Source: Savitreella phatthalungensis (lineage: Eukaryota). From it: a stretch of 64,000 nt of DNA. The notes below the pieces were generated by a model, which saw nothing but the letters and a program-made list of their open reading frames with translations, ran no database searches and had not been told where the DNA came from. Both the position numbers and the translations under genes were made by a program. The stretch is from positions 186,001 to 250,000 of the forward strand of contig AP039706.1 in assembly GCA_051599415.1 (NCBI GenBank), given 5' to 3'. Below, piece after piece: positions 1 to 64,000 of this stretch. Numbering within the stretch: the stretch's first letter is position 1; each line of letters starts with the position of its first letter.

Positions 1-482
1 CCCGCCTTTTCTATGTCAAACTTAATTGCACTGGTCACACCACGAGAACGACCGAGTGTGCTGCCCGCCGTGCTGCTCGTTGTTATTCCTGCCTCCTTGA
101 CGCGGCCTCCGCGTCCCTTCAGAACATGATCTGCACCATCTACTTTGTAGAAAGCGTATAGCTGCTTCAGCATCCCAGTGTCCGGCTGCTGCGGCTTGAG
201 CGTGACTTCGAGTTGGACGCCCAATTTCGGGTCTCTTCCTTCAGAAGCGTACTGTGACACCGCGAGGTCGAGATGCGGCGGGTGGTTGTCTGACAGATTC
301 CGTCGTTGCCTACCTCGAGTGCCACGCCGGGTTTCAGTAGAGTCATTAAGCTTCGGCAAGATTTGCATCGACGCCACAACGAGACGCCGGGCAGGAAGAG
401 TCGAGATCCCTTCAGCAGTCGTGTCTTCTTCTGCCATGGTGACAAAGCCTTTTACTTCAATCGGGACCGCTTTCCTAGTCAT
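1..482 (-). CDS. Hypothetical protein, runs off the left edge of the window (3'-truncated)
   Basis: Manual translation: the minus frame from ATG at 482 (MTRKAVPIEVKGFVTMAEEDTTAEG...SAIKFDIEKA) has no stop before position 1. The frame stays open upstream to about 633, so the true start or an upstream exon is uncertain. No family recognised. Confidence 0.5.
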   Translation of the reverse strand, partial: MTRKAVPIEVKGFVTMAEEDTTAEGISTLPARRLVVASMQILPKLNDSTETRRGTRGRQRRNLSDNHPPHLDLAVSQYASEGRDPKLGVQLEVTLKPQQPDTGMLKQLYAFYKVDGADHVLKGRGGRVKEAGITTSSTAGSTLGRSRGVTSAIKFDIEKA

Positions 483-2595
483 CTTCTCGCTTTTTGATCT
501 GCAAAATGGCTCGAGAGGTGACAAGTATTGTATCTGAGATGAGTCTTGTGATTCGCCGTCTAGCGTTGATGTCTGAGCCTAGGTCTGAATCTGTTAGATG
601 TGTCCACACTTGTGACACAGCGTCACAGATCTTACGCTACTGTCCAGCTGACGGATGAGGAAGGTTCGCGGATATTCTGAAGCCGACTTCAGAATTGGTC
701 GCTGGTGGCAGCAGTGTCGATGTACAGTATAGAGCCCCATGGGACACGGAAAAGCATCAAATGCGTATACTAACTCAGTAACTCTCCTGATTGTATTTTC
801 AAGAATTCACCAATTTAGATTTAATGAATCAATTGAGCATTGTGCTCTTAGGTCGTTCATTCAATACTACACTTCAATCGGAGACGGGGGAATTGATCAA
901 AACTCATTTGAAAAATAGAGCGCATGACGTCAGTGCTCCAGATTATGAATGTTTTTATGTCCCATGTGGCGCATCAAACCTACAGTAGTCTCTTGCCAGT
1001 CCTCGGACATCTTAGAATGGTAGCCACATCGAGTACCTACGCAAGCTGAAGGGTCAATCTAGCCCTCTTTTAGTTTGCGTGCAGTTCATTGCCAGCAGGC
1101 ATCTGTGTAGTCAACTGCAAAGAGAGTCTAAGACACACGCACCGACTGCAGGACCTGCTAGCGTCCAAAGAGAGCTCGGCCTATGCTCTGATGCACGCAG
1201 GACTTTCGCTAGATCGGGTTTTTGTCATTGCGTCATTCAAGGTCATTCAGGATCAATCTTATAAAGCTATGGACACCATATAGCCTATGCTTCATGGTGA
1301 TAGCCGAGTAGAATCGCCTGAATGATGTTTGCACGCCTCAGAGGCCCAGATAAGTAAGAGGACTGAAAAGTTGAGAAAGTGCTCATACAGGCACGCAGCG
1401 GATACGCAGGCTACCGTCTCCCAGATTCCAATCTCTCCTGACCTGAGCCGATCGCCTTGATGCCCTACAAAGCACAGACACACGTTTGCCGAGACTGCAA
1501 GCAACTTAGTTTCATGCTTTCACTCTCCCCAGTTTGGGGATCATGCGCCTCGTGCTGTGTTGTTCGCTGTATGTACATGGCAAATAATCAGAGGCCTCCA
1601 GCGAGGCGGTGAAGCTTGCAACCAAACTTCTGGCAGCCATAGGACTGCTGCCAGCTATACTTGCATCCAGATGACTCATCAAAGCTCTAGGCTAAGGGAC
1701 TCTGAGACCGTTCTGAAAGCTGCCCTCCTCGCAGATAAGGCGCGCAGATCAGTGCCATCTCAAATAAATGTAACATATGCTATAGCTGCCTTCTACAGCA
1801 AACCGATATGGCAACGTCTCCCCTGTCGGCGTGCCCTCTGCATGAATTGACTTGGATTGCCTCTCCCGTGCTTTGCTTCTGCTTGCCGTACAGTTCGCCA
1901 ATGGAGATACGCCGACGTCGATTGCTGCGCCGTGCAGAAGATCACTCAAGCTTCTCATTGCTCCTGCCGGTCATCGTGGTCTGCTGATTCAGATGGATCT
2001 TTGTTGCCTGTTGTGAACTACTTGCTTACAGATTAAACAACCTTGCACCATGACTCTTTTTGGGAACTCTTTGCTTGCAATTTGATGTGATTTGTGAATT
2101 TCGATCCATTCTTGCAATGACGTCCAAAACTTGGCCAAGCAGGCTTGCCGCAAAGTCCTCACGAGTGTATAATAAGCCATCATTGCTTCCTGTAGAGTTG
2201 CCTCTACGCGCATCATCCGCACCAGGATCACCAAGTCTGCATCGTTCTCTGACAGTTGACAGCAATCTGCCCGATGTCCGAGCAAAGACATGCATCCATG
2301 TCATGGCAAGCAGGAAGTTCAAATGCGCAAGGCTCCCGTCCATTTACCCGTAAGCTCATCGGCACTACGCTCTCCAAACGAGTTATACTAATTTGCAGCG
2401 AATGTGGCGGCCGATTCAGCCTCTGCTCAAGCGTCAGACAGTGCCATTCACTTGTCTGCCACTACTAAGCAGCGAACATCGCTGCTTAAGCAGCATTCGC
2501 CGCTCCAAAAGGGTGAATCATCCGCGCAACTAAGGGAGTCTGCACCATCGTCCGCACCGGCTGATGCTCAAAGGAGACCTTTCTATAGGTCTGCG

Positions 2596-3831
2596 ATGAG
2601 CGCAGCCGCTTCCGAGCTGCCACTTGGCAATAGACAATCTCGAAGAAAGGTTGCACCCAGATTGCCCCCGGTGGGTGACATTAATCCGTTTCAAGACGGT
2701 CTCGAATCCCTTATCCGCAAGATGGGCAGGGTCTCCTACGAAGACATCCCAGGCCTTTCGCGGCTGAAGCCTAGCGTCTTCAAACCCCCCGCCGACGATT
2801 CTCGCCTACTATACCCGGTCACGCAGATCGGTGAAGGTATCAAGAACAAAAATTACGTTGCCCAGATTCAGCATTTCAATGGTTGGAAGCCGGTACTCGC
2901 TGTCGACAAGTGCCGAGCTGCTCAGTATGACGCGGAGGGACGAGCAGCGATTTACCTCACCGTAAGGCTGATCAACCCCGTGCCGCTGATCATGCCCGAC
3001 AACTTGCTGGCGCATGGTGGGCTGGTGCACATTCGTGCCTCACGCGGAGTGAAGTCGGCATCATCCCCTTATGGGCTCCACTGGTACGACGATCCCGTTT
3101 CGTGTCGCTACGATCCTAGAGTTGTTGAGTCTTACAACAGCCCGGTCGCCATCACCAAAGACTATCGCGTGGAAGCGTGCCCGGACAGCGTAGACGGGCT
3201 GCCAATGACGGCTAAAGTCTTCGAGCGCAAAGACGTCGCCTACCTGCCGCGTGAGTTCCTCAACCCGACGGACCCTATGAGGTTTGAACTTGAGGATGCG
3301 CCTCAGCCTTCATGGGAGCTTCAGATTCCTCTAGGAAAGCTCAAGGAGGATGGGCAGACGATCCGGAAAATGATGTTCGATTACATCAAGGTTGATATCA
3401 CCCCGATCATTTTCCGTTCAGCTGCGAGCAAGCATGAGATACTGCAGCTCGAAACATTCGGAGAACAGGCGGTCGGTTGCATGTTTGGCTTCTACGACGT
3501 TCCGTGGGAGTCTGACGTTGTGCGCTGCGCGCTCACGCATCCCACCATCCTTGCTGCGCTTGACCAAAATGGCGCAGACAATGCGCTTAGCTTTTCGACA
3601 GTCTATACCGCCGATCAGCTCAGGGGCATCAACGCAATATATCATCGCACGCTCGGGGAGGGCGAGGACTCACTCGGCCTCGGCCTGAGTGACTTTGTGC
3701 CCTGGGATCCTTACTTTGAGCTCGACACCAAGGGCCCCCGACGATCTTCGAGCTTCGTGACCGCCGAGGAAGAGGAAGGCGTCTCATCGGGCTATGACTG
3801 GACCGACGATGAAGAAGAGGATGATGAGTGA
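2596..3831 (+). CDS. Hypothetical protein (~411 aa, acidic C-terminal tail)
   Basis: Long ORF (frame open from 2404, first ATG 2596) with a globular-looking core and a DDEEEDDE tail. No family recognised. Confidence 0.7.
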   Translation: MSAAASELPLGNRQSRRKVAPRLPPVGDINPFQDGLESLIRKMGRVSYEDIPGLSRLKPSVFKPPADDSRLLYPVTQIGEGIKNKNYVAQIQHFNGWKPVLAVDKCRAAQYDAEGRAAIYLTVRLINPVPLIMPDNLLAHGGLVHIRASRGVKSASSPYGLHWYDDPVSCRYDPRVVESYNSPVAITKDYRVEACPDSVDGLPMTAKVFERKDVAYLPREFLNPTDPMRFELEDAPQPSWELQIPLGKLKEDGQTIRKMMFDYIKVDITPIIFRSAASKHEILQLETFGEQAVGCMFGFYDVPWESDVVRCALTHPTILAALDQNGADNALSFSTVYTADQLRGINAIYHRTLGEGEDSLGLGLSDFVPWDPYFELDTKGPRRSSSFVTAEEEEGVSSGYDWTDDEEEDDE

Positions 3832-4200
3832 GCTCGACCATTCGCGACAGCGGCTACCAACCTCCGCAAAACAGAATCAATATCACTTCATCGAGTCAGT
3901 CTGACTAATTCAGTTTCTCGATCTCTCATTCAATTAAGTCATCCTATCTCCTCATCGCCCGTCTGTGTCGTGAGTCGTGTGTGCATTTGCGTCGTCGTCG
4001 CTAATTGCCCTCGTTGCCCTAATGATCGACCTTGTCGGCTTTTGGGTCCGCTCGTGAGTGAAAACACATTCACGAATCTTGTGCCAGCCTCGGCGCAAGT
4101 GAAGATCGTCTTACAATCTCATCGACACCTCCTGATGCTGACGAGGCTGTCGTGCTGCTGCAGTGCTTTACACTCCAAGCGATTGCGCCTGGCCTGATGA

Positions 4201-4593
4201 TCATTCGTGTTCGAATCCGTGGCAGCGGAACCAGTCTGGCGATTCTGGATCTCGACGACGGTAACCACTCTGGTCGTAGTAGATCCTGATCCAGTTCGAC
4301 GTTATCTTGTCGTAAGGCAACGCGAAAGTGAGTCGTCCAAGCTCGTCGTGGTCGAAATGCCTCAGAAACACCTTCTCTCCATGAGTCGGAGGAAAATCAG
4401 TATCGCGCACATAAGCCGTCTCCCAATCGTGGCGCTCTCTGAGGATGTCGATCGCACTCCAGCTGATAGCATAGCCAGAGATAGAGCACACCATCACGCC
4501 AGGATTGAACGTCAACCCGTTGTATGTCGCGGCAGAACACGTCCTCACGAGTGCTTGACCCATGAGCAGCACTAGAGTACCTCTACCGAACAT
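4201..4593 (-). CDS. Small secreted protein, tandem family member 1 (130 aa, candidate effector)
   Basis: Hydrophobic N-terminus ending TCSA; family motifs YxGxTFNPG..C, ISWS, DH..G.L.F..P, W..C.G; TATAAGAG (minus) at 4724-4731. Confidence 0.8.
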   Translation of the reverse strand: MFGRGTLVLLMGQALVRTCSAATYNGLTFNPGVMVCSISGYAISWSAIDILRERHDWETAYVRDTDFPPTHGEKVFLRHFDHDELGRLTFALPYDKITSNWIRIYYDQSGYRRRDPESPDWFRCHGFEHE

Positions 4594-5036
4594 CGCGACT
4601 CGTCCAACTAGTTTCGTCCTCGTCCTCTACGGTGGCGAGAAGTCCACATGCACGAAGCAGTCGCTGGATAACTCGTGTCCTGGCGTGATCGTCAGCGAGA
4701 AGACGAGGAAGATCGACTTGATCCTCTTATACTGGTGTTGTGGGGCGCTAGTTGCTCGGAAGACGGGAGCGAGCGGGCGAGAACGGTGCGGAAGGCTCGC
4801 GGAACACTCGCTGAAGTAGCCGAGGTCGCGTGCTCCAAGTTGTGTGCAACGGGCGATTGAGAGCACATAGACTCCGATGGACGAGGCCTGGACAGGCAGG
4901 AGAGCGCCATATCCGGCGCGTGGTCGGAGTATGGTGGCTATAGCATGTCACATACCCCACTCAGCAAGTCATCGGGAGAACCTCTGGTTTTGAGATAGCT
5001 ACGTTGCCGTGCTTCTGTGGGTGGTGATGGCTGGGA

Positions 5037-5420
5037 TTACTGGTGGTCATATCCGCGACATCCGTACCAATTAGGCGAATCATCGTCCTTGCGGCGGTAT
5101 CCACTCTCGCTATAAAAGAGCTCAATCGAGTGCTCGCCTAGAAACTCATATGGGATTCCAAAGATCAGACTTCCCTCTGTGTGGTGATGGAAGTGACGAA
5201 GGAAAACCCTGGAGCCATCAGTCGTGGGGAAGTGCGCTCTTTCGACGAATGATGTACGCCAGTCCTGACGGTCTCGAAAGATATCGATCCCGCTCCAGCT
5301 GATCTCCGTGCTCCCGATCGAACATACTGTGACGCCGGGGTTGAACTCGATGCCGTGGAAATTTGCGGCTTCAGCAGCATTTCCCATCAATAGCATAGTC
5401 AAGCACACTGAGTTCCACAT
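5037..5420 (-). CDS. Small secreted protein, tandem family member 2 (127 aa)
   Basis: Signal-peptide-like N-terminus ending AAEA; FNPGVTVC...ISWSGID...WYGCRG aligns with members 1 and 3. Confidence 0.8.
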   Translation of the reverse strand: MWNSVCLTMLLMGNAAEAANFHGIEFNPGVTVCSIGSTEISWSGIDIFRDRQDWRTSFVERAHFPTTDGSRVFLRHFHHHTEGSLIFGIPYEFLGEHSIELFYSESGYRRKDDDSPNWYGCRGYDHQ

Positions 5421-6179
5421 AATTGCTCCGATTGAGTTGATTGGCCATCGACGAGCACTATCACAATCTTATGTGCATGGCTGGTGTCCTCGGAGCCAAG
5501 TCTCGAGAGAAGTTCCGAGACCACCGTGGCAAGACCTGTGCCCGGCAGTTTCTTCCGCGTGATACGATGGAAAGCTTCAGAGCTTGGCCAATAATGACCG
5601 CAATCAGCTGTTTTGGCTGCTTGGGTAGTAACAAGACTCACGCTCTGCTGAGGCTCGACAGCTGCAGTTTGCGGAGTGTAATAGGATGTAACCCGACAGC
5701 CGCAAGATTGCTAGTGAAAAGGACGCGACAGCGTGTCGAGAGTTCAGATCCAAACCCCCGACATGTGGCTATCAGGGACTGACGGCCGTCCGCGCGAGGT
5801 GGCGCGGCTATGATGATAAGCTGTCTCTTCAGAAAGCCCTTCAAGCATAGACAACCCAGACTGTGGTGTTTGACAAAGTGTACGGAAGCGGTCGTTCATG
5901 CTGCCCAACGATACTTGTGCTTGGTCACCTGTCAAATCACCTGTCGTGCATTTGCATCTTTATGCGTGTCATGTGTACGGGGATAGCATTGAACAACACA
6001 ACAAAAAGACAACAGGACAAGAGTCAACAACGACCACCACCACCACGACTGGCACGCTCATTCATACACTCACCGGATGCCCAGAACATCTGACGTCTCA
6101 ACAGCGATATCAAAGGAGGCTACCCATGCATTCGTACAGCAAGCAGAAGTCGGACCCATCATTTGCTTGATACAGATAC

Positions 6180-6560
6180 TTAGTGATCATATCCCCGACA
6201 AGCCAGCCATCGTGGGTCATCCGCGTCCACCGGCTGATACGCTGCGTCGTCGTAAAAGAACTGCAGTTTCCTCGGACCATGCCGTTCGTACGGAACTCCG
6301 AACCTGAGAAGACCTTCTGCGTGGTGATCAAGCTCACGCAAAGCCACTCGGGATCCTTCACTCGCAGGAAACTCGATAGATGCTGCTGCTGTGAACCGCC
6401 AATCAATGTCTTCATTCAGGATGTCGAATCCACTCCAGCTGATCTCAGCACTCGGCAACGTGCAAACTGTCACACCAGGATTGAAGGTGACTCCCTCGTA
6501 AGTGACGAAGCGCGCGCTAGCGAGGCCAAAAAGACAGATTACATCAACGCTACTCGGCAT
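6180..6560 (-). CDS. Small secreted protein, tandem family member 3 (126 aa)
   Basis: N-terminus ending LASA; TFNPGVTVC...ISWSGFD...ELDHHAEG...WLACRG. Confidence 0.8.
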   Translation of the reverse strand: MPSSVDVICLFGLASARFVTYEGVTFNPGVTVCTLPSAEISWSGFDILNEDIDWRFTAAASIEFPASEGSRVALRELDHHAEGLLRFGVPYERHGPRKLQFFYDDAAYQPVDADDPRWLACRGYDH

Positions 6561-6788
6561 CGTTCCCAGCGTACTATCACGTCGAGAAGGCGAGGAGTCT
6601 CATGAAGTAGCTTGGCTCGAAGTAGTCTACATCCAACAAAGCTCCGAGGGATTCGAGGATCAAGCACGCATCAACATCGGACTTTACCTCTCTGGGCACT
6701 CTCAGACCGCCGACGATCCTCCTCGTGACGGAACTGTATTCTACCTCGGGAATCACATGAATACCTTGATGTCATGATTATGATTCTG

Positions 6789-7181
6789 CTAATCCTCGAA
6801 GCCATCGCAAAGATGCCAGAGGCCGTCCCCACCGATCACCTTGTATCTGGCGTGGTGATAGTAGAAGTGAAGCTCTCCATCGACCTGCCCGGAAATCGGC
6901 ACGCCGAAAACGACTCTCCCGTGATCATCGTGATCGAGCTCGGTCACCATAACTTTCGTCCCCGGTCCACCACGCCATCGGATATACTCGAAATACCTCG
7001 TCGGCGCATCCTCCCGCAGCAAGCCATACCCGCTAAATGTCGGTCGCCAGTCATCGATTTCGCACTGGAACCAGCCGGGGTTGAAAGTCGTGTCTCCGTA
7101 TTGCGCGGCTTGGACGATAGTGAAATGCAAGAGGAGAGAGAGAATCATGCCGATGGCGACCATGCGCAGCGCTATTGGCAT
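6789..7181 (-). CDS. Small secreted protein, tandem family member 4 (~130 aa)
   Basis: The ORF track starts too early at 7364. The ATG at 7181 (or the next Met at 7163) gives signal peptide ...ILSLLLHFTIVQA; TFNPGWFQC...ELDHDDHG..FGVP...WHLCDG; TATAAAG (minus) at 7208-7214. Confidence 0.8.
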   Translation of the reverse strand: MPIALRMVAIGMILSLLLHFTIVQAAQYGDTTFNPGWFQCEIDDWRPTFSGYGLLREDAPTRYFEYIRWRGGPGTKVMVTELDHDDHGRVVFGVPISGQVDGELHFYYHHARYKVIGGDGLWHLCDGFED

Positions 7182-7424
7182 CGAATTTGCGGTGTACGGC
7201 GTCCGACCTTTATATTGTGATCTCATCGAGAAAGTCGAAACACTACATCCGACAGAAAGGCGATGATGGATGGTAACCAGAGCTATATCAGATTGGAACT
7301 TCCGATGGGCTATCCCACAGCCTTTTACAACCATAAGCGTCCTCGACAACCCACTGACTATCACTCATTTCACGCTACGGCACAGCGGGATGCCTCGATG
7401 TTGGTGTAATATACTACAAAGCCG

Positions 7425-7799
7425 TCATTCCGCCTCTTCCCAGCCTTGACAGTCATGCCAAGCGTCTCCGCCAATGAGCCTCCACATACAGTCGGTCCAA
7501 TAGTAATGGATGCTGTTGCCGATGGTGCCGGAGAAAGGAATGCCAAACACGAATGATCCATGATCCTCGTGCTCGATTTCTGCAAGCAGGACTTTATCGC
7601 CGCCGCCACCGGGAAAACGCACATGGTGCTTGTAGCGCTGATATCCGAGCCTGAGGAAGCGCGAGCCCGAGAACGAAGAAGTCCATCCATCGCCGAGCTC
7701 ACAGTCACACTGACCTTCGTTGTAAGATGTGCCGTCGTACTCAGCCGCCATCACTCCACCACAGAGTAGAATGCTGAACAGGCTCTTGATCGACCTCAT
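7425..7799 (-). CDS. Small secreted protein, tandem family member 5 (124 aa)
   Basis: Signal peptide MRSIKSLFSILLCGGVMA; YDGTSYNEGQCDC...EIEHEDHG..FGIP...WHDCQG; TATAAGT (minus) at 7870-7876. Confidence 0.8.
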   Translation of the reverse strand: MRSIKSLFSILLCGGVMAAEYDGTSYNEGQCDCELGDGWTSSFSGSRFLRLGYQRYKHHVRFPGGGGDKVLLAEIEHEDHGSFVFGIPFSGTIGNSIHYYWTDCMWRLIGGDAWHDCQGWEEAE

Positions 7800-8897
7800 C
7801 GGTGGGATCCTGCAATTCGACCAGAACAGTTGTGATCGAGCACTGGGAGACTGGATGCCAGTCGACCGTACTTATATTTGGTCGAGGACCCAGAAGATGG
7901 GCGTTCTCCATTTCTTCGCCACACCCGATACCCATTCGCGTACCTACCACATCTCGCAGACACGATCTTCCGCAACAGGAGGATCATGTAATGCGTCCTC
8001 CCGATAGACCGATAAGCATCGGTCTAGCTGAATCGCGGGACACGCTAAGCGAGACCTCATGCGTACACGGACATTCTATTTTTGTGACCACCACTGCCGC
8101 CAGACACTCACCACCGATTGGCCACGGTCAGTCGCTGCAGGGAACTAAATCACTGAGAAAGTCCGCTCGTGATCAGAAAGACTCTGACTGGTCTTGTCTC
8201 CGACGCCATATACCGAACATCTGCACACAATGCTGTGAGCGTGGAGAATACGGTTCCCTTTTCACCAATCCGACCTTAATCTCTCAACGAGCAGCCACGC
8301 GATTTGCGAGTAAGCGCAGCCTACCACTTTATCGGAAGACGAGCTCCGCATCTCGGTCAGGCTTGACGGATCACGCGTACGGAGATGCACCATTCGTTGA
8401 ACACTTCCGAAGCTTGAACGCATGCCCGCACCGGAGGTCAAGGATCTGGTCTCCGTGGGATTTGCCCAACGGGAAATGAGATGCCGATCCGGTGGAATAC
8501 AATCCCCAAGCACACTGACGACGCAGGAAGCGCAGCAGCCTTGTACATGCTGACCCAGGATATCTTGCCACAGTATGACGCGCTTCGAGCAGCTGCATGG
8601 AGGAGTGACTAATTTGCTCGCTCGCACGTCGATTTGGGAATCATCCGTGCGGATACTCGGCGCTCCTGGCGTGAAGGCAATGCTACTCCTCTATAAGCTT
8701 GTACACGCATACACGATGAATCAGATCTCATCTGGCCTAGCTGTGGCCAGCGAAACATTTGTAAGACGATGCAGCAGAAAATGCGCGCATAATTGCTCCA
8801 GGCTGATATTGACTACGAGTGACTTTGTGCGTAATGATGATTGCGGATAGGTCTACTGTTTACGGATTTGTAATGGGTTGACAAAAATGGCGCTGGA

Positions 8898-9821
8898 TTA
8901 GAAGAGTGCTGCCCAACCTCGAGTGGCACTGTAAAGGCTTTCTTCGTAGCCAGCATGAGCGACGAGGTCGACATAGACTTTGGCGAAGGCGTCAGCGTCA
9001 TCGATGAGTCCGCGCGAAGCTTGCTCTGCTGGGAAGATCATCTTCCGCCAGGCCTGGTAGAAAGGGGACGGGCAAGTCGTGTACGGGAGCTTGCGGTCGA
9101 TCGTGTGCTTCTTCGACCGACGTTCAGACGATGTCAGCGTACCACTGCGACCACGACGTCTCACCGTCGCGTCCCTCTCCAGCGACTTCTCGACCGATCT
9201 CTTCACAGCAGCCACAGAGTGCGTGCGCTTCAGTCGGGAATCGAAGAACGGGCCACGATGCTGCGCGAGATCGTGATCGGCAGGGTCGTAGAACTCGTCG
9301 AGCGAGAGCGTGTTGGGACCGATCGAGAGAAAGCGGGCGCTGTGATGAACCATCGCACGGTGGACCTCCCATGACCATTGGCTCACGTTGAGATTGTCCA
9401 CCACCGTCGGCGTAGGTTTACCCTGCCAGTGGTTGATCCCATTCATAATACAGAACGGGTGCGGTGGTTTGATGACGACGTCATAGACAGGATCGTGGTA
9501 GCCAGCGCGGAGGACCTCACGCTGCATCGAGTCGAGAAGCCACTGACTCATGTCGACTGCATCGTCATCGTTGTCAGGCTCGTCTGCCTCTGGAGCAGGT
9601 CGTCCTTGACCTTGCCCTTGACGACGTCTGGTGTCAGTGCGTGCGTGGGTGTGAGCATGAGTTTGGGCATCAGCGTTCGAGCGAGCTCGCTGTTGACGCT
9701 CGCCTGCTTGGCGTCGCTCGTTCCTTTGCTGCTGAGGATTTTCAGTATTACGAGTCTCGTTGCCGCTTGCTTGGTCCGTTCCAGCTTGACGAGCTGGCAC
9801 AGGCAAGATTACAGGTTCCAT
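8898..9821 (-). CDS. Hypothetical protein (307 aa, Q/R-rich disordered N-terminus)
   Basis: ATG-initiated 924-nt ORF; low-complexity N-terminal third, more ordered C-terminus. No family recognised. Confidence 0.6.
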   Translation of the reverse strand: MEPVILPVPARQAGTDQASGNETRNTENPQQQRNERRQAGERQQRARSNADAQTHAHTHARTDTRRRQGQGQGRPAPEADEPDNDDDAVDMSQWLLDSMQREVLRAGYHDPVYDVVIKPPHPFCIMNGINHWQGKPTPTVVDNLNVSQWSWEVHRAMVHHSARFLSIGPNTLSLDEFYDPADHDLAQHRGPFFDSRLKRTHSVAAVKRSVEKSLERDATVRRRGRSGTLTSSERRSKKHTIDRKLPYTTCPSPFYQAWRKMIFPAEQASRGLIDDADAFAKVYVDLVAHAGYEESLYSATRGWAALF

Positions 9822-11053
9822 AGCCTCAAGTGTGCTTTAGTTGCGATCGATCACCGTTCGTATCCCTTGCTCGAGACCCGGAACATATTCCGGCTGACCT
9901 GGCGTGATGTAGGGCAACAGATGTGGCGCAATCGAAAATCCACGCGGGTTGTCTGTCTGATGGTCATGCTCACGCGACATACCGGAGAGAGAGACTTTGA
10001 TGAGAACGTCGAGCAAAGTGATGGACTATCGGAGTGGTCTTATAGTCGTATCAGGAGTTCCTTGTAGGTGGCAGAGTAACGTCATGAATCACATGTGCAA
10101 TATATGCTCAATTGATCGGTCACTGTAACGTCAAGGTCACGTGAACTAGATTGTCGATGGTCACAGCAATCACTCTTAGACATCACCGCGGCCCTTCTAC
10201 CTAGCAACGGACTGTTCAGTGAAACGTTTGATGCGAGAAGAGGTGTTCAAATAGCTCAGCACTGCCTGACACGGAGTATCAATGCTCGCTATATGACTGC
10301 TGCACATAACTAGAAGCACAAATTGGGGACTGACGAACGGTTACTTCATCTAAAGACGTTCTCGTTGTTCTGAAACCCACTTGAATGATGTTTAACGTCG
10401 TAACGAAGATGGACGCGGCGCAGCATATACTTGTTCATGACAGTAAGGGCGGTAAAGCACTCTTAAGCATCTGACTGATGCTTGCTGTCCCACGCTCTGC
10501 TCAGTGTGCTGCATATGATCAAAACAACATAAATCGTACATTGGGATTAACCGAGCACGTGTCAGCTGAGTGGTTGACCCAGATGAAATGCTCAGCCTAC
10601 AGCCACACTTGTACATTCTATTGGTCAAGCACTAAATTTAGCCACAAAAGATTCCAGAAACCGAATGTGCACGTTTTCAGACACTCACAGTGCACGTGAA
10701 GATGAAATTCCAAGTTGAATTCTCGGCACAGGTTTTACGCAGAGGAGGACGACTGATCAAATTTGATCTGAAGATTCCAGATGAATGTTCTCGATGGTCT
10801 TCAACCATATATCTCAGTACAGCTGGATACTGAAATCCATCATTCAACCTCAATCAGCCTTCAGCCAACTGTTGCCACGAAAGCCACCACGCACAGCCAG
10901 CAGGCAACCACCAGCACTCGCTCCAGAACCCTGTACCGGTAGCATCACCACCACACCACACACGCCAAACCATCCCATGACGCTCTACACACACGCTCAC
11001 AGTACATAAGCAGCAGTCATTTCCATACTGCCCATTAACTTCTCACACACATC

Positions 11054-11542
11054 ATGTCCAACGTCTTCTTCAACGTCTCTGCTGGTGGCCAGTCGCTCGG
11101 CCGGATCGTTTTCCAGCTCCACGACAACGTGGTTCCAAAGACTGCCAAGAACTTCCGTGAGCTGTGCACGGGAGCACCTGGATTCGGCTACAAGGGATCG
11201 ATCTTCCACCGTGTGATCCCACAGTTCATGCTCCAGGGAGGTGACTTCACTCGTCACAACGGTACCGGCGGCAAGTCGATCTACGGCGAGAAGTTCGCAG
11301 ATGAGAACTTCCAGCTCCGTCACACCAAGCCTGGACTTCTCTCCATGGCTAACGCTGGACCCAACACCAACGGATCCCAGTTCTTCGTCACCACCGTCCC
11401 ATGCCCATGGCTCGACGGCAAGCACGTCGTCTTCGGAGAGGTCGTTGAGGGTCTCGACATTGTCAAGAAGATCGAGTCCTACGGGTCCGCATCTGGCACC
11501 ACCAAGACCAAGATCACCATCGACGACTGCGGCACCGTCTAA
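11054..11542 (+). CDS. CPR1: Cyclophilin A, peptidyl-prolyl cis-trans isomerase
   Basis: [42 protein letters not shown]; strong codon bias. Confidence 0.97.
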
Positions 11543-11762
11543 TCTAGTCTCAAAAATCTGTCCATCATAGACAAAACCTAAAAACAAGGCAAGTATTTTT
11601 GATTCCACATCTTGATTCTCCTCCTCGACCTCCTTCGTGCTGTGATGTGTAGTGCCAGCATGTATTCGTACGGTGCCACAGCAAATAGAGTGGAAAGTGC
11701 GAAAGCCCGAAGGGATACCGGCTCCGCACTTGAAAAGTGTTCGTGACGACACCGTGGTGGTT

Positions 11763-12869
11763 ATGCCGTCCCGGAGGGCGGCTGCAAGGCCAGTCTCGTA
11801 TGCCGAGGAGTCTGACAGTGAGGATGCGGGAGATGGTGGAAAAGCGGACGATGCTTCTGCGGGTGAAGACGCCGTGAGCGATGCGTCCGAGGACTTTGAA
11901 GAGGATGACGCCGCAGACGACCTCGACGCACAAGACGATGACGCCGACGACGATGGAAACTCGAAACCACCACCGCTCAAGAAGCGCAAGTCTCTCGGGA
12001 AATCATCTCGCTCAGGCGCAACCACTGGCGGAGAATACCTGATCAAGAAACTGGCAGAGCGATCTGCCGGCAAGACACCCTACCGCCGTGACACGATCCA
12101 CACCAACACGCTCCTATTCCTGCGTGAGCTAGCATCGCAGAACGACCGGGACTGGTTTGCTCAGAACGAGCTGCGGTACCGACAGGCGCGTGGAGATTTT
12201 GAGTCGTTTGTGGAGGCGTTTTCAGTGATGCTGCAGGAGGTTGACGATGAGATTCCTGCGCTGCCAGTGAAGGATCTGACGTTCAGGATCTACCGTGATA
12301 TTCGGTTCAGCAACGACCGAACGCCTTACAAGACACACATGTCAGCAGCACTCTCCCGCACAGGCAGAAAAGGCAACTACGCGTGCTACTACATCCATGT
12401 CGAGCCAAACGGCCTGACGCAACTGAACTGTGGTGTGTGGATGCCGGAGGCGGAGGATCTCCGCAAGATCAGGCGGTTTATTATGCGTCGGCCGGCCAAG
12501 TTGATGGAGGTCGTGGAGGGTGATGGGTTTGTGCAGTTTTTCGGTGGCAGGAAAGCAATCACGTCGACCGAGAATCAGCTCAAGACGGCACCAAAGGGAG
12601 TCGACAAGTCTCACAAGGATATTGATTTGCTCAAATGCAAGACGTTCAGAGTCAGAATGGACTTCTCCGATGAGGAGGCTACGTCTGCAGAATTCATGCA
12701 GATCCTCAGGGCGGTAGCTCAGGAAATGGTACCGTTTGTGAGACTGCTCAATAGTGTGCTGTTTCCAGCGGCCGGCGAGGAACACTTTTCCGAGAGCGAG
12801 GAGGAGGTTGAAGAGGAAGAGGATCAGGGGAACGAAAGCAATCACGAAGACGGTGAGGGCGATGAATAA
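11763..12869 (+). CDS. DUF2461 (TIGR02453-like) family protein with acidic disordered N-terminus
   Basis: FLRELASQNDRDWF, FRIYRDIRFSNDRTPYKTH, LKTAPKG motifs; first ATG at 11763. Confidence 0.88.
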   Translation: MPSRRAAARPVSYAEESDSEDAGDGGKADDASAGEDAVSDASEDFEEDDAADDLDAQDDDADDDGNSKPPPLKKRKSLGKSSRSGATTGGEYLIKKLAERSAGKTPYRRDTIHTNTLLFLRELASQNDRDWFAQNELRYRQARGDFESFVEAFSVMLQEVDDEIPALPVKDLTFRIYRDIRFSNDRTPYKTHMSAALSRTGRKGNYACYYIHVEPNGLTQLNCGVWMPEAEDLRKIRRFIMRRPAKLMEVVEGDGFVQFFGGRKAITSTENQLKTAPKGVDKSHKDIDLLKCKTFRVRMDFSDEEATSAEFMQILRAVAQEMVPFVRLLNSVLFPAAGEEHFSESEEEVEEEEDQGNESNHEDGEGDE

Positions 12870-12959
12870 AATTCGGCAACTCGGGACTAGGGCATCATAC
12901 TCGAGGTTTTGGCCTGTCGTCAGCGCGCGCTGTCCTCGGCAATTCCGCGGTTCTTGGAC

Positions 12960-13550
12960 TTACTGGAACTTGCGAGCATCAAAGAAATTGCCAGGTTGTT
13001 GTTCCACTCCTGTTTGGGGATTGAGGAATGTCGCTCGATCATCACAGAATTGTTCAAGGCGCGGCTTCAACACAGTCTCATGCAGGTGGAAGTCGTCAAC
13101 AGTACCCACTCTGAGGACCGCACTGCCTGGGAAACCAGCGCCGATCCGGTACATGAGCGATCCGCACTTTGAGCAGAAGTAGTTGGCCATCTCGAAACCA
13201 GAAGCAATGGTCTTCGATTGGGCAAACTTGGTCAGCAGTTCCTGGCCACGCAAGTGCTTCACCTGGTCAAACTTGACGATGAAGTTTGTTGCAAACAGGC
13301 TGGCCGTGATCTTGCGGCAATCGGTGCAGTGACACACAAAAGTGTCACCGAGTCCAGGCTTCTTTGTCGGCTGTGAGTACGGTCAGTGTAAATTCTTCTT
13401 GGGCAATCGGTGTGTGCAAGGGAGCGCGCGTACGAAGGAGATTTGAACGGCGCCGCAGTAGCACGTTGCTGTACCCCGGTCAGCAGAGTTCTCAGGGCCA
13501 TCGCCGCCGAGTGGGAAGTGAGATCCGGCTTTGCTCTTTTCTCCAGACAT
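12960..13550 (-). CDS. GFA/CENP-V family (Mss4-like) zinc protein, 175 aa, 2 exons (13434-13550, 12960-13370)
   Basis: Splicing a 63-nt intron (13371-13433; GTACGC...CTGAC...CAG) joins ATCYCGAVQISF to PTKKPGLGDTFVCHCTDCRK...YFCSKCGS, the CxC/CxCxxC/CxxC pattern of GFA proteins. Confidence 0.9.
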
Positions 13551-14274
13551 GGTTCGAGGTGTTTCAGATCAATGAAGCGTGATTCGGGGGTTCGGTCAAA
13601 GACTTTTGATGGCCGGTGCGAGCAGGATTCAAGCGGTTACTCTTAGTGTCTCTCGGGCGAGCATACAGGGTGCATAGCCGATCTACGTCACTCCCTGGCT
13701 GCACGATCTACACCGGGAGCGGAAATGTGCGGTGAAAGAGCATCAGTTGAAATTCCGGGGAAGTTGAGCGGAGATACATGTAGCACTGCCGTCATCTCGG
13801 CTGATATTGACAAATCACACTACAAACTACCAGCCTGTCACACGTGGACCTCAATGATTGACAAACAGTCGAGAGCACTCGACCACGGGAGGTCTGGGAG
13901 AAATTATGGCGCGTAAGCCACACATCACATGGGACTTTAAATTTACGCCACAATCGCTCCAGAGAATACTGAAATCTGTGCATTGAGTTGATTCCTCTAG
14001 CAGAATCATTAATGGACGAAATTTGATACGATGAGTCTGACAATCATGTGCATCTCACAAGCTCTACCTCATTGTGCTGTTCCATCGAAGCGTGCGAAAG
14101 ATCAAATTGCTCTCAGTTCTACTTGCACCAATATTCTGTATTGGAGGAAGCGAGAGAATCAGTGAGACTCTCGATTGAGCTTGGGAGAGTGAGAGAGTAA
14201 GCCAGAGTAAGCCAGGGAGTGAGTGCAGTGCAGTAGGCCACAGAGACCCAGAGTCAGTGATGCAGTGGAACGAA

Positions 14275-14430
14275 TGTGTGTGTGTGCGTGTGTGTGTCTG
14301 TGCGTCTGTGCAGAGACTCTCTACCTCTCTCTCTCTATTCTCTGCCTGTGTGTGAGTGTGCAGTGCAGGACTCTGTATCATCGTGTCAGCTAGTAGGCTT
14401 CCTACCAAGGCCACACACACACACACACAC
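14275..14430. repeat. (TG)n tract at 14275-14297 and (CA)n tract at 14412-14430 in the GFA/RPL20 divergent promoter
   Basis: Directly visible dinucleotide microsatellites in opposite orientation. Confidence 0.85.
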
Positions 14431-14667
14431 CTACACACTCGCTCTCACACCTAGCCTCTCACACATACACTTCTCTCTTACTAGCTAGGCAGCCCAGCAA
14501 ACTACCTTGCTAGTCAGCCAGTCAATCACTCACTCCCGTAACCAGTCTACCGAGCACAGGCCTCTCTACCACACCTCTACACTCTACCGCGTCCTGACCG
14601 TCTGCACTAGTTCAAAACTTCATCAACAGCTACAAAACACCTCTCATCACCCTCACCACAAACGACC

Positions 14668-15201
14668 ATGTACAACCGTCTGGCAGAATACCAGGTGGTC
14701 GGGCGCAAGCTCCCGTCCGAGAAGGAGCCAGTGCCAAAGCTCTACCGGATGCGCCTGTTTGCACCAAACGATGTCGTCGCAAAGTCGCGCTTCTGGTACT
14801 TCATCAAGCAGATGCGTAAGCTCAAGAAGGCTTCTGGCGAGATTGTTGCATGCGACCTCATCCTCGAGAAGCGCCCGCTGAAGGTGAAGAACTTTGGCGT
14901 CTGGCTCCGTTACGACTCCCGCTCGGGAACACACAACATGTACAAGGAGTACCGTGGCATGTCCCGCGTCGAGGCTGTCGAGCAGATGTACGCAGACATG
15001 GCAGCCCGTCACCGTTCCCGCTTCAGGAACGTCCACATCCTCAAGGTCGTCGAGCTGGAGAAGAACGCAGACGTCAAGCGTCCTTACATCCGTCAACTCC
15101 TCGACCCCAAGCTCCGCTTCCCTCTTCCGTCCCGTCTGCCAAAGTCCGCAGGAGCAGGCAAGAAGGTCTTCGCAGCCAACAGGCCTTCCACCTGGTACTA
15201 A
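14668..15201 (+). CDS. RPL20: 60S ribosomal protein L20 (eL20/L18a)
   Basis: [51 protein letters not shown]. Confidence 0.97.
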
Positions 15202-15543
15202 GCTTGCCTTTTACTCCCACTTCACAGAGGAAAAAAGAACTGCACGGAGCAACCAAGAAGACATGCAAAAGTTCTCGCTTCAGTCAGCCATCTTCTCTCT
15301 GTCATTACACGATAACCCGCAAACACAAATGCATTCAATGAGGTACGTCTTGTCTATCATCTACTCGTCTTGCCTTTGTCTCCCTCTTTGAGCCCTCCTT
15401 TCTCCTATCCTTTGCGCCCGGTATATGCCCTTCATTGCTTTTTCAAAACACGTGCTTTGTACCTCATGACGTTTCTCCTGTGAATGAGTAAATCAAGACC
15501 TGCCTTCAGCAGCACGACATTGATGGGTATGCCCGATAGATGA

Positions 15544-16710
15544 ATGCTGCTAGGCCGAGTGAGATGTCCGGGAAGCTGCAGGCTATGGACGCGTGCCAGC
15601 TCTCAGGCAGCACAAGCTATTCGACAGGAACAGCCGCGTGAAAGAATCGCACCGGAGCGTGCACTCTCGGATGCACCATCGAAGCCTCGGAAGGTGATTC
15701 AGCGGCCACGACTCGTCAACTCGCGGACGACAGGCACCCAGACTTCTACCGATTCTGAACAACGTCCTCAACGGAACAAGCAACGGAAGATCAAGAATTC
15801 TCGGAGTGCCGGGCCGCAGCCGCATGAGAAGCCCAGCTCGGGGCCCGCAGACACGCAAGAGGAGAAGGAGTCTACTGTACTGGAGCTCGCGTTGAGACGT
15901 ATGGCAGCTCAACGTCGCGTCGACCCAGTCGAACCTTCTGCGGTGAGCACGACCGAGAAATCAGGTCCCGCTGGCGCGACTTCATCCCACATGCTCGGAC
16001 TGTACCGGACGAGCGACTTTGCTCCTCGACGGATAGGCGTGTCGCGTGCAGACACTGAGTCGGATTTCCCATACGATCTGTCGCTCAAGTTTGCGCAGAC
16101 GCGGCCGGGCCGGTACGGTCTCTATGTCGGTGATGGTGCAGCCAAGCTGCCGTCCCCTGGTCTCAAGCCGGACTACAGGCCTGCGATACCACCCCTGGGA
16201 CCTCCCACTGCGCGTGGCCGAGAAGCCAAACAGCGGCAGCAATTGGCTCAAGCTGATGTCCAGTGCACAACAGCCGAAGGCGGATCTGATATCACAAACG
16301 CCCTCTTCATCGGACATCTCACAACGATCATGGTCTTCCCGTTCGATCACTCGAGCTACAATGATGACGGGCAAAGTTTCATGCTCGACAAATCACGCCT
16401 GAAAGTCTCGACAAGATCGGTGGTTGCGTCGCTGCCTGGGAATGTGGTCATCAAGTCGTTGATCCTGCTGGACGACTTTGAGCGACTACTCTGCGGGAAG
16501 AGCTCCGGAGAGACATCTGTCGCTACGGATGTCGAGGCTCTTGCTGCAAAGTATCTAAGATCAAGGTTTCCAGTGTCTGGCAGAGAGCTCTACGTCGCTC
16601 ATGCATTGCCACATCTCTTTGACGCTATGGATCTTGCTAGACTTCGGATTCCAAGGAAGAACAGACCGCCGCTGCCGGTGGTTGACTGGCCATCCAAGTC
16701 AGACTCTTAG
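15544..16710 (+). CDS. Hypothetical protein (388 aa), possible mitochondrial presequence
   Basis: ATG-initiated ORF filling the intergenic gap; Arg/Ser/Leu-rich, acid-free N-terminus. Confidence 0.65.
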   Translation: MLLGRVRCPGSCRLWTRASSQAAQAIRQEQPRERIAPERALSDAPSKPRKVIQRPRLVNSRTTGTQTSTDSEQRPQRNKQRKIKNSRSAGPQPHEKPSSGPADTQEEKESTVLELALRRMAAQRRVDPVEPSAVSTTEKSGPAGATSSHMLGLYRTSDFAPRRIGVSRADTESDFPYDLSLKFAQTRPGRYGLYVGDGAAKLPSPGLKPDYRPAIPPLGPPTARGREAKQRQQLAQADVQCTTAEGGSDITNALFIGHLTTIMVFPFDHSSYNDDGQSFMLDKSRLKVSTRSVVASLPGNVVIKSLILLDDFERLLCGKSSGETSVATDVEALAAKYLRSRFPVSGRELYVAHALPHLFDAMDLARLRIPRKNRPPLPVVDWPSKSDS

Positions 16711-17061
16711 TCAAATATGTGTACTTATTATGTAGCCAGTAGAGAACCCCAATTACGCGAGGACGACTATCATCATCGGGACCTGACGGCACTATGTGTT
16801 GCAACATCCCCGGGAGACTGTACTCCCCTCATGATGTGCATTGCAGAGGCCCAACACGTGAGCGATCAGTTCAACCTGATTTCCTTGCATGTGGAGCGAA
16901 AGTTCAACGGGAAACACTATCACGGAAATAAGCCAAGGCACGCGCGAGACTCTCTTTCCTACCGCACACGCGTGGCCATCAAGTCCCTATCAAGTCAATA
17001 GAGGACTTTTGGGTCAATCAAGTCACTCGTTACCTCTTCTTTTCTCGATCTTTCAATCAAG

Positions 17062-18582
17062 ATGGATCCAGGATTCAAGTACATCAAGACGCCAGCGGCC
17101 AAGTCGCGTGAAGTCTCTTCCAAGGACTGCGGTATCCGGACGACCGCTTACCCAACCATCAAGAACGCCCCACTTCCGGCCGATGGTCCTGGCTCTCACT
17201 CGTGGAGCAACCTGCTGATGATTGGCGTTCTCGTCGCCCTGCCGACGTACATCACGTACAAGCTCGGGATGGGCAAATGGACTTGGCTTGTGCTGTTTGC
17301 GGTGATGGCGGTGCCCCAGCTCGCTGGGTTCTGGTGGGTCAACTCTACCTTCGGTCCTCGCCTCAACAACAAGGTGACGTACCCCGGCAAGCCGGTCGAG
17401 TCGTACCTGACATTCAAGGACCCCGAGCTGGCGCGCAAGTACGCCGGCACGTCCAAGATCCCACTCGAGACTTTCCAGGAGCTGTTCATCGAGGGCAAGG
17501 TGGAGGTGAAGGGCGACATGCTGGACGTGCTCGAGTATAGGCACGATTGGGCGACGTTTGCGTTCACCATCTCGTTGTTCAAGTTCTTCTTGTTCGGGAT
17601 GCTGCCTGAGGTCATCATCCACTCGCGTTCTCAGGACGAGGAGCAGGTTCGAGACCACTACGACCGGGGCGATGACTTCTACGGCTGGTTCCTCGGGCCG
17701 AGAATGGTCTACACCTCTGGCATCATCAACGACATCAACCAGGAGGAGTCTCTCGAGCAGATGCAGGACAACAAGATGCGCGTCATCTGTGAGAAGATTG
17801 GTCTCAAGCAGGGTGACACCATGCTCGACATTGGCTGTGGTTGGGGAACGCTCTCGGCCTTCGCCTCGCAGGAGTACGGAGCCAAGGTCGTCGGAGCCAC
17901 CCTCGGTCGCAACCAGACAAAGTGGGGCAACGATGCACTTCAGAAGCTTGGTCAGTCTCAGAGTAAGATTGTCTGCATGGACTACCGTGATATCGCCATT
18001 CCAGAAGGCGGCTACGACAAGATTACGTGTGTAGAGATGGCAGAGCACGTGGGTGTCCGCCACTTCTCCGGCTTCCTCACCCAGGTTTCAAACACGCTTT
18101 CCGACGACGGCGTGCTGTACATGCAGGTCGCAGGTCTACGAAAGCCTTGGCAGTTTGAGGACTTGGTCTGGGGACTTTTCATGAACAAGTACATCTTCCC
18201 CGGCGCAGACGCCTCCACCCCGCTCGCCTTCTACATCTCCTCCCTAGAGTCTGCCGGTTTTGAGATCGAGAGCGTCGACAACGTCGGCGTCCACTACTCC
18301 GCCACGCTTTGGCGGTGGTACCGGAACTGGCTCGGCAACAAGGACGCCTGCATGGCCAAGTACGGTAGCAGGTGGTACCGGATCTGGGAGCTCTTCCTCG
18401 CCTGGTCGACCGTCGTCGCTCGCCAAGGCGGAGCAACCTGCTGGCAGATCGTCTGCCGCAAAAACATCAACTCCTTCCACCGCATCGACCGCCAGCCCGT
18501 CCAGCACGGCCTCAAGGTCCCATCGAATGGCGCCAACGCCTGGAAGGGATTCCCATACGCCGATGGCGTTGTGGCCAAGTAA
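17062..18582 (+). CDS. MTS1: Sphingolipid (glucosylceramide) C9-methyltransferase, cyclopropane fatty acid synthase family
   Basis: PLPADGPGS plus two TM helices, QVRDHYDRGDDFY, SAM motif LDIGCGWG, ITCVEMAEHVG, FMNKYIFPG. Confidence 0.92.
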   Translation: MDPGFKYIKTPAAKSREVSSKDCGIRTTAYPTIKNAPLPADGPGSHSWSNLLMIGVLVALPTYITYKLGMGKWTWLVLFAVMAVPQLAGFWWVNSTFGPRLNNKVTYPGKPVESYLTFKDPELARKYAGTSKIPLETFQELFIEGKVEVKGDMLDVLEYRHDWATFAFTISLFKFFLFGMLPEVIIHSRSQDEEQVRDHYDRGDDFYGWFLGPRMVYTSGIINDINQEESLEQMQDNKMRVICEKIGLKQGDTMLDIGCGWGTLSAFASQEYGAKVVGATLGRNQTKWGNDALQKLGQSQSKIVCMDYRDIAIPEGGYDKITCVEMAEHVGVRHFSGFLTQVSNTLSDDGVLYMQVAGLRKPWQFEDLVWGLFMNKYIFPGADASTPLAFYISSLESAGFEIESVDNVGVHYSATLWRWYRNWLGNKDACMAKYGSRWYRIWELFLAWSTVVARQGGATCWQIVCRKNINSFHRIDRQPVQHGLKVPSNGANAWKGFPYADGVVAK

Positions 18583-18744
18583 GTACCGCATACCGTGGAG
18601 GAAATCTCCCTTTCTTCCACAGAAACTCCATAGACCTTGTATGCGCCAGCAATTTGTCGACAACAAAAGTAAGATGTGTAGCCAAGCCCATAGCTATCAT
18701 AATCATCTCCTTCCTCTTCTTTTCCACTTCCCCTTGTTCTTTAA

Positions 18745-19335
18745 TTACATGAGCAGATCTGGCAGACGCTCGCACTTGATGACGTGGTTGCCGACGTAGA
18801 GGATCGGTACGCCTGGAATTCTCCGAATGCGCTGCTTGAGCTGTGCGTCGTTTGAGGCGACGAGGTAGCACCTGTTCTGTAGACACCTATCGACGAGGCA
18901 GTCGTCAGCGTACGTGCCCTTGTGGTCGCACGTGAGTCGCTCGAACCGGGGGTCCTTCGCAGTCTGCAGCGCCAGTCGGAACTTCGACCCGAGCGTCTCC
19001 AACTCAGCAAGCACGCAGTCCGTCACACATGGAATACACATCGCCAGCAAGCAGTCCATCAGACCTCTCACGACGTCCAGCTTGTTCTTGATGCAGAAGT
19101 TGATGAAGTTGGTGTCGATGAGGACGCGGTAGGGTGGGTGGAGCGCGTCGTTGTAGTTGAAGAAGAGGGAGGAGGCGACTTGTGGGATGACCACCTTCCG
19201 CGCAGCCTTCTCGTCCTCCCGCTTCTGACGCTCAGCCGCAGCGAGCGCCGTCGATGATTTCTGAAGGCGAGCGTCCTTTGGTGTGATCAGACGCTTTGTC
19301 GCGGCAAACTTCCGCGTCTGCTTCGCTTTACCCAT
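18745..19335 (-). CDS. FCF1: rRNA-processing PIN-domain protein Fcf1/Utp24
   Basis: MGKAKQTRKFA start (ATG 19335), PPYRVLIDTNFINF, HKGTYADDCLV. Confidence 0.95.
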   Translation of the reverse strand: MGKAKQTRKFAATKRLITPKDARLQKSSTALAAAERQKREDEKAARKVVIPQVASSLFFNYNDALHPPYRVLIDTNFINFCIKNKLDVVRGLMDCLLAMCIPCVTDCVLAELETLGSKFRLALQTAKDPRFERLTCDHKGTYADDCLVDRCLQNRCYLVASNDAQLKQRIRRIPGVPILYVGNHVIKCERLPDLLM

Positions 19336-19602
19336 CCCAGCGATGACTTCTGAGCACCTTGTCAACCCCTGGAACACTAATGAAGGAGGGGATCAATCTC
19401 GAGGATGTTGTACGGCGTGGATGGTTTTGGACGTTGCGTACCTGATTGATCAATTCATGGACGGTGATTTACTCCGGATGAATGCATACATAATCACAGG
19501 CTGGAAATGAACGACTTCTATCCGCCACAATTCACACACCGCAGGTGCGTGGTAACTCAAGAAATGCAGATTAATGCTGAAGGGGTATCGTGATGAGTGT
19601 GT

Positions 19603-21600
19603 CTATAGTTCACCGGCAGCCCTCAAGACTTCCTCGTCAGTTAATGTCTTGAGAAGCTCGTCCATCTTCTGCTTCTGGATGCGTGAAGCTTCTTTGGCGT
19701 TCTTTCCTTGACCTAGGGCCCTCGCTCTGACTTCGAGAGCCGCTCGCCGGATCTGCTTCATTTTCAACTCCCTTATGTGCTCGGGATCGACGACCTTGCG
19801 AGACGAGCCTGCGGTCTCTGCAGAGTCCACGGCTGCGCCTGCGAGCTTGTCTGCTGTGGTGTCCTTAGGCCGCCAGTTGCCGATGATCGGGAGTGGGTGG
19901 GCTTCGGTGTTGAAGATCTCCTTTTCGAGGTTGTACGGGCTGCCGAAGGTGAGGTAGAGGTATTTGAGCGTCTCCGCGAGCCAGAATGACTCCATGTTGT
20001 CGCGCTGCGGTGGAGGGATTTGGAGGACGCTGTCGAGAGACGTATAGCCGCCGTCATCAGCCACCCGCATCCACCGCTCCATCGCCACGTAGATCTGCCA
20101 TGACCACTGACGATACTTCTCCTCGCCCGTGATTGTCCATAGCATGAACAACGACTCGACCGTTTCCGGCCGCATGAGGTTGTGTGCATCTGCTGGCTCG
20201 ATCGAGATGTCAGGCAGGTCAGTCGTGGTGCCAGGATGGGCTGGGTCCATGCGGAAGTATGCGATCTCGGGAGCGAGGCCTGACACTGTGGCATTATACA
20301 TCTCGAAGCAGGAGCGTGTCAGCTCCTCTGCAAGCGCGAGATTTTCATCATGCGAACGTGTCCACCACGCTTCGTGGCGGGCGCGGGATGCAGTCTTGCC
20401 TCGCGTGGTGGCAAGCGCGATAGTTCCTGGAAGGAAGCACACGAGGTGATCCATTTTTCCTGTCAATAGACCATCGACGCCGTCCGGCAGCTCTCCGACA
20501 AAGGACAGCTTGTTCGGCTCGGTCTGCCGGACGAGATAGTGTTTGATGCCAGCGAGCGCTGTGTCCCACTCCTGTTCGTATGTTTCGTCGCCAAACATGA
20601 GCCACTGCTTTGCGAGATACTCGTAGTATGAGTCTCCGCGCGAGCCTAGCCGCGTCAAGTGACCACGCCACTCGCCCGTCTCCGGGTAGATGAAGATCGG
20701 CACAAGGCCACCAGTCTGTGGGCGCTGACGAACGACTTCCATGACGCGCTCTGCAGCGTCACCATAAGCTGCATTGCCTGAAAGATATGATAGATACTTC
20801 ATCTCGAGCTGGAGCGACGTCACCTCGGCCGTACTTGATGCACCACCGTCGTCGTGCGATTCCAATGGAACGCCTGAATGCAGGTTTATACTGGCGGTAG
20901 GGATGCCTGTGGCGGTCTTGTACGCGGGCAGCAATCGGTTTCCAAGATCAAGCGCCTTGTTGAGGTAAGCATTGTCGTTCGTGAGATGATATGCAGACAG
21001 GAGGCCTCCGAGCATGCGGATGGTGGTCTCGAACACGTTGACGTCGTGGTCAGTGTCATATGTCAGCGTGTTGATGACCCAGTCTCGAGCAATCGCCAAC
21101 TCGTCCTTCAGCCCCATCAACGCGAGTGTATCGAGGCTGTCAACAATGATCCAGCCGAGTCCACCGTCGACCATAAACCGCGAACCTTTCGTGCGCGGGT
21201 AGAACTCGTCCTTGCCCCACGCACTAACTTTGTACGCCGACCAGCTCTGGGAGAAGGTGTCCCTGATCTTGGCCTGCTTCTGTGTTGGTGTAAGGGAGGT
21301 ATAGCCATTGCGCCGTGGATCGCGTAGCCGTGCAATGAATGTCTCGTCAGAATCGTCTCCTGCGTCGACCGCCGTTGCCGCTGTGGGTGTCTTGTGTCCG
21401 AAGTATGGTAATACGAAGTATGCGACGATTATGAAGAATCCCAAGAGGACGAAGAAGCGACGCCGCCGGTAGAACTTTGGCCTAATCCGTGGAACGCCGC
21501 CGTAAAAGGGTCTTTCTTTCTTCGCGTACCAGGATTTGGGCTCACTGTCCCTGCGTGTTCTGTATCTCGCAGGGATGCCTTGCATCGAGAAGGACGACAT
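19603..21600 (-). CDS. MNS1: ER alpha-1,2-mannosidase, GH47, type II membrane protein
   Basis: N-terminal TM, IVDSLDTL, VFETTIRMLGGLLSAY, GDSYYEYL, MDHLVCF, RPETVES, ESFWLAETLKY, NTEAHP. Confidence 0.95.
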   Translation of the reverse strand: MSSFSMQGIPARYRTRRDSEPKSWYAKKERPFYGGVPRIRPKFYRRRRFFVLLGFFIIVAYFVLPYFGHKTPTAATAVDAGDDSDETFIARLRDPRRNGYTSLTPTQKQAKIRDTFSQSWSAYKVSAWGKDEFYPRTKGSRFMVDGGLGWIIVDSLDTLALMGLKDELAIARDWVINTLTYDTDHDVNVFETTIRMLGGLLSAYHLTNDNAYLNKALDLGNRLLPAYKTATGIPTASINLHSGVPLESHDDGGASSTAEVTSLQLEMKYLSYLSGNAAYGDAAERVMEVVRQRPQTGGLVPIFIYPETGEWRGHLTRLGSRGDSYYEYLAKQWLMFGDETYEQEWDTALAGIKHYLVRQTEPNKLSFVGELPDGVDGLLTGKMDHLVCFLPGTIALATTRGKTASRARHEAWWTRSHDENLALAEELTRSCFEMYNATVSGLAPEIAYFRMDPAHPGTTTDLPDISIEPADAHNLMRPETVESLFMLWTITGEEKYRQWSWQIYVAMERWMRVADDGGYTSLDSVLQIPPPQRDNMESFWLAETLKYLYLTFGSPYNLEKEIFNTEAHPLPIIGNWRPKDTTADKLAGAAVDSAETAGSSRKVVDPEHIRELKMKQIRRAALEVRARALGQGKNAKEASRIQKQKMDELLKTLTDEEVLRAAGEL

Positions 21601-21660
21601 GATCCTCGCAGCCTACTAGTGTTCCCTCAAAGATTGCAGTGGCCACTCCGCAACCCCACT

Positions 21661-21690
21661 GTCACGTCTCGTCAAGTCTCGTCACGTCTT
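21661..21690. repeat. 10-bp tandem repeat x3 (GTCACGTCTC-like) upstream of MNS1
   Basis: gtcacgtctc gtcaagtctc gtcacgtctt. Confidence 0.7.
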
Positions 21691-21975
21691 TGTCCTCTCT
21701 ACGTTTGGACGACGCGGTCAAAAGTTATGATTCGTTATTGATCTTGGTTGAAGCTATAATTAGCGCATCTGGTAGTGGCTCTGCTCTGACTTCAGCTATA
21801 TATACATAAGTGACTCGTCCGTTGTGTCTAAGCAGTCGTCCGCAGTGTGATGCTCTTGATGATATTTACAATGTCAATGTCTTGCCCTCTCGTGCACAGT
21901 TGTGTCTGCAGAGTCTTTAGCTGCGTAGGCTGATTGGGAAACGTACGACTGTGCATGCTCGTTTTTGCCCTTTCA

Positions 21976-22341
21976 TTAGTACATCATGCCTTCTCCTGAG
22001 ATCTTCTTGAGCTCCCACTCGCTGTCGAATCGCTGTTTGAGCTGGTCTAGTTGAATGAGGATGGTTCGACATGCCTCTGAGACTGCGTCTTTTGGCTCAA
22101 TTCCGTCGATTGTCTGGATACGGAGGATGAATGAGTGATCGAGTGGATGTTCTACACGGTATGCCGCGAAGAGAACACGAGAATCTTTGAGCAGCTGAGC
22201 ACGTAGCAGGTTGCCCAGCGTGTGGTCTTCCTTCTCGAACTTGATCGTGACACAGTTGGGTAGCTTTGCATCGGGCGTTACTGTGAGCTTCGACACACCC
22301 TCAGGAACGAGGATGAGCTCATAGCGCTCTGGCGCGTTCAT
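21976..22341 (-). CDS. RPB11: RNA polymerase II subunit RPB11
   Basis: MNAPERYEL, KEDHTLGNLLR, VLFAAYRVEHPL. Confidence 0.97.
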   Translation of the reverse strand: MNAPERYELILVPEGVSKLTVTPDAKLPNCVTIKFEKEDHTLGNLLRAQLLKDSRVLFAAYRVEHPLDHSFILRIQTIDGIEPKDAVSEACRTILIQLDQLKQRFDSEWELKKISGEGMMY

Positions 22342-22690
22342 GACCGAACTCTCTCAAATGAAGAGTCAAGGCACTAGATCGAAGGACTGGAAGAAGAGCT
22401 GTTGTCCAGGAAGCTTTGTCCAGCCTCTTCTGCAGTGGTGGTTGTCAATGGTCTTGGTTGACTTATTTCTTGCGTTCACGTGTTTGTCGGAAAGAGATTT
22501 AAAATGCACAAAGCCTTTACAGCATGTGTGGTGTTCATAGAGATACCTCTAAGGAAATACATCGTGGCAAGTCAAGGAAGTCAGTGAATGAGCACCGAGT
22601 AGGGTCAAGGAAGAATGGAGGGCAAGGAAAAGAGAAGGACAGCGGTGAAGTCTTGAGACGATGAGGTCCAGACATTAAATTGAGACCCTT

Positions 22691-24022
22691 TTACGCCTGT
22701 GGATGAGGCGATGCTTCAGGTTTCCACCTTCGCCTGCCAGGCAAATATGTTGTTTTCGCTCGAGCAGCTCGTGATCGATCGATGCCTGGGATCGTGCTAG
22801 CTGCCGTGAGTTCTGCGCATTGCCTGAGGATGCTTGACGGATTCAGGGAAGCGAGTCTGCGGATGCACTCGATATGCCATTTGCGCGGCAATTGTACCAC
22901 GCGATTCGGCGTGTTGCCAAATAGCACAGGACCACCTGTCAGGGCGTCAAGGACCGTGTCCGGCTGTGCACTCTTAACGACCCATCGCTTGACCATCACG
23001 GGCGGCCACTCGTAGATGATCGGACTTGACAACCAATTGCCAACAGTGCCGGCAACAAGCCCCGTTGCAACGCTCGTCCCACGCGACAACTGGAGCCAAT
23101 CGCGGTCTTCCCCTCCAGGTGATGGGGTGATTATATCGGTTGCCGGAGCCAGGAGATCGACACAATCGCCCCAAGGGCTTGCAGTTGAGTGGAATTGGTT
23201 CTGCATATCGAATCCAGAGACGGTGATGACTTTATCGTACTTTGCTGGGGACTGCTGACAGGAGTTCTGCCCGGCGCTTCCGCCAGTAGCAATGATCACA
23301 AAGCCTTCTTTCTCGGCAGCATCAATGATGGGCTCCATCGCTGGCGCATCCTCCATCGTCAGGGGCAAAACGATCAGCCTGCGTCTGTCGCCGCGCGATG
23401 GAGCAGAATCGACCACCCACTCGATTCCCTCGAGAACGGTGTTGAGCCAAGCTTGTCCATCATCATGAACCACTTTGACGGAATACACATGCATGGCGGC
23501 AGATGCACCGTAATGCTTGGCCATCATGGCGCCAGCGACCTGTGTCCCGTGGCCGAATTTATCGAAGCTCGAGGTGAGACTTAGGCGGTCAGCGGAGGTG
23601 AAGCAGATTGCGCGGCCCGCCAGTAGTCTGTGGTCGCAATCGACGCCGCTGTCGAGGATGTACCCGTGGACATTGTCACCCCTAGCGAGACTTGTGGCGG
23701 GAGCGTGGTAGCCAAGCGCCTTGCTTCGCTCTTCATCGAACTCGAGCAGCCTGGAGTCACCCATCCGCTGGAGGTACCACGGCGCACTGACAGTGTACTC
23801 GTTCTCGACAGTTGGTCTTGCAGCACCGTTGGAGCTAAGCGTCCAGCCGCGCGTCATCCTTAGCGACTCCAGTAACCAGTCGGGCGTCATCTGTGACAGC
23901 GCAACGACACTGCCGAGTGAATACCGTCGTGTCACATATGGCTCAAGGTCGATGGCGATTTGCGGATGCAGCGCAGGGTAGCCGAGACTGCTAGCTAGCC
24001 AGCCGACACGGTTGATACGCAT
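22691..24022 (-). CDS. Divergent subtilisin-like serine protease (S8, proteinase K-like); 5' end uncertain
   Basis: ILDSGVD (Asp), GHGTQVAG (His), GTSVA (Ser), SPA, WGDCVDLLAP; APWYLQRM resembles the mature N-terminus of proteinase K-type enzymes. Confidence 0.8.
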   Translation of the reverse strand: MRINRVGWLASSLGYPALHPQIAIDLEPYVTRRYSLGSVVALSQMTPDWLLESLRMTRGWTLSSNGAARPTVENEYTVSAPWYLQRMGDSRLLEFDEERSKALGYHAPATSLARGDNVHGYILDSGVDCDHRLLAGRAICFTSADRLSLTSSFDKFGHGTQVAGAMMAKHYGASAAMHVYSVKVVHDDGQAWLNTVLEGIEWVVDSAPSRGDRRRLIVLPLTMEDAPAMEPIIDAAEKEGFVIIATGGSAGQNSCQQSPAKYDKVITVSGFDMQNQFHSTASPWGDCVDLLAPATDIITPSPGGEDRDWLQLSRGTSVATGLVAGTVGNWLSSPIIYEWPPVMVKRWVVKSAQPDTVLDALTGGPVLFGNTPNRVVQLPRKWHIECIRRLASLNPSSILRQCAELTAASTIPGIDRSRAARAKTTYLPGRRRWKPEASPHPQA

Positions 24023-24526
24023 CTTCCAGCATTATGGCAGAACGAGCGCGAAAGGTTGCCTATTTAGCATGACTGGCGTCGGAAATGTAAAGGTGCGCGT
24101 GATCATGTGAGATTCCGAGAGACCTGGTGCAGCCTGTACAATGTCGTGATCAGCCTGTCATCCACGACAGCAGCACCGGCATGACGAGCAGTCATGATGG
24201 CAGAATGTAGAAGACCACGCGCTTCATGACCTGTCATGATCCAGCGTGGCCATAACGGGATACTCCCTGTCTGGTAGGCATGATTTCATCTGGACAGCGT
24301 GTTGGAGCAGCTGACGTCGACTTGACCGTTGCGTATTCCGTACTCTGATCACGTACGTTGAAACGCGATCGGGTGTGTGCATCTAGTGCATATCAATTCG
24401 GACGCCTGGTAGACTGTAGCACGATTGCATAAAAAAGTTGAAGCAGGGAGTGAGAAGAACCCTACAGCACAAGGGCTTGACGGCGGACTAGAGCGTCAGA
24501 GACTCGGGCGGAAGCAGTCAGTCGCG

Positions 24527-25216
24527 ATGGCGTCGTCATCGTCGGCGTCAAGAACAATCTACATTCACAGGCACATCATCACGTCGCAAACACTCTACTC
24601 GACCTCAGCCAACATCCGACATGGTACGTCCAAGATTCATGCGCAGCTGCCGGACGGTCGGCGGACGCGTCCACAGGCTCTGCGGAAGGATCACTGGGAG
24701 CCTTTGTGCTGGGCCCATTTTGGGGATACGGGGACGATGACGAAGGTGCTCGGTCGGATGAGTGATTTCCGGCGCTGGCGTGCAGCGATTCCTGCAAGCC
24801 AGCGGAAGCCAGCACGGATTCCAGAGCAAAGTGACCACGTCGCACCTGACGATAACAAAGTCTACCCGAACAAGCGTATCCCTGACGGCGCAGCACAAAA
24901 GCCGCCGAAGAAGTACCAGCGCCGGCAGGCCGCCTTTGATATGACTGCTGAGAGTATCGCTGATTTGAGTGCTGCTTGCGCGTGGGCTGTGCCGGTGGAG
25001 GAGGCTCAGAAGGTCGAGGTTGAATGGTTGGATATCCAGCGTAAGAGACATGCTGTCTCGTGGCCTGAGAACGTCACACACTCCCAGACCATTAAATTGG
25101 CAAAGGGCTTCCGCCTGGACAAGACTCAAGAGCCCAACGAGACTCTCAGTCCGGACGACCTGTCTGCGGCTCAGGCTCAACAAGAGGCTACTGCGTCCCC
25201 AACACTCCCAGCATAG
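24527..25216 (+). CDS. MHR1: Mitochondrial ribosomal protein mL67 / homologous recombination protein Mhr1
   Basis: IYIHRHIITSQTLYS, RPQALRKDHWEP, SIADL, VEW...SWPENVTH motifs; first ATG 24527. Confidence 0.8.
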   Translation: MASSSSASRTIYIHRHIITSQTLYSTSANIRHGTSKIHAQLPDGRRTRPQALRKDHWEPLCWAHFGDTGTMTKVLGRMSDFRRWRAAIPASQRKPARIPEQSDHVAPDDNKVYPNKRIPDGAAQKPPKKYQRRQAAFDMTAESIADLSAACAWAVPVEEAQKVEVEWLDIQRKRHAVSWPENVTHSQTIKLAKGFRLDKTQEPNETLSPDDLSAAQAQQEATASPTLPA

Positions 25217-25313
25217 TGCACTGCACCGCAATCGCAACACATCATATCGCATCGTAACCATCTAATCCATTGTACATAACAGGGTATTTCCTTCGCGATC
25301 TCTTTCTCTGCGA

Positions 25314-26057
25314 TCATGCGTAACGAGCGTTGGCTCTGGCGAGGTGTCCTTCATCGTCTGTGATGCCTAGCGTTCTGAGTATTGGTGCGGCGCGTGAGCC
25401 TATTGCTGCGTAGAGATGTTTGACGAGATTTGTAGGCCGCTTTGCCTGAATGCCTTCACTCTGGCCTGCGACTGCGGTATCTGTGCCGAGTGCTGGGGCA
25501 GTGGCAGTGGTCGGTAGGACGTTGTCTCCAGCAGACAGACTCACAAACAACGCAAATGGTACCAGCCATACGCACAGCATGAAGAAGCTAGCAACCTGTG
25601 AGAACGTCACCTCAGGAGGTCCACCGTTGCTCGATGACCCGCGGCGGAAGGACGTCCAGTCTGAAGTGTGGCCGTACTGGAGGTACTCTCTGCGAGCGCG
25701 CTGGATTGCGCCGAAGTGGCGGAACCACAGGTAGTGGTTGAGGACTGTGAGTAGGGCGCCGCCGATGAACCTGCCTGAGGTCACCCTGATGAATGGGAAG
25801 GTCGCGAGGTTGTAGTGGTAGACTGCGTGCGAGGCCAGTCCCAGACAGACAAGCAGAAATGGCAGTCCGTCTGTGATCCACGAGAGGGCGAGGAAGATGC
25901 AGATAGCGTAGATACACCGCTCTATACACCGCCGAGCGAATCGCGAGTGCTCTTCCACGAACTCCGACACATAGTATAGTGCGGATGCTATTGACAAAGT
26001 TGCTCCGATGAAACCCAGGATGCCTCCCACGAACGATAGAGCGGTGAGTAACAGCAT
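25314..26057 (-). CDS. SVP26: Erv26/Svp26 (TEX261) transmembrane cargo adaptor
   Basis: LSIASALYYVSEFVEEHS, NHYLWFRHF, SFFMLCVWLVPFALFVSLSAGDNVLP. Confidence 0.92.
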   Translation of the reverse strand: MLLLTALSFVGGILGFIGATLSIASALYYVSEFVEEHSRFARRCIERCIYAICIFLALSWITDGLPFLLVCLGLASHAVYHYNLATFPFIRVTSGRFIGGALLTVLNHYLWFRHFGAIQRARREYLQYGHTSDWTSFRRGSSSNGGPPEVTFSQVASFFMLCVWLVPFALFVSLSAGDNVLPTTATAPALGTDTAVAGQSEGIQAKRPTNLVKHLYAAIGSRAAPILRTLGITDDEGHLARANARYA

Positions 26058-26377
26058 CTTTGGAGTTTACACCTTCAGAAACCTACCAACAGAACGCGTC
26101 TTGATGAGGCGTAGACGTGTAAAGCTGTGCGTGAATGTTTGTGATCCTCTCAGAATCTGAGCTTGTGACGTCGCAGGGAGAATTCAATTTCAATTGGAAA
26201 TTTCTCCATGTCACGCTCAAAAAGCTCCTGCCGTCTTTGCACGCTAACAGAAATTGATTCTCTCACACACACGACACAATCAGCCGAGTCAATGGTCTTC
26301 CAAGTGGGATATCCATTCCTGCAGGAGTGTCTCTACACGTATATGTACATGGTCTCATCTTGACCTGGATGTGTGTC

Positions 26378-27019
26378 CTAGACGACGGTGTTCTCGCCAG
26401 CTGCTGCTTGCTCTTGAGCGAGTTTTGTGTGCTGGACAATATCGAGCGATTCCCATGGGTAACAGACCCACTCGCCTCCTACTTCCTTGCCCACAAAGTA
26501 CCGCGACATGTCCATCAGGTCGTCCAGCTCTGCCTTCTTCGGCTTGTTCTTGTTGTGTACGACAAAGACTCCGAACTCTGTGTGTGATTCTTTGAGTGTC
26601 TGACCGACGGCCTCTGCCTGGGAGGTGGCGTCTTTGAGTAGCTCTCGGACGGCGTAGTGGAGGGTGGTCCGGGTGTCGTCGACTTCATCGACGATGAGGA
26701 TCCGCTTGCCTAGGAGTGACTTGCCGCCCATGGTGGAGAAGTCGAGCCACTGGATCCGCTGGACTTCTGCACCGATTTGTTCCTCTACGCCTGTGCCGAG
26801 ATCCTCGTAAAGCACGAGACCGATCGCCTGGATCGGGATGTTCTTCTGACCTGGAACTTTCAAGAACGTGCGCAGAATACGTGCAGGGATGAAACCGCCG
26901 CCGCCAATAGCCAAGATCAGGTCGGGCCGGAAATCGCGCAGGATGACCTCGCCTGCAGCCTGGCAGAGCTGGTGAATCTGGTCATACGACACATATACCT
27001 TCTTTGGTGTGTCTGTCAT
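26378..27019 (-). CDS. XPT1: Fungal xanthine/hypoxanthine-guanine phosphoribosyltransferase (Xpt1/Hpt1 type)
   Basis: YVSYDQIH, AIGGGGFIPARILRTFL, PRPP motif ILIVDEVDDTRTTL, YPWE. Confidence 0.9.
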   Translation of the reverse strand: MTDTPKKVYVSYDQIHQLCQAAGEVILRDFRPDLILAIGGGGFIPARILRTFLKVPGQKNIPIQAIGLVLYEDLGTGVEEQIGAEVQRIQWLDFSTMGGKSLLGKRILIVDEVDDTRTTLHYAVRELLKDATSQAEAVGQTLKESHTEFGVFVVHNKNKPKKAELDDLMDMSRYFVGKEVGGEWVCYPWESLDIVQHTKLAQEQAAAGENTVV

Positions 27020-27367
27020 CTTACCGAGATGTGTATGTAGGTAATAGAAGGCGAACGCCGAAGTATCAAAGGAGAAGAGGACTCCTATAGATCTTCACAG
27101 CGATGTGTAGCCTAGAATGAGCTCAAGTCAACGGTTGAAACTGTGTAAGGAACCAGGAAAAAAAACCCGTGCACGGAATCCCGCAACAATATTCTTGAGC
27201 GTGATACCAGGTGATCACAAAACGATAATGTTATGCACGCCTTAAGTCAGCAATATAGAGCCAGGATGGAAGGTGTCATATACTATATTGTGTATATCGA
27301 TAGAGTTCCTTAAATACAAGGTATTTGCTACATATATCGTAGAGATCGTGTGTCTTCTCGATCGAAT

Positions 27368-29626
27368 CTAGTAGTAGAGCTCTACCAGGATCGAGATGAT
27401 CATGCCGATGAGGAAGATTCCAATCAACGCGACGCCTAGCCCACGAGTCATCCTATACCCTTGTGCTGGGATAGCAATCAGCATCGTCACAAGTGTCGTC
27501 AGGAGGGAAGCGCAGGTGATGATCAGAGTCGGCGAGATTTGCGTGTCGTAAGATTTGTGGGATGCGAGGTTGACATAGGCGCCAGAGATCCCGAGTCCCA
27601 GAAGGATGTTCATCAACGGACCTCCGAAAGTGGCTGAGAATGCCATGACTGAGAATCCCATCCTGGCGACCGTCACATCCGCCACAAAATCGGCAAGAGA
27701 GCTACCGACAGCGAAGACTGTCAGTCCGAGGATGGCATCTGATAGGCCGAGGATTGTGCCGAAAGCTTGGAGTACGCCGACAAGCTCGCTCGCGATGGTC
27801 GAGATCCACGTGATCGATACAAGAAATCCGACAGCTGAGAGGTAGGTGTGATACTTTGGACGCTTGTGCGGACTGGTGGACGTCAGGAGTAGACCAACAG
27901 AGGACGCTGCAACGACAGCGGCGACGGCAAGTGGGATCAGCTTGAATCCAGGTTCCAGCACAGTCGTGGCCAACAAGAACGGAGCCAGTAGAGCCTGAAC
28001 GCAAGTCAACCACCGATTCCAGCCACGTTCGCCACGATACCGATCTGTGTCATCATGTGGTACCACTTCCATCGCATCCAGCTCGGCGTCGACATCTCCT
28101 TGCTTGTCATCTAGCGGTGGGCTAACGACTGGTAGGGTTAGCGTTAGGACGAGGACTGACGGAGCTGCGAGCACAGAAAGCAACTTAGAAGACCAGCTCT
28201 GTGCTCTGAACTTGCACAATGATGGCAGCAGCAGGTGCTTCAACTCGCTCGGCGATGGCAGCAGCCATAGTGGCCATCCTGCTGGTACCCAATCATCAGG
28301 GCGGATTTGCTCTCCGCGTGGGCTTTCCTCATCCTCGTCGTCCTTTCTCAATTCAGTCGCCTGATATGTAGGCGATCGCTGGAAAGTCGGAGTATATTCG
28401 TCTGCCATGGAATCGAATGGATTATGTTCCACAGCCACAGGCGAAGGTGTGATGGACAACTCGATAGCGCTCGTAGGCGAGTCTTGTGGCGGACCTTGCC
28501 AGTTCGGGGGCTGCACGCCAGCGACCGAGGTCGACTTCATTAATACATCAGGCGAAGCCATGGGGATGCGGACTGGGGCATTAGTCGAATGGCCACGTGC
28601 ACTGCTCTGCCTGGACATTAAGGCAGGCACTGCAAGCGAATGAGAGCGCGGTCGACCACGCATCACCTTGATGGCGTTCTCCGTGGGCGTGCTAGCCTGT
28701 GAGACACCTCTCGCGAGTGCTGAAAATTCCAAGGCGCCAAGAAGAGATGGACGAATGTTCTTCGTCGTGTGTAATGGGTTGCCTGTGATCGACATACTTG
28801 AGTTCAGGTCTTGATAGGCGTGACGCTGTCGCTGGACTTCCTCCTCGTCAGGGCTTACTTCGACAGGCTCTGTATCATCTTCAAGTAGAGAGACATCTGT
28901 CTCATCTCCGGATGCTACAGCACGCTCCCGCCGGTGTCTCCGACTCGTAAACCACTGTCCTGCGAGAACGACAGCAACATAAGCGACATAGAAGAAAATC
29001 ATAAGCAGCGATTCCCAGAGTCTGAGACGTCCATCTGCGAGAAGGAACATTGTCATCACGACAGCGACAGAGAAAAAGCCAGCGTCCCGTAGGAATGCGC
29101 GACGTGAGACGTTGAAAGGCGAGATGATTGCCATCACTCCAGCCACGACTGAGGTGATGAAAGCGGCAGCACCGAGCAGTTCGCCAATTGCCAAACTGCC
29201 AGAGTTGGCTTTGAAGGCTGCAAAGGTTGAGAACACATCCGGAGATCCGTTGCCGAGGGCGAGCAAGGTGACCCCTGCAACACTTTGACTCATGCCGAGA
29301 CTGTTTGCGATGGTAGCCAAGTTTGGGCAGAAGAAGTCGCTCGAAGCGATGCCGATCGTGCTGAAGAGCAGTGCTGTCCAGAGGCATAAGATGATGAATC
29401 CAAGAACGGGTGTGGTAGCCATGGAGCAATAGTACCATGCAATATAGCCGATGTATCCTGCGGCATCGTCATGACAGTATTTGAGCGCGTGCTTGCACTG
29501 GTCTTTTGCCTCGTGCAGATCTGCGCAGTGATGCTTGCCCTTTAAAGTGGTTAGCTGATGGGCGCTTGCGACTGAGATGCAAGCGAGTGAGGCTATCAAG
29601 AAGGTTGCGCGCGAGATTTGCGGCAT
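27368..29626 (-). CDS. Cation/Ca2+ exchanger, CCX family (Ecm27-like)
   Basis: Signal peptide, alpha-1 repeat AGVTLLALGNGSPDVFST, alpha-2 repeat LGLTVFAVGSSLADF...GGPLMNILLG, large central loop. Confidence 0.92.
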   Translation of the reverse strand: MPQISRATFLIASLACISVASAHQLTTLKGKHHCADLHEAKDQCKHALKYCHDDAAGYIGYIAWYYCSMATTPVLGFIILCLWTALLFSTIGIASSDFFCPNLATIANSLGMSQSVAGVTLLALGNGSPDVFSTFAAFKANSGSLAIGELLGAAAFITSVVAGVMAIISPFNVSRRAFLRDAGFFSVAVVMTMFLLADGRLRLWESLLMIFFYVAYVAVVLAGQWFTSRRHRRERAVASGDETDVSLLEDDTEPVEVSPDEEEVQRQRHAYQDLNSSMSITGNPLHTTKNIRPSLLGALEFSALARGVSQASTPTENAIKVMRGRPRSHSLAVPALMSRQSSARGHSTNAPVRIPMASPDVLMKSTSVAGVQPPNWQGPPQDSPTSAIELSITPSPVAVEHNPFDSMADEYTPTFQRSPTYQATELRKDDEDEESPRGEQIRPDDWVPAGWPLWLLPSPSELKHLLLPSLCKFRAQSWSSKLLSVLAAPSVLVLTLTLPVVSPPLDDKQGDVDAELDAMEVVPHDDTDRYRGERGWNRWLTCVQALLAPFLLATTVLEPGFKLIPLAVAAVVAASSVGLLLTSTSPHKRPKYHTYLSAVGFLVSITWISTIASELVGVLQAFGTILGLSDAILGLTVFAVGSSLADFVADVTVARMGFSVMAFSATFGGPLMNILLGLGISGAYVNLASHKSYDTQISPTLIITCASLLTTLVTMLIAIPAQGYRMTRGLGVALIGIFLIGMIISILVELYY

Positions 29627-30520
29627 TGTTGAATGGGTCGGAACTCAAGAAGATTCAGAGGACATGATTTGCAAGAGTTTATTGCTGGACAAGAAGAGAA
29701 AGGAGATGAAGGCGCTGAGTCTGTGTCTTCGTATGAGCTTTTGACGAGTTATGCAGTTTTCAGTTGCGTAGTCGTGTGATGAACTGTTGTAGGGTACAAG
29801 TATATCTCTGTTCACAGGTGTGATGTAGTTGGTATGATGTAGTTGGTACTGTGTGATGTAGTGGAGTATGTATGAATGTGTGTGGATGTTTGTCTATACG
29901 TAGTAGGAAGCTACGTAACTCAAGTCTTGGAAATCGATCCCATATATGCATGCATGTTCTTGGCTTTTCTTGGATAGATTCACCCCACCCACTCAATTCG
30001 GTCATTTTTCAACGTCAACTCAACTTCTTCCATCCCGTGCATTCATTCATCACAAGATCGATTCTTTCTTCTTTCCATCGATCGATCCATTCACCTAGCT
30101 CTCTTGCAGTCCGATACATGAATGAATTTAGAAATTTCAATTTACCTTTCTGGCTTTAAATTCTGAAGTTAGAATTCAATTCCATTTTAATTTTTGTATT
30201 TTGGATATGTGCACGGGATTCCAAAAATAGCAATTGATCATACAGCTGCAATATACACTAAATTTCATCTTCATCATCACCATTATCAATATTGCCATAT
30301 ATGCAACAACAACATACACACATGCAGCTAGCTGAATCATAGCTATCTATCTATATAGCCTATTCTGTCCCAACCATACCATTTCTCTACTCAGTATGAT
30401 GATCGTGACTGGGCATTCGGTATAGCTATCAAGCCATCAAGCAAGGATCAAAACTCGGGGTGGATGGATGACTAGAGCCAAGTAAGTAAACAAGGCGGAT
30501 CCTGCTCTCTTTCTTCCTCT

Positions 30521-32983
30521 ATGAGTGGAGATATCCCAGGAGAGCTGCTAGGAAAAATACTAGATCATCTAGACGTCGCATCGCTCGCAAGATGTGCACA
30601 GACATCTCTCACGCTCAGAGATGCAGTATACGACGATTCACGATGGGTCATGCGTCTAAGAAAGATGGGCGTCTGGTCAGAAGAGGATGCAAAACGGAGA
30701 ATAGAGGAAAAACGACAGCGCACTGATGGTACACTTTTTGATGCAAATCGCGCACAGAAGCGGCAAAACAGGCGTACAGCAGAGCTCCTTTCTATCGCCA
30801 AAAATGCTCAAGATCCAGCTCACGCGCTTTACGCCATCGAAAACGTACAGTCCATTCGGGACAAGGCGATGCAAGAGTTTGCAAGAGTCTACGTCGCACT
30901 TTGGCCTTACTATGAAGATCTGGCTAGCTCTCAGGACGTGCCACAAAGTAAAGTCTTCACATCATATAGACAACCTGAGGATCAAGCAAAAATGCTGCAG
31001 CAGCTAGTGGTATTTGAGAGATCCGTGCCAGTGCCGAGCGCAAATCTGGCCTCAGTCATCTCCCTCTTTGAAGACGCGGCTCTCCGAGAGTTCGAAATCG
31101 CTTATGATGCACGAGATGAAGTGACGATGAAGCGCTATGCACAAGTGCTGACGCTCTTGAACGGTGGCACTAGCGTCATTGATGCATTCTGTGCACGCAA
31201 CCCGGCGCTTGCTGGTCAACCGCCGAATCCATTCGCCTGCTTCGACACATTCAATGAAAACGCGGCCATCAACCTTGGACCGCTCCAGCTTGTGGTCGAC
31301 AACCTACAACGGGAGATGAAGTCGCAGATGGGGGTCATTGAGCGTGTCTTCCCGAAGCCATCACTCGCCTGGGATGAATTTTGCCACCGTGTGTTCCGGT
31401 CCTTGCTTACGGACTACATCCACAAGTTGCTCGAATACGCACAGCAACAGGGAACGACGCAGTATCTCACTGCCGTCACAGGCTCCTATGGCGCTCTTCA
31501 CAAGCTTGCAACTGAGTTGGAAATCATTCCTTTGCTATTCACGCTGTATGAGGACCATGTCGGTTTCTATCTCGAGGAAGAGGCTTCCTCCCTCCGGATA
31601 AAAGCTCGTAAAGAGGTTGAAGAATGGGATCGGCAAATCCAAGAGGAGGCAAAACAGACAGAAACCTTGCTTCTCAGCGGCATCAATCGCGAGGCTGCCA
31701 AGAAGAATTTCCTGCAGTCATTCGCCAAAGTCATGCTGATGCCAGTCAACGCCGTTGGTAGTGTCATTGCCGGAAGCTCCGCTGGGAGCGATACGATCAC
31801 AGAGGCGCCAATACAAGTCGAAGGTACGTTGCCAACGACAGAGCTCGCTGCACGGACGGCGATTGCCGATAGCGGTCTTGCCCGGATCAAGAGGCTTCTA
31901 TCGCTCGAAGTCGCGCTCCAGATGGTCCATCATGCGCGAGAATCGATCGAGCGAGCACGTCAATTTGTGCCGCTTCCTGCACCGCATGGGGAAGAGGCAA
32001 GACTGTCGTGTGAGCTCATGTTTGCTGATGTGGTCAAATTGCTCGGATCACGCCACGTCGGCATCGGTTTCGACCTTGCGCTCGAGTCACTGAAAGGGTA
32101 CAATCCACGTGACCGCAAGGAAGCTAATCAGGTCCAGCCGCTCGTCGATTTCCTTGAGCTTGTCCATGTCGCCGATCTTGTCCAGCAGATGTTTGACCTG
32201 TTCTTCGATCGAGAGCTCGCCAACTCAACGAAGCAAGCACCACTCGCTGCTGCTGCCAAAGACAATGCCGCAGCAGTGGCTTCAACATCTACTCCACAAT
32301 CCACCGATCCACCGATCGTCGATCGAGGCGACTTCCTCTCGCCCGCCAACAAGGAGAAGAAGAAACTAGAACAACTGATCGATGCGAAAGTGGCAGAAGG
32401 ATTGAATCGCGGTATCGACGTACTGATCGACCAGGTGGACTACATCCTGGTGACGACGCAGAAGCCGGAGGATTTTCGTCCGTGGGTGGTCTCGAGTGGT
32501 GGTGGTGATCTGAGGGAGACGGAGGCTGCTGTGAAGGTGGTATCGTGCTTGAGGCTGCACACGGATCTGCTGAGGGGTGCAACGGACAAGCCTACGCTGG
32601 ACGTGTTCTTGCAGGAGGTGTGCGTGCGGCTGTACGGGTCGTTGTGCAAGCATGTCAAGCGACAGACGGTCACCGTCGATGGCGGACTCACCCTTATCGC
32701 AGACCTCAACTACTACGCAGCCTGGGTCGCCTCTCTCAAGCAATCCGCAGTCACACCGTACTTTGCCGCACTCAAGCACGTCGCCAACGTCTTCATCATC
32801 TCGGGAGGTGACGGCAGGGCTGTTGGACAAGTGGTTTCTGACGCTACCAGATTCGCCGGCGTCATGAGGCCAGAGGACGTTTATGAGTTTGTCCAGAGGC
32901 GAGCGGATTGGCACAAGGTCAAGAGGGATGTCGACCGCGTCCTCTACGGTACCAAGATTGCCGAAGACTGTGTGGTCATGTAG
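30521..32983 (+). CDS. RCY1: Recyclin-1 (F-box plus Sec10-like domain)
   Basis: N-terminal F-box (IPGELLGKILDHLD...YDDSRW), PLVDFLELVHVADLVQQM, GLNRGIDVL, EDVYEFVQRRADW, C-terminal CaaX box (CVVM). Confidence 0.9.
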   Translation: MSGDIPGELLGKILDHLDVASLARCAQTSLTLRDAVYDDSRWVMRLRKMGVWSEEDAKRRIEEKRQRTDGTLFDANRAQKRQNRRTAELLSIAKNAQDPAHALYAIENVQSIRDKAMQEFARVYVALWPYYEDLASSQDVPQSKVFTSYRQPEDQAKMLQQLVVFERSVPVPSANLASVISLFEDAALREFEIAYDARDEVTMKRYAQVLTLLNGGTSVIDAFCARNPALAGQPPNPFACFDTFNENAAINLGPLQLVVDNLQREMKSQMGVIERVFPKPSLAWDEFCHRVFRSLLTDYIHKLLEYAQQQGTTQYLTAVTGSYGALHKLATELEIIPLLFTLYEDHVGFYLEEEASSLRIKARKEVEEWDRQIQEEAKQTETLLLSGINREAAKKNFLQSFAKVMLMPVNAVGSVIAGSSAGSDTITEAPIQVEGTLPTTELAARTAIADSGLARIKRLLSLEVALQMVHHARESIERARQFVPLPAPHGEEARLSCELMFADVVKLLGSRHVGIGFDLALESLKGYNPRDRKEANQVQPLVDFLELVHVADLVQQMFDLFFDRELANSTKQAPLAAAAKDNAAAVASTSTPQSTDPPIVDRGDFLSPANKEKKKLEQLIDAKVAEGLNRGIDVLIDQVDYILVTTQKPEDFRPWVVSSGGGDLRETEAAVKVVSCLRLHTDLLRGATDKPTLDVFLQEVCVRLYGSLCKHVKRQTVTVDGGLTLIADLNYYAAWVASLKQSAVTPYFAALKHVANVFIISGGDGRAVGQVVSDATRFAGVMRPEDVYEFVQRRADWHKVKRDVDRVLYGTKIAEDCVVM

Positions 32984-33056
32984 ACAGCCTAGACCAGGTT
33001 TGTAAGTAAGGGGAATTGATTAGGTTTATGTGGGACATTAGCTGCCTGGCTACTGG

Positions 33057-35720
33057 TCAGAAACCCTTGAGCTTGAATTTGATGCGCGAAGGTGCTGGAT
33101 CGGCGGATCTTGGAGCGACTGGCGTTGGAAGAGGAGCTTCTTCATCTTGAGAGATGTCGCCATCGTCCTCGTCATAGGAATCGTCGTCTATGTTGCGGTC
33201 ATCGTCATCGTCACCGTCAAAGCTAGCGCTCTCACCACTGCTTCGTCCATCTTCGTCACTCAGATCATCCTCGTCATCCAAACTGTCACTTTCTGGGTGT
33301 CGATTTGTCGTCTGCCAAAGCCGAGATTTGGCCATCTGCTGCTGCTGTTGTTGTTGCTGGCTTTGCGGTGTGACGGGATGGTAGGCTTCCGTGTTCTGAA
33401 GGCCTCTGGCGGCCCAGCGATCACGCCCATCGTATGTGTTGTCGGAGTATCCGTCATCGTCTTCATCGCCGTCTTCTTCGTCCGTTAAATCGGAGGAGTA
33501 GCCGTCCCTGCGTGGAGGAGATGAAGACAAGGTTCTCGATGCGCGCACGCCACGATCTCGCAGGTTCGATATTTCTGTATCGTCGTCGTTGTCGTCTGCG
33601 CTGGCGATCGAGCTGCGTCTGACGCTGGAGTAGTCTGAGACGGGTGGTGACGATGGCATGAGGAGATGTGGTCGTGATTTGTATGGTCTCGCAATCTCGT
33701 CCTCCTCGACATCTGCGGTTGCGTCAGCATCGCCTCCGACATCTGGGTCGTTCTCATCGCCCCTGCCACCCTCAGTCACAGTGCGAGCAGCTTCTCGAAT
33801 AGCGCGCGCAGCCGCACGACGGGCTCTAGCTGCGGCGGCACGACGAGCACGCTCCTTATCTTGCTTCGTCATCAGCTCCTCCGGGATCATCGTGCTCGGC
33901 GTCGGCTTGGCAGAAGAGGATTTTGCGAGCGCATCGGCTGCAACGCTACTGGTGTCGACGGCCGCTGCAGGTGGCTTGGCACTCGGGGTCGACACTGGCG
34001 GAGGAGGCTGGGCAGTGTTGGTCAGGACTGCCGCGGGAATGAGATCTTTCATGAGGAAAGCTTGCCCTTGGCCTGGCCCTTCGAGGAAGCGATCGAGGTC
34101 GGCCTGTGTGAAGGTAGGCGGCGGCTCGTTACGACGAGCTGCAATGATGCGCTCTGCACGTTTGAGCGCTGTACAGATGGTATCGGCTTCCTCGCCGGCG
34201 AGGACTGCAGCTGGCCGAGACTGATCTTCTCTAGCATTTGGCTCTTCTAACATAGGTCGGATTTCCTCGGTAGACAGGGTGTAGTCCACGGAGAGTCGCC
34301 GGGCTGGGAATGCAGTCACGTGTGACGGACGCCAATCATTATCGAGATCTTCGACACGATTCGCCGGTCGAGCGTTGATGTAGCGTGCTTCGCGGAGTAT
34401 GGCAGGAGTTGCTAAGCGCCTGCGTCGTGCTGATGCACGCGTGTATCGTAAACGCTGCCTGATGAGCTGTTCCGTGCGCACAGATTTGAATCGCTGCAAC
34501 GCGAGCTCGGTCTTAAGCTCTCCGTTGGCCCGGGATTCGGGTACACGGGTTTCGTAGAATGACCTGGCCCCGTTCGCCCTTGACGCGGTCGTGAGGTCGT
34601 CATCGTTGTCAATGTCGTACTTGCGCTTTGACGGACGTGATCGGCGGGCGGTAGGAGTCTCTCCTGCCATTGAAGCTTCTTCCTCGCGCTTGGCATTTGC
34701 GCTTGCCTGCTCCATCTCCTGTAAAGAACACGGGAGCAAGTTGCCATTGTCGTCTGTGACAATCTTGCGACGTAATGCAGCTGGCACAGGTGTTCTGCCT
34801 GTGGTTGTGGCCTCTTCGTCATCGCCGATGGCAGATTCATCGTCACCCTGCGGTTGAGCTTCTAGTTTGGCCAATGCTGCACGAAGCCATCTCTGACGCT
34901 CGTCGAACATCTCCTTTGCGTACTCAAGCTCTTCGGGCAGCTCGATGTTCTCCAGAGCCGACTGCTCCGAGTCGACTGGCCGGAGGAGAGGCACAGTGGT
35001 GGAGGCATGACCTGTACCGTATGGATTGGTAATTTGTCCTCTTGCGGTTCCGTCAGTCATCATGTAGAACCACATGAGCCAAAGAAACGCGTTTGCACGG
35101 TCGCTCGAGTCGAGATCTGGTCTGGAAAATAGCTGGTGGAAGTCCATGCCGGGCTCGAAATGTCGTTCCAGACGATCTTCCTCTGCAGAGATCACAAATA
35201 CGAGATTGATGGGCGAAGAGAATGGTGGCTCAAGGCCGGGGTCAGCCATGAGCTTCTGCAGAGCCTCGAAAGTCGGCGGAGAGATGTCTGCTCTGTCACA
35301 TGACGCCTTTAGAATCGCTTTCAGCCGAGGCGCGTCCTGCAGGAGCTTGCTGACTTTGTCATGGACCTGCAGACAAGGTACCGGGTTGAAGAGACGCATT
35401 TGCGTGGGCGTGAAGATAAGCGTAGTGTTGATGCGTCCAACATTGCAAAGCAGATTCACGTATGTCGTCTTAATACAGTTCTCCGGATCGGCCTTATGCC
35501 GGTCGTAAAGGGACTTCGAGAGTCTGGTGGAGTGGAAGAAATCCTCGAGATAGAGGTCGTAGAATGTCATTGGCGGTAGATCTGGCTCGTATTGGGACCG
35601 CCATACCTTCTTGTCATCGGCAAAGATCTTCTCGAGTGTGGAGAACTGGAGATCCAGACGAGTGAGGGCGACTCCCTCAGCTCGCTTGAGCGAAGTTGCC
35701 GCAGAATTACTCGGAGGCAT
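33057..35720 (-). CDS. IES1: INO80 complex subunit Ies1 with long acidic disordered C-terminus
   Basis: LKRAEGVALTRLDLQF, NVGRINTTL, NPVPCLQ, LQDAPRLKAILKA, RANAFLWLMWFY. First ATG 35720; frame open to 35861. Confidence 0.85.
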   Translation of the reverse strand: MPPSNSAATSLKRAEGVALTRLDLQFSTLEKIFADDKKVWRSQYEPDLPPMTFYDLYLEDFFHSTRLSKSLYDRHKADPENCIKTTYVNLLCNVGRINTTLIFTPTQMRLFNPVPCLQVHDKVSKLLQDAPRLKAILKASCDRADISPPTFEALQKLMADPGLEPPFSSPINLVFVISAEEDRLERHFEPGMDFHQLFSRPDLDSSDRANAFLWLMWFYMMTDGTARGQITNPYGTGHASTTVPLLRPVDSEQSALENIELPEELEYAKEMFDERQRWLRAALAKLEAQPQGDDESAIGDDEEATTTGRTPVPAALRRKIVTDDNGNLLPCSLQEMEQASANAKREEEASMAGETPTARRSRPSKRKYDIDNDDDLTTASRANGARSFYETRVPESRANGELKTELALQRFKSVRTEQLIRQRLRYTRASARRRRLATPAILREARYINARPANRVEDLDNDWRPSHVTAFPARRLSVDYTLSTEEIRPMLEEPNAREDQSRPAAVLAGEEADTICTALKRAERIIAARRNEPPPTFTQADLDRFLEGPGQGQAFLMKDLIPAAVLTNTAQPPPPVSTPSAKPPAAAVDTSSVAADALAKSSSAKPTPSTMIPEELMTKQDKERARRAAAARARRAAARAIREAARTVTEGGRGDENDPDVGGDADATADVEEDEIARPYKSRPHLLMPSSPPVSDYSSVRRSSIASADDNDDDTEISNLRDRGVRASRTLSSSPPRRDGYSSDLTDEEDGDEDDDGYSDNTYDGRDRWAARGLQNTEAYHPVTPQSQQQQQQQQMAKSRLWQTTNRHPESDSLDDEDDLSDEDGRSSGESASFDGDDDDDRNIDDDSYDEDDGDISQDEEAPLPTPVAPRSADPAPSRIKFKLKGF

Positions 35721-36086
35721 CAGCGCATGTTGTTGTTCGTCGCCTGATGAAGGCAATCCTCGGTGTAGGGTCTTCTGAGTCTTGTATTGTTCTGATGCCT
35801 TCAGCAGTTGTCGCTCGCGGCTTTGATCATTTACGCACGGACTCGGAAACGGTGTACTCAAAGATCTCGGACATCACGCATCCTTGTCTTTTTGTGGAGC
35901 CTCATAATATGCACGAGCGGTTGGCTACAGGCCTATATTAGTACACATTACTGAAAGTCGAAAGCTGAAGCCTCAGCACAGACACAAGATCGCATGCAGC
36001 GAGTGTATACATTGTACAGACACTGGAAACGTCATGATTACATCAAATGCATTACTTTGACCGTGCTGCTAGTAGCCTCCTAGAGC

Positions 36087-37304
36087 TCAGACCTTTCCGT
36101 AGTCGAGCTTTGTCTCTAGCTTTTTCATTTCTGCTACTTTGCGAACGGCTTTCTGGAGGTCTTCCTGGATGAGGTGATCTCTGTCGGCACGAATAGAGAA
36201 GAAGGCACCTTCAGTGACGACGTTTCTGAGATCTGCGCCGTTGAAGCCGTCCGAGAGCTTGACGATTGCCTCGAGGTCAAACTCGCCGTCCTGCTTGACA
36301 CCAGTCATGTGGATCTTCAGGATCTCCATTCGCCCAACTTCGTTCGGCAGGGGGATCTCGATCTTACGATCGAGTCGACCGGGACGGAGAAGTGCAGGAT
36401 CAAGGGTATCTGGTCTGTTTGTGGCCATGATGACCTTTGTCTGGCCGAGGTAGTCGAAGCCGTCGAGACAGTTGAGCAGCTCCATCAAAGTACGCTGAAT
36501 CTCTCGATCTGCTGATGTTCCCTCACTGAATCGGCGTCCGCCGATGGCATCGATCTCGTCCATGAAGATGATGCATGGCTCGTGCTCTTTTGCATATGCA
36601 AACATCTCTCGGATCAATCTTGCACTTTCACCGATGTACTTGTCCACGATTGCAGACGAGACCACCTTAAGGAAGTTGGTGTCGAGTGTGGAGGCGACTG
36701 CACGTGCCAGCAATGTCTTGCCTGTTCCCGGTGGACCGTAGAGGAGGACGCCCTTTGGAGGCTTGATACCGACTCGGAGGAAGAGTTCAGGGTTTTTGAG
36801 GGGTAGCTCGATGACCTCGCGCACTTCCCGAATCTGCTCGTTCAAGCCGCCAATACCTGCAAAGTTGATTTTGCCGGGATCCTCCAGCGACATGTTGTAG
36901 ACAAGTGGATCGACCTCGCGAGGCAGGATCCGCATGATTGTAAGCGTCGTCATGTCAAGACTGACGCGGACTCCCTGCTTCAATTTGCTTTTCCGCAAGT
37001 TGTTGCGGCAGCCTACGATATAACGTGGTCCACTCGATGCCTTGACAATGAAGCGTTCGTCATCTAGCTGCTTGAGCACTTCGCCAATGATCTGACCAAC
37101 TGACTGTAATGCCTTCATGTCATCTTCCGTCTTTTGATACTTCTTGTCTAGGTCGCGGATGTTGAGCCGCAAGGCTTTGAGCTTATCATCGAATTCGCGG
37201 TGCTCGACCAACTTCCGTCTGAAGCCACCAAGAGCGCGAGTTCGTGGATCCTCTGGTTCTTGTGATGGTGCCTGCTCCGAGAGCAACGGCTGTGTGTCTG
37301 CCAT
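36087..37304 (-). CDS. RPT4: 26S proteasome AAA-ATPase Rpt4
   Basis: [60 protein letters not shown]. Confidence 0.96.
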
Positions 37305-37684
37305 GACGCAAAGTGACCGAGCTGTCTATGATCTTGTATGCTGGATTACGATGAGCTTTGGTTGTCTGGCGCGTTAACTTATGATGGACACAGCCAGTCG
37401 TTCACCTTTGTTGCATGACGCGCGTCGATTTAGAACCTCATATGAGCGGCCGTAGTGCTGCTGCATCCGATTGCTTGCTCGGATTCTGTAAATTCGTATG
37501 ACCTGCAGAGGTTCAGGTGTTGCTCAAAGCATGAGTTTTCACCTGGATGCACAAGTCGAACGCAGGGAAGATTGTATCAATGCAAGTAAATATGGAGGTG
37601 AGAAGAAGAGTAGGTAGATGAAAAGGGGACGTGGTCATTACTATGGTCGTATACCTGGTCTACAAGAAAGAGGTCTGCTTGGCG

Positions 37685-38800
<1,116 letters not shown>

Positions 38801-39090
38801 TCAGGGAGAGTAGAATACTTCTTGTGAATGTCTATGCAGGTAATCTGGAAACAAAGCCCAAGAGTTCTCGGTAGAAGCCTTGTTCAGGAGTGGATATGAC
38901 GATGTACCTGCCGGCTTTCTCGAGTCAGTCACAAAATCCGACCTATAGTGAGTTTTACACGCATCTACAAAATCGATGTATTCATGCGCCCTCAAAGATT
39001 TTTCTGAACACTAATCAGCGTTCGTCTTTGAGCCGTGATGGCTGAGGATGCAGCGTTTGGGTTGGCCAAAGATGCGAGAGAAGTGAATGC

Positions 39091-39150
39091 ATGAATGAAT
39101 GCATGAATGAATGCATGAATGAATGCAGGAAGAAATGAATGAACGAATGC
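39091..39150. repeat. 12-bp tandem repeat (ATGAATGAATGC)x3 plus a degenerate copy
   Basis: Perfect copies at 39091-39102, 39103-39114 and 39115-39126. Confidence 0.85.
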
Positions 39151-40340
39151 ATAATCCCGTGATTCACTCGCTCTTGAGAGTCCAGACCGCGAACTACTTT
39201 TCACCTTGACAAGCTCATCTGGCTATTCCTATTAGGGTTGATTTGCTTTAAACATTGACAGAGGCTCCAGAGTCATCTTCTGAATGCACGAAAGCACGAA
39301 AGCACGGGAGTGATGGCATGTGGTCGAGTTAGAAACAGTTCGATCTCATGGACCACTTCAGCAACAATCCGACAAATATTCAGCAACAGCCTTGCGACCG
39401 GATAATTTTGCTCTCTATTGGGGGGTCCAGACACTGAGTGCTGACTTCATAGTCGCACGTCTCAAGGAAGCAATCTCTGGCCAGCCTTTCTACGAGCCTC
39501 AATCACGCTGATGATGATGACAACCTCACGTGTGGCAATCCTAGAGCTCTACGGTGTTGAGGCTGACAAAAGGTTTGACTCACAGGAGCCGGGCAGCTGT
39601 GGAGATTTAGCATTTGTCTGCATGAGAAACACTTCAGACACGGGATTACACCAAGGATGGATGTACTCGAGGGCAATGCATAACTTTGTGTGTGTGCTGA
39701 CCTAAATTTGAGTGTACACAAAGTCAAAGTCAAAGCCAAAGCCAGAGTTTCAAGCTGTATCTGAGAACCAAAGGGCGTGTACCCATCGAGTCGTTGTCTA
39801 TGCACGGCACGTTATCAATGAGAGCGACCCATCCAAACTCATGTCTGTGTGAATGTGCATATGAACGATAATATTTGTCCATAGGGTGATCAATCCAATC
39901 TACCGTGTGAATGATATTTGGTGTTTCTGACGTCTGGATCTACCAACTTTTCGAATGACTCTTCGATTGTTCATGGCACGGGGGCAGGATGCATGAGAGA
40001 ATGGCCACCGATTCGATCTCAACCAATCATGAACAGCTTTTTTGAATCGAAGGCATTTTGGTGTGTGTTATGATTTACCTCCATCAGATCTGAGCTGGAT
40101 GGGATAGTGTTGAGATGAAATTTGATATATGATACAGCTGTAGAGATGCAGCCACTAAAGCGATTTCAAACTTGACTTTGATTTAGGTTCAGATATTCCA
40201 CTCAGACAACGATCACTATAATTTAGTTGCAGACTGGAATCTGTAACTCTTTTTGACTGGCTCAACTACGATTTTGATTGTTTCCACTCAGGCACCTGGC
40301 TGTGACGCGTTCCAGGGCACAAATGCTCAACCACACACTC

Positions 40341-40418
40341 TCACACTCACACTCACACTCACACTCACACTCACACTCACACTCACACTCACACTCACAC
40401 TCACACTCACACTCACAC
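40341..40418. repeat. Hexanucleotide microsatellite (TCACAC)x13 upstream of DED1
   Basis: Perfect 78-nt array. Confidence 0.95.
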
Positions 40419-40698
40419 AGACGTAACACTCAGTCACTCACGCACTCACTCAGCCAGTCACTCACTCAATCACTCGACGCCTCCTCTCTCGCTCACCGTC
40501 ACTCCTAACAGCCTCCAGGCACCTTAGCCAGCAGACCGCAACCATCTACCACGTAACCCCCTCACGCACGCGCGCGCGCGCTCTCCCAACCTCGCTCACT
40601 CTCACTATCACACAGACCTTTGCGCTTCCAGGAACAAGGTCAGCCGCGCGGGGCTCAATCACTTAAAAACTTCATCAATCACATGATACTCTTCATAG

Positions 40699-42720
<2,022 letters not shown>

Positions 42721-43273
42721 ATACACCCCCAAGAAACCCCATATGCGACTGTGGACGTCTTCATTGACAGCTCTGCATTCGCACACCATCAAATCCGACA
42801 TCCCAATCATTTCCATCCAACAAGCTCTTTCTCTCCCGTGACATCGCGACAACGACGATACATTCACAAACAGCAAATCATCAACAACTCTTCCCCTTTT
42901 TTTCATTCACCGATTCCCTCGCTCCCCTTAAAGCTCTTCTCTCGTGAGACGACTTCAAGTGCGACTTGGGTTGGTTTTAATTAACGAGAACCGGCAACGA
43001 CTAGACACGACGACGATGAATGACTCAAAAAAAGGGAAGATAGATAGACACCTCTTTGGCCCCCCTTTGCCTTTTATTCCAATAGACGACAGGCAGTCCT
43101 CACAGCAACTTACAATCACCTCCGAGGACTGACTTGACATTTTAAAACTCCATCTCCAGAAGGGGGCCATCCGGCCTTCGCCTACGCCGCTTGACAGGTA
43201 CATGGACCTCGCGTGTCCTCACCTCATCTCGGCTCTAGCAATGTATCCTTAGCTACCATCTCTCTCGCAGTCT

Positions 43274-43799
43274 TCATTGCCCTTGCAGCGTGACGACAAC
43301 CTTTCTGGATTGCCGGCTGGTGCGGAACTCGCACAGCTGGACGTCTTGCCAGGTACCGAGGTAGAAGTCACCGTCCTTGATTGGCACAGTGACGCTAGAT
43401 CCGACGAGGGACGACTTGACGTGCGATGGCATATCGTCAGGGCCCTCTGCAGAGTGCTCGTACTCCACATCGTCCTTCCCACCGTGCTGACGTCGACCTC
43501 CCTGAGCATTCGACTCCGGAACGATCCGATCCATCGCCGTCGACAAATCCGCTCGCGAAGCTGGGTCCCAATTCTCGTTGATCGTCAAGCCGGCACTCGT
43601 GTGGAGGATGAATATATGTGCGATCCCTATCTTGAACCGGCGCAAATCCGACCCCAAGGACTCGCGCAGGGCAGGTGTGATGATATGGAAACCTTTCCCA
43701 TTGCTAGGTAGTGATATACTTTGTATCGCAGCACAGGTCAGCTTCGTGAATCAACATTGGGATCTGGGAGGATGCGTACGTCTTTTGAAACCAGGACAT
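43274..43799 (-). CDS. YjbQ/UPF0047 family protein, 154 aa, 2 exons (43780-43799, 43274-43718)
   Basis: A 61-nt intron (43719-43779; GTACGC...CTGAC...AAG) joins MSWFQKT to ISLPSNGKGFHIIT; HTSAGLTINENWDP, HSAEGPDDMPSHVKSSLVG, LGTWQ. Confidence 0.9.
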
Positions 43800-45091
43800 A
43801 CTTAGCGCTGTAGAGATCCTTTGGACCAGTGGTGAATCAGCCAGCCACGGGTCTGGTGCCTAGTGAGTGATCTTCTTTGGCTGGTGAAGTGACCTCATAG
43901 ATGCATTCGACAGTTTGCCGTTGCGGAGTGTCTAGCACGTGCTGGATAAAATAAATTCTGTCAAGATTGATTTACCTGCGGTCGAGTGGTCAGAACTGGG
44001 CAAATCTGATGCACACGTGTCTGATTCTTCAGTCTAGACGCCTTGTTCGTGAGATGATGTCGTCGTCTGACACACATAGTTGGCAAAGCTACATCAGTCT
44101 TGTCCGTTGTGAAGTCAGAAGACCTGTTGCGTCCTTCTGCCCCTAGTACTGTCCCTTATCAATGGGTATGTGCCTGTTCTGTACGCCGTCGGGACTCCGG
44201 CGGTCGCCGTCGAGTCGCTCTAGAAGTGGCTCGACGTCCATGCTCCTGCATGTTGAGACCGTTGTCATGTCTGTACATTCTCGACGAGTGGAGACAGTGG
44301 AGATGTGTCTCGAACGCTAGCATTCGGGAATCTGCCGTCAGCCTGAACTGACATGCTGTCGTGAATCGTGATAGTGAACGCCGTCCAGCGAGAAGGTCTT
44401 CGGGTTGAGTGCAACGATCAGTGCCCGGAGGATGTGCTCATTTTGCGTCTCGCTGAGCTTCAGGCGTCCTCGACAGCGAGATCGGTGTGAGTGATCGATG
44501 ATCGTCCGGCGTGTTAGAGCGCTGCCCTCGTCGTCGCTCTTCTTCTTGATTGAATGGCAAACCAGTCAATGGCGATGCGTCTCGGCACGCGCATGGGACT
44601 TTGGTTCCGTAAGAGCTCTCTTTCGTGATTTGTCATGCTCGTTCAACCTGTCAGACAAGGTAGGAAATGTGATAGCTTTGCTGCGTGATGAGCACACCTT
44701 TCCAAGTTGAGTCGCGTGGGATGTGTATGTCCGGATCGCCACAATGCGAGCGCCCCAGCGTCGTCAGAGTCTGCGAGGAAGACGCTCGAGGTCTTGATCA
44801 AGTCTTGCTACCCTGATGAGGCCGATGTCTGCCGGTAGCCTCTCTTGCTTCTAAAAATAGGATATCCAGAGTAGAAAGGCCAGCTTGCCTGACGCGTCAT
44901 AGACAGCTTCAAGCTTAGCCTAAGTTGATTAAATTCATTCCCCGAGCATTCCTTCAATCACAGGAGGCTGCACTGCTCAATGCAGATCCATTGAGGAACG
45001 CGTCTCAGCCTACCCACTGATCCTTCGTCTCGCACATCACCAACAACATAAATAGCTCGATGCGAAGTACTTTCCTGCAAACTCAGACACC

Positions 45092-45856
45092 ATGAGCGCC
45101 CAGACACTATCGACTGCCAACACTCCTACTCGCGAGCAAGACAGCGTGGGAGCAATATCATCATGGTCCTCTTTGGACTTTGCGGAATGTATTCGATTGC
45201 CTGGTAAATCGAGATACAGCACAGTGTATTTGCGGGCGGAACCTTACAATGCCCCTGCGGATACACCATCCGCCTCCATCATCCTTATCAACCGACGCGT
45301 CGTCCAATCAGGACCGGACGCAGTAGGAAAACTTTGCCTCGAATTTGCCGACCTCGATATCGGAAAACCCACATACGCATACACGGCTCGGGACTTCACG
45401 AGCTACCGCGTTGAGGCACGAACGTTCGAGAAAGGGTTGCAAGGATCGCTGGGTCTTGAGCACGGAGTAAACGCGGCCGTCACAGGTCATACCGACCGCA
45501 GCCTCACGGTTGAAAACCGGGGTTGCGTCGAGTATGAACTCACTCGTTTTACAATCGCTGGCACCCCACGCTTTCGACCGAAGATGAAGCTGCCCACTGC
45601 GGCTTTAACTCCTGGTGCTCATCGCATCACGATCCCAATTACGATACAACAAATGATCGGACGCTCTTTGTGGGCGTTCCGATCAGCCTCCTTCTCCGCT
45701 GACGATGCGGCCGTCAGCTCTCGCTCGCTGAAATGGCGACTGACTACGAAAGGAAGCGCCAACGGTCCGATGTGGACCGTGTTGAGCGGTTCCTACACTC
45801 CAAGCTCGGACGTGACGCAACTCGTCCGCGACAGCGACTTCTGGAATCGCCTGTAG
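45092..45856 (+). CDS. Orphan hypothetical protein (254 aa, beta-rich); intact member of a local three-copy family
   Basis: ATG ORF with CATAAATA about 45 nt upstream; protein-level similarity to two decayed copies at 47.4-48.6 kb. Confidence 0.72.
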   Translation: MSAQTLSTANTPTREQDSVGAISSWSSLDFAECIRLPGKSRYSTVYLRAEPYNAPADTPSASIILINRRVVQSGPDAVGKLCLEFADLDIGKPTYAYTARDFTSYRVEARTFEKGLQGSLGLEHGVNAAVTGHTDRSLTVENRGCVEYELTRFTIAGTPRFRPKMKLPTAALTPGAHRITIPITIQQMIGRSLWAFRSASFSADDAAVSSRSLKWRLTTKGSANGPMWTVLSGSYTPSSDVTQLVRDSDFWNRL

Positions 45857-46082
45857 TAGGCTATCCTCCCATTCACGTGTTCACTCTGGTTTTTGCTCAG
45901 TACTTCGTAATTCGTAAATAATAATAAGTTTGATTGACTATCGATTGTGTAACGCTGTAAGCGTGTAAGTGATGCGAGTAACGAGCTACCGCTGAGTAAA
46001 CATGAGGTTTAAAACGAGGTTAGAGGACGAGTGGTAGCACCACCACCTGTGGCTGATACCACGATCACAGATTGACTTTAAA

Positions 46083-47057
46083 CTACAGCTCTCGAGTGGC
46101 TTTGACATGCTTGATACTGTTAAGCAGTTCCGCATCGGGCGAGTCAAGATTGTCAGGATTGATGTAGTCGATGAAGCGATGAACGCGCTGAAGCCAGCCT
46201 TTGCCTGACATTTCACGACGTAGCCTGCTATACTGCTGTTGAATACCTCGATAAAACTCATGTCGATCATGGCCGGGTTGATGAGCACGAGAACAGGGGC
46301 CGACGTTAACAGCACATCCGGCGATGAACACTGTTTTGCCGCGTCTTTGGCGACAGGAGACCTGAGCACCGCCGTCCTTTTCGTCGCAGGAAGGGACGAG
46401 CCCCGGCGGCATCTTGACGGCCTGGACAGCATCATAGAAAGGCAATGACCTTGAAACATCTGTACAGACAGCCACCATCGCCTCTGTCTGCTTTTGAGCA
46501 TGCGTTCGAAGCTGAAGCCACAGGATGATACCTATGTCTCCGAGCCACGGTAACGGCTTCGATGCATCTTCAGCTGGCTCGGCGGTTACCACGACACAGT
46601 TTCCGTCCAGCCGAACATTGACAATCGCTGCACCTTGCTGATCCGGTGGACTGACCATCGTCCGTCCCGCTTTGGTGATGCGTCGATATTCTTGCCCAGG
46701 TAACCACGCTTCTGATTCGGAGTCCTCGACGAGACCGCCACCGAGAGTGTCCGTCCAGCGGTTGGACATCGAGAACAGCCTGTAAGAGACCCAAGCTATA
46801 TCCGCAGGGGTCTTAGGTTGCAGGTAGCTATCGACAAATGCACAAGTGCGTTGGTCCGTGACTTGATCTGCCGCTGTGTTCAGACCGACCTCAAATTTGA
46901 GGGTCCAGAGTCTATCGATCGCGAGCATCGCGCCGGGTTTGAAGCTGAGAGCAAAGTCAGCGTCCATGTGAGCTGCCGTGAGAGGCATATGTATCTGCGT
47001 AAAGATCTCTGTAGCCGCAGCGTGAGCGCTGAATTCGTTGTGTGAGTGGAAATGCAT
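46083..47057 (-). CDS. Orphan hypothetical protein (324 aa)
   Basis: 975-nt ATG ORF with TATAAA (minus) about 40-45 nt upstream. No family recognised. Confidence 0.65.
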   Translation of the reverse strand: MHFHSHNEFSAHAAATEIFTQIHMPLTAAHMDADFALSFKPGAMLAIDRLWTLKFEVGLNTAADQVTDQRTCAFVDSYLQPKTPADIAWVSYRLFSMSNRWTDTLGGGLVEDSESEAWLPGQEYRRITKAGRTMVSPPDQQGAAIVNVRLDGNCVVVTAEPAEDASKPLPWLGDIGIILWLQLRTHAQKQTEAMVAVCTDVSRSLPFYDAVQAVKMPPGLVPSCDEKDGGAQVSCRQRRGKTVFIAGCAVNVGPCSRAHQPGHDRHEFYRGIQQQYSRLRREMSGKGWLQRVHRFIDYINPDNLDSPDAELLNSIKHVKATREL

Positions 47058-47379
47058 CGGTGAGTCATCCGAACAAGATGCTGGCCGAGACCATGTTTAT
47101 AGAGAACGATGATGTGACCTGAGAGTATCACGATTTTGCAAGCGTCGGTGACATTCCGTACACGCGACTTGCAAAAGCCCTTTGCCACGTCATATGGCAG
47201 GAAAGCTGCTCCGCGCTGCAACGAACGAATACCCACGACGGATGTGAAGCGCGCGGTCGAGCACTCTGGGTGCCTTGCAGAAGTCTCCTGTCAAAGCTAC
47301 CAGGTCTTCCCCGACAATGTTTGATGATAGCACCTCATCCAGGCTGCATATTGAAAGGCTGTTTGAGCTTATCGAGGTT

Positions 47380-47991
47380 GACAATGTCAATTGCGTCGAG
47401 ACTGCGGAATAGATGCTACGGCTTAGCACGATCTGGAGCTGTTATTTCACGACTTTGACGTGTGTCTCAGCCACGGCCAGACGCTGTCGGCAGACTTCGC
47501 CTGGAGATTGACGAGATCAACAGCAGCAATCCTGCGCACGAGTACACCGCTCGTGACATCGGAAGCTACCGCGTCGAGAAAGGGACTTTCAATAAAGATC
47601 TCGATGGCACGCTAGGCATAAAGCTCGGTCTGAACGCAGCCATGTCAGGACATGCAGGATCAAGGCTTACTGTTATCAACGGTAACGAGGATAAGGATTT
47701 GTCTATGTAGCAAGCTACCGTGGCTGCATCGAATACGAACTGATGCGGTTCACCGTCGCCGGCACACAGCGATTCGACTTGAAGATCAAGTTACTCACCG
47801 CAGTTTTGGCTGCAGGTGCTCACCGCATCGCCATCCCGATAACCATACAAAACATGATCGGACGTTCCTTGTGGGCGTTCCGCACAACGGCCTTCAGTGC
47901 TGACGACGCGACCGCCAGCACTCGTTCGCTGAGATGGTATCACCCCATCAATCGAAGCCGATCACAAAAGTTGCTTCGTGGGCCTTACTGA
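47380..47991 (+). pseudogene. Decayed paralog (copy 2) of 45092-45856
   Basis: PDAVGRLRLE...YTARDIGSYRVE...GTLGIKLGLNAAMSGH and YRGCIEYEL.RFTVAG...AHRIAIPITIQNMIGRSLWAFR match the intact gene. In-frame TGA just upstream of 47462, frame break at about 47681-47712, truncated end. Confidence 0.75.
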
Positions 47992-48237
47992 ACGACTCCA
48001 ACACTGTGATGACGAACGTGAGGCAACTGCTTCAAGGTCGTGTCAGCACTGAAGGCGGTTGTGCGAAACGCCCGCAGGGTGCGTCCGATCATGTTTTGTA
48101 TCGTTAGCGGGATGGCGATGCGGTGAGCACCTGCAGCCAAAACTGCGGTGAGTAACTTGATCTTCAAGTCGAATCGCTGTGTGCCGGCGACGGCGAACCG
48201 CTTCAGTTCGTACTCGATGCAGCCACAGTAGCTTGCT
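47709..48237. repeat. Inverted repeat, 196-bp arms (47709-47904 / 48042-48237), 137-bp spacer
   Basis: The arms are colinear reverse complements with scattered substitutions and a long perfect core. Confidence 0.9.
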
Positions 48238-48560
48238 GCCTTGTCAGCAGTGTTCTCGTATGAAGATCTGGTGGGCAGCTTAACATTCAGTCTGAAGCGC
48301 GGATCGCCGGCGACTGTGAGTCGCGTCAGTTCGTATTCAGCGCAGCCGCGATACTCAACGGTGAGACTTCTTCCTGTTTGGCCCTGACTGGACCACATGG
48401 CGATTGAGAAAAATGATTGATGCGGATGTCTTGTCCGCGCTCGCATTGTAGGGTAGCATTCGTAGATACACTGTCGTGTATTTGGATTGGCGGAGCAGTC
48501 TGATAGATTGGACGCACTCAATGGGCATTCCGGAAGAATATATATATGTCCGTTGCCGGT
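47985..48560 (-). pseudogene. Decayed, internally deleted and chimeric paralog (copy 3) of 45092-45856
   Basis: Minus strand reads SIRLLRQSKYTTVYLRMLPYNASADKTSASIIFLNRHVVQSGP, then in a different frame RSLTVEYRGCAEYELTRLTVAGDPRF, then a second GCIEYEL...AHRIAIP block near-identical to copy 2. Confidence 0.75.
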
Positions 48561-49769
48561 TGATACGCCATCTAATACGATGCCCTTGGAACAGGCCTAG
48601 TTGACGTCATGAGGCAAAGGCATCGATGAACAAGAGCGAGAATACTGGCAGCTTACAAAGCCTCGTTTGTAACCATCAATCAAATTGCGCGAATGGATCG
48701 CTGATACCCTGCCACTTTGAGGCATCAGCCTGGGGTCGGTCAAGATAACCACGCATGATCCGTGACTCCCGCCAAAGACTTCTTGCTCGTTCATTCAGTC
48801 AGATCACGTGTGAACGTTGAGCAGCACATATTTCCGCTTGAGATGGGAATCTTTTTCAGCTCGAGCAATCATCGACCATGAGAATGCAGAAAACGGACGA
48901 CGACGCAGCCAAAAAGTTCTCAATCACATTTGAAGTATCAATGGATGTTCCAATGGAATCAAGTTTTAGAAGCCAAGACTCGCCGGCCTGCTGACCCTTC
49001 AGCGTCTTTCAAGGTCAAGGATCAATGATATGCATCAGAGGTGTGGCTCCGATGCAAGCGTGCTAGGATCTCGTATAGTCCCATGGAGGATGTGTTCAGG
49101 TAGATTGTATGTATGGAACTGCTTGCCGTGGAATCGAATTGACTCAAATGTTGGAGATGTAGTCAAGAATTGGCCACAAATTTGTTGCACGTGTGCATTC
49201 CAAACTGGAATTCATGTAGCATGAATATGAAGTCTATGCCTGCAGGCAGGGCATAATCAATCAATATAATAAGAATTACAGTATCTACAATTCAAAGTAT
49301 ACTGCGTGCACGATATCGGTACATCGTCCGAAAAGACAACTCATTCTAACTGATCCTGTTGGAAATGTTCAGGCGAGATATTCACATGGAGGATAGATCC
49401 CACATATTGCCCGATGCACGAAAATGTATCAGGAAATGCATTCAATTCAGTCAATCACAATTAAAGGGGTGCATTAAGGGTACGTGCAGTATGGTAGGTA
49501 GGTGCATATAAATTATTGATAGAGTACGTATGTACGTACGTATGCATAATGAATGAATGCATCTCACAAATTCATGAATCACAGTGTCAGAAAATGAGAG
49601 ACAGATTCAAGACAAAGTGAAAGAAAGAAAGAAAATCATCGGCGCGTGCACAAACCCTTAGAGCACGCACATTATCACATTCGCACGTATACACCATCCT
49701 GCAGTGAAGTGAACAAGTACTCAAAGCAATTAAAACAGAGGAAAAGCTCGAGGAAGACATCACACGACA

Positions 49770-51110
49770 ATGGATCCGACAACTCTGACGGCCTTGTCGC
49801 CTGAAGTCATCTCACGGCAAGCGACCATCAACATCGGAACAATCGGTCACGTCGCCCACGGCAAGTCAACCGTCGTCAAAGCAATCTCTGGTGTCCACAC
49901 CGTCAGATTCAGGACAGAGCTAGAGCGCAACATTACTATTAAGCTCGGCTATGCCAATGCAAAAATCTACAAGTGCGACGATGACTCGTGCCCTCGGCCA
50001 GGCTGCTACAAGAGCTTCAAGAGCGACCACCCAGGAGACGTACCTTGCGAGCGTCCAGGCTGCAAGGGAACTTTGAGACTTGTGCGTCATGTCTCTTTCG
50101 TCGACTGCCCAGGGCACGACATTCTCATGTCCACAATGCTGAACGGCGCAGCCGTCATGGATGCTGCGCTTCTACTGATTGCCGGAAACGAGCCATGTCC
50201 ACAGCCACAGACATCGGAGCACTTGGCTGCAATCGAAATCATGAAACTCAAGCACATTATAATCCTGCAGAACAAGGTCGATTTGATGCGCGAGGCAGCC
50301 GCAGAAGAGCACTACGGCACAATCCAAAAGTTCATCAAAGGAACTGTCGCTGATGGATCACCCATCGTGCCAATCTCTGCACAGCTCAAATACAACGTCG
50401 ACGCGGTGCTCGAGTACATTGTCAAGAATGTGCCTGTGCCTGTGCGTGACTACACAGTCGCGCCAAAGCTGATTGTCATTCGTTCGTTCGACGTCAACAA
50501 ACCTGGTACGGAAGTCGATGAACTCAAGGGCGGTGTCGCTGGTGGCTCAATCCTTACGGGTATCATCCGGATCGGCGACGAGATCGAAGTTCGTCCGGGT
50601 ATCGTCACAAAGGACGACGACGGCAGGATCAAGTGTACGCCAATCCTCTCGCGCGTCGTCTCCCTCTTCGCCGAGCACAACGATCTACAATTCGCCGTCC
50701 CCGGTGGTCTGATTGGTGTCGGTACGAAGATTGACCCGACACTCTGCCGTGCAGATCGTCTTGTCGGCCAGGTCCTCGGCTCCAAGGGCAACCTGCCTGA
50801 GGTCTTCATCGAGCTCGAGATCAACTACTTCTTGCTGCGTCGTCTGCTCGGCGTGAAGTCTGACGACAAGGGCAAGACAACACGTGTGTCTAAACTCGCA
50901 AAGGGAGAGGTCCTCATGGTTAATATTGGCTCGACCGCTGTTGGCGGCAAGGTCATGGGCGTGAAAGCCGACCTTGCCAAGATCACCTTGACTGCCCCAG
51001 CCTGCACGGAGAAGGGCGAGAAGATTGCCTTGTCTCGTCGTATTGAGAAGCACTGGCGGCTTATTGGTTGGGCAGAAGTCAAGTCTGGCACGACGATTGA
51101 TCTCAAGTAG
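49770..51110 (+). CDS. GCD11: Translation initiation factor eIF2 gamma subunit
   Basis: [61 protein letters not shown]. Confidence 0.97.
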
Positions 51111-51255
51111 AAATAGAAAATTCAATGAGCTCATGAACAAAATTTTGGTTTTCCACAATTCAGAATAAATGAGATCAGGGATCGAGCACGAGGACAGAAA
51201 GAGAGGTTATTACAGCAACCCGGTGCCACAGGTTTCAAGCTAGCGGAGAGCCTGC

Positions 51256-52074
51256 ATGGACTGGGCCACGCTCGGCGCGTCTGTCGTGTCGAGCGTGTGC
51301 TCGCGCGTCGTTGGCTACCCGATCGACACGATCGCCATCAGGAAACAGACGGGACGACAGCGACCAGTCTTCCCTCCTGGCGTTCCTTTAGTGCGGAGCG
51401 CACGTGAGCTCTATCGAGGCCTCGGTGCAAGTATTGTGCTTACCACCCCAGCTGTCTCTCTCTATCTGTGCACCTATCGAGCAGTCAAAGAACGCCTCGA
51501 ACCAGTCTATGGCGAGACAACACTGACGTACGTTGCAAGCGGCACAGCTGCCGAGGTCATCAGTTCATGGCTTTGGACCCCGCTCGAGGTTGTCAAGGCT
51601 CGCATGCAAGTGACCTCCGGCGAACCACTACGAAAACAGTTGGGAAGCATCCTGCAGAATGAGGGAGTGTCAGGATTTTACCGTGGCTACTGGCTAGGCC
51701 TTGCTATGTTCATACCTTACAACGCCGTCTGGTGGAGCATCTACGAGCACGGGAAACCTCATACACGGAGACTCTTTCACACGAGCGATCCAGCCTTGCA
51801 AGGTGCTTGTTCATCTGGTCTGGCCACGCTTGTCGCCACAGGCTTGCTACATCCGGCAGATGTGCTGAAGACGACATACCAAGTTGCAGCCACACGCGCT
51901 GCTGATGCATCTCTCACCATCGCTCAAACGGCTCGAACGTTGACCTCATTCAAGCGTGCTTATGCGGGCTTCGCCATCAGACTGATGTGCTCCCTCCCTG
52001 CCAGTATCATCAGTATGGCAGTCTTCGAGCTTGTCAGGCCGGACAGTAATGTGCATGATCAAATTGAATCATAA
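51256..52074 (+). CDS. Mitochondrial carrier family (SLC25) protein
   Basis: Three Px[DE]xx[KR]-like repeats (PIDTIAIR, PLEVVKAR, PADVLKTT) and LYRG/FYRG/AYAG motifs. Confidence 0.9.
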   Translation: MDWATLGASVVSSVCSRVVGYPIDTIAIRKQTGRQRPVFPPGVPLVRSARELYRGLGASIVLTTPAVSLYLCTYRAVKERLEPVYGETTLTYVASGTAAEVISSWLWTPLEVVKARMQVTSGEPLRKQLGSILQNEGVSGFYRGYWLGLAMFIPYNAVWWSIYEHGKPHTRRLFHTSDPALQGACSSGLATLVATGLLHPADVLKTTYQVAATRAADASLTIAQTARTLTSFKRAYAGFAIRLMCSLPASIISMAVFELVRPDSNVHDQIES

Positions 52075-52225
52075 ACGCACGATCAAACATGTATAGCCAG
52101 CTGTGCCTGGCATGCACGTCACGTAGACAGTAAATATCCACCCCTCATAATCGCATAATCATAACAGTAGACACTATACAGGCACCGCCTGTCTTCTCAC
52201 TTCTAGAAGTTCAGCATCAGTGAGG

Positions 52226-54310
52226 ATGAGGTCCCGCACGGCGCTTCTGCCGACGAACCTCCTCGCTCTGCAGAACTTACTCAAGCGCGACCCTCAGTCC
52301 TATCGAGACGAATTCACCGGCCAACTGGACCACTACCGAGCGCAGCTGGAGATCTTCCGTGGCGCACCATCGTCGAAGGGAGAGAAGTTTGGTGAGCTTG
52401 TGTCATTCCTCGCACAGGTCGCGACATGTTTCAGGGAAGAGCTGGAAGGTTTTCCTGCAGAAGTAGCAGAGTTGCTCGAACGTCATCACCGCAAGATCGA
52501 CAGCGAGCTGCGGGAGAAGCTCGTTGCTGCGTTAGCACTCCTGCGCAACAAGGGAGTTCTTTCTTCAATCGAGCTCATCAAGATCTTCCTGCCACTCCTA
52601 GCAAGCAGTGACTCACGCACCCTACGCACCCAACTCTACGAGACGATCGTATCGACATGCAAGTCCGAGAACGCAAAGGGACGAAATCACAGCTTCAATC
52701 GCGCCGCACAGGCCATGCTTTTCGAGATGGTGCAGAATGAGGAGGCTGGTGGTCTTTGGGCCGTGCGTCTTACACGCGACATGTGGGAGAAGCACGTCTG
52801 GCAGGGCGATGCGCGCGCCGTCGAGATTTGTAAAGATGCTGCGCTTTCGCTCGAGCTTAAGGTGATGTTGTCGGGCATCTACTTCTTCCTCGGCGTTGAC
52901 AACCCAGATGCTGAAGACTCCGATGATGAGACACCACAGGTCGACCTCCGTAAGCTACAGCATCAAGCCGGTATCAACAAAGCATCGAAGAATCGTCGCC
53001 AGCAGGTGATTCGCGCGATGAAGGCAGACAAGCGCAAGCGGGCATCTTCGAAAGACGTCAATGTCAATTTCCCTGCCATTCAACTTCTACATGACCCCCA
53101 GGGCTTCGCAGAGAAGCTATACACAGCATTGAGCAAGCGTCATATGCAATTTGAGCACAAACTACTGCTCTTAAATCTCCTCTCGCGTCTGATTTCGACG
53201 CACAAACTCACTGTGCTACCGCTCTACTCGTTTCTGCTCAAATGGATCTCTCCACATCAGCGAGATGTCACGAAAGTGCTCGCTGCGCTCGCCGGAGCCA
53301 CTCACGAGTTCATTCCACCCGAGGTGGTCACTCCTGCCATCAAGAAAGTCGCGAACGAGTTCTGTACAGCAGGTGTCAATCCTGAGGTCGTTTGCGCAGG
53401 GCTCAATACCATCCGTGAAATATCGACTCGACAACCCCTGGCTATGGACGAGACGCTGCTATCTGACCTCATCGAATACAAGACTAGCAAGGACAAGGGC
53501 GTCAACATGGCCGCACGAGGACTTATTGGTCTATTCCGGGAGATTGCGCCTGAGATGTTACCACGGAAAGAAAGAGGAAAGTCGGCGACGATGGCAGTCT
53601 CGGAGGGCGCTGCGAAGCGGGTTGTCTTTGGCGAAGAACGTGGCGTGGTTCGCGGCATCGAAAACCTCGATGTGCTCGAGGAAGAAGAGGACGAGGATGC
53701 GTGGGACGCATTCGAGGTCGAGGAGGATGACGACGATGGCGAAGGGTGGATCAACGTCGAAAGTGATCAGGAGATTGACTTCTCCGACAGCGACGACGAA
53801 GGAGCGAACGCGAAGCCGACAAAGGACAACACAGATGCCACTCAGACAGAGCTCGCTGACAGTGTCGCAGCCAGGAGACTACTCAACCCAGCAGATCTTC
53901 GAAAGCTGGCAGAGGCTCGAGAGACTGCACCAGACTCGTCTACGCATCACGCCCGCGCCAAGCAACAGCAGCTGCAGCAGGCTATCGACAAATCTGCTGC
54001 AGGTTTCGTGGACGCTGTTGACATCGTAGGTCCGCACGTCAAGCGTGGCAAAGATGACAAGGCCGCCAGACTTGCGTCTGTGGCAGAAGGCAGGGAAGGC
54101 AGAGAAGCTTTCGGATCAGCGAAGCGCAGGCGCGAGGAAGGCGGCAGATCTACCACCAACCGCGAGAAGGCACGCAAGAAGAACTTCGCCATGGCCAAGC
54201 ATGCCAGAGACATTCGACTCAAACAGGGTCGGAAGCTCACAGAAAAGCGCAGGGAGCTGCGCGCTCATCTTGACAGGTCGAAACGCGGTGGACGTCGTGG
54301 AAACCGATGA
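52226..54310 (+). CDS. SDA1: 60S biogenesis protein Sda1
   Basis: NLLALQNLLKRDPQSYRDEF, NFPAIQLLHDPQGFAEKL, GLNTIREI, STTNREKARKKNF. Confidence 0.95.
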   Translation: MRSRTALLPTNLLALQNLLKRDPQSYRDEFTGQLDHYRAQLEIFRGAPSSKGEKFGELVSFLAQVATCFREELEGFPAEVAELLERHHRKIDSELREKLVAALALLRNKGVLSSIELIKIFLPLLASSDSRTLRTQLYETIVSTCKSENAKGRNHSFNRAAQAMLFEMVQNEEAGGLWAVRLTRDMWEKHVWQGDARAVEICKDAALSLELKVMLSGIYFFLGVDNPDAEDSDDETPQVDLRKLQHQAGINKASKNRRQQVIRAMKADKRKRASSKDVNVNFPAIQLLHDPQGFAEKLYTALSKRHMQFEHKLLLLNLLSRLISTHKLTVLPLYSFLLKWISPHQRDVTKVLAALAGATHEFIPPEVVTPAIKKVANEFCTAGVNPEVVCAGLNTIREISTRQPLAMDETLLSDLIEYKTSKDKGVNMAARGLIGLFREIAPEMLPRKERGKSATMAVSEGAAKRVVFGEERGVVRGIENLDVLEEEEDEDAWDAFEVEEDDDDGEGWINVESDQEIDFSDSDDEGANAKPTKDNTDATQTELADSVAARRLLNPADLRKLAEARETAPDSSTHHARAKQQQLQQAIDKSAAGFVDAVDIVGPHVKRGKDDKAARLASVAEGREGREAFGSAKRRREEGGRSTTNREKARKKNFAMAKHARDIRLKQGRKLTEKRRELRAHLDRSKRGGRRGNR

Positions 54311-54465
54311 CGATGATGATCCAATTATAACGTACGACAATCCAAGCATAGGCGTGAGTAGGAAACGATCGAGACATGCTACTATTCTACTTGTACATCT
54401 AGCGACAAATGCCAAAACCCCCTTTCGTGACGGCGGATATGCTTCGATTGCTCGCGTTGATCGAT

Positions 54466-56454
54466 CTACAGCTTTGCGCGATCCTCGCCCATGACCTTCT
54501 CAACCTCTCTGAAGCGGTAGTAGTCGTCCAGACATGGCTTGTTGGCGATCGTGGCGGAGACTTTCGGTGTTGCACCGGAAACGATCTGCTTGACGACCAG
54601 CTCGACTTTCTTGCCGTTGATCGTGAGTGGGATCTCGTCAACGAGACAGACGTAGCGCGGAACGTGGCGTGGCGAGAGTGCCTCGCGAATGGCCTTCTTG
54701 ATCTTTTTCTCGAACTCGTGTGGTAGCCGTGGACCTTTGAGCGACTTGTCTCGCATGATGAGGAATAAGAGGACTTGCTCGTCCACGTCATTCGGTCGGC
54801 GTTGACCGACGCAGATGGCGTCTTCAATTTCGGCAAAGCGTTCAGTCACGGCGTAGATCTCTGCGCTACCAAATCGAACACCACTCGGATTCAGGACGCC
54901 ATCTGATCGACCGAGGACCGTCACGCCACTGCTTCCCTTCTCGAAGACGACAAAGTCACCATGGTGCCAGATGCCAGGGTAGCGCTCGTAGTAAGCGGCT
55001 TTGTACTTGCTGCCTGATGGGTCAGAAAGGAAGTAGATTGGTTGGGAAGGGAAAGGCTTGTCACAGACGAGCTCTCCTGGCTCGCCTGGTGCGCAGATCG
55101 TTCCTTCCGAGGTGTATGCACGGGCGGCCATGCCAAGTGCCACGCACTGAAGCTGTCCAGGGTAGACAGGTAGGACGGGACTTCCGATGAAAAAGCAGGC
55201 CATCAGATCCGTACCTCCAGATACACTGCTGAGCTGGATGTGCTTCGGCCAGGCAGCATAGAAGTGGTGGAAGAGGTCGGGAACAAGGACACTGCCGGTC
55301 GAAGTGACGACGCGAAGCTTTGATCCCTGGAGAGTCTCCTTAGGAACGATGTTCTTTGCCTTGAGCTCTGATAGCCATCGCGGCGATGTGCCAAAATGCG
55401 TAACTCCTTCCGTCTTGATAAATCTCAGAAGTCCGGGCACGTCGACCATGGGTGAGCCGTCGAGCAGGACGACAGTCACACCGTGCGACACAGCAGTAAC
55501 ACAATACTGCCACATCATCCAGCCAGTCGTTGTGTACTGCCAGAAGACATCTCCCTTGCGCATGTCAAGGTGGTAAGCATATTCCTTCCGCATCTGCAGA
55601 AGTATTCCACCATGGCCGTGCACAATGCACTTCGGCGGGCCTGTGGTGCCGCTGGAGTACATGACAAACAGTGGATGACCGAAGTCGACGTACGTGTACT
55701 CGAAGGGTTTCTCAGACGATGCCTGCTGGAACTTGTCGAGGGTGGTAGTTCCCTCGAGATCCATCGGCATGTCAGCCAGATTAGGCAGCATGACGAATTG
55801 AGCACCACGCACCTCTGTGAGCACCTCTTTTGCCTTGCTACGCAGATCGTGACGCTTGCCATTGTAGAGCGAGGCGTTGTCAAAGAAGACCACTTTTGGT
55901 GTGATTTGCTTCAGTCGATCTAAGATGCCAGAGGTTCCCATGTCCGGCGAGGTACTTGAGTACACTGCTCCAATTGCTCCTGTTGCGAATGCAAGGGTGA
56001 TGGCGTGGATCGAGTTGCAGACAATACCAGCTACGCGATCACCTGGCTGAACACCGGCTGCACGCAGAGAGTTTGCGAGGGCATAGACGCGGGCCTTGAG
56101 ATCCCCGAGAGTAAATCGAAGAATGTCGGTCGCTCCTTCTCTTGCCGTCACGACAGCGATGCGACTCTCGTCTTGGCCTTCCAAGCAGTTCTCCGTGTAA
56201 TTGAGCTTCGCTCCGGGAAACCAGCTGGGCGGAGGGTACATGCCCTCGCCATTCAGCACTTTGGTGGGCCTTTGCTGCAGCCTGATGCCAAGATGATCCG
56301 ACATGTCAAGCCAGAATTGCGGCTTCTCAACTGAGTATTTGAGCAGCTCATCATAATTTCGTAGGTTCAGACCATGCTTCTTGTTGATGGTACGGCGAAG
56401 ATCAGAGACCTGAGTGGCTTCTATCTGCTTTTCCGTGGGTTGCCAGAGCACCAT
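54466..56454 (-). CDS. Acetoacetyl-CoA synthetase (acetoacetate-CoA ligase)
   Basis: WFPGAKLNYTEN, YSSGTTGPPKCIVH, YTTTGWMMW, SGGTD, GRSDGVLNPSGVRFGSAEIY, NGKKVE; ATG at 56454 (MVLWQP). Confidence 0.93.
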   Translation of the reverse strand: MVLWQPTEKQIEATQVSDLRRTINKKHGLNLRNYDELLKYSVEKPQFWLDMSDHLGIRLQQRPTKVLNGEGMYPPPSWFPGAKLNYTENCLEGQDESRIAVVTAREGATDILRFTLGDLKARVYALANSLRAAGVQPGDRVAGIVCNSIHAITLAFATGAIGAVYSSTSPDMGTSGILDRLKQITPKVVFFDNASLYNGKRHDLRSKAKEVLTEVRGAQFVMLPNLADMPMDLEGTTTLDKFQQASSEKPFEYTYVDFGHPLFVMYSSGTTGPPKCIVHGHGGILLQMRKEYAYHLDMRKGDVFWQYTTTGWMMWQYCVTAVSHGVTVVLLDGSPMVDVPGLLRFIKTEGVTHFGTSPRWLSELKAKNIVPKETLQGSKLRVVTSTGSVLVPDLFHHFYAAWPKHIQLSSVSGGTDLMACFFIGSPVLPVYPGQLQCVALGMAARAYTSEGTICAPGEPGELVCDKPFPSQPIYFLSDPSGSKYKAAYYERYPGIWHHGDFVVFEKGSSGVTVLGRSDGVLNPSGVRFGSAEIYAVTERFAEIEDAICVGQRRPNDVDEQVLLFLIMRDKSLKGPRLPHEFEKKIKKAIREALSPRHVPRYVCLVDEIPLTINGKKVELVVKQIVSGATPKVSATIANKPCLDDYYRFREVEKVMGEDRAKL

Positions 56455-56740
56455 GACGACTTGAGAGCTTGTCGTAAAGATCGCAAGCTTGGCAGCAGCG
56501 TCAACGAAGGACAAATAGAGACTCGGAGGAAAGAGGATGACACACAAATTATAGGTAACACAGTACTCTGGGGAAGCGCTGGCATTCACCCCACGCATAT
56601 CCCATGTCGACTGGTTAAGCGGAGCCGGAAATAATCTCGGAACGGCAATGACTTTCCGAGCAGTCTAAAGGCTGTCAAATTCTTTTTTATCTTCTGTGTG
56701 CTCCAACTTAAGCGCGCTTCCCTTATCTAGTGCCAAAAAT

Positions 56741-57841
56741 CTACAACTCAATCTTGTCGAGGATGGCCTTTGTCATGTCGTGAGTGGTCGACGTGCCCTT
56801 CATGTCGCGCGTGCGCACCTTGCCCTCCTCAATGACAGCATAAGCAGCCTTTGCGATGGCGTTTGCAAAGTTGTCCAAACCGAGATGACGGAGCAGCATG
56901 CACGACGATAGAATCATGGCCAGTGGGTTCGCCTCATCCTTGCCCTTGATGTCGAGGCCGACGTGACGGCATCCAGGCTCGAACAATGCGTAGTCACGAC
57001 CGATGTTGCATCCTGGAATCAGACCTGGTCCGCCGACCAATCCGCCCATCACGTTGGACAAGATCGAACCGTACAGGTTCGGCATGAGCATGACGTCGAA
57101 TTGCTGAGGCTTCGAGACGGCCTGCATGGATGCGTTGTCAACGATCATGTCGTTTGCCTGAATCTCGGGGTAGTCCTTGGCGGTCTCGTAGAAGACGTCG
57201 CGGAAAAGTCCGTCTGCGAGCTTCATGATGTTAGCCTTGTGGATGACAGTGATCTTCTTGCGGTCGTTGCGCTGGGCAAAGTCAAAGGCGAACCGGGCAA
57301 TGCGCTCGGACTTTGCACGGGTGATGACCTTCAAGGCCTCAACCACGCCTGGCACGGCCTGCTGTTCTAGGCCAGAGTACTCGCCTTCGGTGTTCTCGCG
57401 AATGATGACGGCGTCGATCCCGTCGTGTCGTGTCTTAAGCCCTGGGAAGTTCTTGATAAAGACAGTGGATGCGTAGAGATCAAGCTCCTGGCGGATAGCA
57501 ACGTTGAAAGATGCATGTCCCGAGCGCTCTAGCGGTGTGTAGAGAATACCCTTCAGGCCAACCTTATTGCGGCGGAGAGATTCTACTGCCTTACGGTACA
57601 GCTGCTCAGATCCATCCTTTGTACCCTCAGCAGCCAAAATGCCGGTCACATCGACCTCCTCAAACTCTACAGGAGCATTTGTAGCGGCAAAAATCTCCTT
57701 GACGGAATCTGCGACCTCACGACCAATACCGTCTCCCGGGATCAATGTAGCGGTGTATTTGCCGCCGTATTTCGTCGGCTGAAAGGTAGCGAGCCCGCGG
57801 CTTGCATGCCGTGCACTCGATACAACTGATGAGCGAAGCAT
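56741..57841 (-). CDS. IDH1: NAD-dependent isocitrate dehydrogenase, regulatory subunit 1 (mitochondrial)
   Basis: Presequence, YGGKYTATLIPGDGIG, IRENTEGEYSGLE, DNASMQAVSKPQQFDV, FEPGCRHVG. Confidence 0.94.
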   Translation of the reverse strand: MLRSSVVSSARHASRGLATFQPTKYGGKYTATLIPGDGIGREVADSVKEIFAATNAPVEFEEVDVTGILAAEGTKDGSEQLYRKAVESLRRNKVGLKGILYTPLERSGHASFNVAIRQELDLYASTVFIKNFPGLKTRHDGIDAVIIRENTEGEYSGLEQQAVPGVVEALKVITRAKSERIARFAFDFAQRNDRKKITVIHKANIMKLADGLFRDVFYETAKDYPEIQANDMIVDNASMQAVSKPQQFDVMLMPNLYGSILSNVMGGLVGGPGLIPGCNIGRDYALFEPGCRHVGLDIKGKDEANPLAMILSSCMLLRHLGLDNFANAIAKAAYAVIEEGKVRTRDMKGTSTTHDMTKAILDKIEL

Positions 57842-58119
57842 TTTCGGTATAGAATGTGTGTGGAGATCAAAGGTCTATGTTGTATGCTTTGCTTGTGGTC
57901 CTTTTTGTTCAGGGCGTGTTGTCGGATGTATGGGATGAATATGAGTATGAGTGGGATCGGATCGTCTCAGGTCGGACCAAATCAAAATCCTGCTTCCGAT
58001 GAGCTATCAGGCAGTTGTGAAAGTGCACAAACACATATGTATCTATGCACATCTATGGCCGGGCTAGAACCACGATACGTATGATCCAGATCCCGTGGAC
58101 TAGGTAACTAATTTACTCG

Positions 58120-58325
58120 AAAAAAAAAAAAAGAGAGACGGAATTGCCCGTAACGTAACACAGAATTAACTTCGAATGCACAGCTAGTGGGATATCTCGT
58201 GCAACTTTGAATACACAGTATTCAGCTCTACTGAATGGATCGAACCTGGGCTCAACCATGGTAAGCACAGCGCGGTTCAAAGTGAAACCATGCTGACGAC
58301 TTGTCAGGAAGGTTAAGAGTGTCAT
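58120..58325 (-). ncRNA. Candidate structured RNA polymerase III-type ncRNA of unknown family
   Basis: Perfect B-box GGTTCGATCC (58237-58246, minus), T13 run at the 3' end (58120-58132), several nested complementary segments, no credible ORF. Confidence 0.4.
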
Positions 58326-60077
58326 TCTCGAATTCTAATTTCAATACTCTGAGTGCTTAGTTCTCATCTCTATTAAAAAAATCTGCTAGAGCGGTCGAAG
58401 AGGATGAGACTTTCTAGGCTATCCTGCATCTCACTGAAATTGAAGCCGGAACACTGGACTGTACTCCACTGCACTGCTCTCCACCAATCCCCAGCTCAAG
58501 ACGCTATCATCTGCCCGCTAATTGTGCCGTGAGCGCGCGCCTGCGACGGAATTGCATTCACGAAAATTGCTTGTTTGAGTCAGTAGGGATCGGGCGCGTT
58601 CGCGATTGAAATACATCTCGACGAATGCAAGTTGCATTTGCACGAGCACGAGCACGATCATCGACACGTGTTTTTCGCTCTAGTGTCTTTGACGCGGCTC
58701 ACGTATGGCATCCAATGCATTATAGCAAGCAGATTGATGAGGGACTCTATGGCTTTGATGCAGTAGCGATTCACTGAAACTCAGCGCCTTCCAAGTCTAT
58801 GCATTCTGACCAAGGCTGCGCTCATGCTTCACGTTGCTTGAATTGACTCGGTGAGCGCAACCGATATGGTCTATAGCCTGCTCAGCAGCGCGCGGTCACA
58901 ACGCAGCGCACTATTTGAGACGGGGCATCTTGTCGATCCGTTCAGGATTGACGCACCCCTGAACCCGTGGGCTTCGGACATTTCGCCTCGCGGTACAACC
59001 AAGATTGCACGGGGTCGATGGTGATTCGCGTTGCCGCGGTCCACGGTTGATCATTGATCAGTGAATGGTTCTACACCTAAGTTTGATATCCAAGTGGGTC
59101 TTGAGACTGAGGACTAGTGGCTCAGCCGCCACCAAGCCTCAGCATGCACCCCGCTGATCATCGTTTTTCACTTGAGCATTTCAGACGACGCGAAATTAAC
59201 GGTCTCTCAGTCTCACGCGCCGCTCCACTACAGGCACTCTTTCAATAGTGTTGGGAATGATCTGGATAACAGATGAACTTCCCTCGGTCGGCGGGGGCCC
59301 ACGTTCCAATTGAAAATTCACGGGGGTCGAATACCCGGAGCCAGGAGTCTGGACGTGGCCTCCATGCAGCTAGCTGTGTTTTCTTTGTGTGTACACGAGG
59401 TCGCTGGTATTGAATTGGTAAAATGAAATATCGAACTTTTATGTCTCGATCCAACATGGTATCATACGGCTCACAGATTGAAGATCATTTAATAAACAAT
59501 ACTCGCGCGAGCTATGGCTTATCCTGTTGCTCTGTTGCACCTTCCACACCTTCCAGATTATTCACAATCTATCGAAGGTGGAACTAAATGGTGGGTAAGA
59601 CCGTGACTATCCGAGCGTCGCGAATCTCTGGTCAGTAAAATGTTCTTTACCAATGTCTCGGCTCAAATGGCGGTGATACGACAAAATCCAATTTGGCCTC
59701 CAGCCTTCGAATTATCTGCGGAAGGTGAGCGCATTGATGACTGAAGCTGATTGGTACGCTTCCAACTCAGCCCCAGATTTCGGATCACACGCGAATCTAT
59801 CAGAAAACCTTCCGGCATTGCACCTTGTCCAGGCTCAGACTATGTGAGACCATTAAGATTGAGGTTGAGCATCAAAGAGCTAGACAAGTATCCTGCCATG
59901 CGGAGATGCCCAATCAGATTTCTAGCCAGCAACCAGCTCGCAGGTTCTCCCCCGCCTTGGAAAACCATCCGAGAACAATAACTGACAGAGCTGAAAAACA
60001 GCATGACCGCAGCAAGGCGCGTCTCGTGTTTATACTGCAACGGATGCGGGGGGAAGGGACTGTCGTCCTCAGTCGTT

Positions 60078-60083
60078 TATAAA
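60078..60083 (+). promoter_or_regulatory. Putative TATA box of the MFS transporter
   Basis: TATAAA about 100 nt upstream of ATG 60183. Confidence 0.5.
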
Positions 60084-60182
60084 GTCCACCTGTTCGCCCA
60101 TCTCTCGTCGTTTAACGGCAATCCCTGTATTCTTCCACTCACTCAGCCGCAGCCCCATCTTCCTTTCTCTATTGGCGGCAAA

Positions 60183-61955
60183 ATGACGGACCACATCACT
60201 GAGAAGAGGTTCGCTACTGAGGCCCGCGACTCGTCCTCCCTCGGCGACGGCGCAGACCTCGAGAAGACGGCCACTGGCACCACGCTCACAAAGACAGCCA
60301 CTGGTCAGGCTCAAATTGGCGCGGACGACGATGTCAAGATTGATGCAAAGACATTCATTGCCTGTTTGGCTCTTTCCTTCTTGTGGACTGGTTCCCAGAT
60401 CCCTCTTTACATGTTGCTCGCATGTGTCGACTTCACCCTAGCTGACATCGGTGGCGCAGAAATCCAGGTCTGGTACGTGCTTGGTCCAATTCTGGCCCTC
60501 GCTGCTACTGCACCTGTAGCAGGTTCGATTTCGGACGTCTTCGGCCGTCGTGGCGCCGTCCTCGCCGGTGCAGTCTCCCTTTGCATTGGTCTCATCCTCC
60601 TGGGAACCGCAAAGATTCCTGGACAGCAGCTCGCCTCTTTCCCGTTCACAGGTATTGGTGCAGCACTACTGGAGATCAACGCGCTGGCAGCTGTCAACGA
60701 AATCGCCCCGAACAAGCTCCGTGGCTTCTACACGTCGATGCTTGTCTGGACCATCATTCCTTTCGCACCTCTCGGTATCTACGCTCTTGAGCTCTCTGTC
60801 CACGACACCTGGCGCTGGAACGTTTGGATTCCGCTCATCTGGTCAGGCATTGGTCTCGTTCTCACCTGGTTCTTCTACCGCCCGCCACCCCGTGTCTTCC
60901 AGGGACACACGTTCACCAAGATGGAGAAGCTCAAGCGTCTTGACTGGGGAGGCTTTTTCCTGTCCGTTGCTGGCATCACCCTTTTCCTCTTCGGTCTCGG
61001 TGCGGGCGGTTACACTGCTCCATGGAAGTCGGCGACCGTGATCGTCCCTCTGATCCTCGGATTCCTCCTCATGGTCGGACTCTTCTTCTGGGAGGCCCGC
61101 TTTGCACGCAATCCGCTCATGGACACTCGTGTCTTCAAGAACACACGTGTCTTCGTCCTGACCCTGATCATCACTGCCGTCGCTGGAGCAAACTTCTTCT
61201 CGATCCTCATCCTGATCCCGAAGTACATTTTCTCCGTCTTCCCGCTCATCTCGACCGCACACCAAGGTCTTCTCATCATGGCACAGACCATTTCGACTCT
61301 GTTCGGCGCTGGATTCTTCTCCTGGACCATCTCGCGTTTCCACGGCTCCATCCGCCCGCAGATGATGCTTGCCTGCGTTCTCATGATTGCAGGTCTTGGT
61401 GCCATTCCCGCTGTTGGCTACGGTAACAAGGACACCATCCTCCTTGGATTCCTCATTTGTATCGGATCGATCGGCGTCGGCGGTATTGTTCTCCCGGCAT
61501 CTGTCATCACGCAGCTTTGCACGCCTGACGAATACCTCGGCACCGTTACTGCCATCACGTTCGTGGCTCGTGTGCTTGGTGGAGCAATCGGCTTCGCATG
61601 CTACTTCTACATCTTGAACTCTCGTGCTACAAGCATCTTCGCCGACTTGAAGAACCCGCCCTCGCTCAGGCTCATCTCCTTCTTGCTTGGTCAGAAATTC
61701 ACCGTGCCTGAACTCACTACATTCCTGCAGCACCTCGCCATTTCTGACCTCAAGTACATCCACCAGAACATCCCGAAGGCCACAGAGGCAGTCATCACGT
61801 ACTCAGAGGCATTCGCTCGTCCTATCTGGATCGATGCCTTCTCGCACGTCTGGTATGCATCGATCGGTTTCTCGGCAGTTGGCCTGATTGCGTCGGTCTT
61901 CCTCGGAGATGTGCGCAAGTACATGACCTCGCACCGCGCTGTCGTCTACCACTAG
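60183..61955 (+). CDS. MFS transporter, ~14 TM (DHA2 / TRI12-like fungal efflux family)
   Basis: FLWTGSQIP, GSISDVFGRR (motif A), EIAPNKLRG, WRW, FFYRPP, LDWGG, PWKSATVI; ATG at 60183 (MTDHITEK). Confidence 0.9.
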   Translation: MTDHITEKRFATEARDSSSLGDGADLEKTATGTTLTKTATGQAQIGADDDVKIDAKTFIACLALSFLWTGSQIPLYMLLACVDFTLADIGGAEIQVWYVLGPILALAATAPVAGSISDVFGRRGAVLAGAVSLCIGLILLGTAKIPGQQLASFPFTGIGAALLEINALAAVNEIAPNKLRGFYTSMLVWTIIPFAPLGIYALELSVHDTWRWNVWIPLIWSGIGLVLTWFFYRPPPRVFQGHTFTKMEKLKRLDWGGFFLSVAGITLFLFGLGAGGYTAPWKSATVIVPLILGFLLMVGLFFWEARFARNPLMDTRVFKNTRVFVLTLIITAVAGANFFSILILIPKYIFSVFPLISTAHQGLLIMAQTISTLFGAGFFSWTISRFHGSIRPQMMLACVLMIAGLGAIPAVGYGNKDTILLGFLICIGSIGVGGIVLPASVITQLCTPDEYLGTVTAITFVARVLGGAIGFACYFYILNSRATSIFADLKNPPSLRLISFLLGQKFTVPELTTFLQHLAISDLKYIHQNIPKATEAVITYSEAFARPIWIDAFSHVWYASIGFSAVGLIASVFLGDVRKYMTSHRAVVYH

Positions 61956-62300
61956 TATGTTTTCATTTCTTTCTCATCAGGATACTGTACAGCGAGGCCT
62001 GGTCTTCATTGTTCCATGCTGCTTCACGCATACTCTCCGATAGTCAATATTCATGTCATATACCTGGACGATTGAAGCAAGTCCTTTTTGTCTCCCTGTC
62101 CTGCATGATGAGCTGGGTCATGGCTACAGTGTACTGTCTGTAGCATACTATATTCGAAGAGTGTGATTGCCCGGCCAACATATCAAATATCCTTGGACAT
62201 TTCGATCTATGTACGCACGCATCAATTTGATCTGTCCGGTCTAAGAATAAGTCAGTTGTTGAAAACGAATGCGGAGTAATGATCAACAGCGCATGAATCT

Positions 62301-62939
62301 ATGACATCGTCGGCGGCAGTCGGGGCGGCCCTGTCGCGGGCTTGGGTCAAACTACAAGATGGTCTGAGGTCGTTTTGGAATCGCTTGAAATCGGCGCTTC
62401 ACTGGGTGCTGGGCTTCACCGAAGAGCGGTTCTCATTCGACGCGTACACGCAGGTCACAGACGAGTTTGATCACCTGCTATCGACAGACCCGACGAGCGG
62501 ATCCTTCTTCTCGCGCTTCACCCGCAGGCGGTCTCGAGGCAGAGCGAGCGACCAGCGTCGGCGAAGCAGAGCGACGACCAGAACTGTTTCAAGCACGGAT
62601 GGTTCATTAGCTTCCTTGCTAGAAAATGAGATCGAGGATCCAGAATCTCTAGGGGACGACAGCATAGGCATGCTCGCCACAGCTACAGATGAGCAGCTTG
62701 CAGATGAGGAACGCCGGATAGAGGAAGAGGAAGAAGCACGTGTCACTGAAGGACGTCGACGTGCACAGGTTGCATTGCAGGCAGCGGGGGCGGCAGCAAT
62801 ACCTGCAGGTCCAGCAGGATCAGCAGGATCAGCGGAACCAGCTGGGAGTGATCCTGGATCCCGCTCGATATCCATCGCATCTTTGCATCGAGATGGAGAA
62901 GATGGTAGAGGTGGAGAAGGGCATGAGGAGGGGATATGA
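62301..62939 (+). CDS. Hypothetical protein (212 aa, acidic coiled segment)
   Basis: ATG ORF; amphipathic N-terminus, DEQLADEERRIEEEEEAR segment. Confidence 0.65.
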   Translation: MTSSAAVGAALSRAWVKLQDGLRSFWNRLKSALHWVLGFTEERFSFDAYTQVTDEFDHLLSTDPTSGSFFSRFTRRRSRGRASDQRRRSRATTRTVSSTDGSLASLLENEIEDPESLGDDSIGMLATATDEQLADEERRIEEEEEARVTEGRRRAQVALQAAGAAAIPAGPAGSAGSAEPAGSDPGSRSISIASLHRDGEDGRGGEGHEEGI

Positions 62940-63182
62940 GCTCTGTTTCTTGGACTCTGATTCCTTCTGTTCAGCTACGGGCGTGGTTGAGTGTGCAGGT
63001 ATCTTGAGAAGGCTGGACTGGACAAGTTTCCAAGTATGCAGGGCGGGGCACAAACTCTGATTTGTGGACTTGTGAGTGGTCAGCTTTGAAGATCTCCACT
63101 TTTCAGGCCTGTGCACTGTCAAATCTCTTGTTTCACGCTTAAAAATTGATTTCGCCATTGAAAAGTCTCAAGTCTCATGCTC

Positions 63183-63217
63183 GAGTCAAGAGTCAAGAGT
63201 CAAGAATTAAGAATCAA
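63183..63217. repeat. 7-bp tandem repeat (GAGTCAA)x3 plus 2 degenerate copies
   Basis: Visible directly in the sequence. Confidence 0.75.
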
Positions 63218-63821
63218 GAGTGGCATCAAGGAAAGTAGGCCCAAATTAATATAGATTATAATTTATGGACTCGATCGGACTAGATCAGACAATTTATAAG
63301 ATTTACAAGACTTAGTAACATTATTAACTTGTACTCTCATGTATCTGAGTAATGCATATGCATATAATTTATATATGATTAAGCCAACACGCATACTAGT
63401 GACAGTCACTAACGTATACGTGCAACTGAAGGTGATCGCGTCAGAGATTCCTAGATGCACGTCAACTAGCACTCGACTCAACGATGCGGCACATCTCATC
63501 TGATCGTCTGCCAGAGGCGCAAATCCATGACAACCTTTCGTACACTTCATCTCAAAGCTTGTGTCGTTCACCCGATATAAAGCTTTCTTCAGGAATCTGT
63601 GCGGCAAGTCACTGTACGTCTGTATAATTTGTGTAAAAATAGAATACATATATAGCATATGTCTTTTGAAAGACTAAATTTAGAGCTTAAAATCGAGCGT
63701 ACGGCTTGAGTTATCATATCCAGCGAGCGGCTATGCACCAAATCGTGCAGATTCAATTAACAGCGAACAGGCAGAACTTCAGCTGCTTTCGTCAATCAAT
63801 CACTCACCTCACATAACAAAC

Positions 63822-63848
63822 TCACTTGCTTCACTTGCTTCACTTGCT
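63822..63848. repeat. 9-bp tandem repeat (TCACTTGCT)x3
   Basis: Visible directly; probably in the promoter of a gene beyond the window. Confidence 0.75.
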
Positions 63849-64000
63849 CCAGTTGCTCCACTTACCCACTCACGCGCTCCCTTCCTCAACAACCCATATA
63901 GTCCTTGAAGCACTCGTTCAATCCTTGTACATCAGCAATTCAGGATTCTCTGCTATTGACAAGGTGCTTGCCCGCCTATCGACAACTGATACTTTCCAAG

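Follow-up and report, generated by a model that had tools for sequence, protein, structure and literature searches.

The IDH1 locus and its upstream region

[quoted passage not shown] The nearest named relative of the IDH1 protein is that of Taphrina deformans, with 92% identity, and the cluster that contains the protein at the 90% level has a single member, so that no near-identical protein is present in the collection. The opposite side of the intergenic region is delimited by an ORF on the plus strand (60003–61955) for a multi-pass membrane protein of 650 amino acids, which, as judged by eye from its sequence, appears to be MFS-transporter-like.

Table 1. Features of IDH1 and its upstream region, with positions counted along the window.
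Feature	Position	Strand	Description
IDH1, NAD-dependent isocitrate dehydrogenase subunit 1	56741–57841	−	Uninterrupted ORF of 366 codons, PF00180
Divergent intergenic region	57842–60002		About 2.2 kb, ORF-free, between IDH1 (−) and the 650-aa ORF (+)
Low-GC island	58101–58400		GC 0.41 (mean of the window, 0.53)
20-nt pyrimidine tract (TCTCTC + T13 + C)	58119–58138	−	Longest coding-strand run upstream of 26 ORFs
T13 run (A13 on the plus strand)	58120–58132	−	Pol III terminator in the original prediction; here read as a probable promoter poly(dA:dT) tract
Nested-helix stretch	58133–58330	−	Minimum free energy (MFE) −53.9 kcal/mol, z −1.8
Small hairpin ACGGG-CAAT-TCCGT	58138–58151	−	5 pairs, 3 of them G-C, 4-nt loop
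B-box-like motif GGTTCGATCCA	58236–58246	−	10/11 against the consensus GGTTCGANNCC
T7 run	58375–58381	−	Second T run, just upstream of the candidate

An analysis of the reading frames across the intergenic region evidences no start-codon ORF of at least 80 amino acids before position 59825, the longest stop-to-stop frames spanning 83 and 80 codons. None of the 45 stop-to-stop frames of the region passed the Pfam cut-off, four matches remaining below the threshold, and a hidden gene or a transposon relic was therefore rejected. The candidate itself is spanned by an open frame of 73 codons (70 codons from its ATG), whose end corresponds to the T run translated as phenylalanines. A Pfam search with the 70-aa frame returned no match, and on this basis a small protein or a uORF over the candidate was likewise rejected.

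Some neighbouring ORFs elsewhere in the window lie around 150 bp apart, in comparison with which the 2.2-kb intergenic region is large, and several other gaps measure 2–3 kb. Either a long promoter or a non-coding transcript without annotation may be present in the region.

The T13 run and its sequence context

Clearly non-random among the elements that had been listed for the candidate is the T13 run, and it is the only one that goes beyond chance. It lies on the coding strand, 279–291 nt upstream of the IDH1 ATG, and is the single run of at least ten T residues in the window, against 0.07 expected. Indeed, homopolymeric runs are scarce here: the 64 kb contain only five A or T runs of 7 nt or longer, T13 and T7 among them, and when both strands are taken together there are nine runs of at least six T residues and two of at least eight. 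T runs being so rare in this genome, promoters do not routinely contain poly(dT) here, a point that counts against the promoter reading given below. On the minus strand of the 64-kb window there are four runs of at least seven T residues, and two of these four, T13 and T7, bracket the candidate at a spacing of 243 nt on the same strand.

The T13 run is part of a longer pyrimidine tract, which extends from about 279 to 297 nt upstream of the IDH1 ATG. We have compared this tract with the upstream regions of the 26 ORFs examined, in which coding-strand pyrimidine runs reach at most 16 nt at the other ORFs versus 20 nt at IDH1. The runs average 10.0 nt on the coding strand versus 7.9 nt on the antisense strand; on the coding strand, runs of 14–16 nt precede five further ORFs, and on the antisense strand two ORFs are preceded by long runs as well, of 14 and 17 nt. 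The other long coding-strand runs of the window are located 16–151 nt from the ATG, that is, nearer than the IDH1 tract. A parallel case is provided by the only other run of at least eight T residues in the window, a T8 which precedes the ORF at 26378–27019 on its coding strand, at a distance of 146 nt from the ATG.

In respect to base composition, the island in which the tract is embedded ranks in the lowest 2% of the 300-nt windows. Low-GC islands are also found directly before other ORF starts, at 30101–30400 before 30521 (+), at 49251–49550 before 49770 (+) and at 27076–27375 before 27019 (−). Together with those at 40001–40300 and 63126–63425, these islands have GC values of 0.33–0.41 and lie mostly upstream of ORF starts. 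From composition and position, it seems general in this genome that promoters lie in AT-rich islands.

Poly(dA:dT) tracts keep fungal promoters free of nucleosomes and are often found just upstream of the transcription start, and CT-rich tracts directly before the transcription start are an established feature of fungal Pol II promoters. The IDH1 tract resembles such elements in having a T run on the coding strand with a CT lead-in, located upstream of the ATG within an AT-rich island, and other genes in the window carry shorter versions of the same. It differs from the other tracts of the window in being longer (T13 within a 20-nt pyrimidine run) and farther from the ATG, at about 280–297 nt versus 16–151 nt, and this distance counts against a promoter role. 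Considering the strand and the rarity of the tract, the low-GC island and what is known of promoter tracts, we interpret the stretch as the AT-rich core of the promoter of IDH1. We hold it probable, with appreciable reservation, that it combines a poly(dT)/CT tract of a promoter with a B-box that is there by chance; for the 200-base candidate as a whole, the most likely identity is ordinary AT-rich promoter DNA containing a motif that resembles a tRNA promoter and has arisen fortuitously.

Under the promoter reading, the stretch would form the AT-rich portion, close to the promoter, of the sequence that precedes IDH1, and T13 with its TCTCTC lead-in would act as a promoter element of the poly(dA:dT)/pyrimidine type on the coding strand. 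The IDH1 mRNA would then begin a short distance past the tract, around position 58100, and have a leader of approximately 260 nt. The B-box-like 10-mer would match by chance only, and the nested helices would correspond to the level of self-complementarity expected of a 200-nt stretch picked by hand. This reading is supported by the position of the tract on the IDH1 coding strand, the coding-strand bias of pyrimidine runs, the T8 parallel case, the marginal fold, the low-GC island and the fact that the stretch has no other copy in the window; further support comes from the B-box, which is at chance frequency and comes without an A-box and without a match to an RNA family, as detailed below. 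If it holds, its value is limited to the removal of a false lead: for calling a Pol III gene, it does not suffice that a fungal promoter has a B-box 10-mer close to a T run.

Fold of the candidate and comparison with RNA families

The original prediction included a series of nested pairings, and as a description of the DNA it was accurate: on the minus strand from 58330 to 58120, all 12 quoted strings were found where they had been placed. The helix strings TGACAC/GTGTTA, TTAACCTTC/GAAGTTAA, the CTGAC...GTCAG hairpin, ACTTTGAA/TTCAAAGT and TGCAC...GTGCA are all in position, and so is the small hairpin, ACGGGCAATTCCGT, that precedes T13, the latter being a consensus-scan match only.

We have compared the folding energy of the stretch with that of shuffled sequences and of control tiles. 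The shuffles averaged −46.1±4.4 kcal/mol, which corresponds to z=−1.79 for the stretch, and 10 of 200 shuffles folded equally well; these values are to be read bearing in mind that the boundaries of the stretch were picked by eye for its pairings. In a repeat of the test, the minus strand yielded z=−1.80 versus −0.72 for the plus strand. A z-score of −1.79 or lower was reached by 2 of the 52 control tile-strands, obtained from 26 of the 103 ORF-free tiles of the window, whose z-scores have a mean of +0.29 and a standard deviation of 1.06. The fold is therefore only marginally better than that of the shuffles, and is comparable to the better-folding few percent (best ∼4%) of the control tiles, which together with the minus-strand bias speaks mildly against the promoter reading. 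The unconstrained MFE structure contains the outer helices originally described, and represents 0.0006 of the ensemble; when TGACAC/GTGTTA and ACTTTGAA/TTCAAAGT are enforced, the energy is −51.5 kcal/mol, at a cost of 2.4 kcal/mol.

The helices could also be real RNA structure that has nothing to do with Pol III, if the stretch were part of a Pol II transcript, either a long structured IDH1 leader starting upstream of 58330 or an upstream or promoter-associated non-coding RNA. The bias of the fold towards the IDH1 strand agrees with this scenario, as do the size of an ORF-free and Pfam-empty region that is large for a compact genome and the open frame that spans the candidate. However, the z-score is marginal, and the frame has no Pfam match and ends in phenylalanines encoded by the T run; altogether we regard a Pol II transcript of this kind as unlikely.

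In agreement with the earlier remark that hallmarks of U1–U6, SRP, RNase P/MRP or a TPP riboswitch are missing, Rfam returned no match at the gathering score. At E≤10, searches of 57700–58800, 58300–60100 and 58100–58400 resulted in weak scattered matches, and no family covers the whole candidate. The only match at this level that touches the candidate, and this with its 3′ end only, is to TtnuCD5, a model of a Tetrahymena box C/D snoRNA, at 58302–58375 (−), which scores 19 bits where the gathering score is 70 (E=2.9). Within it, GAGAUGA and CUGA are found 62 nt apart without a terminal stem, and the match is most likely due to chance in AT-rich sequence. A script in which the U of the C box had to match found no box C/D arrangement (RUGAUGA, CUGA and terminal stem) on either strand of 57842–60180, and a box C/D snoRNA was rejected on account of both results.

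A second weak match, to SNORA51, lies antisense to the start of IDH1 at 57808–57938 (+), and with 16.9 bits versus a gathering score of 50 and E=2.7 it is also most likely a chance match. Other RNA classes were discarded as well: a U6-like layout, in which T7 would be the terminator followed by a downstream B-box, because neither U6 nor any other Rfam family matches upstream of T7; RNase P/MRP and telomerase RNA, because Rfam gave no match and 57842–60180 contains no CCCTAA or TTAGGG; and a SINE or dispersed repeat, because the stretch is unique in the window, where no second copy of it was found.

The B-box-like motif and the Pol III machinery

The B-box of the candidate had been described as perfect. 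Its string, GGTTCGATCC, is indeed in place at 58237–58246 (−), but the full 11-nt site has one mismatch. All of G53, T55, C56, A58 and C61, which are critical positions of the motif, are kept, and the stem partner C62 is absent. The T-arm cannot form, G52 facing A62 and A51 facing A63 in an unpaired T-stem. The window contains 15 sites with at most one mismatch to GGTTCGANNCC versus 14.11 expected, a count of at least 15 being reached in 44 of 100 shuffles. The one exact match to GGTTCGANNCC in the window, at 17646–17656 (+), falls within a 506-aa ORF (17062–18582), which shows that such motifs arise by chance in coding sequence here. Three of the 15 sites are within the 2.2-kb intergenic region and five within 3.2 kb; in a scan-statistic simulation P was ∼0.28 for three sites in 1.1 kb and ∼0.05 for five in 3.2 kb, and clustering of the motifs was rejected as not significant. 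In two of the three local sites a T occupies purine position 57.

Type-2 Pol III genes have an internal A-box and B-box and end at a T-run terminator, as in SNR52, RPR1 and SCR1 of budding yeast. In such a promoter the A-box would be expected to follow closely on the start site and to precede the B-box by around 30–60 nt. It had been noted that the A-box of the candidate is not clear, and we find that between the B-box and position 58420 (58247–58420, −) there is no site with two or fewer mismatches to TRGCNNAGTGG; the best sites have three mismatches, and of these one precedes the B-box by only 7 nt, and the second overlaps T7. The candidate thus resembles type-2 genes in that a B-box-like motif is followed by a T run on the same strand, T13 beginning 104 nt downstream, and departs from them in the lack of an A-box, in a B-box with 10 of 11 positions and in matching no family model; nor are there snoRNA boxes after its B-box. 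That a B-box-like site is followed on the same strand, over the next 250 nt, by a T run of at least ten residues is expected ∼0.03 times per window, a value which is arithmetic from 15 such sites and one such run over 128,000 strand positions and ignores the many other patterns that a reader could pick. Under the promoter reading this co-occurrence is somewhat unlikely.

A non-coding RNA of ∼190–210 nt specific to the Taphrina lineage, with a B-box and no recognisable A-box, would be produced if TFIIIC bound to the B-box, transcription started near 58330–58345 and termination took place in T13. The retention of the critical positions, the placement of T13 on the same strand, the low expected rate of that co-occurrence and the better fold on this strand are all in line with such a gene, which T7 would in addition insulate from Pol III read-through from upstream. 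The usual Pol III terminator is far shorter than T13, which makes the latter unusually long in this role. Against this proposal are, furthermore, the chance frequency of B-boxes of this quality, the missing A-box at a workable distance, the lack of an Rfam or tRNA match, of a box C/D arrangement and of a second copy in the window, and an MFE structure that accounts for so little of the ensemble. The proposal of a structured Pol III transcript of ∼200 nt gains no support from these results, its fold being marginal, and we consider it quite unlikely.

In order to extend the comparison beyond the window, IDH1 was used as an anchor in a scan of metagenome contigs, from which the best 80 of 583 relatives were kept, the best 11 being fungal-like with 56–76% protein identity. 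Against the 80 loci, blastn of the candidate and of the intergenic region gave only chance matches of 15–39 nt (best E 0.59 and 0.022). Upstream of IDH1 in the 11 best loci there is no B-box-like site on the coding strand, and a run of at least seven T residues is found at one locus only (L011); no tRNA genes occur at these loci. Usable upstream sequence is available in eight of the 11, L002 and L004 having only ∼55 nt and L003 only 477 nt, and a T run matching that of the candidate is absent from all eight. The absence of a similar element upstream of IDH1 at these loci is a further point against the Pol III transcript and weighs lightly, since a comparison at 56–76% identity would say only that a deeply conserved element is ruled out.

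Alternatively, the B-box could be a site occupied by TFIIIC alone, of the kind termed ETC in budding yeast and COC in fission yeast, acting as a boundary or tether without recruitment of Pol III, in which case T13 would be an unrelated promoter tract. Such a site had been offered as a second explanation, next to a promoter poly(dA:dT) tract; of the two halves of that proposal the tract is the one we favour, the results being neutral towards the ETC half. The nearest named relative of the window, Taphrina, belongs to the same subphylum as S. pombe, which is compatible with a TFIIIC-only site, as are the divergent arrangement of IDH1 and the membrane-protein ORF and the presence of 3 of the 15 B-box-like sites in this region. 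According to PMC11724288, TFIIIC reads the B-box by base-specific contacts and barely touches the A-box. The likeness to the ETC sites of S. cerevisiae and COC sites of S. pombe, as described in PMC3395662, consists of an isolated B-box-like motif in a divergent intergenic region. What defines ETC sites is that TFIIIC occupies them, that they share an extended conserved consensus and that they are conserved in sister species. Occupancy does not follow from a lone 10/11 B-box of a kind as frequent as chance predicts, the clustering does not reach significance, and two of the three local sites carry T at purine position 57, so that occupancy by TFIIIC appears improbable to us.

Were one of these minority readings correct, a member of Taphrinomycotina other than fission yeast would be shown to have a non-tRNA Pol III transcript or a TFIIIC-only site, and such a site would be a handle on the interplay between Pol III factors and a neighbouring Pol II promoter. 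In the case of a Pol III transcript, IDH1 expression could also be influenced, either by this RNA or by the complex of Pol III and TFIIIC bound at the site. Among the papers on Taphrina that literature searches listed, none deals with Pol III, TFIIIC or non-coding transcripts; PMC5824354 mentions snoRNA targets of T. deformans, and no mention of Pol III was found in it.

A decayed tRNA gene or a fragment of a tRNA-derived SINE, of which the B-box-like 10-mer would be what is left, is very improbable, given that ARAGORN found no tRNA gene in the whole 64-kb window (in accordance with the earlier view that the candidate is not a tRNA cloverleaf), the Rfam tRNA model gave no match at E≤10, the T-stem is unpaired and no A-box accompanies it, no other copy exists in the window, and none of the 11 fungal-like IDH1 loci has a tRNA gene.

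On the other side of IDH1, 143 bp downstream of it, there is an ORF of 710 amino acids (54466–56598, −), which by eye would seem to be acetoacetyl-CoA-synthetase-like. The exact sequence of IDH1 is present in the protein collection and that of the 710-aa ORF is absent, which indicates that the public gene model of the latter probably has another start or an intron.
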